From IMG/VR virus record IMGVR_UViG_3300025133_000073, positions 11,407-75,406 of that record: a stretch of DNA of 64,000 nt. One strand, written 5' to 3'. Positions within the stretch are counted from its first letter, which is position 1. Each line of letters begins with the position of its first letter. Source of the stretch: a virus. Positions 1 to 64,000 of the stretch are shown here, in pieces. The translations under genes and the position numbers were made by a program. The notes under the pieces are model-generated. The model made no database searches. It had not been told where the DNA came from and worked only from the letters and a program-made list of their open reading frames with translations.

Positions 1-340
1 TGACCCATTTGTCAAAGTCAAAATCCTTAACATCCTGAATGACACCTTCTGTGGTCTTCTTGGTTTCCTTATATATATCTGAATCTTTGACAGCATTTAT
101 CATTCTGAAAAACGGATTCTTATTCTCAGGATCAGGTTGATTCTGTATTACAGAGCCATCCTGAGCAATAGAAGCAGCCTTAGGAAGTCTTGATACTTCA
201 CCATCAACACATTCATTGCATCCTGACTTTATGAGTGATTTGATATGAGCAACCTTTCCTCTTGGAATGATCACAATATCCCCATGACTGTTACGAAGAG
301 CGATCTCTCCTCCCTGTACTTCTACTTTAGTCTGTGCCAT
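1..340 (-). CDS. Partial CDS running off the left edge; putative virion cargo protein (MAQTKVEVQGGEIALRNSHGDIVIIP...)
   Basis: Translated by hand. ATG at 340-338 overlaps the end of the 2641-aa ORF and the frame is open to the window edge. Carries an EVxGGE motif like the 702-aa cargo protein. Absent from the ORF track because it is truncated. Confidence 0.75.
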   Translation of the reverse strand, partial: MAQTKVEVQGGEIALRNSHGDIVIIPRGKVAHIKSLIKSGCNECVDGEVSRLPKAASIAQDGSVIQNQPDPENKNPFFRMINAVKDSDIYKETKKTTEGVIQDVKDFDFDKWV

Positions 341-3300
341 CTTCTGTTGCTTTCTTTACTAATGTTCCTCCTACTAAGAATGGTGCTACGGCATATACAG
401 ACTTTAAAAGTTTCTTCAGGTCTTTAGCACTTCTTCGACTTACTAATTCTGTAATATCATGATGTGCTGTAGAATGCTCAGTACTTGCGGTTTCTTTTTT
501 CAACTTCTTTATCATACCATCAGTAATCTCATCACCATGATCCCATAGACCTAACTTTTTCAGATGATTCAGCGTTCGTACACCTCTTACTTGTTGTTCT
601 CTATCGAGATCAAGATATGCTTGAAAATCTTGTTGAGAAGGACTTCCATATGTAGGATCTTTTTTCATTGGAATACCTCTAAAAGCTTCTTCTTCTCTTA
701 ACCATGCTGATGAATGAATCATTTCATGATTTATGTCCTCTTCTAACTTTTTAAGAAGCTCAGGAGTGAGTTCGCCACCGTCATATGATAAATTAATATC
801 ACTACCTAATGAAGTACCTTCCTCCTTTAATCGTGAAGGATCAATACCTTTAGTATCTCTCCATTGCACTTTTGCATTTTTAAGTTCTTCAATCATTTCT
901 TTCTGTAACGCCAATGCTTGCTGAGGAGTTTCGTCAGGTACAGCATTCATTCTTCGTGTTAACCATTCGTCAGAACGTAACCATTTAAGATGCGTCTTTC
1001 GTCCTTTTTCTACAATATTTTGTAATTCTACCGATGGAGTTTTTAATACAGGAAAGTCAGCTAACGGTATTTTATAAGCATTTTTCATTGAAGCATTGAA
1101 TTTTTTAGTAACAAAAGCTGGATCGACATTTTTATGCAAGTGCTCCCATGTCATTCGAGGAAGTCTCGTCATTTCATATATCTCATCATCTGGAAGTTTT
1201 AATAGGTCTTCTATGTCTTTTGGAAGAACTATATCATCAAGTTTATCAAATTTACCAACTTTAGGGCGAGATTGATAAATATTAGGATCAGCCATATCAA
1301 ATTCTCCACTATTGCCCTTAGCTGATTTGACAAAGTTACCAGGTCTATTATTTATTATTCTGACATTTCCTATTCCGCTATCGTCAATATCTCGTAACTT
1401 AACATTGTCAATTCCCTCTTCAACCATATATTCGCCTATCTCATCAGTTGACGTACGCCCTTTCCTCCATGTATCTGGTCCAAATCTCTTCTTTATATTC
1501 TTTGCTACGTCATTATCTAAAGGACGAGGAGCATTTAAAAGACCTTCCATATACTCTATTGCTTCTTCTCCATTAAATATCGAGTCCTCTAATTCTTTTA
1601 ATGTCCACCCATTCTTATCTACTTTCTTTCCAGACGCTTTCATTTCTTCAATTGATTTTTTTCTAATATCAATCACTTCCTTTTGCCTCTTTATGTTATA
1701 TATATAGTCCCTGTCTTTATAAGTACTTTTATGATTAACATCCAAATGTGCCCAATTCTGACCTCTAAGGTCAAAATCTGCAGAATTATCAGAGTTCTTC
1801 AGATAAAGCTCATTGACACCGCCCCCTTTATTATCCGCTCCTTTTATTATTTCTTTCTTGCTATGTGGAGCGTAATTACGAGCTAAATCTTTATTCTCAC
1901 TTGAAAAAAGAAGTTGTCCTTTTTCTGGTCGATCAGACTTAGTTCCTCTATAAACAACATCTGCATCATCAGGAAAAGCCTTCTTGAAATTCTTACTTCT
2001 CTGCTGTACAAATTGTTCAGGACTGCCTCTAAAATCAGAACCGTCAGCATTCTTCATCCAAGTACCGTCAGCTTTTGTAGTAGCTTCTATGGTATTGTAT
2101 TCTTTCATCAGAGCTTTGTTCTTAGGGATCTTCTTATTCCATTTACCCCAATTTATCTCAGATGCAAATTTCTTTGAAGCGTTGGCCTTATGAAGCAGAC
2201 CACTTGCCTGAGAGAACTTACCCACCTTCATCAAATGTCTAAATTTAGCAGCAATACCAATACCTGCAAAATTAGTCAGGTCTGTAACCATATCAGCTAT
2301 AAAGCCCGCATCGTTCTGTTTACCTTTTAAACCATCCGTAAAATTGTAATTAGTGCCGTCAGCGTTTTTCCAATCAGTAATACCTAATGAATTAAGTAAA
2401 CCCTGCGCAGGTTTAGATACTACCCCTCCTGCACCTTCAAGAGCGTCTAATACAGTAGCATTTTCATGTTCTTCTTCTGTATATCGTTTATTCTTAGGTC
2501 CCTTTGGTACTCCTTGTGCATATGTACCTGTTCCCATACCTTCATCTATCTTATCCCAATAGGTCTTAGAGGTCTTATCCCAAGCTATACTACCTGTAAT
2601 ATATTCCTGTTCTTTATCAGAGAGAGATGCCATATATGCCTCAGCATCGGTATTTCTGTCATAAGGTTTGCTTTTAAGAATCTGTTTACTCACTTGTTCT
2701 TTTACATATGTATCCCGTTCAGTATTATGCATAGCTTCCAATACGTCACCTGTAGCAGGATCGCCGTCTTTAAACCAAACAGAACGTTCAAATTTTGGAT
2801 ATTTCTTTATAGCCTTCCTTTCTGCTGTGAGCCATTCGGGAGCTACGTCAGAAGCAATAGCCTCAGGCTGCGTCCCTCCTGAATATATAGGATCAGTATT
2901 ATCTTCTATTTCATCAGAAGCAAGTACAAGACCTTCTTCTGCAGACATGGTACCCTGCTTATTGGTAAGTGATATGCCACCCTTTTTGCTTACAGCTATG
3001 TCAATACCTCCCTGTGCGTGAGATTTGCCTTTGAACTCTCTTACTACTCTCCAATCTCCTCCTGGAGTAAAACCGAACTGTCCTCCATCTGCCATGCATG
3101 GATTACCTGTCTGATCATCTACAAGTTGAGCCTTTCCTGTACTTAGAAGTCGTTGTATATTCGCTTCATCTATAGGATTGACAGTTTGTGGAGAGTCTTT
3201 CGATGCTTCCTTCTTACCGAATAGAACGTGTCTCTTTTCCGCATAGGCATATTCAGATAGGTCCATGACATATGCGCTTGCTGAATTTGTAAGTCCTCCT

Positions 3301-6300
3301 ACAGAAGGTGCGTATTTGAGTGTCACACCATCTATCTTCTTCATTGCGTTATACAAAGCACCTATTTCATAAGGTTTATTGCGAGTAAACTGCAACATGG
3401 TACGTGTCCATCTGTCTTTGATGTTCTTCCATGATTTGAATGCCTGTTCAGTATTTGCAGCATTCTTATCCACATAACTTCTCGCTTCTTTTGCAGCCTG
3501 TCCTGATGTAGTAAAACTTTCCACATCTATACTTGGATCATTTTGCAATATCTGCTTCCATGCGTCTAACTTAAGAGGTTCTACAACACGATTGAGTTCT
3601 GCATTGAATATTTTATCATACGCTTTCTTTGACATGATCTCAACACTGCCTGTGCCGTCAAGTCTATTATATTCTCCTGACATCGGATCTATTGCATACT
3701 GCATGTTTCCCACAACAAAATAGTTGTACGGAACTATCAGTTCATCAGGACCTGCATAAATAGCAGCGGTCTGAGTATTACTTTGAAGATGTCTTGTAGC
3801 ATCAAATCCTGAAAACAATAAAGGAACATGCTTTCCATTCTCCTTAATATGCTTCTTGATCAGATGATGCACCAAAGGTGTAAAATAGGTCATATACTTA
3901 TCAAGATCAGCTACTTCTTCCTCAAGCATGGTATCAAGATCGATCTTCACATTCTGCTTTTTCGATTCTCCTAACTCCATCACTTCTTCAGGAGTTGCAT
4001 TACTTCTATTATTGAATTGAGCATTGACAGCTTCATAAGCTGCTTCACGTGATCTGAAAGTAGAGTAAGGGATCAAAGAAGATTCCCATTGTTCTGTAGC
4101 ACCTGCAAAAGGAACCATAGGCATTTTTGATATACTGTTCTTCAGTAATTTTTCTCTTTCTCCTTCAGTTGAAAGTAATTCAGGTCCACGGGTCTGAAGA
4201 CCTGCATTGAGGACCTCAAGCATTGAATGAATACTCTTCATCATGGTCTCGAATGTAGAAAAGTCCATCAAGGAAAGATTCTCTTTACTCTCACGGGCAG
4301 CAAGATTCAAATTAAGTCTGAACATCTCATCCTTTCTTACTTTAAGAAGTCTGTTCAACTTGTGAGTAATTATAGGAGCCTCCATGGATAACGATGATGT
4401 CAGCGACTTCGCCTTTCGTCGTTTTTTAAAGGATATACCCATGTTCGTATCTCTCTCAGCTGTCACTGCGGTAGGGGTAGAGAATCCATGTAGATCAAGA
4501 TTGTGCTTACCATAATCTCTTCTCATTCGTTTGATCGCCTCTTCTATCATTTCTGTATAGATCTGATCATCGATCTCAGCATGAGGAGTATAATCTTCAG
4601 GATTTTCACGCCTCGCCAATGCGTCGTATTCATAATTATCAAGTTCATGCTCAGTAAAAAATTCCTTAAAGCCTCCTCTATTTACGATGGTTGCCATTCG
4701 TAATTTAGCATTGAGGATCGCATTGATCTGCCCCTGTTTTGTCTCTCTTTCTTTAATGAGAATCGCATTATCTCCCATTAGATTCATATCCTCTTTAGCG
4801 CGGTCAATAGCTATTGAATAAGAACTATGCATGTCGGTAGCATCTGTTACGATCCCCTTCATATGTTCCAACATATCAGAAAACGCTCTCTCAGGTCCCA
4901 ACATATCAGCAGTTATATTCTGAAGTATTGATGACCATGATATAGGAAAGTATTTTTGAGCGACCATATGTAGAATTTCAGATGTAGGTACAGGGGTGAT
5001 ATCCCGTTTATTACCCTCAGTTCTGATCAGATCTTTTATTACCGCAACCTGTCTGTCAACATCCGCAGTAAATGTGCTTGTCATTCTTTCAACCTGCGAT
5101 TTGCTCATGTCAGCACCGTCACGCTCTCTACGTTTCATCAACAGATACTCAATGACATCACTCTGGATCTCATGTAACATCACCTTCTTATTGCCTACAT
5201 TATCCTGAAAAGGAGTAAGTGATCCCCATGCGATAGGTCCTGATTTCCAATGCTTTCCTAATAAGTTATCGCTTTGGTATTCAAGTTTTGCATCATTGAA
5301 TCGTATCGAGATCTTAGAATGCCTGGTTTCAGGAGTTATGTTACTGAATGCGTTACTGATCCCATAGGTACTCCACGCAGGATTGATGTCGAGCTCCGAT
5401 AAGAACCCTAACTCCCAATTCGCTTGAAGATAATTATGCGCTTCATTCACAAATTCTTCTGCAGTAATGGTCTTCATATTAGGATTCTCATCCTTGATCA
5501 ACTTCTGTACTTCAGTAAGGATCTCCTTCTCAGGCTTTTTCATTCCATCAACACTGATAGGTGATGACAGTGAAATAGGATTCTTCGCATACTTCTGCAA
5601 TAAAGCAGGAAACACCTTTAATGTAGGTGTGACAGATTCATATTTCCCCTTCGCTTTCTCTTCTTTTGAGAGATCAACTGTCTTAACTATGTTATTTGAC
5701 CCATAAGAAGCAGGATTGAGACTCCTGAGTCTCTCAACATGTTCAGGAATACGATTGGTAGTAAGCTTGAACAACTTATCAAGAGTTCTATTCATGAATT
5801 TAGACCTCTTCTTAAAGTATGTGGTCATCCATTTTTTATTATGCCTATTTGCTTCTTCTGCTCTTAATACTGCTTCTCTCTGTCTTTCTGTATATTGAGG
5901 AATGTTCTCAGTGACCCAATTTATCATCTCAGTAGATGTATGGAATACATGAATATCTGATTTACCATTCACCTGTAATTTGTAAGAATTATCATTGGTT
6001 CCTGATATTTTGGATACCTTAATAAGGTCTTGAATATTATTCAATGCATCAGAAACGTCTATAGACCCTCCCGCCTGCAAGCTGTCCCATAATGCGTCAT
6101 TTTCTTCAGGTGATAATAGGTCTGAAGTGTCATTGGCAAGTATCTTGATCGCAGCAACATGCACTGGGTCAGAAGTAAATAATGACTTTGCCAATGCGAC
6201 AAGCTCTCTCAACGTCTTTATGAATTTCTGATAGAAAGAAGAAGGCTTCGCACCATGTACGGTCTCAAGACGTTTTATCTCTTCTGCAATGACCTGTCCT

Positions 6301-8252
6301 ATTGCTTCTTCTAATAGGGCATTTAGCGCAGTACTACTATTTATCATAGAGCCCACTTTAGAAAGACCTCCGTTGTAACGAGGATCTCTTTTAAGCTCCT
6401 CATATTTTGCTAAGACCTTCTCATCTATCTTAAGAGCTTTTGCTAAAGGATGTCCTGAATTAGCAATAAGAGAATACCACCAGTGAGCAGCTTCCTCAGG
6501 AAGTTTATTCCATGCTTCGGCTCTATCGCTATCAAGTATATCAACTGTTCTGTCTATGAAATTAGCTGCCGCAATAGCATCTTCCACAAGAGTACCGTCA
6601 GTGCCTGAAATACCTTCTACGAGTCTTATATCTACTCCTATGGCATCAAGGAAAGAGGTCATATTATCAAGAGTATTCAAATGAAACTCAAGCTTCTTAT
6701 CATCTGTAGTATCAATGCCTGCAGGATCCTCAATTATCTGAGCAATGTTTCTATTTGAGTCCAGAAAACGTTGTGATGCTTTTCCTATCATGTCCTCATT
6801 CATACTATGTGTAGGCATTCCCTTTACTATTGCTCTATTGATCATCGTAGGGAAATGCTCCATCAAAGTGCTCATTTTATTCCAAGGACCGTTAGGACGG
6901 GGATAAGATATTTCACGAACGAGAGGCTCATGTCTTTCCATGATAGTGTCTCGATTCTCCAAGATCTTCTTGTGATCCGTACTCGTGATCTCATGTAGTG
7001 AGATTATACTCGCTATCCTAAGCTGAGTACTCAATATCATTGCGACATCATTATTGGAAAGACCAACATTGAAAGCATGTGCCGTTGTTTCAAGCTCTGA
7101 TGCGTATGTGAACTTCCTTGTAAGAATATCCTTGACCCGATTGATATTATCCTTGTCTGAACTATCGTTCGGAACAGGTTTCGTATAATATTGATTGGCA
7201 ATTGATACAAGAGAAGGTTTAGACATTAGAGAAGTCGCACTCAATGCATCTGGATACGCATCATTCTCCCACTGCTCCATTACATCATTGATATAAGGTA
7301 TTGCCTCAGGAACATAATGTCTGAGATTGTCTATCATCATTATCTGAGCAATTGTAGTATGGTCAGATGGAGTATCTGCCAATAGATCATTACTCCCACT
7401 CAATGCGTCAGCTACCGATTCAAGAATGATACTCATTCTATCTCTCACTCTTATGACAGTATCTTCATTTATACCATCTTCCCTCGCTTCTGTCGTATAA
7501 CCTCTTCTAAGAACTTTTATATGCTCATTGAACCAGTTATCGACCTGAGGCAGTCCAAGGATGTTTGTAGTGGTCAGAACAGAAAGCGCATCTTTCAGCG
7601 ACTCAGGAGCGACCTTTCTGAATTCACTTAAAGGGTTGCGTACGGTACTCTCAACGAGATCAGTAACGATCTCTGTCCCATATGTACTTGCAGCTGTAGT
7701 GCCTAATATGTGCTCACCACTTGGTACAGGAACCACATTAGCAGGATTTTCTATGATCATCCTCTTCAGTTCACTTGAAGAAACCCTACTTAGAGATAGT
7801 TGCAGGTAAGGAAATTCCATTGGACCATCTAAGATCAATGCATCTACATTGGCATCTGTATATCGGGCTTTTATAGTTAACATCTTAAGCTTATTGAAAC
7901 GAAAGCCGTCAATACTTCCTGGTTTCTCTTGGAATGTAGGGTTGCTCTTAGCGAATGGTTCCCTTCTTTTGCTTTCCTTATCAATAATGTAGCTGCTCTC
8001 AACATATTTTCCAGAATTGAACTTTTCAGAAATATAGTCTCTTTCTTCTTTTGAGATCTTAAAACCTGTTGATTGAAAAGTTTCAGCAAAGATCCTATCA
8101 TACATTTTGTCAATGTACTTATCAACTATGTGCATAGGCGGAACCTCTTCACCATAGTGAATGAATACCTTATAGGCATTGACATCACCGAGAGATGACG
8201 ATAGTGCTTCCCACTCCTTTGACGTCTTTACGGGGCATGATCTTGCAGGCAT
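327..8252 (-). CDS. Giant polyvalent virion cargo protein (2641 aa): degenerate zincin-like LPEEAAH, HEIQSD motif, ART-PolyVal-like ADP-ribosyltransferase region, C-terminal HExxH zincin
   Basis: Motifs EEAAH (~6483-6497), HEIQSD (~5158-5175), GKSHAQGG (~3006-3029), VVYRGT...FSS...KSAKGNSGEFD (~1958-1297) and HEMIH (714-728). Lies directly downstream of the virion RNAP, as crAss-like cargo genes do. Confidence 0.7.
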   Translation of the reverse strand: MPARSCPVKTSKEWEALSSSLGDVNAYKVFIHYGEEVPPMHIVDKYIDKMYDRIFAETFQSTGFKISKEERDYISEKFNSGKYVESSYIIDKESKRREPFAKSNPTFQEKPGSIDGFRFNKLKMLTIKARYTDANVDALILDGPMEFPYLQLSLSRVSSSELKRMIIENPANVVPVPSGEHILGTTAASTYGTEIVTDLVESTVRNPLSEFRKVAPESLKDALSVLTTTNILGLPQVDNWFNEHIKVLRRGYTTEAREDGINEDTVIRVRDRMSIILESVADALSGSNDLLADTPSDHTTIAQIMMIDNLRHYVPEAIPYINDVMEQWENDAYPDALSATSLMSKPSLVSIANQYYTKPVPNDSSDKDNINRVKDILTRKFTYASELETTAHAFNVGLSNNDVAMILSTQLRIASIISLHEITSTDHKKILENRDTIMERHEPLVREISYPRPNGPWNKMSTLMEHFPTMINRAIVKGMPTHSMNEDMIGKASQRFLDSNRNIAQIIEDPAGIDTTDDKKLEFHLNTLDNMTSFLDAIGVDIRLVEGISGTDGTLVEDAIAAANFIDRTVDILDSDRAEAWNKLPEEAAHWWYSLIANSGHPLAKALKIDEKVLAKYEELKRDPRYNGGLSKVGSMINSSTALNALLEEAIGQVIAEEIKRLETVHGAKPSSFYQKFIKTLRELVALAKSLFTSDPVHVAAIKILANDTSDLLSPEENDALWDSLQAGGSIDVSDALNNIQDLIKVSKISGTNDNSYKLQVNGKSDIHVFHTSTEMINWVTENIPQYTERQREAVLRAEEANRHNKKWMTTYFKKRSKFMNRTLDKLFKLTTNRIPEHVERLRSLNPASYGSNNIVKTVDLSKEEKAKGKYESVTPTLKVFPALLQKYAKNPISLSSPISVDGMKKPEKEILTEVQKLIKDENPNMKTITAEEFVNEAHNYLQANWELGFLSELDINPAWSTYGISNAFSNITPETRHSKISIRFNDAKLEYQSDNLLGKHWKSGPIAWGSLTPFQDNVGNKKVMLHEIQSDVIEYLLMKRRERDGADMSKSQVERMTSTFTADVDRQVAVIKDLIRTEGNKRDITPVPTSEILHMVAQKYFPISWSSILQNITADMLGPERAFSDMLEHMKGIVTDATDMHSSYSIAIDRAKEDMNLMGDNAILIKERETKQGQINAILNAKLRMATIVNRGGFKEFFTEHELDNYEYDALARRENPEDYTPHAEIDDQIYTEMIEEAIKRMRRDYGKHNLDLHGFSTPTAVTAERDTNMGISFKKRRKAKSLTSSLSMEAPIITHKLNRLLKVRKDEMFRLNLNLAARESKENLSLMDFSTFETMMKSIHSMLEVLNAGLQTRGPELLSTEGEREKLLKNSISKMPMVPFAGATEQWESSLIPYSTFRSREAAYEAVNAQFNNRSNATPEEVMELGESKKQNVKIDLDTMLEEEVADLDKYMTYFTPLVHHLIKKHIKENGKHVPLLFSGFDATRHLQSNTQTAAIYAGPDELIVPYNYFVVGNMQYAIDPMSGEYNRLDGTGSVEIMSKKAYDKIFNAELNRVVEPLKLDAWKQILQNDPSIDVESFTTSGQAAKEARSYVDKNAANTEQAFKSWKNIKDRWTRTMLQFTRNKPYEIGALYNAMKKIDGVTLKYAPSVGGLTNSASAYVMDLSEYAYAEKRHVLFGKKEASKDSPQTVNPIDEANIQRLLSTGKAQLVDDQTGNPCMADGGQFGFTPGGDWRVVREFKGKSHAQGGIDIAVSKKGGISLTNKQGTMSAEEGLVLASDEIEDNTDPIYSGGTQPEAIASDVAPEWLTAERKAIKKYPKFERSVWFKDGDPATGDVLEAMHNTERDTYVKEQVSKQILKSKPYDRNTDAEAYMASLSDKEQEYITGSIAWDKTSKTYWDKIDEGMGTGTYAQGVPKGPKNKRYTEEEHENATVLDALEGAGGVVSKPAQGLLNSLGITDWKNADGTNYNFTDGLKGKQNDAGFIADMVTDLTNFAGIGIAAKFRHLMKVGKFSQASGLLHKANASKKFASEINWGKWNKKIPKNKALMKEYNTIEATTKADGTWMKNADGSDFRGSPEQFVQQRSKNFKKAFPDDADVVYRGTKSDRPEKGQLLFSSENKDLARNYAPHSKKEIIKGADNKGGGVNELYLKNSDNSADFDLRGQNWAHLDVNHKSTYKDRDYIYNIKRQKEVIDIRKKSIEEMKASGKKVDKNGWTLKELEDSIFNGEEAIEYMEGLLNAPRPLDNDVAKNIKKRFGPDTWRKGRTSTDEIGEYMVEEGIDNVKLRDIDDSGIGNVRIINNRPGNFVKSAKGNSGEFDMADPNIYQSRPKVGKFDKLDDIVLPKDIEDLLKLPDDEIYEMTRLPRMTWEHLHKNVDPAFVTKKFNASMKNAYKIPLADFPVLKTPSVELQNIVEKGRKTHLKWLRSDEWLTRRMNAVPDETPQQALALQKEMIEELKNAKVQWRDTKGIDPSRLKEEGTSLGSDINLSYDGGELTPELLKKLEEDINHEMIHSSAWLREEEAFRGIPMKKDPTYGSPSQQDFQAYLDLDREQQVRGVRTLNHLKKLGLWDHGDEITDGMIKKLKKETASTEHSTAHHDITELVSRRSAKDLKKLLKSVYAVAPFLVGGTLVKKATEDGTD

Positions 8253-8253
8253 A

Positions 8254-11200
8254 TTATAGGTCTATATTATATTCTCCATCTGAAAGGTTGTCACCACCTT
8301 CACATCGTTCCTTCCTTTCCTCAGCTTCCTGATCAGGTATGGAACTGATATCATATTCATCTGTCTGAGTTCTGTTATCTTCTGTATTATCGTTCACAAA
8401 GGCCTTGTACTTAGCATTGAACTCCTTAACGTCGTATTCGCTTTCCATATTAAGGATCTTTGCAACCATCTTACGATGAGCATCCACCCTTGCTATTACT
8501 CGGAATACATCCTTAGGTTTCTTACTACCTCCTGCCTTAGCAGATGATGCTGTCATGATCTCATTCAGTTTTGTCAACATTGCAGGAACATCCTCAGGAA
8601 CTGCATTCTCCTCTCTTATTCTTTCGTTTATTTCATTTCGTAACTGCTTACGCTCACTTATGAATAATGACTCAAGAGGCATCTTTCCATCAGCATGGAT
8701 CTTTGAGAGCTCGTAGAACATGTTATGAGCACCAAGGTCTGTCACTTCTACATATGTTGCAGAAGCAGGGGACTCAGGTGTCTTGAAGAAATAGTTCATG
8801 TTCTTCAACATTACTGTAGCAGTGTTGTTACCCCGTCGGACATTAGCCTGTATATAAGTTACAGGTTCATCTTGATACCTGCCTGTTTCTTCATTCTTAT
8901 ATTTAGGATCAAACGGATGAGGCTTTCTCATAAGAGGTTTAAGACTCTCTTCTGAATAAGTAAGTAGCATCATTCCATTATTATCAAATTGTTTATTTGA
9001 AGCTTCTGATATGTCCACATACGGTACAGTATTCAATTTCTTGTGTACATTACGGAGTATCTGCTCAATATAAGCACTGTACTCATTATAAGAGTAAGAA
9101 GAATTGAAGTTGTCATGCAGGTGCTCAGTAAGTGTCTTTCCATCATCTGTTACAAGTTCACTAAGATACGAAGGAGGGATCAGATTTGAAAATGTATTGA
9201 ATCTGAAGTTATAACCTGAAGCAAAGAAAGCATATTCAGCAAGTCCGAATGCGATCTCTCTATCTGCTCTGTTTCTGGAGCTCATCATCTGCTTCCATTG
9301 TCGTTTGATCATTTCACGACCCATATCATCTAACCCTTCAATATCGAATTGTATCATTTTGAAAGGAACAGTAAGGTCGGTTTCATCAATTGCATCTACT
9401 CTAAAGTTATTAATGAACAGGGAATACGGACCTTCTTTCTGTAGGGTCTGATAATCCTGAAGAGTATCTGGGAAATTTCTCAAACGATCTTCCATGTTTG
9501 CGGGGGCGTACTCTGTAAAATCCGTAGCAAGTAAGGTCATCATCATTCTCCATAGAGTATTGATCTCAGGAGCCTGCAGTCTCTTACTTGATGAGTTCCA
9601 TCTCATTATTGTGATGATGTCATCAAATGCACTGTTCGGTCCTGCATAAGGGATCTTAGCTACTTCTCCTATTATATCACTGGCTGCTTTTACTCCATAT
9701 TTATAGAACACTTTCACATGGGGAAGCATTGTAGGATCACTAAGATATTCTTCAAGTCCTATCATCTTCTTACCTACGTTTTCCATTCTGACCATGTCCT
9801 CCATGAGAATCTTAGTATCAGCAACACTCGGTCCTGCTGCACGTTTGATAGAGTCGAATCTCATACCTGCCTGCACATCAGACAATATTTTAGCAGATTC
9901 CATTGCTCTACTATAGAAGGTCAATACTTTATAGCGCATATACAGATCGTTAACGGTCATGTCCTTCATAGGAGTCTTTCCTAACTTGATCTGATCAAAG
10001 AGTGTCCCTGTTATCTTAGTGTTCACAGGATCGGTCTTATATGCCAACAGGTCTTCTTTCGTAGCATTGAACGTAAGATCTGAAAGTCTCTTGTTCTTTA
10101 TCTGATCATAAAGGTCGTCCATTGCTGAATTTCCAAAGTTGTCCATGATAGCATCTCTGGTCTCAGCAATAGAGGACTTCAAAAGCTCCTTGAGAATATG
10201 CTCTCCCTTCTTTTGAGAAGCATTGTATTTTTTGAATACGTCCTTGATAACAGGTTGAATGAATACAGCCATGGATGCTATCGGATCATGAAGAGTACGT
10301 ATCATCGTATCAAGTATGTTAGCATTGGTCACATTCAGATTAAGTGTTCCTGCCAAAGGAAACTTAGCGTTATCAACAGACTGCGCAAGGTTCTCAGATA
10401 TACCTGATAGAGCTCTTATTGTCTTACCGTTACTATCAACACGTTCTGCTTTATTCAAGGAAGCCCCTGTATGTCCATTGAATACGATAGGGGTATCAAA
10501 TTCAAAATCTGTGAACAGTGTAAGTGTATGATTGGAGTTATGACTCGCATGAATACCTACAAGGTCAAGACCTGTCATATTTCTATCAAATACCTCGCGG
10601 GAAGTTGAAAGAAGCATTGGATTAAGAGAATATACCTCATCAGATGATGTAGTATCCGTAAAGTCTGCCATCGCTTTCAACGTATTGAAGTTACCTGGAG
10701 ACAATTGCTTTGCTGCAGTTGATCTGTGAGACAATATCGCCCACATGATATCGATCAGATAGTTGTCACGTGACTTCTTGGTATCAAATGATGAAGGCAC
10801 CTTGACAAGCTCTGAATGAAGTCGCCATTCGTCACGTTTTTCATCCCATACGTAATTACGTCTATTGGCAAAGTTAGCTCTTGCAAGACCGTCATCGTAG
10901 TCTTCAAAGTCTTTGAACATCACTTTTTTACCCTTACGAGTGGTCTGTTCAGTACTGATAAATGTCTGAAACTCTGCTTCAGCACCTGATACTACTTCTC
11001 CATGTTGATTGGTGATATTGTATAGCATCCCATAGACCTTATCGATGTCAAAGTCAAGTCCTGCTATGGTAGTAACCTCATCAGGCATGATTATCTGACC
11101 TGCTACCCATGACGGTAAGTACTCTATGACCTTAACATGGAACATTGAATAGTAATCCTCAGTAGGTATACGGGCGAATATTCCCATTGTAGCTGCTTCA

Positions 11201-14200
11201 CGAGCACTTTCAGGAAGATATTCAGGCTTTATGATGCCATCCTTATCTGCATACTTCTGCATCCATCGTGCTGAAGCAGGCATAATGACCTCAAAATACT
11301 TTATGCTTCTATAAGAAGGTGAGTTGGGATCATTATCAAACTTAATTCTTGGTTTACGCTTACCTGACCATCCATAGGAAGGAGCGTTATAAAGAGCTGC
11401 ACCATTGATCTTCTGTCCAGTAACGTTGTTCTTGAAGAAGGAGTTCATGATCTGCTCAACACGTGATACTATGACGGGATGCCAAAGAGGAAGTACCGTA
11501 TCAGTACGATTCTCATCTGCCCAATCAAGAGCTTCCATCATGCTGTCACCGAGTTTACGGTCAAGTACTTCTGAACGCAATGTATTCAACGTTTTGGTGA
11601 GATCAGGATTTCCGTTCTCATCTCTGAACATCTTAACGAGCTCATCATAGGATTCTTCGACATTCTTTGTGATGAGGGTATTATATATCTCAAATATCTC
11701 AGCACCTGTCATTTCTGTGCCGTCCACATCATATTTGGTATCAACATCATTGACATCGATATTCTCCATCATCAGTTTTCGTACCTGAACTCCGAAACGT
11801 ACCTCTGCATCAAGGTGTTTAGCAGGGGTCGGCTGCTGAATACCGTAATCAGCATTTCGGTACTGAATAGCGTTGTCCCCAGTGATCTCATCAAGATTCC
11901 TAACAGGATCTATCTGACCGAGCTTAACTGCAGATGTGAACATTATGACATCTGTCATACGATTCTTTCTGTCGAATGAATGACCTCCATCGCTCTTGAA
12001 TGTCCACCCCATCTTTTCCAGTGCTTTCTGAATGATAGGATTACCTTTCGCCATGTCAGGAGAGACCATGAACTCAGCGTTCTTGTTCTGTACAGGATAT
12101 ACACGCCCTTCCTTACTGAACATGTGCTCATAGAAGAAAGGTTTCAATGGACGGAATGTGACAGCAGCATTTGAAGGAAGTTTTTCTCCCCTTATCTGCT
12201 TCTCATATATCTCATCATGAGCATCTGTCCATAGTGCTGTGCCTACATATATATCACGTAGTCTTGCTACATCTATCCATGTGGCACCATCAGTAGGATC
12301 AAGCTTACGGAATTCATTCACTACGGCATTGTCTCCGCCGTTCTCTGGAAAGATATCTTTGATCGCACCTATATGTTCACTTTCTATATCATTGGTCTCA
12401 GAAGGATCGTACATATACGACACGTTGTAAAACTCAGGCACATGCACTTTTGTTCCATCAGGCTTCTCATAATAAGCGTTGTCATCAACTGCAATGAGAT
12501 CCCTTGGTGACCATAACTGTTTTATACGTTTATAAGTATCAGTAAATTCAGTAGTTCCTTGTTTTACTTTTTTTACTACCTCACTATCAGACTTAAGAGG
12601 TTTGACAGATTGGTAATATGCTGCATCAAGACCGAATGTCCAGAATAACTGAAGATTCATATACATCTGATTATAGATGTAATTGACAATGTTCGCATCG
12701 AAATGATCCATGAACCTTGTGTCAATAGTACCACTGTTATCAACAGTGATCTTTTCAACCTCTCCTGTCTCTTCGTTGGTAAATTCTGCAGAACTGAAAA
12801 GCCCTTCTTCTGCCATTCTACTATACTCACTACGAGCTGTCTTCTCAAGTTCTGCAAGTACGAATAACTTAGAAGCTCCATGTACCTTGAATGTCTTATC
12901 ATTCATGAATGTGAACACCTGATATCTATGTCCCTTCTTAAGCATTTCAAGAGGAATGTCCTCAAGTCCTGCAGGAACAGGTTGTTTCATGCTGTCCTCA
13001 TCGGTCAACCACTCAGAAAGAGCAGCCTGATGAGGTGCTACACGCTCGTTGAACCACTCGATACGGGCTTTCTCCTGCATTACACTTCGATACAATAGAG
13101 CCTTTGCCTGTTCATTTGTGAACTTCTCAAACTTCATGAATGCAGCTGATGGTGAATCAGCAAATACAGGCATCATGTAATGAGCATATTTGGACTTTTC
13201 ATTTTCACTTGGCTGAGTATTATACCATACATTGATCTTGAATGCCTCAAGTTCAGTACGGGTCATCTCAGAATACTGTTTGTCACTATTGGCATCACCT
13301 TGTTTTGTGAATCCGTCCATTACTTTAAGATCCATGTTCTCAACTGCGGATGCTTCTTTCAATCTATTGAGAAATGGAGACTCTGCGAAGAACGGATCCT
13401 TCTGATAACGCTCAATGAATGCCATTCTATCCTTCTCAGGTTGTTTTACCAACTTTCTGAAGAACCTTGACATGAACCGTGATTGTAGGAGTCCATATGT
13501 AGAAGTGTTCTTTACTGAAAGAAATGATGGTTCAAATATTTCAGGTATTGCCTCAAGAACGAGACCTGCCATATTATTGAGAGCTTTCTTAGTTCCCAGG
13601 TCGTTAGCATTTGAGAAGAACGGATCCTTACCTACTGCTATAGCACCAAGAATGTCTCCGAGTCCTTTGGAAGATGCAGTACCTAAGAACTGCTGCATTC
13701 TATAAGCACCTTTGGGACCGATGAATATTTCCTTCACTTCGCCATAGAGAATGTCAATTCCTACGTTTTCAAGCATTGTATATACCTGATCCATGATCTC
13801 CTCACTTACAGCAGCGTTCTCATTGGAAGAAGTATCTGTCATGAGTTTAGAGGTTAATTTATCAATCGTTTCCAGATCAACATTAATATCGCCTCCGTAC
13901 ACTATCTCAGCTTTAGAGACATCATATCGGTCAGAATTTCTTACTGACTGAGCCCATCCTTTGACAAGATTCTTAACTCCTTTTGTTCTATTGGAATCAA
14001 ATATGGATACATGACCATTTCTTTTCATATTTACACCCAAGAACAGTGTATTCTCACGCTGTCCGAAGTTCTTCCAGAATTCACTTACAAGGTCTCCATT
14101 CTTAGTGAGAGTATTGTAGATGTCATTATATCGTAGATTGACAGCAATGAGAGAATCAAGTTTTCCCATCATATCATCTACACCACGGGAACCTGCTAAT

Positions 14201-17200
14201 CCTCTTGCAAGCTTGTTGTATATTATAGCAGGATCTTCAAATATTGGGAATCCTGCGGGGTCTTCACGGGTACTGCGTATCTTGGCAAATAATGCCTTAG
14301 CCTTGTTTCCGAATTTCTCTTTGGCACTATCGAATTTATCCTTTACCTGCCAGTTCTCAAAGTCAAGATCATCATCTTCATGTTCATCGGTCTCACGTTC
14401 CGTAATAGATTCTGAGATATGATTGAAGTCGATCCCCTGTAACCATAATCTATTGACAGCACGGTTGAACATCACAGTAAGAGTGAATGTACCGTCCTTC
14501 TTATCTATGGTAGCAAAGGTCTGAAGTAGTCGAGTAAGGTAGCTCAACTGATCCTTATCAAGGTCTTTGGAGTCTTTTGCGTATTTGTACAGAGATAGGA
14601 ATACCCGTCCATACAGACCCTTCATCGTATATTTCTGATTCCCCGTCTTTCTTCCTTCACGAAGCATCTTTATGACAACATCTGAATCAGATGCATTACT
14701 TGGCATTCCCAGTTCTTTACGTACTTTAGGAATACCGAGTAGAACAACGTGAGAGTTGATAGTACCGATACCGAGTTCATATTCTCTCGGATCGAGCTTA
14801 CTGTCAGCATTACTCAGTCGTGAACGGAATCGTGTGACATTACGCTTGACATATTCAGAAGGCGTCTTGAACTTAGCATACAGCCCCTTATCGATACGAT
14901 AGAAGTACTGATCAACAGAGCTTGGTCCGTTAATAACACCTCTACGTTCCAATACGATCTGCATAAGATTCAGGATACGTTTGAAAAAATCAAGGATCTT
15001 AGCAGGGAGAGTATTAGCAGTGATAACTCCGAAACGATAGTCCATGAACTTATCTGCCCAATACTCTTCAATATTGATAGCACCGTCAGCAAACTCGCTT
15101 CCCATGCTGAGAATATGAGCTCGTTCCTTTGGAGTAAGCATTGTATTGAATACAGCGTGGAAAGCCTCATGATAGAGAGTTCCCTTCTGTGCTGATCGAG
15201 CTACATAGATGATACCTCGTTGAAACAGTCCCCATGCTTCAGGTCCTGTCTTACCATATATCTCACGGAGATCTTCAAGTACAGAAAGAGGCATGTCAGG
15301 ATAATTCTGTTCAAGCCATGCTTTCTCCTCTTCTTCGTTCCATTGTTCTGTGACCTCTCCTGTTACAACACGCTTACGAGTCTGATCATCTTTGAGTGTA
15401 CCAATATCATCGTCAGCAGTGAGATCGAGAGAGAACCATTCATCATCTTTCGATGTTACAGGAGGAGCCTCAGGATCAGGTACATCAGTAAGTTCCTGTT
15501 TTACCGCATCCTGCGTGGTCTCTTCATCATATACAACCTCTACATCAGGTAATGCCTCTGGAGCATTAAGCTCTATATTACCACCTACGAAAGGTCGTTC
15601 AGCAACCATCTGTATCTTAACGATACCTGCCTTGGAGATCTTCTCATTATATTTACCTGTATTTATTTTTTTAGCATCTACTCTGATGATAGCTCTTTGT
15701 AATAGCACTTTGATCTCATCGAGCGAATAAAGTTCGTCTCCGTATTCAAATTTCGCATTTACGATCTTATTACTTTCATCTAATTTTGCAGCCCCCTGTT
15801 TCCCAAGTTTGAACTTACCTGATTCTTTATCAAGTTTCAATGACCTCCATGTGAGAGTTCGGAGTTTTACATTGGCTTTTCTGACATATCCGAATGATGT
15901 AGATAGGTCAGGAGAACTTTCTATTTCCGTATTGAGCGTATCAAGTAGAGCATTGATCTTTTCCTGTACAGCAGCTACTTCTTCTACTGCAGCAGTGTAC
16001 ATAGTGATAGGGATGAATACTCCATCAGGTCGTCTACGCATGAATACTACTGATCCTTTCTTACCAAGAAGACCTGAACGTGCTCGTACGCGCATTCCTG
16101 TAGTAGGATCTACACCAAAGGTCTTATCTCCCTCGTTGAGTATAATATTGACTCTACTATCCTCTTCAGTGACTACGCCGAAGAATAAAGGATCATTAGG
16201 TGCAAGAGTAAGATGCGGCGCCTGAGGAGTAACTCCTTCCATATTGAGTTGACCAGAGGTCTTTCTCTTTACAGTAGTGCTCAACTCTGTCGTATATGTC
16301 GCAGCTCCCTTATTGTTGTTATGCCATTCGATATGGATCCTCCGTCTAAGAGCATTCATAGCACGTTGGTCATTATCTGTCTGAGTACCTGATGTACTTC
16401 GGAGCATTCCCAATCTTACTGTACCTTCGGTTCCTCCGATGTCCACATCAGTAACTGCTATGATGAGCATGTTGGAGAAATCAACCTTTACCTTCCTACC
16501 TGTCTTGGTAGTAGCTGTTCTTCCTGGCATCCAAGCAGCATTCGCTATCACTTGAAATCTTACTGTAGCTCCTCTGAGATCCACATCAGGATCATTGAGT
16601 AAGCGGAATTCCTCAGATGTCATGAAAGGAGTAGGTGCGCTTCCATCAGCATAAGGTATGACGTTGTTCTCATTAGGAATGAGTAGGCCATCCTTAGTAT
16701 ATAGAAAACGACTGCCCGTACCTTCTTTGAGTTCTTGATACTTTTCAAGCTTTCTTGCTTCATCAAGAGACATCTTGACATCTCCTTCAGTTCCCTTGAA
16801 TGTTACAATACCGTTCTTCAGAGAATACATCGCATACTCATTGGTCTGAACAACCATTGAGTTATTATCATGTCCTGTGGTACGTCCATCTGCGTCTCCG
16901 TCTTCAGGATCTGTAGTATTATTCTCAGGTTCTCCTTCTCCTGGAAAAACAACATCTTCTGGGGTAGTAGGTGCTTCCTGTGCTTTTGTATCAGCTTTTT
17001 CTGCCTCAGCGATCTCATCTTTGAAGAGCTCGTCTACAGCTTTCTTGAACTTAGGGTCACTACCGTAACGCTTCAAGAAGTCTTCACTATTGGTAATATT
17101 TTTTGTATCTGTCCCTACATCCTTGAGATCTTTGAGATCCTTCCATAATAATGGAGTACTCTCATGTCGTTTCTTCATGGCATCCTGATCAGTAGGAGCA

Positions 17201-19296
17201 GGAGCATATGCTCTACCTTCTTCAGCAAGTTTTTCAAGCTTACTGAGCATGTCCTTACCGTATTCAGGGTGTGCAATGAAATTGTCAACATCTTCAAGCT
17301 TCATATCGTGAGATATAGCCATTAATGCCATCTCCTTACGTCTGCGTATAGAGTCCTTTTTAAGTTCTTCTAAACCTTCTTTGGTCTCAGTGTACTTAAG
17401 CACTTCATCAGAGTGAGATATGTTCATAAGCGTTTGCTCATGATCGGCAACTGCTCTTTCAAACCCTCTGTCGTAAGATGTGATGGTATGACGATCCTCT
17501 CCCTTCTCATCAAGTTGCTTGTCTATATCTGCGATCTCCTTCTCAAGTTCTGCTTTTCTCGCATTAAAAACACCGAGAACCTCCTTTATACCTGGATTGT
17601 TCTTTACCTTATCTGGAGATAATGCCTTGATCTCCCTCTTTACAACCTTAAGACGATAATTGAGTTCTTTTCTCTTGGTCTGAGTAGCAGACGCTCCGTC
17701 TTTACTCACATTTGCTGCCTCAGCCTTTACGGTTCTATCAAATCCTACTAAGCTTCTATTAGCAGTACGTTTGTCCCATAATGCAGATAAACGGACACGT
17801 AATGTATCCTCATCTATAGAACTGTCAGAAGCCATTGCGTTGAACTCAGCTTCAATGAAATCCATGTCTTCCATCATCTCTGTGAACTTGGCACGTATTT
17901 CAGTAGCTTCCTCTGGAGACTTACCTTCTTTTGCAAACTCTGCGTCGTCTTTATTGTAAAGGTCTTCATAATGATCCTTAAGATCCTGAAGTTTCCCTGC
18001 TGCAGCATGTGCCCACATTGTATCCCACAGAGTTGCATCCTGTATCTTACTTGCTGTCGATAGATCTCCTGCAAGGATGGATCTCTGATTAGCAAGAGTA
18101 GCATCTGCAAGGTCTTTGACCTTATAATTCACTGCTTTACCGAAGGCATGGAATACACCTCCACCTACGCCTCCTAAGAACATGGAAGCATGCATTTCAG
18201 GACTTCTAAGGTAGTCTGCCATACGTACGGTCACTCCTTTGAGTTCCATGAAAGGTTTATCCTTTGTAGCAGCCCGTATTGATTCTTGAGATGCTACATA
18301 CTGAAAACCTTCTTCAAAGGATTCAGATGCGATATTACCGACCATCTGCTTACCGAACTTAAGAGCTCCTTCTTTATATCTACCTGCTTTAAGACTTGCT
18401 GCTCCTATACCTTTTGTAAGGGTCATGTACTGAGCAACATCAATGGCATATAACCACCAGTTCTGTTTCCATACTTCGGATGCTGCCTTTCCTGCTTTCT
18501 TCTTAGCTTCCTCTACAGGAGTACCTTTAGCTCTCAATTCTTGATAAGCCTGCTCATATGTCTCATGAGCTTCCATGGTATTCTCAATGTATCGTGATGC
18601 CCCTGCAGAAACTCCTGCTTCTACTGCGGCTCCTGCTTTTTTACCATAAAGAAGCTTGTTGCCTATTTTTACTGCTTGATTCGCCTGCCTTGTCTTATTT
18701 GCAAGTCGTGTTCCTTTCCCTAAATAACGTAGTCCTTTACCTACTGCACCTGCTGCTCTACCTACTGCCATTGAAGGGAACATGATAGCAAGGGTAGAAC
18801 CTATTGATTCTGCATTTGATGCCCACCATGTACCGTCAGAAGGAGCGAATCCTTCACGTGATTCCAATGTCTGTCTTACAGGAGCTGCAGCATGAATACT
18901 TTCTTTACCTGCGTTCATAAGCTCTGCAAACCAGTTCGAGAACTCTTTCTCTTCTCCTCCTTTGATCTCTACCATCTGTTCAATATCGAACAGATAACTT
19001 GCAGCTTCTGCTGATCCTAAAGTAGCTTCTGTAGCAAAATTGAGTGCAAATTTTCCAAACAGATTCCATCCTGATTGCTGTTTTGCAACGACGTCTTCTT
19101 GATCCTGCCCTACTACAAATTGAGTTTGTCTTTCGTCAGGAAACTGAGAAGGAACCTTTGGAGAACCTAAGACACGATTGGATATTCGTTCTTTACGAAG
19201 TCCTCCGCCTAATGTCGTAGGTCTGAGGTCCTGCTCTTCTATAGGGAGGTTATTTCTATCGAGACCTCCTCCCAATGTTGTGGGTCTATTTCCCAT
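8254..19296 (-). CDS. Virion-packaged DNA-dependent RNA polymerase polyprotein (3680 aa) with internal zincin protease domain
   Basis: Catalytic motif GLDFDIDK (DFDIDK at ~11038-11055), as in the crAss-like phi14:2 gp66 RNAP, preceded by RIPT. HEAFH zincin motif at 15157-15171. Gly/Ala-rich hydrophobic N-terminus. Size and position fit. Confidence 0.9.
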   Translation of the reverse strand: MGNRPTTLGGGLDRNNLPIEEQDLRPTTLGGGLRKERISNRVLGSPKVPSQFPDERQTQFVVGQDQEDVVAKQQSGWNLFGKFALNFATEATLGSAEAASYLFDIEQMVEIKGGEEKEFSNWFAELMNAGKESIHAAAPVRQTLESREGFAPSDGTWWASNAESIGSTLAIMFPSMAVGRAAGAVGKGLRYLGKGTRLANKTRQANQAVKIGNKLLYGKKAGAAVEAGVSAGASRYIENTMEAHETYEQAYQELRAKGTPVEEAKKKAGKAASEVWKQNWWLYAIDVAQYMTLTKGIGAASLKAGRYKEGALKFGKQMVGNIASESFEEGFQYVASQESIRAATKDKPFMELKGVTVRMADYLRSPEMHASMFLGGVGGGVFHAFGKAVNYKVKDLADATLANQRSILAGDLSTASKIQDATLWDTMWAHAAAGKLQDLKDHYEDLYNKDDAEFAKEGKSPEEATEIRAKFTEMMEDMDFIEAEFNAMASDSSIDEDTLRVRLSALWDKRTANRSLVGFDRTVKAEAANVSKDGASATQTKRKELNYRLKVVKREIKALSPDKVKNNPGIKEVLGVFNARKAELEKEIADIDKQLDEKGEDRHTITSYDRGFERAVADHEQTLMNISHSDEVLKYTETKEGLEELKKDSIRRRKEMALMAISHDMKLEDVDNFIAHPEYGKDMLSKLEKLAEEGRAYAPAPTDQDAMKKRHESTPLLWKDLKDLKDVGTDTKNITNSEDFLKRYGSDPKFKKAVDELFKDEIAEAEKADTKAQEAPTTPEDVVFPGEGEPENNTTDPEDGDADGRTTGHDNNSMVVQTNEYAMYSLKNGIVTFKGTEGDVKMSLDEARKLEKYQELKEGTGSRFLYTKDGLLIPNENNVIPYADGSAPTPFMTSEEFRLLNDPDVDLRGATVRFQVIANAAWMPGRTATTKTGRKVKVDFSNMLIIAVTDVDIGGTEGTVRLGMLRSTSGTQTDNDQRAMNALRRRIHIEWHNNNKGAATYTTELSTTVKRKTSGQLNMEGVTPQAPHLTLAPNDPLFFGVVTEEDSRVNIILNEGDKTFGVDPTTGMRVRARSGLLGKKGSVVFMRRRPDGVFIPITMYTAAVEEVAAVQEKINALLDTLNTEIESSPDLSTSFGYVRKANVKLRTLTWRSLKLDKESGKFKLGKQGAAKLDESNKIVNAKFEYGDELYSLDEIKVLLQRAIIRVDAKKINTGKYNEKISKAGIVKIQMVAERPFVGGNIELNAPEALPDVEVVYDEETTQDAVKQELTDVPDPEAPPVTSKDDEWFSLDLTADDDIGTLKDDQTRKRVVTGEVTEQWNEEEEKAWLEQNYPDMPLSVLEDLREIYGKTGPEAWGLFQRGIIYVARSAQKGTLYHEAFHAVFNTMLTPKERAHILSMGSEFADGAINIEEYWADKFMDYRFGVITANTLPAKILDFFKRILNLMQIVLERRGVINGPSSVDQYFYRIDKGLYAKFKTPSEYVKRNVTRFRSRLSNADSKLDPREYELGIGTINSHVVLLGIPKVRKELGMPSNASDSDVVIKMLREGRKTGNQKYTMKGLYGRVFLSLYKYAKDSKDLDKDQLSYLTRLLQTFATIDKKDGTFTLTVMFNRAVNRLWLQGIDFNHISESITERETDEHEDDDLDFENWQVKDKFDSAKEKFGNKAKALFAKIRSTREDPAGFPIFEDPAIIYNKLARGLAGSRGVDDMMGKLDSLIAVNLRYNDIYNTLTKNGDLVSEFWKNFGQRENTLFLGVNMKRNGHVSIFDSNRTKGVKNLVKGWAQSVRNSDRYDVSKAEIVYGGDINVDLETIDKLTSKLMTDTSSNENAAVSEEIMDQVYTMLENVGIDILYGEVKEIFIGPKGAYRMQQFLGTASSKGLGDILGAIAVGKDPFFSNANDLGTKKALNNMAGLVLEAIPEIFEPSFLSVKNTSTYGLLQSRFMSRFFRKLVKQPEKDRMAFIERYQKDPFFAESPFLNRLKEASAVENMDLKVMDGFTKQGDANSDKQYSEMTRTELEAFKINVWYNTQPSENEKSKYAHYMMPVFADSPSAAFMKFEKFTNEQAKALLYRSVMQEKARIEWFNERVAPHQAALSEWLTDEDSMKQPVPAGLEDIPLEMLKKGHRYQVFTFMNDKTFKVHGASKLFVLAELEKTARSEYSRMAEEGLFSSAEFTNEETGEVEKITVDNSGTIDTRFMDHFDANIVNYIYNQMYMNLQLFWTFGLDAAYYQSVKPLKSDSEVVKKVKQGTTEFTDTYKRIKQLWSPRDLIAVDDNAYYEKPDGTKVHVPEFYNVSYMYDPSETNDIESEHIGAIKDIFPENGGDNAVVNEFRKLDPTDGATWIDVARLRDIYVGTALWTDAHDEIYEKQIRGEKLPSNAAVTFRPLKPFFYEHMFSKEGRVYPVQNKNAEFMVSPDMAKGNPIIQKALEKMGWTFKSDGGHSFDRKNRMTDVIMFTSAVKLGQIDPVRNLDEITGDNAIQYRNADYGIQQPTPAKHLDAEVRFGVQVRKLMMENIDVNDVDTKYDVDGTEMTGAEIFEIYNTLITKNVEESYDELVKMFRDENGNPDLTKTLNTLRSEVLDRKLGDSMMEALDWADENRTDTVLPLWHPVIVSRVEQIMNSFFKNNVTGQKINGAALYNAPSYGWSGKRKPRIKFDNDPNSPSYRSIKYFEVIMPASARWMQKYADKDGIIKPEYLPESAREAATMGIFARIPTEDYYSMFHVKVIEYLPSWVAGQIIMPDEVTTIAGLDFDIDKVYGMLYNITNQHGEVVSGAEAEFQTFISTEQTTRKGKKVMFKDFEDYDDGLARANFANRRNYVWDEKRDEWRLHSELVKVPSSFDTKKSRDNYLIDIMWAILSHRSTAAKQLSPGNFNTLKAMADFTDTTSSDEVYSLNPMLLSTSREVFDRNMTGLDLVGIHASHNSNHTLTLFTDFEFDTPIVFNGHTGASLNKAERVDSNGKTIRALSGISENLAQSVDNAKFPLAGTLNLNVTNANILDTMIRTLHDPIASMAVFIQPVIKDVFKKYNASQKKGEHILKELLKSSIAETRDAIMDNFGNSAMDDLYDQIKNKRLSDLTFNATKEDLLAYKTDPVNTKITGTLFDQIKLGKTPMKDMTVNDLYMRYKVLTFYSRAMESAKILSDVQAGMRFDSIKRAAGPSVADTKILMEDMVRMENVGKKMIGLEEYLSDPTMLPHVKVFYKYGVKAASDIIGEVAKIPYAGPNSAFDDIITIMRWNSSSKRLQAPEINTLWRMMMTLLATDFTEYAPANMEDRLRNFPDTLQDYQTLQKEGPYSLFINNFRVDAIDETDLTVPFKMIQFDIEGLDDMGREMIKRQWKQMMSSRNRADREIAFGLAEYAFFASGYNFRFNTFSNLIPPSYLSELVTDDGKTLTEHLHDNFNSSYSYNEYSAYIEQILRNVHKKLNTVPYVDISEASNKQFDNNGMMLLTYSEESLKPLMRKPHPFDPKYKNEETGRYQDEPVTYIQANVRRGNNTATVMLKNMNYFFKTPESPASATYVEVTDLGAHNMFYELSKIHADGKMPLESLFISERKQLRNEINERIREENAVPEDVPAMLTKLNEIMTASSAKAGGSKKPKDVFRVIARVDAHRKMVAKILNMESEYDVKEFNAKYKAFVNDNTEDNRTQTDEYDISSIPDQEAEERKERCEGGDNLSDGEYNIDL

Positions 19297-22200
19297 TAAC
19301 CATCGAATCTATGATCCATTTCATCAGTAAAGTCAGAAGATGATGTACCGAAGCCATCTGTGAAACCCCCTACATTCACTTGCCAGTTTCCGTCTTTATC
19401 TTGCCAAACGGTCACTCCTTCGTCCTTTCCTCCTGCGGTACGACTCGCTCCTGCATTATGTGCATACGCAAGGACCATCATCTGCTGCTTTGTCGAAAGT
19501 TCGCTAAAATTGTCCATATCATTCTTAAGTTTTCTGTAATTCTTAGCAGAGTACGCATAGAACAATTCTGCTTGAAGATCGTGGTCATCTTCTAATTCAT
19601 CAATTGTAGGAATAGGCTTCCCAATATCCCTTGCTGCATCTCTGATAGCATCGTTTCCTAATTGAAAATGACCTTTGTACTGCCCTTTGTAACCGCCATA
19701 CATCTCATTGTCCGTACCATCTGAAGATTCTTTAGCCATGATACCTGCTGTATATTCTGCGATCATTTCATCACTGACGTCGTCATTAATGAATCCTTCT
19801 CGGAAATTTCCAAATGAAGATAATTTTGTAAATCGTGTTCTCCAATCTGTAGGAATGTCGTCTCCTTTCCTACTACGACGTTCTCCTGTAGCAGCTTCTG
19901 TTCTACGTGCCATCTCATCAGGATCTCCTGATCGGGAATAAGTAACATCCATTATATGACTCATCAACTGTCCTCTTGAAAGTCTGTCAGGATTCTCAGG
20001 AGGTCTGTTTATACCATACTTATCAGGATCTCTCAATATGTCAGATATCTCAGCAACTTTGCCATTGGGAGTATTTGTCTTCCCCCGATGGATCGCCCAC
20101 GTGTTATCCATATTCTTTTTGATCACAAGATCATCCATCGCTTCAAGAACATTATCAGGCTCAAACAATGGTACAGATGTTATCATTCCTTTTCCAATGG
20201 TCTCCATTGAAGTTTGAATAGCATCCATGATATGAAGGGCTCTTACCTGATCATAGCTCATTGTACTGAATGCGGTCTCTGTAACGTCTATTTCGTATAG
20301 GTTACTCTCAACATAGAACGGATTGTCTGCAGATTCAGGTTTAGTTTTATCAAAACTTTGATTTTTCTTTTTGTATTTTCCGCTGACAAACACCTTATTA
20401 TGATCTTGATCATAACGATATTCTTCTGCATGATATTGATGACCTATGAAGTAATCCGTGCCTCCATCCTGTGTAAACAATTTATGTCGGGTCATGCCGT
20501 CCTCTCCTTCTTCATTAGGAGCATTCAGTCTGACATTATTGTAATATATGCCTCCTGAACCATTTTCAGCAATATCCTTAGCGGCAGTTATCAAAGCTCT
20601 GTGAGAAGCCAACTGATCCTTTGATACCGTCTCAGTGTCCTCAGTAGAAAAGAGTGGATACATCAATGGCGCAAATTCGCTTGCTCCGAATTTAGTAGCA
20701 AGTTGCTGATCATATATGTCCATGAATTTATCATGTGCTCGTAGACCAAGAATATCTCCTGTACCTTGCCAAATACTTCTGACCTTTTTTACAACACTTG
20801 CATTAAAGTCAGCTACACTACTGAAAGACATTGTCTTCATTGCTATCTTCACCGCTCTCGGAAGATCAGACCTATCAATACGGTTATTAACCTCATCCAT
20901 TGTTTCTTTATCAGCAGATGTATTAGCAACAATGGTGTTCAGATCTTTTTCAACTTCTCCCCATCTACCTGTTCCCTGATTTTTGAATTTACCATTCTCA
21001 TCAAGGACAGGAACTGTTATACCTGCTTCAACAGCTTCAATGGAAGCATCGCGATAAGCAGCGGCTACCTTCTTCTGCCGAGCAAAGTGAGCTTCTCCTC
21101 GTTTACGGGCTTCCTGATTGACCTGATCAATTGTCATTGTATATGCTGTGCCGCCAGGAACAGGGATCTCAGATCGACTGTTCATCAACTCAGTAGTAAA
21201 AGATTCTATTGTCTTCTCCAGAACATCCTGTTGTTCAGCTGCTGAGAAAGCAAATATGTTGGAATGATTGACCCCATTGCGAGTAGTTTCAGGAAGTCCT
21301 GTCTTCTTGTTTATGGGTGTATCAGGTTCATCATATGGATTCATTCCTGTAAGGTCTGCTGCTGCAATTGATGGAGATGATGATCCTCCTATTTCTGAAT
21401 CTGTTACTGCAGAAGGCATGATAGGTCCAGTTCTTGCTCCTCCTCCGAATAGCCCTCCGTCTCCGCCTACTCCTCCTCCTCCGCTCTTTGGAGTCTTAGG
21501 AGATGTAGATGTTTCACTGGTGTTGAGTTTTATCATCTTGGAAGCTTCAGCCATCAGTTCCTTTTTAAGATCACTATAAGTGAACTCTCTTCCCTGTATA
21601 CGTTCCTGATATTGTCGCATTGCAATATGCTTCTGCAGTTCTCCGTCAGCTCCTCCTGCTTGATCAAGTCTTCCGTGTCCATATGGATCACTCGATAATT
21701 GTTCAAGGGCGGGCTTCACCTTTCTACCTATCTGTGTCAGATCAAGACTTGAATCTTTAGTTGTGACCGTTGCTATCAATTGACCTGTATCAGGATCTTC
21801 AACATATCCATGATTGGTTATAGCATCCGCTTTGATCGGATCAAGAAAGGTCTTATATGCAATAGGAGCTCCTTTTGTTGACAGCCTATTGTACATGTCA
21901 CCTGTTACCATACCCCCTGCTTTTATAATAGCTTCTTTATCGGGTATTGTCCACGTGTGAGCATCAGGATTGTGAATCCCATACGCATCAGTGGTCCCGT
22001 AACCTTCTTTGAGCGTCTCAGCAAGGATAGCGTTCTTCATATTGAAATCAGACTTTACAAACTTTGCACGATTGTCATTTTCCCATCCTTGTCGCATTTT
22101 CCATATGGCATCAGTTACTCCTGAATAATCCAGTTCGCCACTACGATATCTTGATGTAATATCAGCAACCGCAGCGTCCCTATCAGCATTGACCATGCGA

Positions 22201-22388
22201 GCATCATCTGGAGTAGCAAGCCCTGGTTCGACATGCATCTCTGATCTTACCTTATCAAGAACACCTGTGACATTATCATCTCTATTCCTCTGATACTGCG
22301 CCATAGCGAACATCTTCTCGAAAGGAAAAGGTTCATAGGTCTGTTGCATAGCAGCAGGGTTGAACTGTGTAAATCTATTGACTCCCAT
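19296..22388 (-). CDS. Virion cargo/ejection protein (1030 aa) with C-terminal lysozyme/transglycosylase-like domain
   Basis: C-terminal IMAKESS...YKGHFQLG...LAYAHNAGA matches the lysozyme-like fold (catalytic ES, GxxQ, AxNxG). Sits between the muzzle and RNAP genes. Confidence 0.7.
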   Translation of the reverse strand: MGVNRFTQFNPAAMQQTYEPFPFEKMFAMAQYQRNRDDNVTGVLDKVRSEMHVEPGLATPDDARMVNADRDAAVADITSRYRSGELDYSGVTDAIWKMRQGWENDNRAKFVKSDFNMKNAILAETLKEGYGTTDAYGIHNPDAHTWTIPDKEAIIKAGGMVTGDMYNRLSTKGAPIAYKTFLDPIKADAITNHGYVEDPDTGQLIATVTTKDSSLDLTQIGRKVKPALEQLSSDPYGHGRLDQAGGADGELQKHIAMRQYQERIQGREFTYSDLKKELMAEASKMIKLNTSETSTSPKTPKSGGGGVGGDGGLFGGGARTGPIMPSAVTDSEIGGSSSPSIAAADLTGMNPYDEPDTPINKKTGLPETTRNGVNHSNIFAFSAAEQQDVLEKTIESFTTELMNSRSEIPVPGGTAYTMTIDQVNQEARKRGEAHFARQKKVAAAYRDASIEAVEAGITVPVLDENGKFKNQGTGRWGEVEKDLNTIVANTSADKETMDEVNNRIDRSDLPRAVKIAMKTMSFSSVADFNASVVKKVRSIWQGTGDILGLRAHDKFMDIYDQQLATKFGASEFAPLMYPLFSTEDTETVSKDQLASHRALITAAKDIAENGSGGIYYNNVRLNAPNEEGEDGMTRHKLFTQDGGTDYFIGHQYHAEEYRYDQDHNKVFVSGKYKKKNQSFDKTKPESADNPFYVESNLYEIDVTETAFSTMSYDQVRALHIMDAIQTSMETIGKGMITSVPLFEPDNVLEAMDDLVIKKNMDNTWAIHRGKTNTPNGKVAEISDILRDPDKYGINRPPENPDRLSRGQLMSHIMDVTYSRSGDPDEMARRTEAATGERRSRKGDDIPTDWRTRFTKLSSFGNFREGFINDDVSDEMIAEYTAGIMAKESSDGTDNEMYGGYKGQYKGHFQLGNDAIRDAARDIGKPIPTIDELEDDHDLQAELFYAYSAKNYRKLKNDMDNFSELSTKQQMMVLAYAHNAGASRTAGGKDEGVTVWQDKDGNWQVNVGGFTDGFGTSSSDFTDEMDHRFDG

Positions 22389-22390
22389 GA

Positions 22391-24499
22391 TTATTTCGTT
22401 TTACCGAATATTTTAGCGAACATCATTTTGACCATTGTGTCATTGTCGATCTTCTGACCTTCATTGAGAACAGATGATACTCCTTGTCCTATGCCTTGCA
22501 TGGCAGCAAATTTATTGGTCTGATATTGTCCTTTGTTGGCAGCAGTTGCCTGCTGTGCCTGAATCTCATTACCTATGTTGTATTGAGATGCCTGATTGTC
22601 TATGCCTACATTGGCATTCTGTATCTGCTCTCTTATTCCTGATCGGGACCCTGCTTCCTGCGTAGCAAGTGCTGATAGAGCTCCAAGATCTAAACGACCC
22701 TGCTGTCTCATAGCTTCTCTTGCTGATGCATAAGAATCCCGTGCTTCACGAAGAGGTACAAGTCCACTCATGTGCTTAGGAGAATATTTAGGATAGCTCA
22801 CTCTGTCGTAATCCTTACCCTCTCCGAAGAGGTAAGCAAGATTAGGTGCTATCTGTGCAAGTGCTCCTATACCTGATTGAATATATTTACCTGTGTTATC
22901 GGTCTTAGCCTTCTTAGGATCTTTAGGATCTTTAGGATCTTTAGGATCTTTAGGATCTTTAGGATCTTTAGGTCTTTTATCAGGATTGTCATAATTACCA
23001 CTTACGTTCTGTTCAAAGTACAGTTGGTCTGAATCCTTTTCAGAGATCACATATGGATCATCTTCAATTGATACAGGATCTTCCTTATCCAATATTTCCA
23101 TAAAAGGCCATGCGTAATCAACCTTAGGTTGAGATGGAGAACCTCCTTTTTCTGCACCTACTCCGCCAGGTCGTTCTGCATTGACCGCTTGTAAATACTC
23201 CTGTAATGCTTCTTGATCCCACTCTAACGCCTGAGGGTTGATAGGAGCAGTGTTGAAATCTGTACTCCATGGATCGTTCGGATCAGTAGGATCAGTATAG
23301 TTAACACCTCCTGGTGCAAAACTACGTGCTCCTCCGTTAGCCATATGTCTTACTCCTCCTGTACCTACACTACGTGGTACGTTTATCTTAGGTGCTACTC
23401 TGTTCTGTATACCTTTTGGTGTATTATATGAAGTTCCTGCTGCAGCACGTTCTCTACCTAATGTTGCGATCATTTCTTTATTGGCACCTCGTTCTACAAA
23501 AGCTCTTCTTTTCTTTTCTAAAGCTGCGTCTCCTACTCCGCCTATTCCTCCAAATGCTATTAAATTTAGGAAGTTTGCCCCGATCGCATCACCTGTAGAT
23601 ATTGCACCACTCTTATGATCAGCAGCAATATCAAAAGTTGACCCCATAGGATCAGCCATGCCTCCGAAATATGCAGCAACTTCAGCCCCCTCTTTATTAT
23701 CGTCTGCACGAGCAGCATCTCTACCTGCTTCAAAACCGCTTGATATCCCTTTTCCTGCCCCGTAGAACTGACCTACGAATGGAATTGCAGAAGCAACGGC
23801 ATCAACTGATGCTTCACCTGCCTGCATTCCTGCATCTTTTTGTCCCACTCCTTCTGCTGCATAAGGATCGTTTGGAGCAAGTCCACTTAATCCTTGCCCT
23901 AAAGCGCCTGCAGCCTTTGCATAACCTGCAACAGAGCTTACTGAACCTGGGTGTCCTTGAGGACTGTTATCTCCTATGCCAGTACTTGCACTACGTTCAG
24001 AGCCTGCAGGTATAGCAGGTGCTCCTGATAGGTCTTCTGTAGGAAGTTGTGTAAGATCTGCAGTAGGCATGCCTGTATAAGAAACTCGTTCGGCAGTAGG
24101 GTCTTCCATTATGTCTGGGATAGAATACCGACCGTTATATCCTCCCTGTGCATACTTTCTTCGAGCTCCTCCCTGAGCAAATGTCTCCTGTCCTCCTGCA
24201 AGCGGGTCGATACCCTCTGCAAGTAGATCTGACATTTCACTTTGGACGACCTCTTCAGCCTGCATGTAGAAACTTCTGTCTGAAACAGGATCACCTACTC
24301 TCTTTTCACGGAGTTTGTCAAGTTTCTCAAGGCGTACCTTATTAAGGGATTCCTTCCTCACAATGAACTCTGCATCGGGGGAAGACGGGAATGTGATCCC
24401 TATCTCTCCACCCTCTACATAGTCACCGTTGTATTCGATACCATTTTCAATGGCATGGGGATAACCCTCGAACTTCTTCAATCTTGAGTTTTCAGACAT
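22391..24499 (-). CDS. Virion cargo protein (702 aa), low complexity, with AxGG repeats and a PKD tripeptide repeat
   Basis: N-terminal GYPH...VEGGE motif; FAQGG, YAQGG, MANGG and FAPGG repeats; Gly/Ala/Gln-rich C-terminus. First gene after the muzzle. Confidence 0.65.
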   Translation of the reverse strand: MSENSRLKKFEGYPHAIENGIEYNGDYVEGGEIGITFPSSPDAEFIVRKESLNKVRLEKLDKLREKRVGDPVSDRSFYMQAEEVVQSEMSDLLAEGIDPLAGGQETFAQGGARRKYAQGGYNGRYSIPDIMEDPTAERVSYTGMPTADLTQLPTEDLSGAPAIPAGSERSASTGIGDNSPQGHPGSVSSVAGYAKAAGALGQGLSGLAPNDPYAAEGVGQKDAGMQAGEASVDAVASAIPFVGQFYGAGKGISSGFEAGRDAARADDNKEGAEVAAYFGGMADPMGSTFDIAADHKSGAISTGDAIGANFLNLIAFGGIGGVGDAALEKKRRAFVERGANKEMIATLGRERAAAGTSYNTPKGIQNRVAPKINVPRSVGTGGVRHMANGGARSFAPGGVNYTDPTDPNDPWSTDFNTAPINPQALEWDQEALQEYLQAVNAERPGGVGAEKGGSPSQPKVDYAWPFMEILDKEDPVSIEDDPYVISEKDSDQLYFEQNVSGNYDNPDKRPKDPKDPKDPKDPKDPKDPKKAKTDNTGKYIQSGIGALAQIAPNLAYLFGEGKDYDRVSYPKYSPKHMSGLVPLREARDSYASAREAMRQQGRLDLGALSALATQEAGSRSGIREQIQNANVGIDNQASQYNIGNEIQAQQATAANKGQYQTNKFAAMQGIGQGVSSVLNEGQKIDNDTMVKMMFAKIFGKTK
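22914..22972. repeat. 9-bp tandem repeat (TTAGGATCT x6 plus a partial copy) encoding (PKD)6
   Basis: Perfect tandem copies are visible directly; in frame within the 702-aa ORF. Confidence 0.95.
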
Positions 24500-24504
24500 C
24501 GCTA

Positions 24505-24512
24505 CAAATATA
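24505..24512 (-). promoter_or_regulatory. Bacteroidota -7 promoter box TATATTTG, 5 nt upstream of the cargo operon ATG
   Basis: Matches TAnnTTTG, in the intergenic gap. Confidence 0.65.
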
Positions 24513-24551
24513 GTTTAGATTCATTCATGTATCAAGTATGATTTTCTAATT

Positions 24552-27500
24552 TTACTTTAGGAATACCCTAATGGAATTAATTAGATAATGTAACTTAAAC
24601 TCTTTATCATCATTGTTTGTAAATTCAAACTTCTGTTTGCAGTAGTGACTGCGTATTCTATTCTTCGTTCCCTGTTCATATACGATATTATGTCTCCACT
24701 CACGTAATCTACGAATGAACTCTGTACGCTCCCCTGTCGTTTGATAAGGATTCCATACTGTCAATTTTGAGAAGGTCTCATCAGTGAGCTCTACTCCGTT
24801 GGCATCAAAGACCTCAGTGAGCCATCTCATATAATCAAATACCTTAGGGTATGACGCATGCTTATTTACCACAATGGTAACATGTGAAGTAGAGGGGTCG
24901 TTTCCGTAGAATACCCCTCTATCTCCTTTATCATGTAAGTACCCGTCTTCTCCGTTATCAGGGTCAGGTGATATTAAATGTTTATTATTATTGATATACA
25001 TGGTAGGCTTGTATGATCTGAATGATGTGAACCGTTGATGTTTATCGTCATATGCGATAGTGAATGCATTAGCTTCATACTCAGGTCTTACTTCACCTGC
25101 TACATCATAATCTGTAATATCATTCGCATCATGGAATGTGATAAGGAATTCTTTATTCCTGTTATCATATGTTGCTGTGATACCTGCTCTGTACGCTCCT
25201 ATAGGAAGAATACCATCATGTTGAAGTATCTGCCCTCTTGTATTCTCATATAACCATCCTTTGATCCTATCCTGAGTAAGATCTACAATTCCCTGTTGTG
25301 AATACATGTAGATGCCTCCATCCTTCTTATCAAAGAAAGTGAAAGCTTCAGCAGACTGAGCAAAGCTGAATTGATGCCAAGCACCCATTACTGTGGACAG
25401 GTAATCATATCTCGGAAGTACTCCTGATTTACCTATGACTATTCCTTTACCTTCGCTATCGTTGAGAACAGATCGATCATTTACTGATGCTACTCCTATG
25501 CCTCTTTCTTGAAAAGCAATGAGTGTATCGCTCTGATTGATCAATTGTCTGATCTCTCCAAGATCTCCACGGATATCAATATACGTCTCTCCATCAAATA
25601 ATCTCCACGCATCTGTCAGTTCACCATATACTTTCGTTGCTGATGCCCAGATACGTACAGGATGTACATTCTCGTAATCAGCATTGACAGGTATAGGAAA
25701 TGAACGTTGAGTATCCATCATCTGAGAATAGACATAATTATAAGCAAACCATTCTCCTTTTTGCTCCATAACAAATAGATCAGGCTCAGACGGTAAAGGA
25801 TCGTTTCCCCACCAGTAACCTGACGGATTCTGTTTACCATTGAGATGATAACCTTCTCTAAGATCTGTATTGACCGAAGATTCTACAGGAAAATATACTC
25901 CTGCCATAGAACGTCTATGTCCTGTATAATTAGGTCCTCCTGATCCTACATCATCATTATCGTCTTCTACCAGATTTTTTACCATCTTAAGAGTATCAAA
26001 GATGTTCACAAACGTATCTCCTCCATAAGAATCGACCGTATAAGATGAGGCATCAGTAATCTTAATGATAGTACCTGTATTGATATATTGATTGGTAGTA
26101 CGTGCAGCATGCGTCTGACCACCATATGCTCCATCGTTATCACGTACGATATTTACCATATATTTATCGGGTCGAGCAGTTCCAGTAGTTACTTGCATAC
26201 CCAGAGGATCAAAGGAGAGACCTGAACCTCGTGCATTGGGCTGATATTTAACGCTAAAGCCTTCGTCAAGAGCAAGAACTGTAGTGTCAGATCCACGTGA
26301 ATAACGTCCTCCCTCTACGTTATTCACACCTTTTAACGGGTGCGAAAGAGTTCCCTCAATCCACAGACTTCTATTTTCAAACTTACTACCATCTATTGTA
26401 AAATCGTCATCCCATCCGCAGCTTTGTCCTGCCCTAATTTCACGATATGGACCAAACAACGGGACTTCAAGAGGAACTCCTTGATATAATTTCCAGAATG
26501 CTCCATTTTGTACTTGCTTATTGTTTTGATCATCACTTTTGAATTTGACATTGTCATATTCAATTATGCCCTGTACAATCTTTATACGATCCCCTGGACG
26601 ATGATCATAGGTTTTACCGAATAAGAAATCGGGTGACTGCAACGTAACTATTCTTTGAGTACCATTTCTTACCTGTACCTCATTAGCTTCTTGATCATAC
26701 CCCACTCCGTAATCTTTCCAAGGAGTGTAAGTAGATAATTGTTGACCAAGAGAACTTGTCTCATATGCATAGTTTAACGTATGGTTCACATGATAATAAC
26801 TACCATTAGTATGATCATTGCCTAAAGGAAGCATGTACGAATTATTACGAGTATCAAGCATGGTATAATGAATCATCCCCTGTGCTATAACGGACTTATC
26901 CTTATCTTCTATTTTAACACGTTTGATCCTGAACTCATCTACTTGTTCACGAATATCTGCAGGTACGTTTACTGTAAATTCAATACCGAGCGCATTGACA
27001 TGCCATGTTTTAGTTCCCGTTTTAGTAGCAAGAGGAAATATCTTACCTTCATTCTCAGGAGCATCAAGCGGATGCGCCTCTTGATAATCCTCAAAGATGT
27101 CAGGCATGCGTATGTCACCTACCCATTTTGCATATCCCTCTCTACCGTCCTTTACAGGTACAAGTGAGTAACGATATGTCTCACCTCTTCTGTGACTACG
27201 GTAGATGTGATCAATATAAGGCGACTTGAAGTCAGGCCAAGAATCTCCTGTTTCATAATTTGATCCTCCTACATTTACAGATCCTGGTGTATGATGGTAT
27301 ATCCATCTCCACGGATAGGCATATGCGTTTGTTTCTCTATAATCAGCGGCAAGGGGCTTATCAACAAATTTATAACTTACGTTGGGACCTTCTCCTCCGA
27401 GTGTTTCACCATCTGATTGATATCTGTATATCTCCTGATCCTGATTAATAGCATCAGCATCTTCCTCGTATTCAAAAGGAAAACTCGGTAGAAGTAAAGT

Positions 27501-28964
27501 TGTAGTAGATACGGGATCAGGAGTATTATTGGACAGTACTAATCCGTGAGATTGCGCCACAGGAGCCAGTATAAGTGTTGGAGGAGTTGTCGAATGGTCA
27601 TAAGAATCTTGAGGAGTACGTGATGCAAACCTATATGCTCTCGCATCAAAATCGATATCGAATTGATCACCGCTTGTATTTGCTGCAAATAGGATATTAT
27701 CCTTTTGTGCTATGGTATAACATTTTCTGAACAGATTACTGAGTTTTGTGAACGCCACTTCAGTGATCGTAGATGCCTCCTCTGTTCCTGTGTGCTTGTA
27801 ATAGATGGTTGAACTTGATGCAGGTATCTCAGCAACCTTGTCAATAAAGGTCACACCGTTCTCATCTTCCTTTCTTAGGATGATAATGTCAATATACTCG
27901 AATGAGGTATCAACATTATCGATCTTGATGATGAATGCGTTATTTGAAACTGTCTGACTTTCTGCGCCGTTATAGGTCTGATAAGAATTATTAATACTAT
28001 CGTCAGTGATGAATATACTGTTCGATGTATGTGCGTAAGGAGTTACACCTCCTGCAAGAGTACGTAACGCATATGACACCTGATAATGACCTACAAGTAA
28101 TGATCCTCCATCGACAACTTCCTCCAATGTAGGTTTGTCCAATTGTATGTCGAGAGATATCCCAATGGTACTCGGACTTACTGCCATCAGGTTCTCATCT
28201 GCAAAATTGATCGATTTGAGGTCGTTCAGTCTATCTGTCCAATATGAACGTGCAATACTTGGAGTTTCATGTACTGTCTCTATGCCTCCAGGATTAGCAA
28301 TAGGAAACTGCTGTGTAACATTCAAAAGGTCTGAATACAGAAGTGAGATGGTAGAAGTAAGAGTGACATCATCTATTTCTAATTTATACCACGAACCTAC
28401 TCCGCCTGTAGATGTATTATCATTTGTAACAAGTAGATATATGGTATTATCAGCATTGTCCCATCCTATGATCTTCTGATCGAGCTGCGCTACCTGTAGA
28501 GTATATTCGGTATAAGATGATGCTGCGCTGAACGATATGATCTCCGTAGTATATGACCACACACGCAGTCTATTACCTATACGTGCCACATTGAGATTCA
28601 ACGTAGGAAAGTCATTATTCAATGAATCCTCTATCTGATCTACAAAATCATCAACATCAGTATTCGTTCCTGTAATTAATGAACCTGTTGCAATTCCTGA
28701 TGATGTGACAAGTTGCGTAGATGTAGTAAATAAGGATGTAAGTGCGCTTTCAACTACCTCTATTGTAATAATGTTAGGCGTGTCAGGAACAGTGAATAGA
28801 AATTCATTCCCTTTCACGTTGGTCACTATATAGTCTGAAGCTCCCGCATTAGAATTGAGTCTAATATCGAGAGCATCTTCGTAAGTGGTATTCTCTTTAG
28901 CGGTATCTGCAATATCCTTTACAAGACCTTTGGCAAACCCGTTTGCGATCTCTTCTGCTTTCAT
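24552..28964 (-). CDS. Tail stabilization/muzzle protein (1470 aa)
   Basis: N-terminal F.KGL.KD...Y.DA..IR motif, YWTD..N motif and RGETYRY motif typical of crAss-like tail stabilization proteins. Follows the tail tubular gene. Confidence 0.8.
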   Translation of the reverse strand: MKAEEIANGFAKGLVKDIADTAKENTTYEDALDIRLNSNAGASDYIVTNVKGNEFLFTVPDTPNIITIEVVESALTSLFTTSTQLVTSSGIATGSLITGTNTDVDDFVDQIEDSLNNDFPTLNLNVARIGNRLRVWSYTTEIISFSAASSYTEYTLQVAQLDQKIIGWDNADNTIYLLVTNDNTSTGGVGSWYKLEIDDVTLTSTISLLYSDLLNVTQQFPIANPGGIETVHETPSIARSYWTDRLNDLKSINFADENLMAVSPSTIGISLDIQLDKPTLEEVVDGGSLLVGHYQVSYALRTLAGGVTPYAHTSNSIFITDDSINNSYQTYNGAESQTVSNNAFIIKIDNVDTSFEYIDIIILRKEDENGVTFIDKVAEIPASSSTIYYKHTGTEEASTITEVAFTKLSNLFRKCYTIAQKDNILFAANTSGDQFDIDFDARAYRFASRTPQDSYDHSTTPPTLILAPVAQSHGLVLSNNTPDPVSTTTLLLPSFPFEYEEDADAINQDQEIYRYQSDGETLGGEGPNVSYKFVDKPLAADYRETNAYAYPWRWIYHHTPGSVNVGGSNYETGDSWPDFKSPYIDHIYRSHRRGETYRYSLVPVKDGREGYAKWVGDIRMPDIFEDYQEAHPLDAPENEGKIFPLATKTGTKTWHVNALGIEFTVNVPADIREQVDEFRIKRVKIEDKDKSVIAQGMIHYTMLDTRNNSYMLPLGNDHTNGSYYHVNHTLNYAYETSSLGQQLSTYTPWKDYGVGYDQEANEVQVRNGTQRIVTLQSPDFLFGKTYDHRPGDRIKIVQGIIEYDNVKFKSDDQNNKQVQNGAFWKLYQGVPLEVPLFGPYREIRAGQSCGWDDDFTIDGSKFENRSLWIEGTLSHPLKGVNNVEGGRYSRGSDTTVLALDEGFSVKYQPNARGSGLSFDPLGMQVTTGTARPDKYMVNIVRDNDGAYGGQTHAARTTNQYINTGTIIKITDASSYTVDSYGGDTFVNIFDTLKMVKNLVEDDNDDVGSGGPNYTGHRRSMAGVYFPVESSVNTDLREGYHLNGKQNPSGYWWGNDPLPSEPDLFVMEQKGEWFAYNYVYSQMMDTQRSFPIPVNADYENVHPVRIWASATKVYGELTDAWRLFDGETYIDIRGDLGEIRQLINQSDTLIAFQERGIGVASVNDRSVLNDSEGKGIVIGKSGVLPRYDYLSTVMGAWHQFSFAQSAEAFTFFDKKDGGIYMYSQQGIVDLTQDRIKGWLYENTRGQILQHDGILPIGAYRAGITATYDNRNKEFLITFHDANDITDYDVAGEVRPEYEANAFTIAYDDKHQRFTSFRSYKPTMYINNNKHLISPDPDNGEDGYLHDKGDRGVFYGNDPSTSHVTIVVNKHASYPKVFDYMRWLTEVFDANGVELTDETFSKLTVWNPYQTTGERTEFIRRLREWRHNIVYEQGTKNRIRSHYCKQKFEFTNNDDKEFKLHYLINSIRVFLK

Positions 28965-29698
28965 GATCTATATCCTGTGTGATTCCGCATGACCTGTTGT
29001 TTACCAAGGTCTCTGAACCCACTATTTGATTCGTTTCTGAATGTTACAAGTCTTCTGAACTGACCTCCGATACTCTCCATCTTATCTCTGTTCGGAACAA
29101 GAGGCTTCGTCTGTGCTTTACCCATGTACCATGCGCGTTCCTGCTGAAGCAGTCTATACTTGTCTCCTCTGAGCTTATCTCTGAGAAACAGCTTATAACC
29201 TATGCGTTCTGCCACATATGCTACGACCATCTGCTTGAAGACCTCATCGTCAGGTATAAGAGGGAATCCTCTATCATCTACGGGGAATGCATGATATGCC
29301 ATCTCGATCTCACCTGTATCAAAATTGGTGAAGATGTAATTATCATTCACCTTATAGGTCAGATCTGATCTACACTGAAGATCCACACAATCAGCAGCAT
29401 GTCTGCTGAAATGAAAGGAATCAGTAGAATATCTCAATGGAGCTCCGTCACACATGCGTGTCTGAATGATATCTCTCAGATCACATGGGAGTTCTCCCCT
29501 GCCGTCCACTATTGTAATGAATGGATGATCAACACCGTCAGTAATGCGTTCCTTATACTGCATAGGAGTATTAGCAAGATCGATAGCGTCACCTATCCAT
29601 TCTGCAATATTCACCCAATCAGTATCTACAGTGAATCCCGTATCACGGTAAACACGTTCTACTATTGTCTCTAAGCCAACATATTTTCCGTTCAACAT
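28961..29698 (-). CDS. Tail tubular/ring protein (245 aa)
   Basis: ELPCDL...YKVNDNYIFTNF..G...MAY.AFPVDDRGFPLIPD motif; synteny with the muzzle gene. Confidence 0.75.
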   Translation of the reverse strand: MLNGKYVGLETIVERVYRDTGFTVDTDWVNIAEWIGDAIDLANTPMQYKERITDGVDHPFITIVDGRGELPCDLRDIIQTRMCDGAPLRYSTDSFHFSRHAADCVDLQCRSDLTYKVNDNYIFTNFDTGEIEMAYHAFPVDDRGFPLIPDDEVFKQMVVAYVAERIGYKLFLRDKLRGDKYRLLQQERAWYMGKAQTKPLVPNRDKMESIGGQFRRLVTFRNESNSGFRDLGKQQVMRNHTGYRS

Positions 29699-29700
29699 GG

Positions 29701-29946
29701 TTATAGATTATCTATTGCAGCATATACAGCTTCCCTTGTTGCAAATGGTTGTTCTGAGGGAGTGTCAGATTTCTTATCAAGAGGATTGGTAGATGAGATG
29801 TATAACTTACTCTCATCAAAATACTTACCGTCCTTTTCACCGTACTTGTTGATGCGGATAACGAAACCGTTCTCAGCTTTATCAACACATACCTCTTTGG
29901 TGACACCGTTTGAGGTCTCACTCATTTTTGTTAGATCACTTTTCAT
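29701..29946 (-). CDS. Hypothetical protein (81 aa)
   Basis: Fills the gap in the operon and abuts both neighbours. Confidence 0.6.
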   Translation of the reverse strand: MKSDLTKMSETSNGVTKEVCVDKAENGFVIRINKYGEKDGKYFDESKLYISSTNPLDKKSDTPSEQPFATREAVYAAIDNL

Positions 29947-30439
29947 AAAAATCTACTTTTCTCAATGGGTCCTTCATAGCTCTTCCGAGCTCTCGTTTCA
30001 CACCTTTTACAGCATGAAAGCCGTATCCGAATATGTTCTTCACATCTGCACCTGTCTTCTTCCACTTGAAAGATGCCACGTAGCCTCCTGAATGAAGATT
30101 ACGGTGATATATATACTTCACCTTTCTTGTTTCAGGTTGCTCCTTCCAAAGTTGTTGAGTAGCATGCATATCGATAGGGAGATTCAATCTTCCATTCGGC
30201 ATCATCCTTACTTTGGGTTTATTTTTCAATATGATGATCGTACCTAATTTATAAGGCATCTTGAATATGAAATTATGATCGATCATCCTCTGTACTATTT
30301 TACGATTCACTTCATGCACAGCTTTATTGATCACCATACGTGGTAGATCATATCCTGTGTCCTTCTCGATAGAGTCAAGCCCTTTTCGATAAGATTGGTA
30401 TAACTCCTTAGATCCTATGTCGGTCTTATTTCTGTACAT
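29936..30439 (-). CDS. HU/IHF-like DNA-binding protein (crAss-type)
   Basis: Basic protein with an FKMPYKLGTIII motif. Conserved crAss-like position before the tail tube gene. Start moved to MYRNK to limit overlap. Confidence 0.65.
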   Translation of the reverse strand: MYRNKTDIGSKELYQSYRKGLDSIEKDTGYDLPRMVINKAVHEVNRKIVQRMIDHNFIFKMPYKLGTIIILKNKPKVRMMPNGRLNLPIDMHATQQLWKEQPETRKVKYIYHRNLHSGGYVASFKWKKTGADVKNIFGYGFHAVKGVKRELGRAMKDPLRKVDFYEK

Positions 30440-31121
30440 TCTGAGTAGGAGGTGTATGTGTTCCATCGTTTACCGCATCATTCGGTATCATCATTTTACG
30501 CAATATCTGTTGAGTAATAGGTTCTTTCATGTATTGCCACATCCAATCTGTAAGCGGATACTCATTATCATCTGAATAACAAGGAGATCCACTGCATGTA
30601 TTGAATACTGCCGCATCCGTAGGGTCAGCAGCTACCATGCGTACAGATATCTTCTGTAGAAGCATTACGGTAGGACTCTTCGATACAAGGAACAGATAGC
30701 CGTTTCTGCGGTAAGCAGTTATCATTTCACTGTTGAATTTACTATTACCGAAGAAGAGCGCCTCATTGTATCCCTTGACAGAGAAAGGCTTCTCATTCGA
30801 TAAGGCAGGTCCTACACGTTCTATCGCCTCTCTATGATGCAGAGCAATAGGAGTAGGTAACTTGAGTGCCGTACGCATGATCTTACATCCTGATGTGAAA
30901 TCACAGCATTCTGATACATCTGCCTGTTGTATGTCAACGCACCCAAGATCCTGTATGAGTTCCTCAGGTATAGCACGGTTCTTATTCAATTCGTTACGTA
31001 CCCATACTGCACGTTGATTATGTATGAGGTCTTTGATGTAACGTCTGTCAAGAACGTCATCATCATGGATCTCAGGGCGCACTGCCTCTATTACCTGATC
31101 TGTATATTCATTAAGTGTCAT
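30426..31121 (-). CDS. Tail ring/head-tail connector protein (231 aa)
   Basis: MTLNE...R.I..LI..QRA..., QDLGCV and EYPL motifs resemble crAss-like ring proteins; synteny fits. Confidence 0.65.
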   Translation of the reverse strand: MTLNEYTDQVIEAVRPEIHDDDVLDRRYIKDLIHNQRAVWVRNELNKNRAIPEELIQDLGCVDIQQADVSECCDFTSGCKIMRTALKLPTPIALHHREAIERVGPALSNEKPFSVKGYNEALFFGNSKFNSEMITAYRRNGYLFLVSKSPTVMLLQKISVRMVAADPTDAAVFNTCSGSPCYSDDNEYPLTDWMWQYMKEPITQQILRKMMIPNDAVNDGTHTPPTQNVQK

Positions 31122-32280
31122 GTCCGAATGTTATTCTTGATTCATAAATTCTCTCACTGTTCATATCAGTGATCTCATAATCAACTCCTGCGTTACCGCT
31201 TCCAAAGTTGTTGTGTATCCAACCAGACGCACCATACATGCTCATGTTGTTCTTATAGCGGAACCTTTTAGCATAATTGATAGCAGATTGATGTAGATCT
31301 CCTTTGACCACATGTATAAAAGGACTTCGTATCTTCTTACGGTCAATATAGTCATTGATGTATCCTTCCGTCTTATCATTCAAGTTAAGAGGCATGCCTG
31401 ACCTTAGATCTCTTTCGTCCTTACCGTGTCCATAGATGTATGCGTGTTCACCGAATATGATATGATCTAAGAGCTGAGATGATACGATCACCTCGCAGTT
31501 CGCATGTCGCAATTCAAGATAGTATTTGATAGCAAGCAGTGCTCCGTAACCGAATGAACCTGTATGGTTATCATTGGAAACAAGAACGAGCTTATAGTTG
31601 TTTGCAGTATCGTTGGTGATAACTGTCTCCATTGTTTTGATCGTTACCTCAACAAAGCAATCAACCTGCTCTCTATCGTCCATGTTCTGAGGCAGTATAT
31701 GACCACCACGTGTAGTTTGACCGTTCTGACCGTCTAACGGATCACCCAGGTCATACATCACGAATGTATCAAACTTACCGAACACTTCTCTTTCCTGCAT
31801 TATCCTATCAACTAAAAGACCGTGGCGTTCAAAAACTGCATCACGGTCATATTTGTTCTCATACATACTATTTGTAGCTGTTCGCGCTCCAATATGCTTA
31901 TCCGATGTGAACACCGACAGCATAAGATCACTCTCAGCTCTATCATGCTTCTCCTGATAAGGTTCAACCCTATCTTTAAGAAGACGCTCAAGTACAGCTT
32001 CAATGTCCTCAAACGCAATTTGATCCTCATCCCGTTCATACGAGAATCCGACCTTTCCTTCAGGTGTGATCCACTTTCTGCGGATCTTCATCCTGATCTC
32101 ATCATGTTGCTCGAAGTTACCCTCTTTAATGATCTTTCGAGCTTCCTGCTGCACCGACCCTGTTTCAATAAGTGAAACGTTGATGCCAATGTTTTTCAAT
32201 CGTTCTCTAAGTTGAGTAGCGGGCTTCTTAACCCAACTGTTCTTCTTTAGAACGAAATCCAACGCTTGTTGTCTATCCAT
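31111..32280 (-). CDS. Calcineurin-like metallophosphoesterase (389 aa)
   Basis: SDKHIG, DLGD, SNDNH, GHG and GDLH metal-binding motifs in canonical order. Confidence 0.8.
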   Translation of the reverse strand: MDRQQALDFVLKKNSWVKKPATQLRERLKNIGINVSLIETGSVQQEARKIIKEGNFEQHDEIRMKIRRKWITPEGKVGFSYERDEDQIAFEDIEAVLERLLKDRVEPYQEKHDRAESDLMLSVFTSDKHIGARTATNSMYENKYDRDAVFERHGLLVDRIMQEREVFGKFDTFVMYDLGDPLDGQNGQTTRGGHILPQNMDDREQVDCFVEVTIKTMETVITNDTANNYKLVLVSNDNHTGSFGYGALLAIKYYLELRHANCEVIVSSQLLDHIIFGEHAYIYGHGKDERDLRSGMPLNLNDKTEGYINDYIDRKKIRSPFIHVVKGDLHQSAINYAKRFRYKNNMSMYGASGWIHNNFGSGNAGVDYEITDMNSERIYESRITFGHDT

Positions 32281-32293
32281 TGATCAGTTATTA

Positions 32294-32301
32294 CAAATTT
32301 A
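32294..32301 (-). promoter_or_regulatory. -7 promoter box TAAATTTG, 13 nt upstream of the phosphoesterase ATG
   Basis: TAnnTTTG in the short intergenic gap. Confidence 0.55.
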
Positions 32302-32305
32302 AGCA

Positions 32306-32821
32306 TTATTTAAGAAGCAAATAAAACATAGCAGCTAATGACGCCCCTATTACAATAGGACCCCCTATCACTATGACCTTTGCAGGTAATAATTTCTTCT
32401 TAAGACCTTTTATCTCAAGGTCCTTATTATCAGTAATCTTCTGTTCTGCTGTGTACTGTTTCCTTACTTCATTGTTCTTAAGTTCCAGATCGATTATATT
32501 CAATGTCATCAACTCCTGCTGACGCTCACAATTGAATAGATCGAATATTAGTTCTGAATTGATAGCCTCTAAACTATCATTTATTGATTCAGTTCTGATA
32601 CGTGAAGCATGTATCTCCCTGATGATGTCCATGCCGACAGCAGTAGTACGGAACATGATGCCGAGTTTAGGGTCATCAACAATGTCGTTGGTATATTCCC
32701 TTCCGTCTGCGGTAGTATCAGTTATTGATATCGTGTCCTTTGAAGATGTCTCCGATTGCCCAAAAGTCAGCAATGGCATCATCAGAAGCAATGATAGCAA
32801 TATCTCTTTCAAATTTCTCAT
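32306..32821 (-). CDS. Signal-peptide, coiled-coil protein with C-terminal TM helix (spanin-like candidate)
   Basis: N-terminal signal peptide, coiled coil and C-terminal hydrophobic helix. Overlaps the upstream gene by ~100 nt. Confidence 0.55.
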   Translation of the reverse strand: MRNLKEILLSLLLMMPLLTFGQSETSSKDTISITDTTADGREYTNDIVDDPKLGIMFRTTAVGMDIIREIHASRIRTESINDSLEAINSELIFDLFNCERQQELMTLNIIDLELKNNEVRKQYTAEQKITDNKDLEIKGLKKKLLPAKVIVIGGPIVIGASLAAMFYLLLK

Positions 32822-33098
32822 CTATCTTAGGTAAATTACCTTCTATCCGTTTTCTCCTTTTCCTGCTTTCTTCACGTTCACCATCTATATCAGCGATCTG
32901 AACATCACGTGCTTCAATGATCTTATTCAATGAATCAATACGTGCATCAGATAATTTCTGTGCTGTACGAAGATCCTTATTCTCCTTATGTAAAGCAAGA
33001 AGATAAGGTTCTCCTTTAAATAGAGCAACTGCTCCTGCGATAAGCATTACTATGAATATTACTATGAATATCCACTCAAGTGATGTTCTTTTCTCCAT
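32718..33098 (-). CDS. N-terminal TM plus coiled-coil protein (i-spanin-like candidate)
   Basis: WIFIVIFIVMLIAGAVALF followed by a coiled coil. Start placed at MEKRT. Next to the putative endolysin. Confidence 0.55.
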   Translation of the reverse strand: MEKRTSLEWIFIVIFIVMLIAGAVALFKGEPYLLALHKENKDLRTAQKLSDARIDSLNKIIEARDVQIADIDGEREESRKRRKRIEGNLPKIDEKFERDIAIIASDDAIADFWAIGDIFKGHDINN

Positions 33099-33549
33099 TG
33101 TAAAACCCGTTACCGCATATTTCCAATTCGATCTCTGCATCATCATCTTCAATTAGATCCATTATCTTATAGAACGTCTGCTTTTTAGATGCTGCTATCT
33201 CATCATTACCGTCTCCGTCAAAATCAGCATAATGCTGACCTACAAGGACACAGCCTCTGATATCAGGTTGTCCTGATTTAGGATTCTTACTTGCTGCATA
33301 ATTCCCCCAATGGACGAGAATATAACCTCTATCAGGTACTCCCGTAATATGCAGATGTCGTTTGTACTTATTGGAATAACGCACTACAACCTTATACTTT
33401 CCTTCAGGTATACAACTGATGTTCGACTGATTGTCCAACCAAGGAAGCTCAAGTGTCTTACACATGAATTTCTTTGTATCAGTTGTCAGTAACCAATCTC
33501 CTTTGGTCTGCTCTTCTTCGTAATGTCTATCTATATGTATGTTTATCAT
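33076..33549 (-). CDS. DUF5675-like protein (candidate endolysin/peptidase)
   Basis: TLELPW..N..NISCIPEGKY...ILVHWGN...GCVLVG motif, with His and Cys as putative catalytic residues. Confidence 0.7.
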   Translation of the reverse strand: MINIHIDRHYEEEQTKGDWLLTTDTKKFMCKTLELPWLDNQSNISCIPEGKYKVVVRYSNKYKRHLHITGVPDRGYILVHWGNYAASKNPKSGQPDIRGCVLVGQHYADFDGDGNDEIAASKKQTFYKIMDLIEDDDAEIELEICGNGFYNGEKNIT

Positions 33550-33965
33550 TTCCCTTCAATTTCCATAGATACTTCAGCATCTTCTCCTAATATCCAATTA
33601 TGAGGATTCTTAGGGCTATCGGTAATATGTTCCTGTACCCACGCTTCACCTGCGGCTATAAAAAGAATATCAGGGTCCATGTTATCTTCTGACATGTAAT
33701 CCTCAAAATGATTCTTATTACTGTTATAGAACGCATGTGAGGGTTGAGGAATATCTGATGATCCTATATTCAACCATAGTTCGTTTATGAAAGCACATCT
33801 GTCCTCCCATCCTTCTTTTATAGGGATAAATGTGTTCAGGCTCCCCTGTCCTGTAGTAAACATCTGACCTACTTTTACTATTGAAATATGTAATATAGGA
33901 CCACTTGAGTGACTTATCACATAGCGATCCTCTGTACCGTTTCTATTATCAAATTCTTGTGCCAT
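33546..33965 (-). CDS. Hypothetical protein (139 aa)
   Basis: In-operon ORF with an ATGA overlap. Confidence 0.6.
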   Translation of the reverse strand: MAQEFDNRNGTEDRYVISHSSGPILHISIVKVGQMFTTGQGSLNTFIPIKEGWEDRCAFINELWLNIGSSDIPQPSHAFYNSNKNHFEDYMSEDNMDPDILFIAAGEAWVQEHITDSPKNPHNWILGEDAEVSMEIEGK

Positions 33966-33975
33966 GTTCTATATT

Positions 33976-35004
33976 TTAAACTGAACCTCCATCTACGATC
34001 GTCCATCCGTAAGTGCTGATCAATGAAGCTCTTGCTGCCTTTCCTGCACCCGCTCCTGTATATGTACTATTTCCGAAGTTTATACTTACTGCGTTCGTAG
34101 GAGCCTGTGCTTCCCACGCAATGAGAATAGCATCGTATACTGCTGTTGAGAATGTATTTGCCGCAAACAGATTCACTGCTGCTGTTATACCTCCTATTGT
34201 CCAAGTAACTACACCTCCTCCTAAATAATTTGTATTCTGGTTGAATACTCCTGACATACTTCCACTCGGAACCCATCCTGAGATAGTTCCGTTCTGTGTG
34301 GTCATTCCTCTAAAGGCGTCTGTCCATGTTGATATACCGCTTACATCCCATGAACTAAGATCACTTCTTGTATAAGAACTATTATTCAACATCATCTGTT
34401 GAATATTTGTAACACCTGCGTGTATCAGATTCGATATATCACCGTTGAATGAAGTATTCAGATAAAGGAATTGAATGAACGATGTAACACCTGTTGTACC
34501 CCATCCGCTAAAATCACCATCTACTAATGATCCGCATCCTCTGAACGTATAATCCAGATTCGTTGCTGACACAGTAGGTGAGTCAATAACTGATATTGCC
34601 GTCATATTATCACATCCGAAGAATCCTCTATTAGTACTAAAGTCAAAATCTCCCCAACTTGTAATACTTAATAGTTTAAGTTTATCCAATCCATTATTGA
34701 ATTTCCATTGATCGATAACACCTGTAATAGTAATAGTATACGTTCCTGATGCAGCATACGTATGCGTCACCTCTGCTTGATTATAAGCAGTTATAGTGTC
34801 ACTATTGGAGTCACCCCAATCAACATCAAAAGGAAATGTTCCTCCTGATATAAGAGGAAGTTTAAATTGCGTACTCGTTGAAGATCCTGCACTTGTCTTA
34901 GTGGTATCGACTTCAAATACGAATCCTGCAACTCCTCCCCCTCCTATTATAGAGTGATAAGAGGTCTTTGACCTACATTTGATATTAGGACGGAAGTTAT
35001 TCAT
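33976..35004 (-). CDS. PKD-like plus DUF285/BspA-like repeat protein (342 aa), putative receptor-binding or surface protein
   Basis: VDWGD...THTYAASGTYTITITG (PKD-like), followed by FNGDIS/DLSSWDVS-type repeats and a YGWTIVDGG end. Confidence 0.75.
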   Translation of the reverse strand: MNNFRPNIKCRSKTSYHSIIGGGGVAGFVFEVDTTKTSAGSSTSTQFKLPLISGGTFPFDVDWGDSNSDTITAYNQAEVTHTYAASGTYTITITGVIDQWKFNNGLDKLKLLSITSWGDFDFSTNRGFFGCDNMTAISVIDSPTVSATNLDYTFRGCGSLVDGDFSGWGTTGVTSFIQFLYLNTSFNGDISNLIHAGVTNIQQMMLNNSSYTRSDLSSWDVSGISTWTDAFRGMTTQNGTISGWVPSGSMSGVFNQNTNYLGGGVVTWTIGGITAAVNLFAANTFSTAVYDAILIAWEAQAPTNAVSINFGNSTYTGAGAGKAARASLISTYGWTIVDGGSV

Positions 35005-35006
35005 TA

Positions 35007-35318
35007 CTACAATGTAGAGTTATAACCCACAACTACTTGATCAATTGTTAGTTTAGTGATCTTACTTCCTTGTGGCGCAGGTAGATATGCACCTGCGGGA
35101 GCAGAAGCAGCCGCTAATCCTCTTGCTGTTCGCTTGTCTGCATCATCCTCTTCATATACGGTAATAGAACATGCAGTATCACCTATGATGATACTATCAA
35201 ATTCTTTATCTGTATGAGCACCTGCAGCAAGTACTTCATAACTTTTTGATCCAACTTCTCTTTCTAACGGTTGCAGCATTTTACGTAAAAGTTGTACTAT
35301 TATATTTCCTTCTTTCAT
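35007..35318 (-). CDS. Hypothetical protein (103 aa)
   Basis: Tightly packed operon ORF. Confidence 0.6.
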   Translation of the reverse strand: MKEGNIIVQLLRKMLQPLEREVGSKSYEVLAAGAHTDKEFDSIIIGDTACSITVYEEDDADKRTARGLAAASAPAGAYLPAPQGSKITKLTIDQVVVGYNSTL

Positions 35319-35319
35319 C

Positions 35320-35568
35320 TTATTCTGGTTTACGAGCTTCTCTCATTATATCCTGAAGCTCAAGGTTTGCTTTATTTTCTTTCTCTGGATCCAATTTTGA
35401 ATTCTCAAAGATCTCATCCTGTATAGGAACTTCCTTTACTATACTATCTGCTTCCCAATACTCAACATTCTGTGTAGCTACGTTATAGCTTCTATTTTGA
35501 GCCTTTACAGGCATCATACTGAGCTTGCAGAAGCATATTAGCACTAAGCAATACGTTATCCTTTTCAT
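35320..35568 (-). CDS. Small secreted or lipoprotein-like protein
   Basis: MKRITYCLVLICFCKLS signal-like start; overlaps the upstream TM gene by 77 nt. Confidence 0.45.
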   Translation of the reverse strand: MKRITYCLVLICFCKLSMMPVKAQNRSYNVATQNVEYWEADSIVKEVPIQDEIFENSKLDPEKENKANLELQDIMREARKPE

Positions 35569-35701
35569 ATTGTTCAATTTTTGCCTTATTATAACCTCGT
35601 TCCTCATAAAGGACAGTAGCTTCTATTGCTAAAGGTATCAATACCAATGTGAGCATCAGTTGCCAATTCTTTTTGAAGAAGTCTTTTGTTTGTTCGGACA
35701 T
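35492..35701 (-). CDS. Small single-TM membrane protein (69 aa)
   Basis: Hydrophobic helix followed by a short coiled coil; follows the holin. Confidence 0.55.
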   Translation of the reverse strand: MSEQTKDFFKKNWQLMLTLVLIPLAIEATVLYEERGYNKAKIEQYEKDNVLLSANMLLQAQYDACKGSK

Positions 35702-35749
35702 TTTACTTCATCATTGCATGTACATTCTTTAGGCGCGTACGGACACCAT

Positions 35750-36190
35750 TTATTTGCTTTCTTTTTCTTCTTCGTCCTTATTTTCATTCCTTGGTTTAAA
35801 GGCATCTATCTTATCTTTCAGATATGTCCAGATGTCAGTATCTGTAATATAACCAATATTTTCCATATTTGATCTGAATTCCACAAGAGCTATGTATCCT
35901 GCGGTAAGACTCGTGATAGGCATCCAAGCCATGAATATCACTTCAAGTAAATGAGCAAGTATGATAGCTATGGCATACATTATCATCTTAGTGATGGTAC
36001 GTGCCATTGCTCTCGAATGTATCTTCTCACCTCGTTTCTTTGCTGCACATATACCTGTGAATGTATCCATTATTGCAAATAGCCCTACGGCGATTATCAT
36101 TGTTGTTATGGGAGCAAAGAATGCCATTAAGAATGGTAATCCTATTGTCATAAGGCTTTTCCAAGTGAATGCTGTATACGATATTGTCAT
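35750..36190 (-). CDS. Phage holin (146 aa)
   Basis: Multiple TM helices with D..TG...A....E.I.S....RT..K and E..S..EN motifs of the Phage_holin_4-type family; charged C-terminus. Confidence 0.8.
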   Translation of the reverse strand: MTISYTAFTWKSLMTIGLPFLMAFFAPITTMIIAVGLFAIMDTFTGICAAKKRGEKIHSRAMARTITKMIMYAIAIILAHLLEVIFMAWMPITSLTAGYIALVEFRSNMENIGYITDTDIWTYLKDKIDAFKPRNENKDEEEKESK

Positions 36191-36882
36191 ACTAAAGGTG
36201 ATGTTACTTCCTGAGGTTCATACCCTCCAGTACATTTTTGGCAGTATTTATCAAGCCATGTTTTCATTTCACACAGCTCTTCATTTGTCATACAGCTTCC
36301 AGAGATGTTATCTGTCTCTGTAATAGAGGACGAAATACTGGTACTGTTAAAATCTATCATAACAAGTCCTAATGCAGTTGCTGACCAAGGGTCAGTTGCT
36401 GTTCCCCATTCTTCAGAGAATTTCAAAGTGTATGTCCCTATACCTGTCAAAGGATCAATAACTACCGATGAAGTGAAATCCTGAGCACTATTGAACGCTT
36501 GATTGATCACTGTGTGTAATTGTGTATTCAGATCAATAAGATCTGTACATACATAATCACCCATCATAGGGATCTCTATGGTCATTGCACCGTCATAACT
36601 TGTTACGATCGGATTTGCAGTTACAGTAACCGTTGTAGGAAATACTGGAACACCTGGCACCACATGGAAAAACTCATGAGTTACTGTTGCTGTCCACCAT
36701 GTAGCATCGCTACCTGAAGGATTACACGCAAGCATCTCTAAGAAGACATTTGCTATGAAATCATTGTTGATGCAGCACATTGCATTCTCTACAGAATGCT
36801 TTAAAAGTTCATGTGTAGCATGAGTACTTGTTGATACACAACAAAGTTTGTTATTCACATATTTCTGTACTGCGTTTGCCAT
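36187..36882 (-). CDS. Cys-rich structural protein (tail hub/fibre attachment candidate)
   Basis: Cys clusters at both ends; located in the tail operon. Confidence 0.5.
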   Translation of the reverse strand: MANAVQKYVNNKLCCVSTSTHATHELLKHSVENAMCCINNDFIANVFLEMLACNPSGSDATWWTATVTHEFFHVVPGVPVFPTTVTVTANPIVTSYDGAMTIEIPMMGDYVCTDLIDLNTQLHTVINQAFNSAQDFTSSVVIDPLTGIGTYTLKFSEEWGTATDPWSATALGLVMIDFNSTSISSSITETDNISGSCMTNEELCEMKTWLDKYCQKCTGGYEPQEVTSPLV

Positions 36883-37241
36883 TATGTAAAATTAACACTT
36901 GTTTTATAATCGATCAATATCTCACTTCCTTCTGCTATTGCTTTGGTTGCCGTGAATCTGAACAGGTTGTTCTCCTCATCTGTTTCCCAATCTGCATTAG
37001 GTTCAGTAGAGTGATTGTACGTACTTCCGAATCCCAATACTATGCAATTTGTCTTTGAATAAATAGGGAATGTATAAACGTAGTTCTTCAGGTCGTCAAG
37101 ATAACCGTAATCTGCATCTGTCAGGAATATGAAGTGACATTCTTCAAGAATCTCACCTTCAGCTATATCAGCAGAAGCGAATACTCCTCTTCCCTCTACT
37201 TCAGAGTCCTTTATATATAATTTTGTCGCTGCCTGTAACAT
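36882..37241 (-). CDS. SET-domain protein-lysine methyltransferase (~119 aa)
   Basis: GRGVFA..DI..GEI, YNHSTEPNA and AIAEGSEILIDY are the canonical SET motifs. Start placed at MLQAA, just after the upstream stop. Confidence 0.88.
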   Translation of the reverse strand: MLQAATKLYIKDSEVEGRGVFASADIAEGEILEECHFIFLTDADYGYLDDLKNYVYTFPIYSKTNCIVLGFGSTYNHSTEPNADWETDEENNLFRFTATKAIAEGSEILIDYKTSVNFT

Positions 37242-37242
37242 C

Positions 37243-38685
37243 TTATCGTATTTCTTCCCATCTGATGCCTGCAAGTACGGCTGCGTCCGATGCGTCAGAC
37301 CTTATTGCGGCTACTGTGAGTATTCCTGTACCCGAACCTTGTTTATCCCACAGAACCGTTTTTCCAAGAACACTTGCTGTATTTCCTGCTGCCACTATTG
37401 ACCCTTTACCTCCGCCTCCTGATGCATATACATACTCACTGTCTATCTCATGTCCGTTCGATACTGCTGTAGCAGCTATGTCGAACTCCATACAACTTTC
37501 AGATGTGTCAACATCATTCCATGCAGCATTAGTAAGAACAGCGTCATGAAGTATCACATATCTGATACTCTCGTCTGTTTGAACGAATACGCTCTTTGGA
37601 AGAGAGAGTATCATATTGTCAAATGTCTGAAAAGTGCTTTTAGGTCTAATACTTATCAACGGTACCAAAGTTGTACTAACAGTATATGTAGATATTCCTC
37701 TGTCTGCAACTCTTGGGAGCCCAGGTATATCAACAAGATCTGCACCTCCTTCACTCTTGACAGTACAGCAAATAGCCTTCATTGTAGCAGAAGCATTTGC
37801 TGCTATCTTGTATCGATACCCTATTGCATTAGCATCGTTTCCGTATCCGCATTCCATATAAGTAATGCCTCCTGTGGTATACACTTTGAAATATGCAGGA
37901 AGATTTGCCATCTGCCAGTAACCTGAATTTCTCAGATTATCATTATGAATACTTCCAAGATACGTTGGAGCACCGTTTGCTACTTTGAAGAATCTGATCG
38001 TACCGACCTTGAGAGATTGAAAATCCATACCTAAGATATGAGATTTTGACCAATCCATAGATGTAGTATCTATCGCCCAATCATCTTCATGTACAACATC
38101 AAGATCTGCAGCAGACCCTGATATAGAGCTTCTAAGAAAGAACTCAGCGTTTCCTCCTCCTATATTTGCAAGGTCGAGAACAGTAGTTTCTTCTATTAAC
38201 TGAGAGTTACCTGGAGTGTATACGATCGGGTGAGAACGCATTTCCGCATATGACCCGTTATTCGCATCACTCAATGAGAGTGTAAGGTCTCTGGTATTAC
38301 CGTTATGTGTGACCGTCCCATTATTGATTATCTCATCGAAGTAGTCAGGTTGCTTATCGTAAAGGAACTCAACATCAGCTCGTTGTCCTGTACCTGATAC
38401 TCTGTCTCTACTGAAGGCATCCTTTGATAGATCTGATGTACCACTTGCTCCTGTACCACCGAGATACCCATCAATGATCTCAATAAGTTCAAGTTCTGTT
38501 GTAGATACAGGTAGGATAAATTCCTTATATGCATCATTTACCACAATTACACCATCAGATGTAATTATGATATTACCATTGTCACCACTTACAGTAGTAA
38601 CAGACTTGAAGTAATAATTGATCTTACTGATCGTATCATTATAAACAAGGATTCTATCTGGTCGATCTTCTACGTGCCATGCCAT
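37243..38685 (-). CDS. Virion structural/tail fibre-associated protein (480 aa)
   Basis: DAFSRDRVS motif and beta-rich body ending WEEIR, like phage virion proteins. Confidence 0.6.
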   Translation of the reverse strand: MAWHVEDRPDRILVYNDTISKINYYFKSVTTVSGDNGNIIITSDGVIVVNDAYKEFILPVSTTELELIEIIDGYLGGTGASGTSDLSKDAFSRDRVSGTGQRADVEFLYDKQPDYFDEIINNGTVTHNGNTRDLTLSLSDANNGSYAEMRSHPIVYTPGNSQLIEETTVLDLANIGGGNAEFFLRSSISGSAADLDVVHEDDWAIDTTSMDWSKSHILGMDFQSLKVGTIRFFKVANGAPTYLGSIHNDNLRNSGYWQMANLPAYFKVYTTGGITYMECGYGNDANAIGYRYKIAANASATMKAICCTVKSEGGADLVDIPGLPRVADRGISTYTVSTTLVPLISIRPKSTFQTFDNMILSLPKSVFVQTDESIRYVILHDAVLTNAAWNDVDTSESCMEFDIAATAVSNGHEIDSEYVYASGGGGKGSIVAAGNTASVLGKTVLWDKQGSGTGILTVAAIRSDASDAAVLAGIRWEEIR

Positions 38686-39680
38686 TATCGTACGAGTGTT
38701 AATGTTGCCGCATTAAGTGTTATTTCATTTGCTACAGCACCTACTCCATTCTGTCCTGTGACAAGTACTGCTGCTCCTGATACATCAAAGTCTGTTACCG
38801 CACTTGATTTTACAACCGTCACTTCAGGTGCTATCCCGTTGAAGGCATAAGTACCGTAAGTACGTGCTGAAGTATTACCGACCCTCTGTATTGTAAGATC
38901 TATGATAAGATCTGTACCATTAGGTGCTGTAGTTACAGTATTTGAAGTTATTTGTATACCATCTACATAGACCCGTATTGTTTTAGCATTTACGGTTCCT
39001 CCTATTGCTACATACGCTTTCAACTGAGCAGCGTCACCATCTGTGAGTTCTGCTGCAGGAATAGTACCTGTAAATAATGTAGCTTCTACTGTATCCATTG
39101 CAGTAGCAAGTGATGTAACAGAAGAAGTAAGGAGTGTTATCTCACTGAGTAATTCATTCCCTAATGATGCATCTGCTATACGTGCTGCTGCGAGTGTGCC
39201 TGAAAGCTTTGCAGCATCCATGTCACTCATCTCAGTATCGGTAATTGTACCTGCTTGTATCTTAGACCCATCAAGATCTATGATCTTATCGTCAGCAATT
39301 GTAGCAAGTTCTATCATTGAACCGTCTATCACTCCGTCCTCGTGAAAGGATACGAGATCGTAGACATCCCAAGATGACCCGTTATAGTTTGCAAATAAGA
39401 TGCAGTTCTTAGCTACTATTTCCTCAGGAAGTACTGTCCCTAAGAAGTTCACCAAGTTAGGTGAAGTAGATGATATGGTAGCACTCCAATACACAAGTAG
39501 TGAAGTGTCTGTAGCAGGTGTTCCCACTGCTGCGAATGTCAATACTCCTGCAAGAGTATGTGTCCCTGTTACTCGGAATGTTCCGTATAATGGCTCAGTT
39601 CCTGCTGACGCCTTATCAACATTGATATTGATCGTTGCAGGAGATGCAGATATTGCCAGTTCTTTTACTATGCTGTCCAT
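38685..39680 (-). CDS. Putative tail fibre protein (331 aa)
   Basis: Ala/Thr-rich with I.DxxI-type fibre repeats; in the tail operon. Confidence 0.55.
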   Translation of the reverse strand: MDSIVKELAISASPATININVDKASAGTEPLYGTFRVTGTHTLAGVLTFAAVGTPATDTSLLVYWSATISSTSPNLVNFLGTVLPEEIVAKNCILFANYNGSSWDVYDLVSFHEDGVIDGSMIELATIADDKIIDLDGSKIQAGTITDTEMSDMDAAKLSGTLAAARIADASLGNELLSEITLLTSSVTSLATAMDTVEATLFTGTIPAAELTDGDAAQLKAYVAIGGTVNAKTIRVYVDGIQITSNTVTTAPNGTDLIIDLTIQRVGNTSARTYGTYAFNGIAPEVTVVKSSAVTDFDVSGAAVLVTGQNGVGAVANEITLNAATLTLVR

Positions 39681-40732
39681 TACGATGTATAATTTAAGAA
39701 GATTAGATCTGATTTTATCACTTTGATAGGAGATGATCCTACTACCGAATTCGTTTTAATGAATGTTTCTACAGTATATGCTGTGGAATCCAACGTAAGA
39801 CCTCCTATTGTCTGTCCTGATCTGATATATGTATCGGACGGTGCGATTATAGCTCCTGCATTAGGAGCATACAGGAAGTCCTGAGTATAATCTCCGTGAT
39901 AGAACACTTCAACAGCAGCTTCTATACGTACTGTAGTGTTATTCACTCTTGTGATGTCAACTACAACTCGATATCCTTGTGTTCTTCCCTCATTTATGTC
40001 GGTTGAACCCGCCACACCTATTTCAAGTGCTGTTCCCGCGCCTGCAGGTCCGAATTTGATCTGTAGACCATGTGTATGATGATTACTTGCTGTAGTACCT
40101 ATCACTGCACACTCATATCTGAGTGTATCCTGATTGTCAGCAAGTGTGTCAGCGTCTACTGTTATTGCACCTGTTCCTAATACGAATGAATTGCTCGATG
40201 TAGGGGTTGCTGCAGCAAGAATGTGTGATAACAATCCTATACCTGCGGCACCTGTTCCTCCTGTTCCACCAGTAGGTCCTGTGTCTCCATCAGGCATCAG
40301 ACATACTACTACATCATCCTCATCAGTGAAAGCTCCGTTACTGACAACATGTGTCACAGTAAGATCGTACTCGGCAGGGACAGCAGCCGCATCAGCAGCA
40401 GTTATCTCACCTAACCAGTATATTGAACTATCATCTTCCTTGAATATCTTGATACGACCGAATGGAGTAGTGCCTACTGACGCAAGAAAAGAACTTACAT
40501 CAACACCTTCCGATGCCGTGTCATTTATAAATATATGGGTAACGCTTGCGAGAGTAGCATTATTGAAACGTACTTCACCGCTACCTGTAGTATTAGCAGT
40601 ACCGCTATCATACTCCCACTTTAATGCCCAACCGCCGTAAAGACCGTCTGTTCCATCTGTACCTGTAGGTCCTTGCGATAATTGAACTCCGCCGTCAAAG
40701 CAGTCATCATTACATCCTGCACATCCACTCAT
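39680..40732 (-). CDS. Putative tail fibre protein with short collagen-like GxT repeats (350 aa)
   Basis: GPTGTDGTDG and GDTGPTGGTGGTG repeats; Cys-rich N-terminus. Confidence 0.6.
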   Translation of the reverse strand: MSGCAGCNDDCFDGGVQLSQGPTGTDGTDGLYGGWALKWEYDSGTANTTGSGEVRFNNATLASVTHIFINDTASEGVDVSSFLASVGTTPFGRIKIFKEDDSSIYWLGEITAADAAAVPAEYDLTVTHVVSNGAFTDEDDVVVCLMPDGDTGPTGGTGGTGAAGIGLLSHILAAATPTSSNSFVLGTGAITVDADTLADNQDTLRYECAVIGTTASNHHTHGLQIKFGPAGAGTALEIGVAGSTDINEGRTQGYRVVVDITRVNNTTVRIEAAVEVFYHGDYTQDFLYAPNAGAIIAPSDTYIRSGQTIGGLTLDSTAYTVETFIKTNSVVGSSPIKVIKSDLIFLNYTS

Positions 40733-40744
40733 TGTCTTTCATTT

Positions 40745-41296
40745 TTAAGAGCATCCACAATCTGTCTCTACTCCACATAACGTCTGTAATGTAGCAAGAG
40801 TTGCTGTAGCTTCGTTCGCGTTGCATCCGTTCGCTTCAATAAGCAGTGTCTTATAAAGTGACCATAGATGCATATAAGTAAGAATTCGACTACCATCTTT
40901 ACATGGGTCGATATCCTTAAGTTCTATCATTTTTTGTTCTACACAGCATTTAATGCTGCATGTTGAGAAGAATTTAACAGTATTTGTTACAGTTCCTTCT
41001 CCAGTTGAAGTAACGGAATATAATATAGTATGCCATCCATCAGCAAGCTCAGAAGAAATATCATCATATGTGAAATCTCCTGTTACCGAAGAAGGTACCT
41101 GCGAAGTTACTACTTCAGGAGTTCCTCCGTCTATTGTAATAGTAACAGCAAAACCTGCGTCCCCAAAAGGCTTATGATTAGGTGTTCCCCATCCCGTAGG
41201 ATTATCAGTTACGTGATATACGCCTGTAACGTCTTTGATCGAGACCTTTGTGCATCCTTCTATACTACATATTTGTATCAGTGGTTTAAGCGCCAT
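40745..41296 (-). CDS. Putative tail hub protein (183 aa)
   Basis: D.TG.Y....NPTGWG motif, DGWH..Y motif and a CGC C-terminus. Confidence 0.55.
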   Translation of the reverse strand: MALKPLIQICSIEGCTKVSIKDVTGVYHVTDNPTGWGTPNHKPFGDAGFAVTITIDGGTPEVVTSQVPSSVTGDFTYDDISSELADGWHTILYSVTSTGEGTVTNTVKFFSTCSIKCCVEQKMIELKDIDPCKDGSRILTYMHLWSLYKTLLIEANGCNANEATATLATLQTLCGVETDCGCS

Positions 41297-41303
41297 GATC
41301 GTT

Positions 41304-41311
41304 CAAAGATA
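41304..41311 (-). promoter_or_regulatory. -7 promoter box TATCTTTG, 7 nt upstream of the tail hub/fibre operon
   Basis: TAnnTTTG immediately after an intrinsic terminator. Confidence 0.65.
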
Positions 41312-41323
41312 AGAAAAAGAGTT

Positions 41324-41373
41324 AAAAAAAGGGGAAGCGCGAACACCTTTAATAAGGTGCTCACGGTATCCCC
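41324..41373 (-). terminator. Rho-independent terminator after the capsid operon
   Basis: Minus strand reads GGGGA..GTGAGCACCTT/AAGGTGTTCGC..TCCCC followed by T7. Confidence 0.85.
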
Positions 41374-41384
41374 TGATCAATTAA

Positions 41385-42689
41385 TTATCCCATGCTCAAC
41401 TCATTGTTTGTGAAGCCCACCATGTCTTCCAAAATATCGGTGATGTCATCTGCTGCTGCACTCAACGCGAAGTTAGGCGTTGTTGTAGGTACAGCGAGTA
41501 CGATCTCTTTCTTAGACACCTCATTTTGAAACTGTGTAATGGTATCAGAGTGAGAGAAACTAAGTAACCAGTATCCTCCACCTGTTACTGCTGCACTCGC
41601 AAGAACATTATCAGTACTGTCAAACAAGAACGGCTGTCCCATTCTGTATTGCTCTCCTGAGTATCCGTTAAGGAAGTTCTCCAATTGAGCAACTTGCTCA
41701 ACAGTTCCTGATCCTGCATCAACTGCAGTAACTACAGATACTGGAGCAGTTCCCATAGAAGGGTTAGGTAAAGCAACGAAACGTACTTTAGTGTAACGAC
41801 TCTTACCAAGAGTGAAATCCAATACTTGTCCGTCAATTCGTACTCCTGCAGCGGCAGCTAATAAAGCAGCGTTTGTCAATGAGTCAGCGGCAGCAATTGC
41901 TATAACAGCAGATGCTTCATTGATGGGTCGATCCAGAGTAACAGTAGTGGTACCTGCTCCTGAAACAACTACATAACAATTATCAGAAGTAGTATTACCT
42001 AATCTAATAACGTCTCCATTTGCAGCCACATCACCCGCAACACTCAGCCCTACTTGTGTAGATCCTTGTGAAATAGTGACAGTACCTGCCGTAGCTACAG
42101 TAGCAGCAGCAGAAAGTAATTCGGCAACAATAGGAGGATTTCCTGCAGCATTCTTAACTTCTCTCTTGAAGTTGTCATTTATAGACTTAACAAGTCCGTT
42201 AGCGATGTCGATCTCATCATCAGTCAATAGAGATTGGTAATAACCTGCTTTCAACTTCTCTGCGTCAGTACCTGACCAGAACTGCTGTAAGTTAATGTTG
42301 ATCGCCATCAGCTCTCCTAAGTGATTGGCAACGGCGTCAGAAAGATCTCCTGTAGTTCCGTTGTATCCTATTCCTGTAGATTGTTCAGCTGCAGCTGCGA
42401 AAGCCTGTACTAAAACATTTGTCATAGATGATTTTACAATCACATCAGATACGATAGGAGGCAATGCTGCTCCTCGACTTACTGCAATGACAAATCTGTC
42501 AGAATCAGCAAGAACTGCAGTTGCCTGCGTTACTCGTACTCCACTTTGAGTAAATATCCCGATCTCACCTACATTCGTAGCCGCCTGAAAGGCTGCTGAA
42601 TTAAGATCTGTCGTAGTGATCGTGTTCGTAGCAGGAGTTGCTCCTATGATGATCCCTTTTGCGTTATTAATTGCACTTGGTGCGCTCAT
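41385..42689 (-). CDS. Auxiliary capsid/decoration protein (434 aa)
   Basis: Ala/Thr-rich with a GSGT.EQVA.LE motif. Last gene of the capsid operon, where crAss-like auxiliary capsid genes sit. Confidence 0.6.
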   Translation of the reverse strand: MSAPSAINNAKGIIIGATPATNTITTTDLNSAAFQAATNVGEIGIFTQSGVRVTQATAVLADSDRFVIAVSRGAALPPIVSDVIVKSSMTNVLVQAFAAAAEQSTGIGYNGTTGDLSDAVANHLGELMAININLQQFWSGTDAEKLKAGYYQSLLTDDEIDIANGLVKSINDNFKREVKNAAGNPPIVAELLSAAATVATAGTVTISQGSTQVGLSVAGDVAANGDVIRLGNTTSDNCYVVVSGAGTTTVTLDRPINEASAVIAIAAADSLTNAALLAAAAGVRIDGQVLDFTLGKSRYTKVRFVALPNPSMGTAPVSVVTAVDAGSGTVEQVAQLENFLNGYSGEQYRMGQPFLFDSTDNVLASAAVTGGGYWLLSFSHSDTITQFQNEVSKKEIVLAVPTTTPNFALSAAADDITDILEDMVGFTNNELSMG

Positions 42690-42792
42690 TATTTCTTGTT
42701 TTAAAAGATTAAAGGTATACGATCCGCATCGACCTGCTTCATTGCAGGATTTTCGTCATATCAATTACAAACCTGTAGTTATTACGTTTTTC

Positions 42793-43524
42793 TTATTCTA
42801 TTATTCTGGCATTCTCTGCCATTTTACTCTGTAGTTCTGCTCGTCCTGTGGACTGCATCATCAATTCAACTGCAATATCGGCAATTTTTTCGTGTTGCAT
42901 CTCATGAAACTCACAAAAATCATTTATGTTCGTCAGATCTACATCTTTCGGAACCCTGTAATAAGAGACATGATATACGTCAAGGGTTGCCCCATCGAAC
43001 GCAATAAGTTCATGTCGCTTTCTATTAGAAGCGGAGACAGCATCACCTATAGCGAGCCGTTCCCGATCTAATCTCCAAAGAAGTTCTGCATACGGTTTCT
43101 TGTACGCAGATCTCTTGTTGACACTGTAGTAATCCTCTTTGATGGGTTTTACATTCACCCTATCGGTCTGTTCATCACCACATGCGTCATCATATGTAAT
43201 AGTAGCTTCCTCACCTAAGGTCAACCAGAAATTCACTGGAAGATCTACAAAGTAAGAGTCACTACCGTGGTCTCCTGCAGAAAAGGAAACAGGGAAGACA
43301 TCCTCGAAACCCTTGAGCTCTGAAAGATCTTTCGATCGTTTCTCTGTCATCTCAGCTCCCGTACGAGTAGGATTTGCTTTATCGTTCTCGTATCGTTTGC
43401 TAAAATGCTTCTGAGCTACATTATAAAAGACACTGAAGTCATCGTCATCGTATCCAGGAGCACCTCCTGATGATACGACATCGAGTCGGATCTTCATATA
43501 ATCAAGTATTTCGTCAGTTGTCAT
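42793..43524 (-). CDS. Ring/head-tail connector protein (243 aa)
   Basis: APGY...D.SVF.N.AQ...E.TEKR..DL..L motif and H..I...AV motif typical of crAss-like ring proteins. Confidence 0.7.
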   Translation of the reverse strand: MTTDEILDYMKIRLDVVSSGGAPGYDDDDFSVFYNVAQKHFSKRYENDKANPTRTGAEMTEKRSKDLSELKGFEDVFPVSFSAGDHGSDSYFVDLPVNFWLTLGEEATITYDDACGDEQTDRVNVKPIKEDYYSVNKRSAYKKPYAELLWRLDRERLAIGDAVSASNRKRHELIAFDGATLDVYHVSYYRVPKDVDLTNINDFCEFHEMQHEKIADIAVELMMQSTGRAELQSKMAENARIIE

Positions 43525-44429
43525 CAGTCTCTACCTTCTGCTCGGTTAACCATAGTTTCAATCAAAATTCTATGATCATTGTTGGAATCATTCTTCAAGA
43601 ACGCCATTGTTGATGCAAGGTCTGATCCCATAAGGTCTCCTCCCATTGTACGGTAAATAGTACCGTCCTTCTGCATCGCACTATATGTCAGCGCCTTGGT
43701 TATCAGAATACGTGTCTGAAGATTCACATCATTGATCACATCAAGGAATCTCTTAGGATTCTTTGCAACTTCTTCACCTGCTTGACCCTGAAGCCATTCA
43801 AGTTTAGCATCTGCAGGAACTCTATGATTCTGTAAAAGGAACAGGATATCTGCAAGAGATGTCTTGTCCTCACGTATCTTAGTGTATGCTGAATAAGCAT
43901 CTGCGACAAGATTGGCTGCAGAAGATTTCTTTCCGTCAGCATAGTCAACATCTACTATCATATACTTATAAGATGCTTTTTTGCGGGCTTCCGCTGCACC
44001 ATCTGCGATAAAGTTCCTGTTGGTCAACAACACACTACGTGTAATATAATCCATAGGATCGGACAGATCCAGAGTGATCTCGGTCTTACCCAATACTACG
44101 GGCTTGAAGATCATTTTCCAGAAATTGTTATCGGTCTTATGAATTGACAGATCACCTGGTTTCAACGACATTCCTGGATGATTCTCCAAAAACTCTGCTT
44201 CTTCAGGGGTCAAAGGATTCACGTATGCTCCGCCTACACTCTTACGCGCAATGCCTATCCTATGGGTAGCATGCTTGTAGAGGAAGGAAGCTTCATGCTT
44301 CTCAGGTAACCAACCTTTCCTTTTCACAGGTATCACTTTCACTTTCTTATTCGGTAGACTGAATTTTGCAGGAGCATCCATTACGGTTGCCCCTGCATCA
44401 TTCGTCTTATTAGCTTTTTCTTTTGCCAT
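43524..44429 (-). CDS. Conserved crAss-like protein downstream of the MCP (301 aa)
   Basis: NNFW...LDLSDPMDYI motif; synteny fits. Confidence 0.65.
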   Translation of the reverse strand: MAKEKANKTNDAGATVMDAPAKFSLPNKKVKVIPVKRKGWLPEKHEASFLYKHATHRIGIARKSVGGAYVNPLTPEEAEFLENHPGMSLKPGDLSIHKTDNNFWKMIFKPVVLGKTEITLDLSDPMDYITRSVLLTNRNFIADGAAEARKKASYKYMIVDVDYADGKKSSAANLVADAYSAYTKIREDKTSLADILFLLQNHRVPADAKLEWLQGQAGEEVAKNPKRFLDVINDVNLQTRILITKALTYSAMQKDGTIYRTMGGDLMGSDLASTMAFLKNDSNNDHRILIETMVNRAEGRD

Positions 44430-44455
44430 TTTAACTTCTCCTTAAAACTCAGTTA

Positions 44456-45961
44456 TTACCAAAGGATGTTCGGTATCAGACTCTTCGTACGTGAAGGATC
44501 ATATACTATCGCACCACATTGTGACGCACGGTGAATGGTGTAACCATCAGTTGCGTGTGCCATTATACTCATCTTACCTTCTGGTGAGAAAGGATCTCTC
44601 AATCCTGGCTCGTATCCCCAGATGTTCTCAGATCCTTTCACATAGACCTTCTGAATGTTCGGCTCACCATTGGTGGTTCCGATATCCATGATGTCATATC
44701 TGTAAGATTCTGCAACTCCACCGTCGGGATGAAGGATCTTATTACGTGTACGGTTGTCGTACATGCTGTCAACCATGATGGAGAAACGGATACCGTTAGG
44801 TCCCATGTAATCCAAGAATTGACCGCCGTATCCGAGTGCCAACTTAACCCCTTTCATTCCACCATTCTGAGATGTCTTGAACATCCTGTCCTGATTGAAC
44901 AATGGTGTAAACAATTGAGAATGATTCTCAAGAGCAGTGTGGAACTGTACAGCTCCCCTTTCACCTGTTCGGGCTACGAAGTGACGCTGATCAGTAGGCA
45001 ATTTACCTTCTGACAGACTCATCAATACGTCAAGCAACCAATCGATAGTAAAATCAGCATAGAACTCAGTACCTGAAGATTCCATCTGCTGACGGATACC
45101 TGCACCTTGCTTCTTGATGTGACCTGACTTACCGAAGTTGTAATACTCACCGTTCACTCCCCTGTTGCTTCGCGCAAACATAAGTAACTTGTTCTTTTCC
45201 TCACGGAACTCACGATCGAAGATATAATCCTCGTAGTTTGTCCATGTAAGGAAGGTCTTCAACGAACCGTCGCCGTCTTTGACCTTGAAGCCCGTACCGA
45301 AAGGTCGGTTCTTCATGTTACCAGGAACCGTGTGCTCCATACGGATCATAGAGAAAGAATTTCTCATTCCGAAAGGAGACTCGAAGCTGATTCCACCACC
45401 TTTCTTAGAAAGAGTGTCCTCAACGAGTGACCAATCACGTGACCATCGTGTACCTGATGCCAATTCTTCAACTGGAACAAACAGATCAGGATCGCCTGTG
45501 ATAAGCTTTACTGGATAAACATAGTTACTACCGTCTGCCCACGGGTCACGTTGGACCTGCAAAGGGTATAATTCATTTTGATGACCGACAAGGATGTGTT
45601 CATCCGTGAAGATCTTTTCCTCGAAAACCAAATAGAACTCAGTAACTACTGCTCCTGGTTCATCGCCTACTGCAACTGCGGCACCGTCGGCAGTAAGTCG
45701 AGCCTCCACAAGTGGTAGGTTCTTCGTACTGTCTCCGATCAGTTCCCAAGTGTAATCATCATCGGTATCAAGGTACTTGACCTTATACTTAGATAATTGG
45801 GAATCGAGATCCATACCAAAATTAGTGGTAAAGATCCTACGCATGATGTCAGTGGCCTTTTGAGGTCTTCCTTGGTATACGCTGTACAGGTGGTTTGCAG
45901 TAGTTATACCGCTCCAGTGCTGTGCATCGTACATCTGAAACTCTGAAAATGGAAGTGCCAT
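44456..45961 (-). CDS. Major capsid protein (501 aa)
   Basis: W.G.TT.NHL, GAGIRQQ and TGERG...F motifs of the crAss-like MCP; order terminase-portal-scaffold-MCP. Confidence 0.9.
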   Translation of the reverse strand: MALPFSEFQMYDAQHWSGITTANHLYSVYQGRPQKATDIMRRIFTTNFGMDLDSQLSKYKVKYLDTDDDYTWELIGDSTKNLPLVEARLTADGAAVAVGDEPGAVVTEFYLVFEEKIFTDEHILVGHQNELYPLQVQRDPWADGSNYVYPVKLITGDPDLFVPVEELASGTRWSRDWSLVEDTLSKKGGGISFESPFGMRNSFSMIRMEHTVPGNMKNRPFGTGFKVKDGDGSLKTFLTWTNYEDYIFDREFREEKNKLLMFARSNRGVNGEYYNFGKSGHIKKQGAGIRQQMESSGTEFYADFTIDWLLDVLMSLSEGKLPTDQRHFVARTGERGAVQFHTALENHSQLFTPLFNQDRMFKTSQNGGMKGVKLALGYGGQFLDYMGPNGIRFSIMVDSMYDNRTRNKILHPDGGVAESYRYDIMDIGTTNGEPNIQKVYVKGSENIWGYEPGLRDPFSPEGKMSIMAHATDGYTIHRASQCGAIVYDPSRTKSLIPNILW

Positions 45962-45985
45962 TGATCATTGTATTTTTATATCAGA

Positions 45986-47218
45986 TTAAATTTGGGCACG
46001 GTCCACCAGTGCAATGACATTGTCACGCGCCTTTGTTGAACCAATGCTATCAAGTGAGACCCCTTGGCCTCCGTCATACAACCCTTCGGTCGTAATATTT
46101 TTCTCAAGCTCCTCTATGGCGCTTGTCATTCCTCTACTTGTGAATATGCTAAGATCAGGCTTCTCATTGAAGACACCCATATGTATAAGATAATTCAATC
46201 TCATATCAAATGCGTTAGGATCTGCGTCTCTCGTGTCAGTGACAAGTGAGCGAAGTTTCCCATTCTCTTTACGTCCTGTAGGAACAGTTACTGAGTCAGC
46301 GACATTCTGTCGTACCTTCTCTGATACTGGGATCCCAGGAAATATGTTCTCTGTCTTCAAAATATCATCCTTCGTCTTTTCAAGACGTTTGGATGCATCC
46401 TCCCGTTGCGTCTTAGCTCCTTCATATTGTTCAGCTTCGACCTTTGCCTGCATTGCTCTGAGATTCTTGATGGAGATCTTTGCGTCCTCCTCATCATCTG
46501 CAGCTGCGAATGAAGCATCGGTCTTACGTAATGCATCCTTAGGTTCATAACCTCTGGCTACAAAATCATTATAGATAAGACTCTTTCTGATCTCTGCCTT
46601 ATTTTCAGAAGCAGCGGTATCATCAGCATCATTCTCTATGAATGCATCTTCGGTGTAAGTATCAAGAGTGAGCTTCATATTATGATTCTCAGCTATTGCC
46701 TCTACAGGTACTCCATTACGGATAGCCTCCAGAACTCTCTTACCTTCTTCCCCAAGACCGTCAAACTCATTCTGTTTGATCGTATCCTTGATCGCATCAG
46801 CAAGACCTTTTACCGAAAGATCCTTCAATGCATCTTCGGAGTCTATGCCTGTAAGTATACCGTCCCTATAAAGTGCCGAAGCAAAATCCGTTACAAGTAA
46901 CGAAGGAGAAGAGGGAGCACTATCAGGGGACGGCGTATTTTCTGAAGCACCTTTTCCCTCTTCGGTCGTAGTAGGTGCGCCTGTCTTAAGGGTTACATCG
47001 AACCCTTCATTAGTATCATCTTCTGTCCCTGGGGACGTGTCTGCTGATGTGTTTTCCGCCTGTGTTTCAACAACAGGTAACGGACTAAGGGCTTCATCAG
47101 AGGCCGATAAAGGAGCATCTTGTTTGAGTTCTACCTCAAATACTTCTTCATTGGCACCCTCTATGCCATCTACATCAAAATCGAAATTGGGTATTATACC
47201 CTCTGTGTTATCAGCCAT
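45986..47218 (-). CDS. Acidic scaffold-like protein (410 aa)
   Basis: Highly acidic N-terminus; located between the portal and MCP genes. Confidence 0.6.
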   Translation of the reverse strand: MADNTEGIIPNFDFDVDGIEGANEEVFEVELKQDAPLSASDEALSPLPVVETQAENTSADTSPGTEDDTNEGFDVTLKTGAPTTTEEGKGASENTPSPDSAPSSPSLLVTDFASALYRDGILTGIDSEDALKDLSVKGLADAIKDTIKQNEFDGLGEEGKRVLEAIRNGVPVEAIAENHNMKLTLDTYTEDAFIENDADDTAASENKAEIRKSLIYNDFVARGYEPKDALRKTDASFAAADDEEDAKISIKNLRAMQAKVEAEQYEGAKTQREDASKRLEKTKDDILKTENIFPGIPVSEKVRQNVADSVTVPTGRKENGKLRSLVTDTRDADPNAFDMRLNYLIHMGVFNEKPDLSIFTSRGMTSAIEELEKNITTEGLYDGGQGVSLDSIGSTKARDNVIALVDRAQI

Positions 47219-47228
47219 TTCTAATTTT

Positions 47229-47236
47229 CAAAATTA
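47229..47236 (-). promoter_or_regulatory. -7 promoter box TAATTTTG, 10 nt upstream of the scaffold/MCP operon
   Basis: TAnnTTTG in the intergenic gap. Confidence 0.6.
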
Positions 47237-47287
47237 AACGCATTAATGCGTAATATCAAGATATCCATCATTTAAACACGATATTGC

Positions 47288-49672
47288 TTATGCACTTTTT
47301 GGTGCTTTGTTGATTTTCTGTTTTGCAATGCGTTCAGCTGACTCTCTATCAAGACGGTTCTCCCTCGACTCGTGAGCATGGGTATCATCTACCTTATTAA
47401 GCTCTGAATCGATCTTCTCAACAACATCGGCTGATGTTGCTGTCTTCAATGCGTGCTCTATCACGCCTTTCACCTTGGCAAGGTTGATACTTCCTTCTTC
47501 TCTCACCTTCTCAAGTCTCTCATTCATGGCAGCTCTGAACTCTTCAAGTTCCTGTGCTTTCGCCATCTTCATTTCTTCTACCTGCTGTACAGCCTGTTGC
47601 TGTTGCTTGGCTGCCTCAGCTTCCTGCTGACCCTTCTGTACCTCAGCATTCTCTATCTTCCTTCTCTTAGAACTGATGGAAGGATCCATAAGGATATCCA
47701 TTATCTGTCCAAGATTGACCTTATCTCTCTGCAATCCTGCCTGTGCGATCTGAGTAAGACTCTGCTTCATGTTCTCATAATCAGGAGTATTGGTAAGAGT
47801 AAGACCATAATGTATCTCAGCAAAATCATCTCCGTGCATCATCTGATTGAACATCGTCTGCTCATCTGTCACGTACATCACATGGATATTACGTCCCTTA
47901 TATGCAAACTTCGCAAGTTCAAGTGTAGCACGCAGTACTGCAAGTTTGATCCTGTCATGCAATGCAAAGTATATCTCCGTAATATGAGAGGACTGCATCA
48001 CAGCTCGTTCAGTATTACCTACAAGTTCATGATTACTGATAGCACCCTCACGTTGTCTGGTAACTCCTGATATGGTTGATATCTCCTCCTTCAGAAAGTT
48101 GAGCATCAACATGTTCTGTTCAATATAGTTTCCCATATCGAAGTTCATAGGAACCCTATTATTGTTCATATTACCTGCAAGAGCTCCTGTTGCTGCACCT
48201 TTCTTTGCTTCCTTGAAGCTGTCAATTGGAAACCATCCCATCTTCTCAGCAAAGTATATTGCATCGTGCTCATCCCATCCTTCAGGTATCATAGCAAGGT
48301 CAAGATATCCTACGGTACCCTTATGCTTGGTCATTGTCTCCCACTGCTTATGCATCAGAAAGTCATAATAGTAAGCGTAAGGCTTCATACGTGCCATAAG
48401 AGAAGTAGTAGGTTCTCCCTCTACTGTATAATCTCCTCCTACGTAAGGACAGAGAGTACCTGTAGGATTGAGAATATCATGTGACTTTACAGGGAAAGGC
48501 TGCATCTTAACATAGATATCCTCACCTATGCGTGTACCTTCCCACCAATCTGTCACCCAGATATACTTCTCGATCCTTTCTCCCTTATTAAGACGGGGCT
48601 CATAGAACTCATCAACAAAGGTCTTCTCTTCAACTCCTGTTCTCTCATCATAATACACAAGCTTACCTATCTTACGATATGCTCTCCATACCACACGTGT
48701 GACAAGTACCGATCCGTCCTCACCGAAAGGCGCAAGGAACTTAGTGGTCATACCTGCAGCATCAGAAGGTACAAGATTTCCATCTGCATCCTCTATCATA
48801 GAGAAGGTCCCTGCCATAAGATCAGGATAAGCACCTGTTGCTACTGACTCATCAGTACCTGAAGATGCTCCACTTGTTATACCACTGTTCTCGATATGTG
48901 TTACTTGTTTAGGTGATAGGAAGTCATTGAAATCATCTATGACATTTCCTCGGGAGTGATATCCCCATTCTACAATGATGTCGGCATCTGCCACATCGGG
49001 GGAATTACCCTTCCTGATGACCTTCACCTGTGATGGATTACATTTCCTTACCCGTGGATCACCATTGACAACATCAAGAGCATATATCTCTCTTCCTTCA
49101 ATAAGACCGTCCATGAATCCCAAGGTCCATTTATAAGGAATTTCCTCTTTTGCCATCACGTGACGCAACAGGTGTGTCCCTCTTCGCTCTCGGATGTCCT
49201 GGTATTCATACTTGAGAAAGTTATCAAAGTTTCTCATCTCAACCATCATCTCCTGCTTGGACTGATTACTTGAAGCAAGCTCTGTCAACTTCTGCACAGT
49301 GAGATCCTTCATGTTCCTCTCCTTCTCAGAGATGGCATCAGGATTTATCACAGCAAGTTTCCAATCAAACCTTCTCTTCTCTTCTTCACCTGCGAGTAGA
49401 TTGATCTTACCATTGGCAATAGGATAATGCTGAGGAGCAAAAGGGAAGTCCTTTGATTGTACATTCATCGGATCACACATGCTCATCATATCATCAGAAT
49501 CAAGAACACTGTTGTACAGATCCCTGTTGATACGCATCTCTCTATATTCTCCCATGTAGGTGCTCGTATAGATCCCCATGTCGCATCCTGCCTTGGTACA
49601 TTTCTCAGCCCAATTCTTTGTCTTTTCCTTTTCGTTCTTCTTCTGAGGAGGAAAATCTGTTCTGTCTTTCAT
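47288..49672 (-). CDS. Portal protein (794 aa)
   Basis: FP.QK...K...W, HYPI...KINLL.GEE..R, WWEGT.IG and ISGVTRQREG.I motifs; follows the terminase. Confidence 0.9.
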   Translation of the reverse strand: MKDRTDFPPQKKNEKEKTKNWAEKCTKAGCDMGIYTSTYMGEYREMRINRDLYNSVLDSDDMMSMCDPMNVQSKDFPFAPQHYPIANGKINLLAGEEEKRRFDWKLAVINPDAISEKERNMKDLTVQKLTELASSNQSKQEMMVEMRNFDNFLKYEYQDIRERRGTHLLRHVMAKEEIPYKWTLGFMDGLIEGREIYALDVVNGDPRVRKCNPSQVKVIRKGNSPDVADADIIVEWGYHSRGNVIDDFNDFLSPKQVTHIENSGITSGASSGTDESVATGAYPDLMAGTFSMIEDADGNLVPSDAAGMTTKFLAPFGEDGSVLVTRVVWRAYRKIGKLVYYDERTGVEEKTFVDEFYEPRLNKGERIEKYIWVTDWWEGTRIGEDIYVKMQPFPVKSHDILNPTGTLCPYVGGDYTVEGEPTTSLMARMKPYAYYYDFLMHKQWETMTKHKGTVGYLDLAMIPEGWDEHDAIYFAEKMGWFPIDSFKEAKKGAATGALAGNMNNNRVPMNFDMGNYIEQNMLMLNFLKEEISTISGVTRQREGAISNHELVGNTERAVMQSSHITEIYFALHDRIKLAVLRATLELAKFAYKGRNIHVMYVTDEQTMFNQMMHGDDFAEIHYGLTLTNTPDYENMKQSLTQIAQAGLQRDKVNLGQIMDILMDPSISSKRRKIENAEVQKGQQEAEAAKQQQQAVQQVEEMKMAKAQELEEFRAAMNERLEKVREEGSINLAKVKGVIEHALKTATSADVVEKIDSELNKVDDTHAHESRENRLDRESAERIAKQKINKAPKSA

Positions 49673-52113
49673 CGTGTCTTTCTTTTACTCATGAATCTAT
49701 CTATGGCACTGACATGTTCCTTATCGTGACCACGTGCTACGAACCTCTCTCCCATCTGAGGGCGAGCATTAAGGATGAACCGACTTATAGGCACCTTATC
49801 AGTAGTAGTGTGATCGTCAGAAATGAGATTCCGTTTTTCCAGGTCTGCTCTGAATATCAGTAACATTCCCAACGCTGAGATCCTATCGTAGTTGCCCACT
49901 TCAGGATCATACGCTATCAGTTCCTGCAACAACGCAGGAGAAACTATCGTTTGATAATTCCTTGTTCCGTCCTCTCTCCCGTACGCCTGTTCAAGCAGAT
50001 ATGAACGTATCAGAGAATTTCTCCATCCGTTCACTCCTTTTGTAGTATTGGTACCTTTTGCAGCATTGCCCCTTGCCGCTATCTTTGTCATCTGCATATC
50101 ACGCAATATCTTAGGTGTATCACACAACATATATGTCGAATTGATCCTATCAAAATACTGGAACATACCTTTCTTGTTGTTCTCGTAATTGCAGTACGCA
50201 TTATAATGTTTCATCAGCCTATAGCATATCTCATAGAATTCTTCAGCAGTTGAAGGACGTCCCGTATACTCGGCAACTATCCTCGATGTGAAATAATTCA
50301 TGATAAAGATACTACCTAAAGATGGACCTGACGACACATCATCATCATAAGGGTCACATCCTGCTATATATGTATGCGGAGAAATGTGTCCATTGATAGG
50401 AGGCTCGAATAATTCTACACATCCTTTGATGTTACGTGTCTCAATGATAGGGAATATTCTGATAGGCATCGATTCAGGACTGTTACACACAACCTTCCCA
50501 TCACTCATGGTAAGTCGTGTCTTCCATGATGCATCAGTATACTTCTTAGGATTGGTCTCAACCTCTCCGAGATGTATCTTCATATCCTCCACATTGAAGA
50601 TGTGCCCCTCGCGTCTCATACATGCCTCATTGGGAGTAATACTCCTATCAGCCTTCTCCTGTACGAGCGCATTGGGGTCATCTGTTGAGCGTGCTATCAC
50701 GCGTCTCATTGAGAATATCTCCAAAAGTGCCTGTATCACATTGGAGTTTCCATTCTCATCCATACATCCTTCACGATTGAGATACTCACCGTGATAGAAA
50801 CCACATCTTGCATTGAGAGGAGCATTACGGTCGAACACATTCTGAATACCGTACATGTTCCATGCATCAGGTTTGAAGAACACCTCCTTGATACCCTCGA
50901 AGTCAGCTCCCTCTGTACCACCTGTACCCCATGCTACGATCATTCCGAACACATTCCTTCCCTGCTCTACCGAAGGACGGGCGATCGACAGCGTCTTTTT
51001 GAAATGTGGGAACTTTCCAGACTCCTCGAACAGTACTGTCCTACCTCTCTTACCTCTTGCGCGTTCAGGTTGACCTTTTGTAGATACCCCAATGATCTCG
51101 GTCTTGATACCTTTCTCAGTCTTTGTTCTAACATCCTTATAGGATGCCTTCTTATGCATCTGTCTATCAGCATAATCTCTTGATTTTTTCCATGGCGTGT
51201 GATTATCAATGAAGTTCATCACATCCCATGCCTTGTTAAGTATACCGTCACCTACCAGATAATCTCCTTCAGATGCAATAGCATATGATTTGGAGTTCTT
51301 ATAATGATAATAGTTATTGGTGAGTTCTCCTCCACCCTTGAATGAATACCCTCTACCCCTTGTCTTTATGTTCGATCCATGTTTACCGATACCCCTTGCC
51401 TGTCCGAGATAATGATACCATAGGTAATCACCGTCCCAACATCTTGGAAAATCCTCTACACGTTCAGCAGCTACAGTATCCATACCGAAGGCCTCAACAT
51501 TCAAACCTTCATAGACCATGTTCTCAGGATCATCAGATTCAGCAAAAGCATCTGCTCCCGCATTGAGAGCATCTATTGCTTCATCATCAAGTTCCTCAAT
51601 ATCCTCGGTCAATAGGATGGGACAGTAGTTCATGTACCAATAATGCGTACCTGTTACCCATTCTCCATCCTTCTTTCTAACATACCCTTCTCTACATCGT
51701 CTCTGCTCTTCTTTCCAGAATCGCATGTACCGTGAGTTCTTCTGTCTATTGGGAATGAGATCACAATACCTATCATTCTCCTTAAAGAATATAGCACGTT
51801 CTCTGAAGAAGTCCATATCCTCAAGAATATGAGGATCTACAACATCCACCCATATACGACCGTTGGGATCCTCCTTTCTCTTACGTGGAGAATTAGGTCT
51901 ATCATACCTCTTCAGATCTGATGCCTTCTTCCGTGTCTTCTTAGTAAGATTGTATAGAAAAGGGATCTCCTTTATCGCCAGGACAATATCTGCCCTGATC
52001 TCATCGTCAGTAATACTGTTGATCGCTACACTTGTCTCAAATGTAAGATCATCAAGGAACATGCGCTCCTGCGATATGTCAGTCTGGATTATCACTTGCG
52101 TCTTCAAATTCAC
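49669..52113 (-). CDS. terL: Terminase large subunit (814 aa)
   Basis: Walker A-like KTRGRGYS, Walker B VLFEESG, GTGG coupling motif, nuclease motifs AGCDPYD and NYDRISA. Confidence 0.92.
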   Translation of the reverse strand: MNLKTQVIIQTDISQERMFLDDLTFETSVAINSITDDEIRADIVLAIKEIPFLYNLTKKTRKKASDLKRYDRPNSPRKRKEDPNGRIWVDVVDPHILEDMDFFRERAIFFKENDRYCDLIPNRQKNSRYMRFWKEEQRRCREGYVRKKDGEWVTGTHYWYMNYCPILLTEDIEELDDEAIDALNAGADAFAESDDPENMVYEGLNVEAFGMDTVAAERVEDFPRCWDGDYLWYHYLGQARGIGKHGSNIKTRGRGYSFKGGGELTNNYYHYKNSKSYAIASEGDYLVGDGILNKAWDVMNFIDNHTPWKKSRDYADRQMHKKASYKDVRTKTEKGIKTEIIGVSTKGQPERARGKRGRTVLFEESGKFPHFKKTLSIARPSVEQGRNVFGMIVAWGTGGTEGADFEGIKEVFFKPDAWNMYGIQNVFDRNAPLNARCGFYHGEYLNREGCMDENGNSNVIQALLEIFSMRRVIARSTDDPNALVQEKADRSITPNEACMRREGHIFNVEDMKIHLGEVETNPKKYTDASWKTRLTMSDGKVVCNSPESMPIRIFPIIETRNIKGCVELFEPPINGHISPHTYIAGCDPYDDDVSSGPSLGSIFIMNYFTSRIVAEYTGRPSTAEEFYEICYRLMKHYNAYCNYENNKKGMFQYFDRINSTYMLCDTPKILRDMQMTKIAARGNAAKGTNTTKGVNGWRNSLIRSYLLEQAYGREDGTRNYQTIVSPALLQELIAYDPEVGNYDRISALGMLLIFRADLEKRNLISDDHTTTDKVPISRFILNARPQMGERFVARGHDKEHVSAIDRFMSKRKTR

Positions 52114-52630
52114 CTTTCACCCTACCTCCTCTGAGCATAAGATCATCTGCGATCTCACTCTCAACAAGTCTCTGCATATCAATGAGAGCCTTTATCACCT
52201 GAGGAGTACCCTTCTGTATATCCTGCAATTGTTTAGGACTCCATATCAGTTTACCTGACTTATCACGTTCATCAAAGTCTGCATCTGCAAGCATCTTCTC
52301 CTGCTTACGCTGATTTGCCCACGCTATCTCAAGACTGTCCATTGAACGTGTACGCGAGAGTTCCTTATACTTATCACATGCAGCAAATACTCCTTCATCA
52401 GGTTCCCATCCTTCATAGATATCCTCTGCGATATATTTCCATCGTTCCTCCTTATCTTTGATCATGTAAGGAGATCTCATATCAGCATACAGATAGACCG
52501 CACCAAGCTCGGCAAGAGCAAGGTCACGGTCTTCTGTTCTCTCATATAAATGTTTGAACTCCTTTATCATAAGAGCTACTGGCTCAACGTCCAGTAAGCC
52601 GTCATCATTTATAACGATCAGATGTTTCAT
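52079..52630 (-). CDS. Conserved protein upstream of the terminase (possible small subunit)
   Basis: Y...D.RSPY motif and C-terminal RGG..KG.FED; position fits. Confidence 0.5.
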   Translation of the reverse strand: MKHLIVINDDGLLDVEPVALMIKEFKHLYERTEDRDLALAELGAVYLYADMRSPYMIKDKEERWKYIAEDIYEGWEPDEGVFAACDKYKELSRTRSMDSLEIAWANQRKQEKMLADADFDERDKSGKLIWSPKQLQDIQKGTPQVIKALIDMQRLVESEIADDLMLRGGRVKGEFEDASDNPD

Positions 52631-53139
52631 TTGGCTCCTTCAGGTCCGTCTCCTTCCCATCCTTCAGTATACTTGGCCTTCAATGCTCCCATCTTATCTG
52701 TCTTCACATATTGAGTGAGATCACGTACGATAGAAGCAGAACTTCCCATCACATCCTCATAAGGAGGCTTGCTCCCATACACGAGAACTGCATCCATCTC
52801 CTGAATGATATAGAACACCTCATTCCCATACTTAATGGCAGGAGGCTGAAATCCGTCACGCAACATTACCCAGTTACCTTCCTTTATGTACCCATGCTCC
52901 TGTACTATAGGACCTACCTTGATCACCATTACACAGGGAACGATCTCCTTCTTTGCTGTTGATGATAATATCAGACCTGCCTCAGTAACATCTGACTGAA
53001 GAAATGCTCTTACAAGGATCTTTGTTCCCATAGGGGTCACATCAAGATCTTTCGATGTCATTAACGGGGCACTGTCAATTTCACTCTTTGGTGCTCCTAT
53101 CTTTTTTCCTTTTGGATCTACTATTGCGCTTTTACTCAT
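52627..53139 (-). CDS. GroES/Cpn10-like co-chaperonin (170 aa)
   Basis: PMGTKILV...TEAGLIL....K...VIKVGP...IKEG..V...I.E.D matches the GroES pattern, with terminal extensions. Confidence 0.75.
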   Translation of the reverse strand: MSKSAIVDPKGKKIGAPKSEIDSAPLMTSKDLDVTPMGTKILVRAFLQSDVTEAGLILSSTAKKEIVPCVMVIKVGPIVQEHGYIKEGNWVMLRDGFQPPAIKYGNEVFYIIQEMDAVLVYGSKPPYEDVMGSSASIVRDLTQYVKTDKMGALKAKYTEGWEGDGPEGAK

Positions 53140-53530
53140 TTTCCTGTTGTTTTATCATTGCTTCTACTACAGCCCTATTATTAGGACTGCATGAAAATCC
53201 CTTCTCTCCTTTGAGCATATAGGGATCCCATCTCAACTGACCTCTTTTCTTTCTTTTAATGATGTCAGCATTCACTCTTCTCCTCATTCTATATTCCTCC
53301 CTTGTCTCATCTTCCTCTTTCAATCGAGTAGGTGACATACTGAAGAACATCCTCACTTCCCTCTCTTCCTTGGTCTTACTATTAGCTACCTTATGTACAA
53401 CATAATCAATACCTGATTCTGTCTGAAACACTTCAGGTGCTTTTCTTTGTACTGTAGCACCATTACTCACAGCATCTACAATCTTCTTTGCTCCCTTCTC
53501 TCCCATGCCTAATAACGCTTTATTATCCAT
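53132..53530 (-). CDS. Hypothetical basic protein (132 aa)
   Basis: In-operon ORF. Confidence 0.6.
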   Translation of the reverse strand: MDNKALLGMGEKGAKKIVDAVSNGATVQRKAPEVFQTESGIDYVVHKVANSKTKEEREVRMFFSMSPTRLKEEDETREEYRMRRRVNADIIKRKKRGQLRWDPYMLKGEKGFSCSPNNRAVVEAMIKQQENE

Positions 53531-53669
53531 TCTTCTTCTGTTTAGCTAAGTGCCTCATTATATCATTATAATCCCCCATGATCATTATCGGTATCCCTGT
53601 TCTGGGATCTACTGACATTACCTGTGCAGGAACCTTTGAAAATGTAGGTATCAGACCTACTCTTAACAT
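53523..53669 (-). CDS. Small hypothetical protein (48 aa, MLRVGLIPTF...)
   Basis: Translated by hand; fills the gap and overlaps the next start. Confidence 0.4.
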   Translation of the reverse strand: MLRVGLIPTFSKVPAQVMSVDPRTGIPIMIMGDYNDIMRHLAKQKKNG

Positions 53670-53670
53670 A

Positions 53671-53865
53671 TCACTTCTCTTCTCCATATTCTCCTTGATC
53701 TATCACTATCCATCTACATGATATCTTACTTGGTTTAGCAAGATCATACCTGCTATCATATACATAAGTACCCTTCATCTCTCCGTTCTCTCCAAATGAG
53801 AATTCTACAAGGTCTCCATCTTTAGGCTTTTCTCCCTTCTTCAAAGGTTCTCCATTAACGATCAT
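53671..53865 (-). CDS. Hypothetical protein (64 aa)
   Basis: In-operon ORF. Confidence 0.55.
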   Translation of the reverse strand: MIVNGEPLKKGEKPKDGDLVEFSFGENGEMKGTYVYDSRYDLAKPSKISCRWIVIDQGEYGEEK

Positions 53866-53987
53866 TTCTTTCCTTCATAAATATCATGTTCCTGTACCCG
53901 TCTCATTTCTGCAATTCTCCATTCATAAGCCTGTATCAGTTCCTTCTGCTCCTCTTTTGGCGCTTTGTTCAACCAATATCTGAACAT
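53862..53987 (-). CDS. Small hypothetical protein (41 aa, MFRYWLNKAP...)
   Basis: Translated by hand; ATGA overlap with the next gene. Confidence 0.45.
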   Translation of the reverse strand: MFRYWLNKAPKEEQKELIQAYEWRIAEMRRVQEHDIYEGKK

Positions 53988-53995
53988 TCTATTTC

Positions 53996-54238
53996 CTATT
54001 TTAATCCTCTTCCCCATTTCTCTCCTTTTGGGTGAGTGCATCCTGCATCCTCACTTCTTGTTTTAAATGCCAGTGGACATCCGCATTCGGTACACACTCT
54101 CTTTCCGAGAAGGTTGGTACCTGCGTACTCACATGGAGCACATATTGCTGCTCTCCTCTTAGCTTCCCGTTCAACCACGGGATTCTCAACAACATAGTTT
54201 TTCCATCCATTGATTATATGTCTAAGATTTACTGGCAT
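53996..54238 (-). CDS. Small Cys-rich zinc-finger-like protein (80 aa)
   Basis: R..IC..C...C..CGC....K.R.....C..W pattern. Confidence 0.7.
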   Translation of the reverse strand: MPVNLRHIINGWKNYVVENPVVEREAKRRAAICAPCEYAGTNLLGKRVCTECGCPLAFKTRSEDAGCTHPKGEKWGRGLK

Positions 54239-54455
54239 CTCTCATCTTCTTCAATGCTGCAAGCTTAGGGATGAATTTCCCAAAATACCTCAGATAGACC
54301 ACCTTAAAAGTATCAATATCATTCTTAGTGCTTGAAGAGATCGTCTTCCTCACCTGTTTGAACTGATTCTTCCATGCCGCCTCAAGTACCGTAGGAGATA
54401 TTCCCTCTTGTTCAGCTACCTCTCTTATCATTGCCTTCACCACCTTATCCTGCAT
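54222..54455 (-). CDS. HU/IHF-like small DNA-binding protein (77 aa)
   Basis: I.EVA...GIS...V.L.YFGKF pattern. Confidence 0.65.
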   Translation of the reverse strand: MQDKVVKAMIREVAEQEGISPTVLEAAWKNQFKQVRKTISSSTKNDIDTFKVVYLRYFGKFIPKLAALKKMRDASKS

Positions 54456-54837
54456 CCTTCTTTATCTGAAAATTGAACTGCAAACTGCTCTTCGCATCAG
54501 GATACAATCTCAATTTAGGATGCAGATAATTATCAGTACTCACAAGACCATGCTTACGAAGGGCTGTCAGGCAATTGGCAAAAGATGCCTCTGACATCTT
54601 CCCTACGTGTTTGGACATATCCTGCTTTCTCTCATAAGAGAACAGTTCTCTCCATTTCTTCGGGTCTTCAGGATCACGATAATCCTTTGCCAATATGCTA
54701 TTGTGATACATCACTTCAGCAAGGACCTGACGCTCCTGCTTGCGTAATTTATTGATCGGTCGTGTTACAGACATGATCTCCACATACATATTGAAAAATC
54801 CCCTTTTAGTGCTCTTCAAATTGAACTTCTCCTCCAT
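54445..54837 (-). CDS. Putative winged-HTH DNA-binding protein (130 aa)
   Basis: L...E..VLA...MSEASFANCLTALRKHGLV pattern. Confidence 0.55.
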   Translation of the reverse strand: MEEKFNLKSTKRGFFNMYVEIMSVTRPINKLRKQERQVLAEVMYHNSILAKDYRDPEDPKKWRELFSYERKQDMSKHVGKMSEASFANCLTALRKHGLVSTDNYLHPKLRLYPDAKSSLQFNFQIKKDAG

Positions 54838-54854
54838 TTGCTTCGTTTATGCAA

Positions 54855-54862
54855 CAAAGATA
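54855..54862 (-). promoter_or_regulatory. -7 promoter box TATCTTTG, 17 nt upstream of the packaging operon
   Basis: TAnnTTTG in the intergenic gap. Confidence 0.6.
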
Positions 54863-54869
54863 TAATAAA

Positions 54870-55313
54870 TTACAAGAAGTTATCAAAGGTTCTAATATAA
54901 AATATTAAACATCCATCACCAGTAACGGAAATAACCATTCCAATAACAAAAAGAATGAGGCGTGGAATATAAGGCATGTCGATCCATGCTGTAGAACTTG
55001 TGGTCTGATCCTTCCATCGTAAAGGATAGACACTTGGATCACCATCATTGCGTTTCATATAATATGCTCCATCATGAATATAGATGAATACAAGTGCCAT
55101 AGGAACTCCCGCAAGTAATCCCCACCATGAATACAAAGGAAAAGGAACAAACATCGTAGAAATGAACATGAGAGCCCTTTCTGCTGTGAACATTGAATGA
55201 AGATCCTTAGCGCGGTTAAGGGGACTGAGCCATCTGAAGTGAAAATAATACGCCTCTCTGATACCTTCCAAATAAGCAAAGGCAATGAACAATAATGTAG
55301 CGAGAGTTATCAT
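54870..55313 (-). CDS. Multi-TM membrane protein (147 aa)
   Basis: Several hydrophobic helices; HDGAYY motif. Confidence 0.65.
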   Translation of the reverse strand: MITLATLLFIAFAYLEGIREAYYFHFRWLSPLNRAKDLHSMFTAERALMFISTMFVPFPLYSWWGLLAGVPMALVFIYIHDGAYYMKRNDGDPSVYPLRWKDQTTSSTAWIDMPYIPRLILFVIGMVISVTGDGCLIFYIRTFDNFL

Positions 55314-55615
55314 CTATAAGGAGTCCAAGGGCGATTGAACCACATCTGCACAGCAGTGACCTTATCAATGAACCATCCTGATCTCCCATAGACATCCCTT
55401 GCTATACTGACAGGAATACCTATGAACAACTGAAGCAGAATATACACCGCAACAGGTGAAACAGCAATAAGAGCAAGTATCTGAAATACCAATGCTACTG
55501 GATCATACGTATAATACTGAACTGTCGCAAATATTGCACACAGAATGAACAGATCGACCACTATACCATGCTTGGTAAGGAACCACTTAAGAGCATATAT
55601 GACCCTGTCCTTCAT
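55310..55615 (-). CDS. Membrane protein (101 aa)
   Basis: Two hydrophobic segments; ATGA overlaps. Confidence 0.6.
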   Translation of the reverse strand: MKDRVIYALKWFLTKHGIVVDLFILCAIFATVQYYTYDPVALVFQILALIAVSPVAVYILLQLFIGIPVSIARDVYGRSGWFIDKVTAVQMWFNRPWTPYR

Positions 55616-55935
55616 GTCAATCTCTCATCTTCATCTGTCAACGGAGGCATTTCACCGTCATCATACTCATCATCTTCATCGGTAAGCTCGATCGTCCCAT
55701 TATACACCAATTTACACATGGAATGAAACTTCTCAGCAAAGTCCATCTCTACCTCTACGTCCTTTTTCCCATCAAATATATAACCTCCATGAAGCTTTAC
55801 AGGAATATTCTCATCCTCATCAGTAATAACATTGGAAAACAGTATCATCTCTACATACTTCCCTGGTCCTTCAGGATTCTTCACGAGATTCCTAATGAAC
55901 TGTATATGAGGATATGTATACTCCTTCTCATTCAT
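55612..55935 (-). CDS. Hypothetical acidic protein (107 aa)
   Basis: In-operon ORF. Confidence 0.6.
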   Translation of the reverse strand: MNEKEYTYPHIQFIRNLVKNPEGPGKYVEMILFSNVITDEDENIPVKLHGGYIFDGKKDVEVEMDFAEKFHSMCKLVYNGTIELTDEDDEYDDGEMPPLTDEDERLT

Positions 55936-56086
55936 TCTTCACTCCAATGTTCATGAGCATTACTCTGAACTCCTTCTTTGAAACATCCAAATACAATTCA
56001 AATACGGTCACTTTACCGATGCGTAGCACCATATGGACCTTATCACTCTGCTTATTCGTCGATTTCCAACTATTAACTATTCTCAT
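55928..56086 (-). CDS. Small hypothetical protein (52 aa, MRIVNSWKSTNKQSDK...)
   Basis: Translated by hand; its stop overlaps the next start. Confidence 0.5.
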   Translation of the reverse strand: MRIVNSWKSTNKQSDKVHMVLRIGKVTVFELYLDVSKKEFRVMLMNIGVKNE

Positions 56087-56132
56087 TGCACATTTATTTA
56101 AGATCCGACATTACATAACTCCCAAAGAAGCA

Positions 56133-56216
56133 TTAATAATCATTCATCCATACACGCAACATTGCTATACAGAATCCTATGAACGCTATAAATATGAATG
56201 CCACTATAACTTCCAT
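56133..56216 (-). CDS. 27-aa single-TM microprotein (MEVIVAFIFIAFIGFCIAMLRVWMNDY)
   Basis: Translated by hand; a TAATTTTG box lies 4 nt upstream of the ATG. Confidence 0.4.
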   Translation of the reverse strand: MEVIVAFIFIAFIGFCIAMLRVWMNDY

Positions 56217-56220
56217 CCTA

Positions 56221-56228
56221 CAAAATTA
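56221..56228 (-). promoter_or_regulatory. -7 promoter box TAATTTTG at the head of the minus-strand region (second box TACATTTG at 56467-56474)
   Basis: TAnnTTTG matches near the strand switch. Confidence 0.5.
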
Positions 56229-56596
56229 AACATTATTTTCTTGCCCCTCACCCATGCAAGTTTGAATCACCTCGTAAAAACGCTGCTTGTTTCAGCAGAT
56301 AAAAACTGAGACCTTGACCTCGACATCCAGTTTTTGTGTTGTTCATCAATTATCTGATCCAACAGGGGTTTCACCTGAAGTTACAACTGAAGTGATCTAT
56401 TATGACACTTGGACAAGCCTTACGGGGCTTCGGTAACTCAGAAGTACCTTATTCTTTGTGTCATGTCAAATGTAGGTAATAATCCTGATTTGAAGAGCAA
56501 CTTTGAAAAACTTTTTTTTATAAACAGGCGTTACGACCACCCCAACAAAACTCCCCCTACTGTTTTGTGTTGTAGAACTAATCTTAAATAAATAAA

Positions 56597-56893
56597 ATGG
56601 AAGATTTCAAATTGATCGTAGAAAAGACGTTAACCTTGAAGCAATTCGGCCAGGTCGAAGGCATCTCAAGCATTCACGTGCGTAAGAACCCTCAGAGCGG
56701 CAAGTACTTTGTTGCTGACGGTGCAGGTAATCCTATTGCCAAGATCAGCCACAAGCTCGTGGAGAACAAATCGCTTGACAAAGTGATGCGTTACTGCGAA
56801 GACCCTGAAGAGACTGACCCGAAGAAGAAATTCTTTTGGATGCTCAGTGTCAAGGGGGAGAGCACGCCTGACGTATGGAGTGAGACCCTTTAA
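56597..56893 (+). CDS. Hypothetical protein, first gene of the plus-strand region (98 aa)
   Basis: A-rich Bacteroidota-style leader (TAAATAAATAAA ATG); followed by GC-rich hairpins. Confidence 0.75.
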   Translation: MEDFKLIVEKTLTLKQFGQVEGISSIHVRKNPQSGKYFVADGAGNPIAKISHKLVENKSLDKVMRYCEDPEETDPKKKFFWMLSVKGESTPDVWSETL

Positions 56894-57700
56894 TCGGGGC
56901 TCTCTCGCCCTTCGGGGTTAGTAATGCGTTAATGCATAATGGACATAGTGGGAGTAGTTTACCCACTTTGTTCAGTTTGCCGAGTGATAGGCTGCGCAGT
57001 GCCTTATAACTTCATGTTCGCCAACTATGAAGAGATCATACGTGATACTCAATGGAGTGCTTACATTATTGTCTTGGACGATCAATGTGAACGCATGACC
57101 ATCATTACATCTTAGAGGGATAAACACACTCATTGACTCTGATCAATGAGCAGTGTCTCTCATCCTTGAGGTTGATAAACCTTGACAAGCTTGTGGGGCT
57201 ACTACACGTCTTGCATCTGTTCATCCACGCTCTGTGATAAAGTACCATGGTACAAAGCAGAGCTATCAGTAACAGAAGCAATATCAGACATCGGGAGATG
57301 TTGACGGTTACATTCATAAATGCTATGAGTGTATTCAGAGTTAGTGCAGACATTAAAATCAAGCCGTATTAAGATCAGGTTGACAACTGATCCTACCAAG
57401 AGTTAATGGTATGCTATTATGCATCGTCAATCAATGTGCACTTGTCGGGTGCATCTCACCGTTGATAACCAGTAGTTGTGAGAAGACTACGTAACATACA
57501 TGTTTAACTACATGTACAATGATTGGGACATACAGTGTGGTAACTGTGATGCGAGTGATGATCGTGGAATCCTCTCATGTATTAGTCAGCTGCCTCAACT
57601 GCAGTTAGAGTGCTATCAAGCACTTGATGTCGTCAAGAAAGGACGTAGATACGTCGTATTCCTAAGCAAGAAGACAAACTGCTTATTCATTAGTATTAAC
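56894..57700 (+). ncRNA. Candidate large structured ncRNA A (~800 nt); boundaries and strand approximate
   Basis: No credible ORF; more than 12 consecutive hairpins found by eye (see findings). Confidence 0.55.
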
Positions 57701-57716
57701 CTGATAAGTACATAAG

Positions 57717-57929
57717 ATGGAAGATAGTTTCACAGAAGAGCAGATGATAGAATTTGCTGATTATTGTCGTGATAATGAGTTCATAGGTGTAGTAGGTCTG
57801 TATCATTGGAAGCAGAGTAAGAGACAGGAGATCATTGACAAGGTCATACGTGGTGAGTGTACATTTGAAGATGGTAAAGGTAATAGTGACTTTGATAGTA
57901 GTGATGGACATTTTGAATTGAATCCTTAA
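57717..57929 (+). CDS. Small acidic hypothetical protein (70 aa)
   Basis: Co-oriented ORF between the two structured regions. Confidence 0.6.
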   Translation: MEDSFTEEQMIEFADYCRDNEFIGVVGLYHWKQSKRQEIIDKVIRGECTFEDGKGNSDFDSSDGHFELNP

Positions 57930-57944
57930 TCTAAACTTTATAAT

Positions 57945-58100
57945 ATGGTGACCAACAGCAAACAGAGTACTGTAAACAATAAGATCAAGCGTCTTCAGAA
58001 ACATCTTAAGCGTACTGATCATTTTGATAAGAAAGCTCACAACATTGATCGTAAGATCGATAAGTGTGCGGTCAATGCATTAGCCTTACTTACTAAGTAA
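57945..58100 (+). CDS. Small basic protein (51 aa, MVTNSKQSTVNNKIKRLQKHLKRTDHFDKK...)
   Basis: Translated by hand; AT-rich leader; below the ORF track cutoff. Confidence 0.5.
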   Translation: MVTNSKQSTVNNKIKRLQKHLKRTDHFDKKAHNIDRKIDKCAVNALALLTK

Positions 58101-58104
58101 GATG

Positions 58105-58870
58105 TAAAGATATTGCTCTTCGGAGTATTCGTACGCCTTCGGTACGTTAGGATAAACCAGTAATGGTATAAAGTGATGCTCTTGTGGTAAGGGTGTTGCG
58201 CAGTGTTTCGGCACTGTCCACTGAAAGGCATTGTACCTCGTACACTGTGGTGGGATAAGTCCTTCAAGGCATCTCAGTAGTGTATATTCCTTGACGAGCA
58301 GGGAATTGAGTGTGAAAGCACAATAGGTGGGTATGATGGACATTGGTAGTATAGATCGCCGTCTACAAGCCAATGTCAGTAGAGACTGTGCTGAAGCGTT
58401 GTGAGAAATCACGTGTGTTTAAGCATCTCATGCAATGATAGCCTTGGCAGGCATATTATAGAGTGAAGTGACGTCTAAACTCTTCAAAAGAGAGCATGGT
58501 GTCATCCTTCTCAGGACTTCACTTATAACCTCGGAACCGCATTAAAAAGAAAGGGCTTCATGCCTTGCTTATTAAGCGAAAAGACACTGAGAAGACCATA
58601 GGGTTACAATGACCTTATTCTGCTGTAATATGCAGACATCTGAAGCTCTCAAGGCTGATGATGAGTGGAACAAGTACTATCTGTAGTGAGACGACAGTCT
58701 CTTTAGCTCGTAAGGCATGCGGTAAGAACGGGAAACTATATGCTCTGTGGTAATGTGTGCGGGACACTATCCCGTGGTCATGTCGTCTATTGTGTCGTAA
58801 GATGCAGTGTGCATGGATTGTCGAAAGACGGTCAGATGATGACATGAAAGGCCAAGTGCTCAACCTTTCA
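58105..58870 (+). ncRNA. Candidate large structured ncRNA B (~770 nt); boundaries approximate
   Basis: Three TTCG-loop hairpins, GAAA and GTAA tetraloops, nested long stems; no credible ORF. Confidence 0.6.
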
Positions 58871-58903
58871 ACCTTTTTATTAACCAATTAAAACAAGATC
58901 GTT

Positions 58904-59194
58904 ATGCCTGATACATCAACAACCCAATTAGTATTACGTGTTACCATGTACGCTGATGAAATAACAGCGTCAGCAAGAGTATTAACTGCAAAAGAGCCTA
59001 CTAAGGTACCTTATAATAATGTGACCAAAGCTCTATTGAAGGATAAAGAGTATTCTGTAGTAGCTAAGGTAACACCTCTTCAAGTGACCTTGGAGTATGT
59101 AATATCTGAGGATGCTGCAAATATGCTTATTGCATTGAATAATGAAACAAGTGAGTTACAAAAAGCCTTTGCGGGCACAGCAGAAATAACATGA
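58904..59194 (+). CDS. Hypothetical protein (96 aa)
   Basis: A-rich leader; ATGA overlap with the next gene. Confidence 0.65.
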   Translation: MPDTSTTQLVLRVTMYADEITASARVLTAKEPTKVPYNNVTKALLKDKEYSVVAKVTPLQVTLEYVISEDAANMLIALNNETSELQKAFAGTAEIT

Positions 59195-59592
59195 GATATA
59201 TAATAGTATTACTCAGTGTATTATCCATAGGATGTACAAAGAATATTGTGAAGGACATTGATGTTACTGTTGAAAGACAGTCAGCATTCAGTATAGATCA
59301 CATACTACTTACCATTGATGCACAGCATAGTGCTTCATTTGGTGAGAATATTGAGCCATTTGTGCTTGATATCATTATTACTGCATTACCTGTTACTGAT
59401 GTTACCAATGAAGAGCTGTGGTTGTATACTACAAACCTTTATGAGGTCACTGAAACAGTATCAATAAGCTCATCAGAGTTTGTTGCATGTAATGGTAAGA
59501 TGGTGTATAGTAAAGGACATGCGTTTACGTCCATCATACATACAGAATATCAACGTTTTTACACATTTACTCACGAGATCCGAATAAGATGA
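59191..59592 (+). CDS. Putative lipoprotein (133 aa)
   Basis: MRYIIVLLSVLSIG-C lipobox-type signal. Confidence 0.65.
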   Translation: MRYIIVLLSVLSIGCTKNIVKDIDVTVERQSAFSIDHILLTIDAQHSASFGENIEPFVLDIIITALPVTDVTNEELWLYTTNLYEVTETVSISSSEFVACNGKMVYSKGHAFTSIIHTEYQRFYTFTHEIRIR

Positions 59593-59954
59593 GACTGATC
59601 AAAGTAATATATCTATGGCTTTTGCCTATACTGAATGTGATATTGATAGCAGTAGCTCTGTTCCCAGAGTATGTGTACGGAGATATTGATGTTAATGAGA
59701 GCATGTTACGCATCTTAGCAGGTATGTTGACCATCATATGTCTGTTCCTGTACATTATTGTCAGGAAATATGTCAATTTGATGGAGACACCGTTGTCTTT
59801 TGATGATTGGTATGATAGTTATGGAGAGCTCATTGCTATTAAGCATGCAGAGAGTGGTAGAGATAGAGAGCTCGGTTACGATGCTGATCGAGCTTATGAA
59901 GATGAGTATGAATATTACTTGACATTCTTCCCAGAGAAGAACAGGTATGACTAA
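59589..59954 (+). CDS. Two-TM membrane protein (121 aa)
   Basis: Two hydrophobic helices and an acidic tail; paralogous to 61698-62003. Confidence 0.65.
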   Translation: MRLIKVIYLWLLPILNVILIAVALFPEYVYGDIDVNESMLRILAGMLTIICLFLYIIVRKYVNLMETPLSFDDWYDSYGELIAIKHAESGRDRELGYDADRAYEDEYEYYLTFFPEKNRYD

Positions 59955-59965
59955 AAAGGAAGAGA

Positions 59966-60826
59966 ATGAGACAGCTTAAAATAGTTAGATCGATCACTAA
60001 TCGTGAGAACGCATCATTTGATAAGTATTTACAAGAGGTCAGTAAAGAGGAGATGATCAATGCTGAACAAGAGATAGCATTGGCACGTAGGATCAAACAA
60101 GGTGATCAAGCAGCTTTAGAGAAGCTGACCAAAGCAAACCTTCGTTTTGTGATATCAGTTGCCAAGCAGTATCAGAATCAGGGATTGAGTCTTCCTGACC
60201 TTATCAGTGAGGGAAATGTGGGGATGATGAAAGCAGGGATGCGATTTGATGAAACGAGAGGTTTCAAGTTCATTTCGTATGCTGTATGGTGGATACGTCA
60301 ATCCATATTACAGGCATTGGCAGAACATGCAAGGGTAGTGCGTCTACCGTTGAATCAGATCGGTTTGTTGAATAAGATCTATAAGATGATCTCTAAATTA
60401 GGACAGGAATTAGAACGAGAGCCTTCTATACAAGAGATCGCAGATGCAATGAATATGTCTGAGGATAAGGTAGCAGATGCATTACGTGTCTCAGGACATC
60501 AGGTATCATTGGATGCTCCTTTTATACAAGGAGAGGATAATGGTCTCTTAGATGTCATTGAGAATCATGATTCACCTCGTGCTGATGAAGCATTGATGAA
60601 TGAGTCATTGAACAAAGAGATAGAGCGTGTACTCAGTAAGCTTGATGAGCGTGAAAGGGACATATTAGTGATGTTCTTCGGTATAGGAAGATCTCATGGA
60701 TGTTCCTTGGATGAAGTGAGTGACGCTTTCAATCTTACGAAAGAGCGTGTTCGTCAGATCAAACTGAGAGCACTTGGGAAGCTGCGTTATACATCGCGCA
60801 GTAAACTGTTGAAGCAATTTCTGTAA
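59966..60826 (+). CDS. rpoD: Sigma-70 family factor, Bacteroidota primary-sigma (RpoD/SigA) type (286 aa)
   Basis: MRQLKI..SITNRE..S.DKYLQE, ANLRFVISVAKQYQNQG, FDETRGFKFISYAVWWIRQSILQALAE and LTKERVRQI. Lacks region 1.1, like the Bacteroidota housekeeping sigma. Confidence 0.95.
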   Translation: MRQLKIVRSITNRENASFDKYLQEVSKEEMINAEQEIALARRIKQGDQAALEKLTKANLRFVISVAKQYQNQGLSLPDLISEGNVGMMKAGMRFDETRGFKFISYAVWWIRQSILQALAEHARVVRLPLNQIGLLNKIYKMISKLGQELEREPSIQEIADAMNMSEDKVADALRVSGHQVSLDAPFIQGEDNGLLDVIENHDSPRADEALMNESLNKEIERVLSKLDERERDILVMFFGIGRSHGCSLDEVSDAFNLTKERVRQIKLRALGKLRYTSRSKLLKQFL

Positions 60827-60929
60827 AAGGTATAGCAGGTGTACATTCTTAGAATATCACAAGAAGTATGACCATGATGTAATTGGTGATAAGGACAAAC
60901 GAAACATTACAAACTTAATAATAACAAGC

Positions 60930-61340
60930 ATGAAAACTCAATACAAAATAAAGGTAAATTTTTCACAGATTGCGGGAGATAAGAAAGGTCTCATGAACGC
61001 AAGTGTGGCAAGAGTGATAGGAACAGATCTTACTGTCTTCCTGGCTGAATGTCTTGAAGGGAAAGTAGATGAGGCGTCAAATAATGTCATCCTAATGGAT
61101 GATCCTCTTGAGCCTGAGTTGGCAGGGATGATATCACGCACATTCCCTGCATGTGACCTTACTGAAGCGGTTGAAAAGCCTAAGAAGAAGGTAGGTAAAG
61201 TGAGAGTAGTGAAGCCTAAAGAGGTTGATCCATTTGAGGGTCTGCCTTTGACAGCTGCTCTTAAGACACAGTTGAGAAAGTTTCAGGCTGACGGTAAGGG
61301 TATTGTCAAAATAATTGATCTCGGTGATCCAAAGCCTTGA
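60930..61340 (+). CDS. Hypothetical protein (136 aa)
   Basis: A-rich leader; co-oriented. Confidence 0.65.
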   Translation: MKTQYKIKVNFSQIAGDKKGLMNASVARVIGTDLTVFLAECLEGKVDEASNNVILMDDPLEPELAGMISRTFPACDLTEAVEKPKKKVGKVRVVKPKEVDPFEGLPLTAALKTQLRKFQADGKGIVKIIDLGDPKP

Positions 61341-61357
61341 GTGTTAGTTGGTGAATA

Positions 61358-61410
61358 CCGTATGTGTTATCGTACAGACAGGGGTGTCTGTGCGGTGACC
61401 ATGCGGATTT
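61358..61410 (+). terminator. Long intergenic hairpin (terminator or processing site)
   Basis: CCGTATG..TTATCGTACAGACA-GGGG-TGTCTGTGCGGTGA..CATGCGG followed by ATTTT. Confidence 0.5.
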
Positions 61411-61437
61411 TAAATAGTATCAATCAATCTAAAGATC

Positions 61438-61701
61438 ATGACAATATATGATATTCTTGCCATCTTAGCATGGTTAATCGTTGTAATACGACCTCTATGG
61501 GTGATGTTTGTAGTGTGGATAGTGTCCAGAGGACCTCATAGTCCTTCAGATGCATTGAAACATAAGGTGATAGAGCTTAAGAGAGGGTTTCCCGCTTGGA
61601 TGGCTGTTGCTATTACACTGACATATAATTGGTGGACAGTATATTGGACAATAGCGTCCATATATGTACTTGTTTATCATGGACTCATCTCATTCCCATG
61701 A
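61438..61701 (+). CDS. Membrane protein (87 aa)
   Basis: Hydrophobic and Trp-rich. Confidence 0.6.
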   Translation: MTIYDILAILAWLIVVIRPLWVMFVVWIVSRGPHSPSDALKHKVIELKRGFPAWMAVAITLTYNWWTVYWTIASIYVLVYHGLISFP

Positions 61702-62003
61702 AGGTAGTATTACATATCATTTATACATACTGTCTTCCTATCTTGGGAGCAGTATTCGTACTCACGGCAATATTTCCTGAGTATTTTTATCCAGGGATAC
61801 ATGTGAACAGGAGTGCTATGTTGGTAGCAACTCTGATAATGTTCTCATGTACCATAGTGATATCTATCACTATAAGAACAATAATGAATAACCAACAGGA
61901 CGAAGCTGAACATCCTGAACATAGTAGGCTCTTTATCAAATATAGAAATGATGAAAACAATATTAGGTCTGATTGTCGTTGCGATGATGACATCATGTGG
62001 TAG
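61698..62003 (+). CDS. Two-TM membrane protein (101 aa), paralogue of 59589-59954
   Basis: Start at MKVVL (ATGA overlap); shares LPIL...FPEY.Y..I.VN.S. Confidence 0.6.
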   Translation: MKVVLHIIYTYCLPILGAVFVLTAIFPEYFYPGIHVNRSAMLVATLIMFSCTIVISITIRTIMNNQQDEAEHPEHSRLFIKYRNDENNIRSDCRCDDDIMW

Positions 62004-62265
62004 TAGTTACATGACAATAGAAGCAGTGGACGATGGTGAACTCTCATACATTAAACATGGTGTAGTGAGGGGTCTTGTGTTCATAGGTGACACGTTGGTC
62101 ATCGAACATTATGTGAATGAGCTATCACCACGTGTGAGAACCTCAGTGTATGGATTCTATAAAGATACTGTACCATCAATAGATGTATTAGAGTATACTG
62201 ACACAGATGGTGCAAAGAGGAAGGATGTGTGGACATATGAACTGGTAACCGTAGTAAATTTTTAA
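61948..62265 (+). CDS. Putative lipoprotein (105 aa)
   Basis: MKTILGLIVVAMMTS-C lipobox-type signal. Confidence 0.65.
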   Translation: MMKTILGLIVVAMMTSCGSSYMTIEAVDDGELSYIKHGVVRGLVFIGDTLVIEHYVNELSPRVRTSVYGFYKDTVPSIDVLEYTDTDGAKRKDVWTYELVTVVNF

Positions 62266-62267
62266 CC

Positions 62268-62720
62268 ATGGCGAAAAAGAAAGAGAAGAAGAAGAAACCT
62301 CTCATAGATGATGAGAAAAGGATAACCCTGATAGAGGGTGTATCAGTGACCAAGAAGGATCTTGCAGAGAATATAGATCTTACACCTATCAACAGTACAG
62401 CGCTTGATCTTAATGTCGATGAAGAGTGCCAACAGTTGCATGACGTATTCAAAATGACCGAAGCAGAATTCGGAGAAATGGTCAAGAAGGTACATGCTGC
62501 ATTGTTCAGGAACAATATCGTAGGTCCTGCATTGAAACAGGTCATAGCAGCTCAAAGTGATGCAGAGAAGGGTATCCTTGCTGCATATCTTATGGGACGT
62601 ATCATGGAAGAAATGATCCAGGAGTCACGTAATGCTGCAGAGATGAAGACGATGATGAAAGAAATGCAAGGAGCTCCTCCTATGATGGGATCAATGGGTG
62701 GTCCACAAGGAGAAGCATAA
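62268..62720 (+). CDS. Hypothetical protein (150 aa)
   Basis: Co-oriented; Lys-rich N-terminus and Met-rich C-terminus. Confidence 0.65.
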   Translation: MAKKKEKKKKPLIDDEKRITLIEGVSVTKKDLAENIDLTPINSTALDLNVDEECQQLHDVFKMTEAEFGEMVKKVHAALFRNNIVGPALKQVIAAQSDAEKGILAAYLMGRIMEEMIQESRNAAEMKTMMKEMQGAPPMMGSMGGPQGEA

Positions 62721-62944
62721 TGAGTTGGGAGGTAATGTTAACCATAGTATCAGTAGTTCTGGTGCTATGGTTATTACTCCGTCTCATATTCTCAGATAAA
62801 CACAATGACGAAGGATGTCTTGATAATGAATCCCAACAATACCATGTGTTTACTCTCAAGAGTGCGATGGAAGAATCAACCGAAGCTCAGTGTAAGTTTT
62901 GTCAAAAGAAGTTTAAACATTGTAAAAACATCAGAATATTATGA
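62720..62944 (+). CDS. Small TM protein with CxxC (74 aa)
   Basis: TAATG overlap; N-terminal TM helix. Confidence 0.55.
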   Translation: MSWEVMLTIVSVVLVLWLLLRLIFSDKHNDEGCLDNESQQYHVFTLKSAMEESTEAQCKFCQKKFKHCKNIRIL

Positions 62945-63159
62945 AGGTAGGTATGACAACGAGCCCTGTAACGGGTCAGAAAGTGCTTGTAATGCAAGTG
63001 GAACAGCAGAATGAGATCGTAACACGTGACGTAGGTAAGTGTAATCCTGAAAGGGTGCAGCTCTTCGGTGAAGAAGGTAACTGTTACAATTATGTGACAC
63101 TTGAGAACTATGGTAATCGTTCTTTGATCGAATTAAAGAGGAGAAAGAGGATCAAATAA
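62941..63159 (+). CDS. Hypothetical protein (72 aa)
   Basis: ATGA overlap with the upstream gene. Confidence 0.55.
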   Translation: MKVGMTTSPVTGQKVLVMQVEQQNEIVTRDVGKCNPERVQLFGEEGNCYNYVTLENYGNRSLIELKRRKRIK

Positions 63160-63160
63160 C

Positions 63161-63168
63161 TACTTTTG
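63161..63168 (+). promoter_or_regulatory. -7 promoter box TACTTTTG, 12 nt upstream of the tmRNA
   Basis: TAnnTTTG match. Confidence 0.6.
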
Positions 63169-63180
63169 TATCTAATATAT

Positions 63181-63682
63181 GGGGGCGACTGGTTTTTGAC
63201 AGCAACACCTAAGTATAGTAACATGCACGTGAGATGATATCACTAAACACGTATGAAATACGGTATCAAAACGCTTAACTGGCGAAACAAAAGTTGTAAA
63301 TCTTTTTGACAACGTTCAGAACGTTGTGCAGGAAGTACGTTTGGCAGCGTAAAAATGCTACCCTCATCACTTGTGGTGGGGGACTTATTGTTCAATTGAG
63401 TATCTGGCATTAAGAGGAAGTCAGACTAAGCTATTCCTGCATTCACAAATAGTAAGTAACTATATAATGCTTACAACGGGAACACATACTACGGGTAACA
63501 ATCAAGGATAGGTCGTAGTATGGATGGGTGAGATAAACAAGGCTTAGTTGAACATCGCATTGATTTCCTGTTTTGAATAAAGCAGGTGGTGGAGCCGACC
63601 GTTAGGTCAGCCTAAAAGTAAGCATGTATAATTATTATATTGACAGTATTGTTGGACGAGGGTTCGATGCCCTCCGTCTCCA
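63181..63682 (+). ncRNA. ssrA: Transfer-messenger RNA (tmRNA); tag GETKVVNLFDNVQNVVQEVRLAA* at 63281-63352
   Basis: 5' GGGGGCG pairs with 3' CGTCTCC-A with a G3.U wobble; GG...TTTGAC D-loop analogue; T-arm GAGGG-TTCGATG-CCCTC; TAACT-GGC resume context; tag ends LAA-stop. CCA is not encoded. Confidence 0.93.
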
Positions 63683-63710
63683 CTTTTATAAACAATCTAA
63701 AGCTAAACAA

Positions 63711-64000
63711 ATGGGAGCGAATAGAAAGAGAGTAAAGGTACATATGCTGCCTACAGATAAACCAAGCTTCATAGCAAAAGGTAAAATTGATGGGATTTTA
63801 GCTCTTAATCATGATCACCCCTTTGATTCTGTACAGTGGCAAAACCAACACCTCTACTTCACAACTTCTGAAAAGATAAAAGAGGGTGACCCTGTGGTAT
63901 GGAATGATAAAGTAGAAAGGGCAGGGAATAATCAGCTTGGTAGAAAAATCATCGCAACAACTGATCCTAAGTTGATAAAGGATGGAGTTGCTCAAATACC
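63711..64000 (+). CDS. Partial hypothetical protein (MGANRKRVKVHMLPTDKPS...QHLYFTTSEKIKEGD...KIIATTD), truncated at the right edge
   Basis: Translated by hand; open to the window end; motif style seen in Bacteroidota phage proteins. Confidence 0.7.
   Translation, partial: MGANRKRVKVHMLPTDKPSFIAKGKIDGILALNHDHPFDSVQWQNQHLYFTTSEKIKEGDPVVWNDKVERAGNNQLGRKIIATTDPKLIKDGVAQI

Follow-up and report, generated by a model that had tools for sequence, protein, structure and literature searches.

The structured core (57125-57364, plus strand) of a hairpin-rich non-coding region, carried by an uncultured marine phage of the crAss-like group (Crassvirales) just behind its first early gene, is with high confidence a true homologue of the Hatchet self-cleaving ribozyme. 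As a whole, the locus is probably best explained by a Hatchet placed in an early plus-strand transcription unit, which it would cut co-transcriptionally. All positions refer to the window, i.e. the whole stretch of 64,000 nucleotides that was analysed, which is part of an IMG/VR record of 75,406 bp with an estimated completeness of 75%.

DNA matching the source sequence was found in marine metagenomes, in contigs nearly all identical to the window. The head genes of the phage (capsid, portal and large terminase) resemble crAss-type PHROGs, and its capsid protein shares ~42% identity with those of Crassvirales and <60% with any in the phage collection. Genes are carried by the minus strand up to ~56.0 kb and by the plus strand from 56597 onwards, and the cumulative GC skew switches at ~56-57 kb. 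Between these divergent gene modules lies a conserved non-coding block (56261-56443), with 73-74% identity in four relative records (alignment A1). This block, which could be a promoter/leader region or a terminator, is the only DNA within 55300-60900 common to the window and its closest relatives, and was used as a synteny anchor; the small genes next to it in the relatives could not be aligned at the DNA level. Inside the block, the stem sequence of a hairpin (56283-56298) varies by lineage with its pairing kept (alignment A1), and a T-run follows this hairpin on the minus strand.

The first plus-strand (early) gene, ORF98, codes for 98 aa (56597-56893, codon score 0.10). The Hatchet is on the same strand as its flanking genes and is followed by two credible plus-strand genes of 70 aa (57717-57929, codon score 0.28) and 51 aa (57945-58100, codon score 0.17), by region B, a GOLLD-like RNA (58461-58866, plus strand), and by a tmRNA (63181-63685, plus strand). 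Region B gave a full-length match to the GOLLD model with 62.9 bits vs. a cut-off of 150 (E 3e-15), and the tmRNA has 70.5 bits in Rfam and no ARAGORN call. Since no terminator-like site was found on the plus strand between 55800 and 59300, we infer a single early transcript holding ORF98, the non-coding region 56894-57716 (region A), the two small genes and region B. A scan for sigma-70-type promoters remained below shuffle expectation, and TAnnTTTG boxes were not enriched, with none on the plus strand upstream of the hairpin-rich region. Several minor features were also recorded in this arm. ORF98 and the 70-aa gene are 86% alike around their starts (56585-56605 and 57705-57725), with TAARTAMATAARATGGAAGAT (repeat D3), which may be a shared translation-start signal, and both proteins start with MED. 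A 37-nt piece of region B (58646-58682) is repeated in unrelated contigs of several marine runs, and a weak permuted-tmRNA match (63624-63808) overlaps the 3' end of the tmRNA.

The Rfam comparison of region A, one of the checks proposed in the preliminary description, gave a full-length match (model positions 1-133) to the Hatchet family RF02678 at 57162-57364. The match is found on the plus strand only and exceeds the gathering score (55.4 bits vs. 51, with E-values of 1.6e-8 when the window was searched and 4.5e-12 when the genome was), although by only 4 bits, vs. scores of 69-104 bits for the Hatchets of 49 scanned IMG/VR contigs. The Rfam alignment was mapped onto the env10 crystal-structure numbering (PMC6561176). 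Hatchets are cleaved at the base of P1 (PMC4604424), and on this numbering the bond predicted to be cut is C(-1)/U1, between C57165 and U57166, where the 5' strand of P1 begins. P1, which has three or six pairs in the family with the cut at its 5' base, consists here of six standard pairs, two of them G.U (UUGAGG/CCUUGA, 57166-57171/57180-57185), closed by loop L1, UUGAUAAA (57172-57179). It is followed by the CAA linker (C20-A22, 57186-57188), by P2 (GCUUG/CAAGC, 57189-57193/57360-57364), by UGGG (U28-G31, 57194-57197) and by P3 (57197-57200/57343-57347), which includes G31-C64 and G32.U62. The conserved columns of the 3' core, GUGCAGACAUUAAAAUCA (57344-57361), hold G63-G66 and A73-A75. All these elements are on the plus strand.

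Conservation of the core was analysed in an alignment of the window with 17 diverse phage Hatchets (A2, 18 sequences). The window has every nucleotide described as highly conserved (C20-A22, U28-G31, G63-G66 and A73-A75; PMC6561176), and the CAA, UGGG and GUGCAGACAUUAAAAUCA columns are invariant across the alignment. In P2 and P3, which are fully paired, 9 of 9 pairs are standard. The alignment pairs 28/210, 30/208 and 39/189 covary across the 18 sequences, the window being unique at 30/208. In P2, the window pair U57191-A57362 represents a double change, the other 17 Hatchets having C-G or A-U there. P3 has U-A where others have G-C. The ribozyme region folds better than its shuffles (z from -3.0 to -4.3), and the Hatchet part folds better on the plus strand. 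As for its surroundings, a blastn comparison of 56400-59000 with 50,697 phage records gave no match.

P0, present in ~90% of Hatchets (PMC4604424), was also recognised: the inverted repeat 57129-57150, noted earlier as one of many hairpins, is the P0 of this Hatchet. In the constrained fold, it occupies 57125-57155 on the plus strand, with an 8-bp stem (57129-57136/57143-57150) lengthened by CAC/GUG. It lies just 5' of the cut, with a longer spacing to P1 than usual. In a low-depth strain-variant contig, C57131U and G57148A together replace a C-G pair of P0 by U-A, a compensatory change, and A57132G turns an A-U pair into G.U. All three changes keep P0 paired in the plus-strand RNA. The last one, A-U to G.U, keeps the pairing in the plus-strand RNA only.

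P0 also takes part in a competing structure. A 12-bp helix is possible between its 5' arm and loop and the 3' core strand (57335-57346), with a duplex energy of -17.7 kcal/mol (z -3.4), the strongest in the set, and the unconstrained fold containing this helix is 13 kcal/mol more stable than the ribozyme fold. A side observation concerns the P0 loop of many gut-phage Hatchets (L088, L089, L092, L123, L173 and others, most of them with a three-pair P1), which contains GUCUGUGAAGAU. This motif is partly complementary to CAGAC of the conserved core and could form a contact or an inhibitory pairing with it.

The most unusual part of the window Hatchet is P4, an enlarged and branched domain (57201-57342, plus strand) with a long hairpin (57211-57281) and a GGGA-capped hairpin (57287-57302). 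Two further inverted repeats that had been noted earlier, 57229-57263 and 57288-57301, are arms of this domain. The distance between the two cores, 144 nt, is the longest among 49 unique Hatchets (median 79, next 123). In the constrained fold, P4 measures ~140 nt, branches above a short and imperfect closing helix, and the model flags several of its pairs as non-standard. Deviations also concern L1, with UUGAUAAA vs. the consensus UGAGAAU carried by all examples of a six-pair P1 in the set, P1 position 3 (G.U instead of A-U) and the 5' side of L3 (UACU vs. UUAU, with U58/U59 retained). Consequently, the set of L1-L3 contact nucleotides (L1 UGAGAAU; A36-U58, U37-A57 and U39; the U59 triple on A3-U17) is incomplete in the window. 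In the crystal-structure study, the L1-L3 contact was necessary for activity, and the U59 triple on A3-U17 mattered for it (PMC6561176); they bear on activity and are not a criterion of Rfam membership. Given the deviant L1, L3 and P1 position 3, the low score, the large P4 and the competing fold, the sequence indicates an element that is likely, although not assured, to be catalytically active.

Compared with known Hatchets (RF02678; Li et al. 2015, PMC4604424; Zheng et al. 2019, PMC6561176), P0, P1, the CAA linker, P2 and P3 are alike, and so are the conserved L2 nucleotides on both strands, G31-C64 and G32.U62. Apart from L1 and P1 position 3, the differences reside in P4 (branched and ~140 nt long vs. 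a hairpin), in the distance between P0 and P1 (10-15 nt vs. a few nt), in the number of copies (one per genome vs. two to three) and in the marine vs. gut source.

The Hatchet 3' motif was found in more than 114 IMG/VR contigs, mostly of ~100 kb. Scanning with the Hatchet model showed one to three Hatchets in 49 of 50 contigs. Sample numbers, together with RefSeq matches in human feces, suggest a gut origin for most of these ~100-kb Hatchet contigs (L088, L124, L141, L099, L082 and 45 further IMG/VR records, each scanned). A frequent layout consists of two Hatchets ~100-250 nt apart and a third one 2-3 kb downstream. The Hatchets that were inspected lie in ncRNA-rich islands with RAGATH-6, -7 and -9, tRNA and permuted tmRNA-like RNA, and these elements, together with RAGATH-7-assoc, are on the same strand as the Hatchets. 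Such gut-phage islands, at least some of them crAss-like, share with the window the same-strand RNA genes and a tmRNA downstream, whereas the window has neither a RAGATH motif nor a tRNA, its companion is a sub-threshold GOLLD-like RNA and its flanks are unrelated. Unannotated Hatchets were also found in RefSeq crAss-like genomes (NC_055897.1, 24754-24878; NC_055900.1, 82908-83032; and others). Within the library of papers that was searched, none links Hatchet with crAss-like phages.

Concerning the closest relatives, the nearest phages have a capsid protein ~80% identical to that of the window phage, and no Hatchet was found in them at E<=1. Pattern scans located the conserved block 56261-56443 in four viral loci and four metagenome loci, none of which added a Hatchet. 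When the 3' variant of the window Hatchet was scanned for, no contig had its P2, and the A variant turned up in three unrelated contigs. Of the 592 loci obtained with the sigma factor, the best eleven are devoid of Hatchet, so that this gene is not useful as a synteny anchor. A search of IMG/VR with the 98-aa protein gave no relatives. With blastp and tblastn run without composition correction, distant homologues of ORF98 (31-41% identity, E 3e-7 to 2e-10) were found in first-gene position after the block in L220, L228, L229 and L231. No similarity was detected between ORF98 and the first gene of L221 by protein comparison, blastp or tblastn.

A probable ribozyme of another class occupies the same slot in one of these lineages. 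Matches to twister-P1 (RF03160) were found in L221 (2127-2186, plus strand; 56.7 bits, E 1.6e-10), L223 (6733-6792, minus strand; 56.7 bits) and L228 (1085-1148, minus strand; 41.5 bits, E 3.7e-6). They are below the Rfam gathering score of 67.2, with the core motifs UAA, GGUC.CAAG and GAG.G aligned, and the element of the L221/L223/L228 lineage is probably a twister-P1 ribozyme. The order is that of the window: the block, an ORF98-like gene, a spacer, the ribozyme, a non-coding stretch and the next gene. The gene-free spacer preceding the ribozyme is 350-400 nt long in the relatives, vs. 272 nt up to the cut in the window. Twister-P1 and Hatchet differ in fold and family and have no sequence relation. 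As type-P1 twisters cut near their own 5' end, the ribozyme would stay on the 3' product. No recognised ribozyme was found in the slot of the lineages L220/L222 and L229. The presence of a probable twister in place of the Hatchet suggests that the slot requires a cleavage event as such, in which case the cut would be the selected function. Two observations can be added on the sequences following the twisters: ~150 nt after that of L221, just before the next gene, there is a terminator-like hairpin (GCAAGG...CCUUGC) with a U-run, and in L228 the twister is followed at a distance of ~0.7 kb by a permuted tmRNA (58 bits).

Most likely, the Hatchet serves to cleave the polycistronic early RNA while it is being transcribed. 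With the polymerase beyond 57364, this RNA would fold into P1-P2-P3 with the enlarged P4, and would cut itself co-transcriptionally by internal transesterification between C57165 and U57166. The 5' product would be the ORF98 mRNA, ending with a 2',3'-cyclic phosphate 10 nt after the extended P0. The 3' product would start with a 5'-hydroxyl and comprise the folded ribozyme, a hairpin-rich stretch of 350 nt, the two small genes and the GOLLD-like RNA. The first early message and the RNAs downstream of it would thereby be uncoupled in their fates. It is fairly probable that the Hatchet is both active and used in this way.

The Hatchet family being already known, the find is a modest one. Nevertheless, Hatchet ribozymes were described from metagenomes alone and their biological role is still not known (PMC4604424). 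Here, a divergent Hatchet is pinned to a defined point of the early transcript of a marine crAss-like phage, directly after the conserved first early gene. In functional terms, the phage would need a cut at this slot, whichever ribozyme supplies it. Also, if the element is active, the family tolerates a branched P4 of 140 nt and a non-consensus L1.

A rather unlikely reading is that the Hatchet heads an RNA that is set free when a downstream mimic of the P1 5' strand is cut as well, and whose ends may then be ligated to give a circle. Viroid-like circular RNAs of 357-567 nt carrying Hatchets were reported from aquatic metatranscriptomes (Lee et al., bioRxiv 10.1101/2022.07.19.500677); as in the window, their origin is aquatic, their G+C content is low and their Hatchet is single. 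A candidate second site, GUCG/UCAAGA between 57632 and 57633, would give a unit of 467 nt (57166-57632), within this published range, and another one, UCCU/UCAAGG between 58263 and 58264, pairs perfectly with the P1 3' strand. Some gut-phage Hatchets even repeat their own P1 5' strand exactly, ~215 nt past the ribozyme. However, candidate sites occur at chance frequency (4 observed vs. 3.8 expected in 2.5 kb), with P = 0.28 for at least one site in the 357-567 nt range, and the cut-site repeat is kept in ~7 of the 20 distinct gut-phage contexts sampled. Moreover, the best helix predicted to close the downstream domain (57366-57383 with 57696-57711, P = 0.07) reaches beyond 57632. The window ribozyme further differs from the circular RNAs of Lee et al. 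in that it is encoded in a dsDNA phage genome, and neither a circle nor a junction nor a significant second site was found for it. Should the RNA nevertheless be circular, DNA phages like this marine crAss-like phage would be a source of the aquatic "viroid-like" Hatchet circular RNAs. As a separate observation, the plus strand at 58260-58296, 1.1 kb downstream of the Hatchet, combines UCCU/UCAAGG, 19 nt and CCUUGAC, which reproduces the surroundings of the cut and, without any difference, the 3' strand of P1. A second Hatchet at 58260-58300 was considered and rejected: a P1-like hairpin with the same 3' strand is present, but the UGGGGC core is missing.

Decay of the Hatchet to an inactive relic, with the whole region merely an untranslated spacer between early genes, is unlikely. 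The score barely over the cut-off, the deviations in L1, L3 and P1 position 3, the oversized P4, the competing helix and the closest relatives devoid of Hatchet would all fit such decay. Against it, the catalytic-core nucleotides and the pairs of P1 to P3 are all intact, their changes being compensated, P0 is kept by a compensatory change in the strain variant, and the relatives maintain, at the equivalent position, what is probably a ribozyme from a different class.

As for the hairpins of region A, which is non-coding and hairpin-rich, all the inverted repeats listed in the preliminary description were recovered as placed (57129-57150, 57229-57263, 57288-57301, 57373-57392, 57497-57516 and 57609-57624, as well as the nested pair at ~57429-57465, 57642-57655 and 57664-57685). 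In total, 29 local hairpins with perfect stems of 5 bp or more were counted in 56894-57716, vs. 11.8 +/- 4.1 after dinucleotide shuffling (none of 300 shuffles reached 29), i.e. short perfect hairpins at ~2.5 times the shuffle frequency. For hairpins of at least 6 bp, the region stands above all 77 equal tiles of the window. Taken separately, 57365-57716 has a significant excess (16 vs. 5.5 expected, P = 0.007), the Hatchet part a borderline one (8 vs. 3.5, P = 0.05) and 56894-57128 a non-significant one (5 vs. 2.7, P = 0.19). Folding energy beyond that of shuffles was found only in 56750-56950 and 57050-57400 (z down to -4.3), and none was found in 57400-57750 (z near 0). The plus-strand flanks of the Hatchet are a non-coding spacer, taken as the 3' UTR of ORF98 (56894-57124; MFE z -2.18), and the hairpin-rich non-coding stretch assigned to the 3' product (57365-57716; MFE z -1.6). 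Neither flank has an Rfam match at E<=1 or any similarity in the relatives.

These data bear on the earlier proposal of a single structured ncRNA of ~800 nt, acting as a protein sponge, a decoy or an anti-defence RNA. The structured element does lie on the plus strand after the first plus-strand gene, and no similarity to region B was found in sequence comparison, as had been stated; the single large RNA, on the other hand, was not upheld, since its core is a Hatchet. Such an RNA is very unlikely: a self-cleaving ribozyme in its middle would split it, the 57400-57750 part shows no excess folding energy and no conservation of the flanks was seen in any relative. Nothing was found that points to a sponge, decoy or anti-defence role; the core belongs to a described ribozyme family. 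What speaks for it is that the flanks are non-coding and enriched in short hairpins, and that early intergenic regions are strongly transcribed in Cellulophaga phage phi14:2, where two long ones are transcribed above most protein-coding genes (bioRxiv 10.1101/2020.03.07.982082). Like the window phage, phi14:2 is a marine crAss-like phage whose early arm has two long gene-free stretches with a small gene between them. However, no Hatchet, GOLLD or twister-P1 match was found in phi14:2, so that the parallel is positional only.

Coding was considered as well. Two short frames, of 58 aa (56939-57115, in the upstream flank) and 71 aa (57500-57715, in the downstream one), had been described as atypical, and indeed both have a non-coding codon usage. 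Their codon log-odds (-0.14 and -0.09, respectively) are within the range of spurious frames, far below the 0.08 to 0.29 of the accepted genes of the phage. No homologue was found among 5.8 billion clusters, except for the 71-aa frame's own sequence, and there were no Pfam or PHROG hits and no counterpart in the relatives; the 71-aa frame is thus not the conserved protein whose existence would have contradicted a structured RNA. Even though both frames are open and the 71-aa one stops 1 nt before the next start codon, it is highly improbable that they encode real small early proteins.

The least credible explanation is a DNA-level element, i.e. the ssDNA hairpin array suggested earlier as a replication origin or as virion-RNAP promoters: many hairpins of the region are perfect palindromes, equally good on either strand, the cumulative GC skew turns at ~56-57 kb and the virion RNAP of phi14:2 favours single-stranded templates in vitro (Drobysheva et al., bioRxiv 10.1101/2020.03.07.982082), but such an array is not needed for the core, which is a strand-specific match to an RNA family covariance model, whose Hatchet part folds better on the plus strand and whose P0 variant (A-U to G.U) pairs only in the plus-strand RNA, and the early transcripts of phi14:2 have no common upstream motif (Drobysheva et al., bioRxiv 10.1101/2020.03.07.982082).

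Finally, other RNA elements were noted in the early arms of the window and its relatives. In L220 (3943-4085, plus strand) and L222, a tRNA-like match carries a 73-nt insert between its D and T arms. Further downstream, DUF805b-like and tmRNA elements occur both in the window and in the relatives. The DUF805b motif has 47.4 bits in L221 (5975-6009, plus strand; cut-off 35.6) and a faint match of 18.9 bits in the window (61896-61930, plus strand), at a similar place in the early arm of the two.

What the first reader, a model, noticed from the sequence alone, without database searches (positions are those of the whole stretch)
58105..58870. Candidate large ornate non-coding RNA (B) in the phage early region
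Seen: ~770 nt with no credible ORF in an otherwise gene-dense genome. It has TTCG-capped hairpins (58114-58127, 58130-58146, 58201-58216) and GNRA-capped hairpins (GTGTC-GTAA-GATGC; GATTGTC-GAAA-GACGGTC at 58816-58833). A 13-bp stem (58456-58469 with 58516-58528) closes a multibranch junction, and TCATGTCGTC/GATGACATGA (58778-58787 with 58838-58847) closes another. A 9-bp long-range pair AGAGACTGT/ACAGTCTCT (58381-58389 with 58694-58702) spans ~320 nt. Tetraloop identity and G.U pairs point to a plus-strand RNA. Known: phages carry large ornate RNAs such as GOLLD and ROOL. Inference: this is such an RNA; I cannot assign it to a known class, so it may be new.
Basis: partly seen in the sequence, partly recalled or inferred. 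Interest (0 to 1): 0.9.

Follow-up and report, generated by a model that had tools for sequence, protein, structure and literature searches.

The report
Divergent GOLLD RNA, marine crAss-like phage
The gene-free stretch encodes a real, elaborately folded ~800-base RNA, but it belongs to the already known phage RNA class GOLLD (RNAs that assemble into hollow RNA cages and whose job is unknown), so it is a new member that standard annotation misses, not a new class.

Summary
Window 58077/58128-58870 (+) has no conserved ORF. It folds better than shuffles (z -4.1, against -1.8 for the minus strand).

The RNA is not a new class. Its 3' half (58461-58866) matches Rfam GOLLD (RF02032) over the whole model at 62.9 bits, E 2e-15. 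That is below the curated cut-off of 150 bits, so a routine scan misses it. A motif in the 5' half (AGGAUAAAC, a GNRA hairpin, then UAUAAAGUG) led to about 45 full-length homologues in viral and metagenome contigs. Those checked score 54-123 bits on the same model.

With these homologues, both halves show strong covariation. In the 3' half 92% of cells are paired, against about 40% for slid controls. In the 5' half the figure is 87%. In total 138 of 208 pairs have compensatory changes, and 0 of 500 shuffles reach the observed values. The window's copy is about 57% identical to the main cluster, yet it keeps 181 of 208 consensus pairs.

The host is a marine crAss-like phage with no tRNA genes. 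Seventy relatives found by capsid or terminase protein give no GOLLD match, so the RNA is a sporadic accessory gene here.

This scan has reported divergent GOLLD RNAs in crAss-like phages three times before, on other DNA.

Verdict: a new member of a known kind; the function is still unknown.

The parts
58077..58870 (+). Whole GOLLD-family RNA, about 795 nt. The 3' end is firm. The 5' end is uncertain: the minimum is 58128 and it may lie upstream of 58077.
   Evidence: Rfam match; alignments A2 and A3 with covariation; conservation in homologues stops after CUCA(G/A)CCUUU.
58077..58127 (+). 5' extension. It holds hairpin 58084-58098 and a lineage-specific UUCG hairpin at 58114-58127. It overlaps the last 24 nt of ORF 57945-58100.
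   Evidence: Helices 2-4 of A3 covary in the main cluster but are only partly kept in the window (3/5, 4/5 and 3/5 pairs). The UUCG hairpin is an insertion relative to the homologues.
58128..58460 (+). 5' domain (the 'cap' domain of GOLLD).
   Evidence: The window keeps 95 of 109 consensus pairs. On A3, 87% of cells are paired, against 32-44% for slid controls; 72 of 109 pairs have double changes; 0 of 500 shuffles reach this.
58149..58175 (+). Signature motif: AGGAUAAAC, a GNRA hairpin (CCA-GUAA-UGG), then UAUAAAGUG.
   Evidence: The flanks are identical in 25 viral-contig loci, and the hairpin stem covaries. env-38 has UAGGAUAAAGUGG without the inserted hairpin.
58310..58321 (+). Hairpin GUGU-GAAA-GCAC with an invariant GAAA loop.
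   Evidence: The loop is the same in all main-type 5' domains aligned, and all four stem pairs covary. It fits the description of the conserved GAAA loop L11a in PMC12286853. The mapping is by description only.
58461..58524 (+). First hairpin of the 3' domain, with the conserved UUCAAAAGA loop region (58482-58490).
   Evidence: Rfam model positions 1-65; helices 1-4 of A2 are 84-100% paired.
58525..58594 (+). Variable linker. It holds no tRNA in this copy.
   Evidence: This is the least conserved part of A1/A2. ARAGORN finds no tRNA. Eight homologues carry a tRNA at this position.
58595..58751 (+). Long-range helix, 58595-58604 with 58742-58751. All 10 pairs are standard.
   Evidence: It is the bracketed helix of the Rfam consensus. 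Compensatory changes among homologues were read.
58609..58781 (+). Pseudoknot helix AUGACC/GGUCAU, 58609-58614 with 58776-58781. It crosses the long-range helix.
   Evidence: Helix 7 of A2: 98.9% paired, and 5 of 6 pairs have double changes. The Rfam consensus letters gugaC and Gucac are complementary.
58619..58636 (+). Hairpin UCUGC-UGUAAUAU-GCAGA with a near-invariant loop.
   Evidence: Helix 8 of A2: 100% paired, and 4 of 5 pairs covary.
58644..58656 (+). Hairpin AGCU-CUCAA-GGCU. In most homologues the loop is CGCAA.
   Evidence: Helix 9 of A2; Rfam alignment.
58688..58716 (+). Two adjacent hairpins: GAGAC-GACA-GUCUC (58688-58701) and GCU-CGUAA-GGC (58706-58716).
Evidence: Helices 12 and 13 of A2 are 94-96% paired.
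58757..58775 (+). Hairpin GUGCGG(G)-loop-(C)CCGU.
   Evidence: Helix 14 of A2: 5 of 6 pairs covary.
58782..58843 (+). Three-way element. The closing stem is 58782-58787 with 58838-58843. It encloses the GUAA hairpin (58788-58809) and the GAAA hairpin (58818-58831).
   Evidence: Helices 15-17 of A2 are 89-99% paired, and nearly all pairs have double changes.
58845..58870 (+). 3'-terminal hairpin with a conserved loop (..CAA..CUCAACC).
   Evidence: Helices 18-19 of A2; CUCA(G/A)CC is invariant. Similarity among homologues ends here.
57945..58100 (+). Upstream 51-aa basic ORF. Its 3' end overlaps the RNA's possible 5' extension. Whether it is a real gene is unknown.
   Evidence: ORF list. No PHROG or Pfam family. 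No tblastn match in the two closest relatives.
58904..59194 (+). Downstream 96-aa ORF of no known family. It marks the end of the gene-free stretch.

Best explanation
The stretch is the gene for a divergent member of the GOLLD family of giant phage non-coding RNAs.

Shown here: it is a plus-strand RNA of about 795 nt (58077/58128-58870) with two domains. The 5' domain runs to 58460. The 3' domain (58461-58870) begins with a hairpin carrying the UCAAAAG loop. A variable linker follows, then a long-range helix, a pseudoknot and a series of hairpins. All of these are shared with other GOLLD RNAs and are maintained by compensatory substitutions.

Inferred from the solved structure of the family member env-38 (Kretsch et al. 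2025, PMC12286853): the RNA folds without protein and assembles with copies of itself into a closed multimeric shell. In env-38 this shell is a 14-mer. The 5' domains form the caps, the 3' domains form the rings, and the linker points inward.

Inferred from context: the RNA is transcribed with the plus-strand block of small genes that also holds a hatchet ribozyme, a sigma-70 gene and a tmRNA. It acts during infection on the host's translation machinery, for example by binding or enclosing ribosomes, tRNAs or tmRNA.

In this phage lineage it is an accessory gene gained by horizontal transfer, not a core gene.

My odds: GOLLD family membership about 0.93; cage assembly of this copy about 0.6; a translation-related role about 0.3.
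For: - Rfam RF02032 matches 58461-58866 over model positions 1-416 at 62.9 bits. E is 2.4e-15 for the 2.5-kb search and 1.7e-17 for the genome. No other family matches the stretch.
- The 5' motif scan gave 25 viral loci. Of 24 of their records searched, 17 hit RF02032 over the full model at 54-123 bits. nhmmer confirmed about 22 more in metagenome and genome contigs.
- Covariation on A2: 92.0% of cells paired against 36-43% for slid controls, 66 of 99 pairs with double changes, 0 of 500 shuffles.
- Covariation on A3: 87.1% against 32-44%, 72 of 109 pairs, 0 of 500 shuffles.
- The window row keeps 86 of 99 and 95 of 109 consensus pairs, at about 57% identity to the main cluster.
- The Rfam long-range helix is kept 10 of 10, and the pseudoknot 6 of 6.
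- The env-38 construct shares the hairpin followed by UAGGAUAAAGUGG at its 5' end.
- Homologues carry tRNAs in the linker and sit in tRNA islands, as published for GOLLD.
- The setting is a phage: terminase, portal and capsid PHROGs, and a capsid protein about 42% identical to crAss-like phages.
- Accessory status: 0 of 20 relatives found by capsid protein and 0 of 50 found by terminase have a GOLLD match. The syntenic region of the two closest relatives holds other RNAs instead.
Against: - The score is far below Rfam's gathering cut-off (62.9 against 150 bits). None of the homologues found here passes it either.
- The record has no tRNA gene, although GOLLD is usually described beside tRNAs.
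- Some loop nucleotides differ in the window: CUCAA instead of CGCAA, and GACA instead of GGCA or UGCA. In env-38 the loops of this part of the RNA carry contacts between subunits, but I could not map which loops correspond, so assembly of this copy is not assured.
- The 5'-terminal helices that covary in the main cluster are only partly kept here.
- No promoter or terminator was found for the RNA itself.
Confidence: 0.9

Rival explanations
1. It is a separate, new class of large ornate phage RNA that only resembles GOLLD.
For: The score is below the Rfam gathering cut-off. BLASTN finds nothing in 50,697 GenBank phage records. The 5' terminus is restructured relative to the main cluster.
Against: The match covers the whole model with E about 1e-15. 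Homologues form a continuous series up to 123 bits. Every major helix of the Rfam consensus, the pseudoknot included, is present and covaries. The 5' motif is shared with env-38.
Confidence: 0.04
2. It is a decaying, non-functional remnant of a GOLLD gene picked up by horizontal transfer.
For: It is absent from all 70 relatives checked. Several conserved loop letters are changed. No promoter of its own was seen.
Against: It keeps 181 of 208 consensus pairs at only about 57% identity, including 41 G.U pairs, which points to continued selection on the fold. It is full length, with intact ends and all invariant blocks. The identical sequence is present in three marine samples.
Confidence: 0.05
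3. The stretch encodes small proteins (minus-strand ORFs of 108 and 90 aa, or tiled plus-strand micro-ORFs), and the hairpins are incidental.
For: Open frames 58086-58412(-) and 58615-58887(-) exist. There is a sub-threshold DUF5530 hit, 19 bits against a cut-off of 25.
Against: No open frame is conserved in strand or frame among 20 homologues. The substitutions are pair-compensating, not codon-patterned. The minus strand folds no better than expected. The neighbouring genes are on the plus strand.
Confidence: 0.01

Closest known systems
GOLLD RNA, Rfam RF02032 (Weinberg et al. 2009). The solved member is env-38: marine metagenome, 833 nt, D7 14-mer nanocage (Kretsch et al. 2025, PMC12286853).
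   Same: - About 800 nt long and phage-borne.
- Two-domain layout: a conserved 3' domain that starts with the UCAAAAG-loop hairpin, then a variable linker, then a long-range helix, a pseudoknot and a terminal hairpin.
- The 5' domain carries the AGGAUAAA..GUG motif and a conserved GAAA loop.
- Marine origin.
   Different: - It scores 62.9 bits, under the 150-bit cut-off.
- An extra GNRA hairpin is inserted in the 5' motif.
- It has an extra UUCG hairpin and a restructured 5' terminus.
- There is no tRNA in or near it.
- Some conserved loop letters are changed.
- The host is a crAss-like phage.
- Assembly was not tested.
The environmental GOLLD cluster found here (for example L130, L113, L115, L119; 83-123 bits) in uncultured phages, the near-complete ones about 90-125 kb.
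   Same: The fold is the same in both domains: the window keeps 87% of their consensus pairs. The signature motif, length and 3' end are also the same.
   Different: - About 57% identity.
- Those copies have a 5' extension with a covarying pseudoknot (UGUUGUU/AACAACA and GUAYAC/GURUGC) that the window lacks.
- Several have a pistol ribozyme at or near the 3' end.
- The phages are unrelated: there is no capsid match apart from one weak hit, in G091.
ROOL RNA (the Rfam ROOL family): the other cage-forming phage RNA.
   Same: It is a large ornate phage RNA, often near tRNAs, and forms an RNA-only cage (an octamer).
   Different: There is no Rfam match to ROOL even at E up to 10. Its sequence and secondary structure are different.

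Membership tests
GOLLD (RF02032) | Statistically significant covariance-model match to the conserved 3' domain over its full length | tested here: met
   58461-58866 matches model positions 1-416 at 62.9 bits, with E 2.4e-15 and 1.7e-17.
GOLLD (RF02032) | Score at or above Rfam's curated gathering cut-off (150 bits) | tested here: not met
   62.9 bits. The 17 clear environmental homologues also fail, at 54-123 bits. The cut-off is therefore conservative and not a limit of the family.
GOLLD (RF02032) | The 3'-domain helices of the consensus are present and maintained by compensatory change | tested here: met
   The window keeps 86 of 99 pairs. On A2, 92% of cells are paired, 66 of 99 pairs have double changes, and 0 of 500 shuffles reach this. 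The long-range helix is kept 10 of 10.
GOLLD (RF02032) | First 3'-domain hairpin with a UCAAAAG-type loop, followed by a variable linker that may hold a tRNA | tested here: met
   The hairpin is at 58461-58524 and the linker at 58525-58594, with no tRNA. Eight homologues have a tRNA at this position.
GOLLD (RF02032) | A separate, less conserved 5' domain of about 350-420 nt, giving a total length of about 800 nt | tested here: met
   58077/58128-58460. Covariation on A3. The motif is shared with env-38. The 5' domains of L117, L118, L126, L134 and L136 diverge, as published for the family.
GOLLD (RF02032) | Carried by phages or prophages | tested here: met
   An IMG/VR virus record with terminase, portal and capsid genes. 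The capsid protein is about 42% identical to crAss-like phages.
GOLLD (RF02032) | Located near tRNA genes or islands (frequent, not obligatory) | tested here: not met
   No tRNA in the window or in the 75-kb record. A tmRNA lies 4.3 kb downstream.
GOLLD (RF02032) | Self-assembly into a homo-14-mer RNA cage through conserved contacts between chains | not testable with these tools
   Only the published residue list is on hand. I could not align env-38 to the window with the tools, so the contact loops were compared only by description.
GOLLD (RF02032) | Expressed as a discrete RNA during infection | not testable with these tools
   This needs RNA from infected cells or metatranscriptomes, which are not on hand.
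ROOL | Covariance-model match to the ROOL family | tested here: not met
   No ROOL match at E up to 10 in 56800-59300.

The most novel reading that the evidence does not exclude
GOLLD may belong with the ribosome-rescue and translation apparatus and not with tRNAs as such.

This phage has no tRNA at all, yet it carries GOLLD and an oversized tmRNA 4.3 kb apart on one strand. An unrelated phage fragment (L118) has the same GOLLD-then-tmRNA spacing. A third GOLLD lineage (L147, L229, L310, L371) also has a tmRNA within a few kb.

If the link is real, the cage could act on stalled ribosomes or on tmRNA. That would give this class, whose function is unknown, a testable partner.
Probability: 0.1. 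Interest if true: 0.65.

Novelty: new member of a known kind. Interest (0 to 1): 0.3.

Why it matters
GOLLD is one of the few natural RNAs known to build a closed cage from RNA alone, and its biological role is unknown.

- This copy widens the family to a marine crAss-like phage that has no tRNAs. That argues against an obligatory link between GOLLD and tRNA genes.
- Rfam's 150-bit cut-off hides most environmental members: none of the roughly 18 clear members scored here passes it.
- The work supplies a 5'-domain alignment with covariation, which the Rfam model does not cover.
- The nearby hatchet ribozyme, sigma factor and tmRNA make this a compact locus for asking when and with what GOLLD is expressed.

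None of this changes what GOLLD is understood to be.

Tried and rejected
- BLASTN of the RNA, and of a high-scoring homologue, against 50,697 GenBank phage records gave no match.
- An exact 23-mer from the 3' domain gave no match in viral contigs.
- Relatives were first sought through the neighbouring sigma-70 gene. These turned out to be unrelated large phages, and only one of 50 had a GOLLD-like RNA.
- The pattern scan of genome contigs is mostly chance. About 150 chance matches are expected for 18 fixed bases in 596 Gb, so only hits confirmed by nhmmer were used.
- No closer relative of the window's copy was found in any locus. Its lineage-specific parts could therefore not be tested by covariation.
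- Sequencing runs: no RNA holder is listed, and only DNA contigs of marine metagenomes hold the stretch. Two of these are probably the source. Laying them showed identical sequence and no variants.
- The sigma-70 promoter and terminator scan found no more than chance. There is no TAnnTTTG box directly upstream.
Bridge B7 (residues 546/547 with 617/618) lies wholly in the 3' region, so it is not the same interaction. Per-sequence complementarity between the 5' junction and the 3' domain falls in shifting registers.
- A 7-bp complement, 58001-58007 with 58099-58105, could extend the RNA upstream. A match of that size is expected by chance in a region of this length, so I do not claim it.
- The Weinberg 2009 paper is not in the library.

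Full report
**What is there.** Window 58101-58880 has no ORF that survives comparison. The plus strand folds to -251.8 kcal/mol, z -4.1 against dinucleotide shuffles. The minus strand reaches only z -1.8. A routine Rfam scan of the whole window at gathering thresholds finds only a tmRNA (63181-63685) and a hatchet ribozyme (57162-57364). This is why the stretch looked unassigned.

**Identity.** A permissive Infernal scan of 56800-59300 matches GOLLD (RF02032) at 58461-58866. The match covers model positions 1-416 at 62.9 bits, E 2.4e-15. The same hit has E 1.7e-17 in the 75-kb virus record. The score is below the curated cut-off of 150 bits.

**Homologues.** BLASTN against GenBank phages found nothing. 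One unrelated 194-kb phage (G020) had a sub-threshold GOLLD hit. Comparing it with the window showed two shared 10-mers, with identical spacing, in the 5' half. The derived pattern, AGGATAAAC, then 6-14 nt, then TATAAAGTG, hit 25 viral contigs. In 23 of them the gap is a GNRA hairpin whose stem covaries. Most of those long enough have the UCAAAAG loop about 390 nt downstream and, in many, CUCA(G/A)CC about 750 nt downstream. Of 24 of their records searched, 17 hit RF02032 over the full model at 54-123 bits, and none passes 150. The same pattern in metagenome and genome contigs, filtered with nhmmer profiles, added about 22 more. The window's copy is about 57% identical to the main cluster, and nothing closer was found.

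**Structure and covariation.**
- 3' domain (A2, 16 sequences): 92.0% of cells form standard pairs, against 36-43% when partners are slid. 66 of 99 pairs have changes on both sides, and 0 of 500 shuffles reach the observed values.
- 5' domain (A3, 18 sequences): 87.1% against 32-44%, 72 of 109 pairs, 0 of 500.
- The window row keeps 86 of 99 and 95 of 109 consensus pairs. It has 41 G.U pairs against 6 A.C, which fixes the plus strand.
- The long-range helix of the Rfam consensus (58595-58604 with 58742-58751) is kept 10 of 10 and covaries among homologues.
- Helix 58609-58614 with 58776-58781 crosses it, is 98.9% paired, and matches complementary consensus letters in the Rfam model. It is therefore a conserved pseudoknot.
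- No open frame is conserved among homologues.

**Comparison with the solved GOLLD.** Kretsch et al. (PMC12286853) describe env-38 as follows:
- It is 833 nt long.
- The 5' region is residues 1-420 and the 3' region 421-833.
- The linker 497-538 is disordered and lies inside a D7 14-mer cage.
- tRNAs are sometimes found in the linker.
- It has a conserved GAAA loop, L11a.
- Ribosomes bound it in pull-down assays.
- Its function is unknown.

The env-38 construct begins with a hairpin followed by UAGGAUAAAGUGG. This equals the window's hairpin 58130-58146 plus the signature motif, without the inserted GNRA hairpin. The window has an invariant GAAA hairpin at 58310-58321 whose stem covaries. Eight homologues carry a tRNA exactly in the linker. 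I could not align env-38 with the tools, so the bridge residues were not mapped. Two loops (CUCAA instead of CGCAA, and GACA instead of GGCA or UGCA) differ from most homologues.

**Boundaries.** The 3' end is firm: similarity among homologues stops after the terminal hairpin at 58845-58870. The 5' end is not. Homology to env-38 starts at about 58128. Helices that close the 5' domain in the main cluster reach positions equal to 58077-58098 but are only partly kept here. The UUCG hairpin 58114-58127 is an insertion specific to this lineage. The RNA may therefore overlap the last 24 nt or more of the 51-aa ORF 57945-58100, whose reality is untested. No promoter or terminator of its own was detected. 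Co-transcription with the plus-strand block is the default inference.

58381-58389 and 58694-58702 are perfectly complementary. However, the 3' partner is the loop and 3' strand of the conserved hairpin 58688-58701. The 5' partner lies in a junction that is poorly conserved, and complementarity in homologues falls in shifting registers. It is not the published B7 contact. I treat it as unsupported.

**Context.**
- The record is a marine, roughly 75%-complete crAss-like phage.
- It has no tRNA.
- Twenty relatives found by capsid protein (about 80% identity) and fifty found by terminase (33-65%), thirteen of them at least 90% complete, have no GOLLD match.
- In the two closest near-complete relatives, the syntenic plus-strand region holds other RNAs instead: a P1 twister ribozyme, DUF805b RNA, a tRNA and a group I intron.
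- The phages that carry the homologous RNAs are unrelated to this one.

So the gene is a sporadic, horizontally acquired accessory in this lineage. Earlier agents of this scan reported divergent GOLLD RNAs in other crAss-like phages three times. I reached the same identification independently on this DNA. One of those reports describes a fixed position in a whole phage group, which is not what I see among this phage's relatives.

**Mechanism.** Shown: a structured RNA of the GOLLD family under selection for its fold. Inferred from env-38: self-assembly into a multimeric cage with the linker inside. Speculative: a role at the translation apparatus. This rests on the published ribosome pull-down, the tRNAs in and around other copies, and the tmRNA found near GOLLD here and in two other lineages.

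**Verdict.** Novelty: a new member of a known kind. Interest is modest.

Noticed in passing
window 57162-57364 (+): A hatchet self-cleaving ribozyme (RF02678, 55.4 bits, cut-off 51) with a large insertion, about 700-900 nt upstream of the GOLLD RNA on the same strand.
   Followed up: partly
window 63181-63685 (+): An oversized tmRNA: 505 nt against a 374-position model, 70.5 bits. Rfam finds it but ARAGORN misses it. A TAnnTTTG box lies at 63161. It is 4.3 kb downstream of GOLLD. The two closest relatives lack it, although they keep the ORF just upstream (62941-63159).
   Followed up: partly
L118 9958-10424; L310 1281-1631; L147 2847-3202; L229 5352-5708; L371 2022-2377: tmRNA genes lie within a few kb of GOLLD in two further, unrelated GOLLD lineages. 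In L118 the tmRNA is also oversized (467 nt), is missed by ARAGORN, and lies 4.3 kb downstream of GOLLD, as in the window. No background rate was computed.
   Followed up: partly
L114 3451-3512 (-); L113 4605-4666 (+); L130 1979-2040 (-): Pistol ribozymes sit right at the 3' end of GOLLD (L114) or about 250 nt after it (L113, L130). This suggests ribozyme processing of GOLLD transcripts in some phages.
   Followed up: no
L126 9226-9298; L128 2652-2725; L134 10519-10594; L147 6867-6940; L229 7285-7358; L236 1859-1932; L371 398-470; L310 3103-3175: tRNAs are embedded in the GOLLD linker: Ile-GAU in five loci, Asn in two, and a CUA-anticodon suppressor-like tRNA in L126.
   Followed up: partly
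L113-L137 main cluster, about 70 nt upstream of the position equal to window 58077: The main GOLLD cluster has a 5' extension with two covarying, mutually crossing helices (UGUUGUU/AACAACA and GUAYAC/GURUGC). This is a pseudoknot that lies upstream of where the env-38 construct begins. The window's copy lacks it.
   Followed up: partly
L115, L119, L120, L121, L124, L129, L133, L135, just after the GOLLD 3' end: A conserved element of about 40 nt, beginning AAUGCACCA, follows GOLLD in many main-cluster loci. Its identity is unknown.
   Followed up: no
L111 8026-8085, 11874-11908; L112 12914-12947, 19655-19958: The early regions of the two closest relatives hold a P1 twister ribozyme (56.7 bits, below its cut-off of 67.2), DUF805b RNAs and a group I intron. 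The early region of this phage group looks like a variable store of small RNAs.
   Followed up: no
window 59966-60826 (+): A full-length sigma-70 family gene (phrog_351, E 2e-72) lies 1.1 kb downstream of GOLLD. Its best relatives are in large, unrelated phages (up to 59% identity).
   Followed up: partly
window 58646-58728, other contigs of runs X1-X3: The same marine samples hold at least two other contigs that match only the conserved GOLLD core and then diverge. One is 4587 nt long and matches 37 nt with 6 differences. Other GOLLD variants therefore co-occur in these waters.
   Followed up: no
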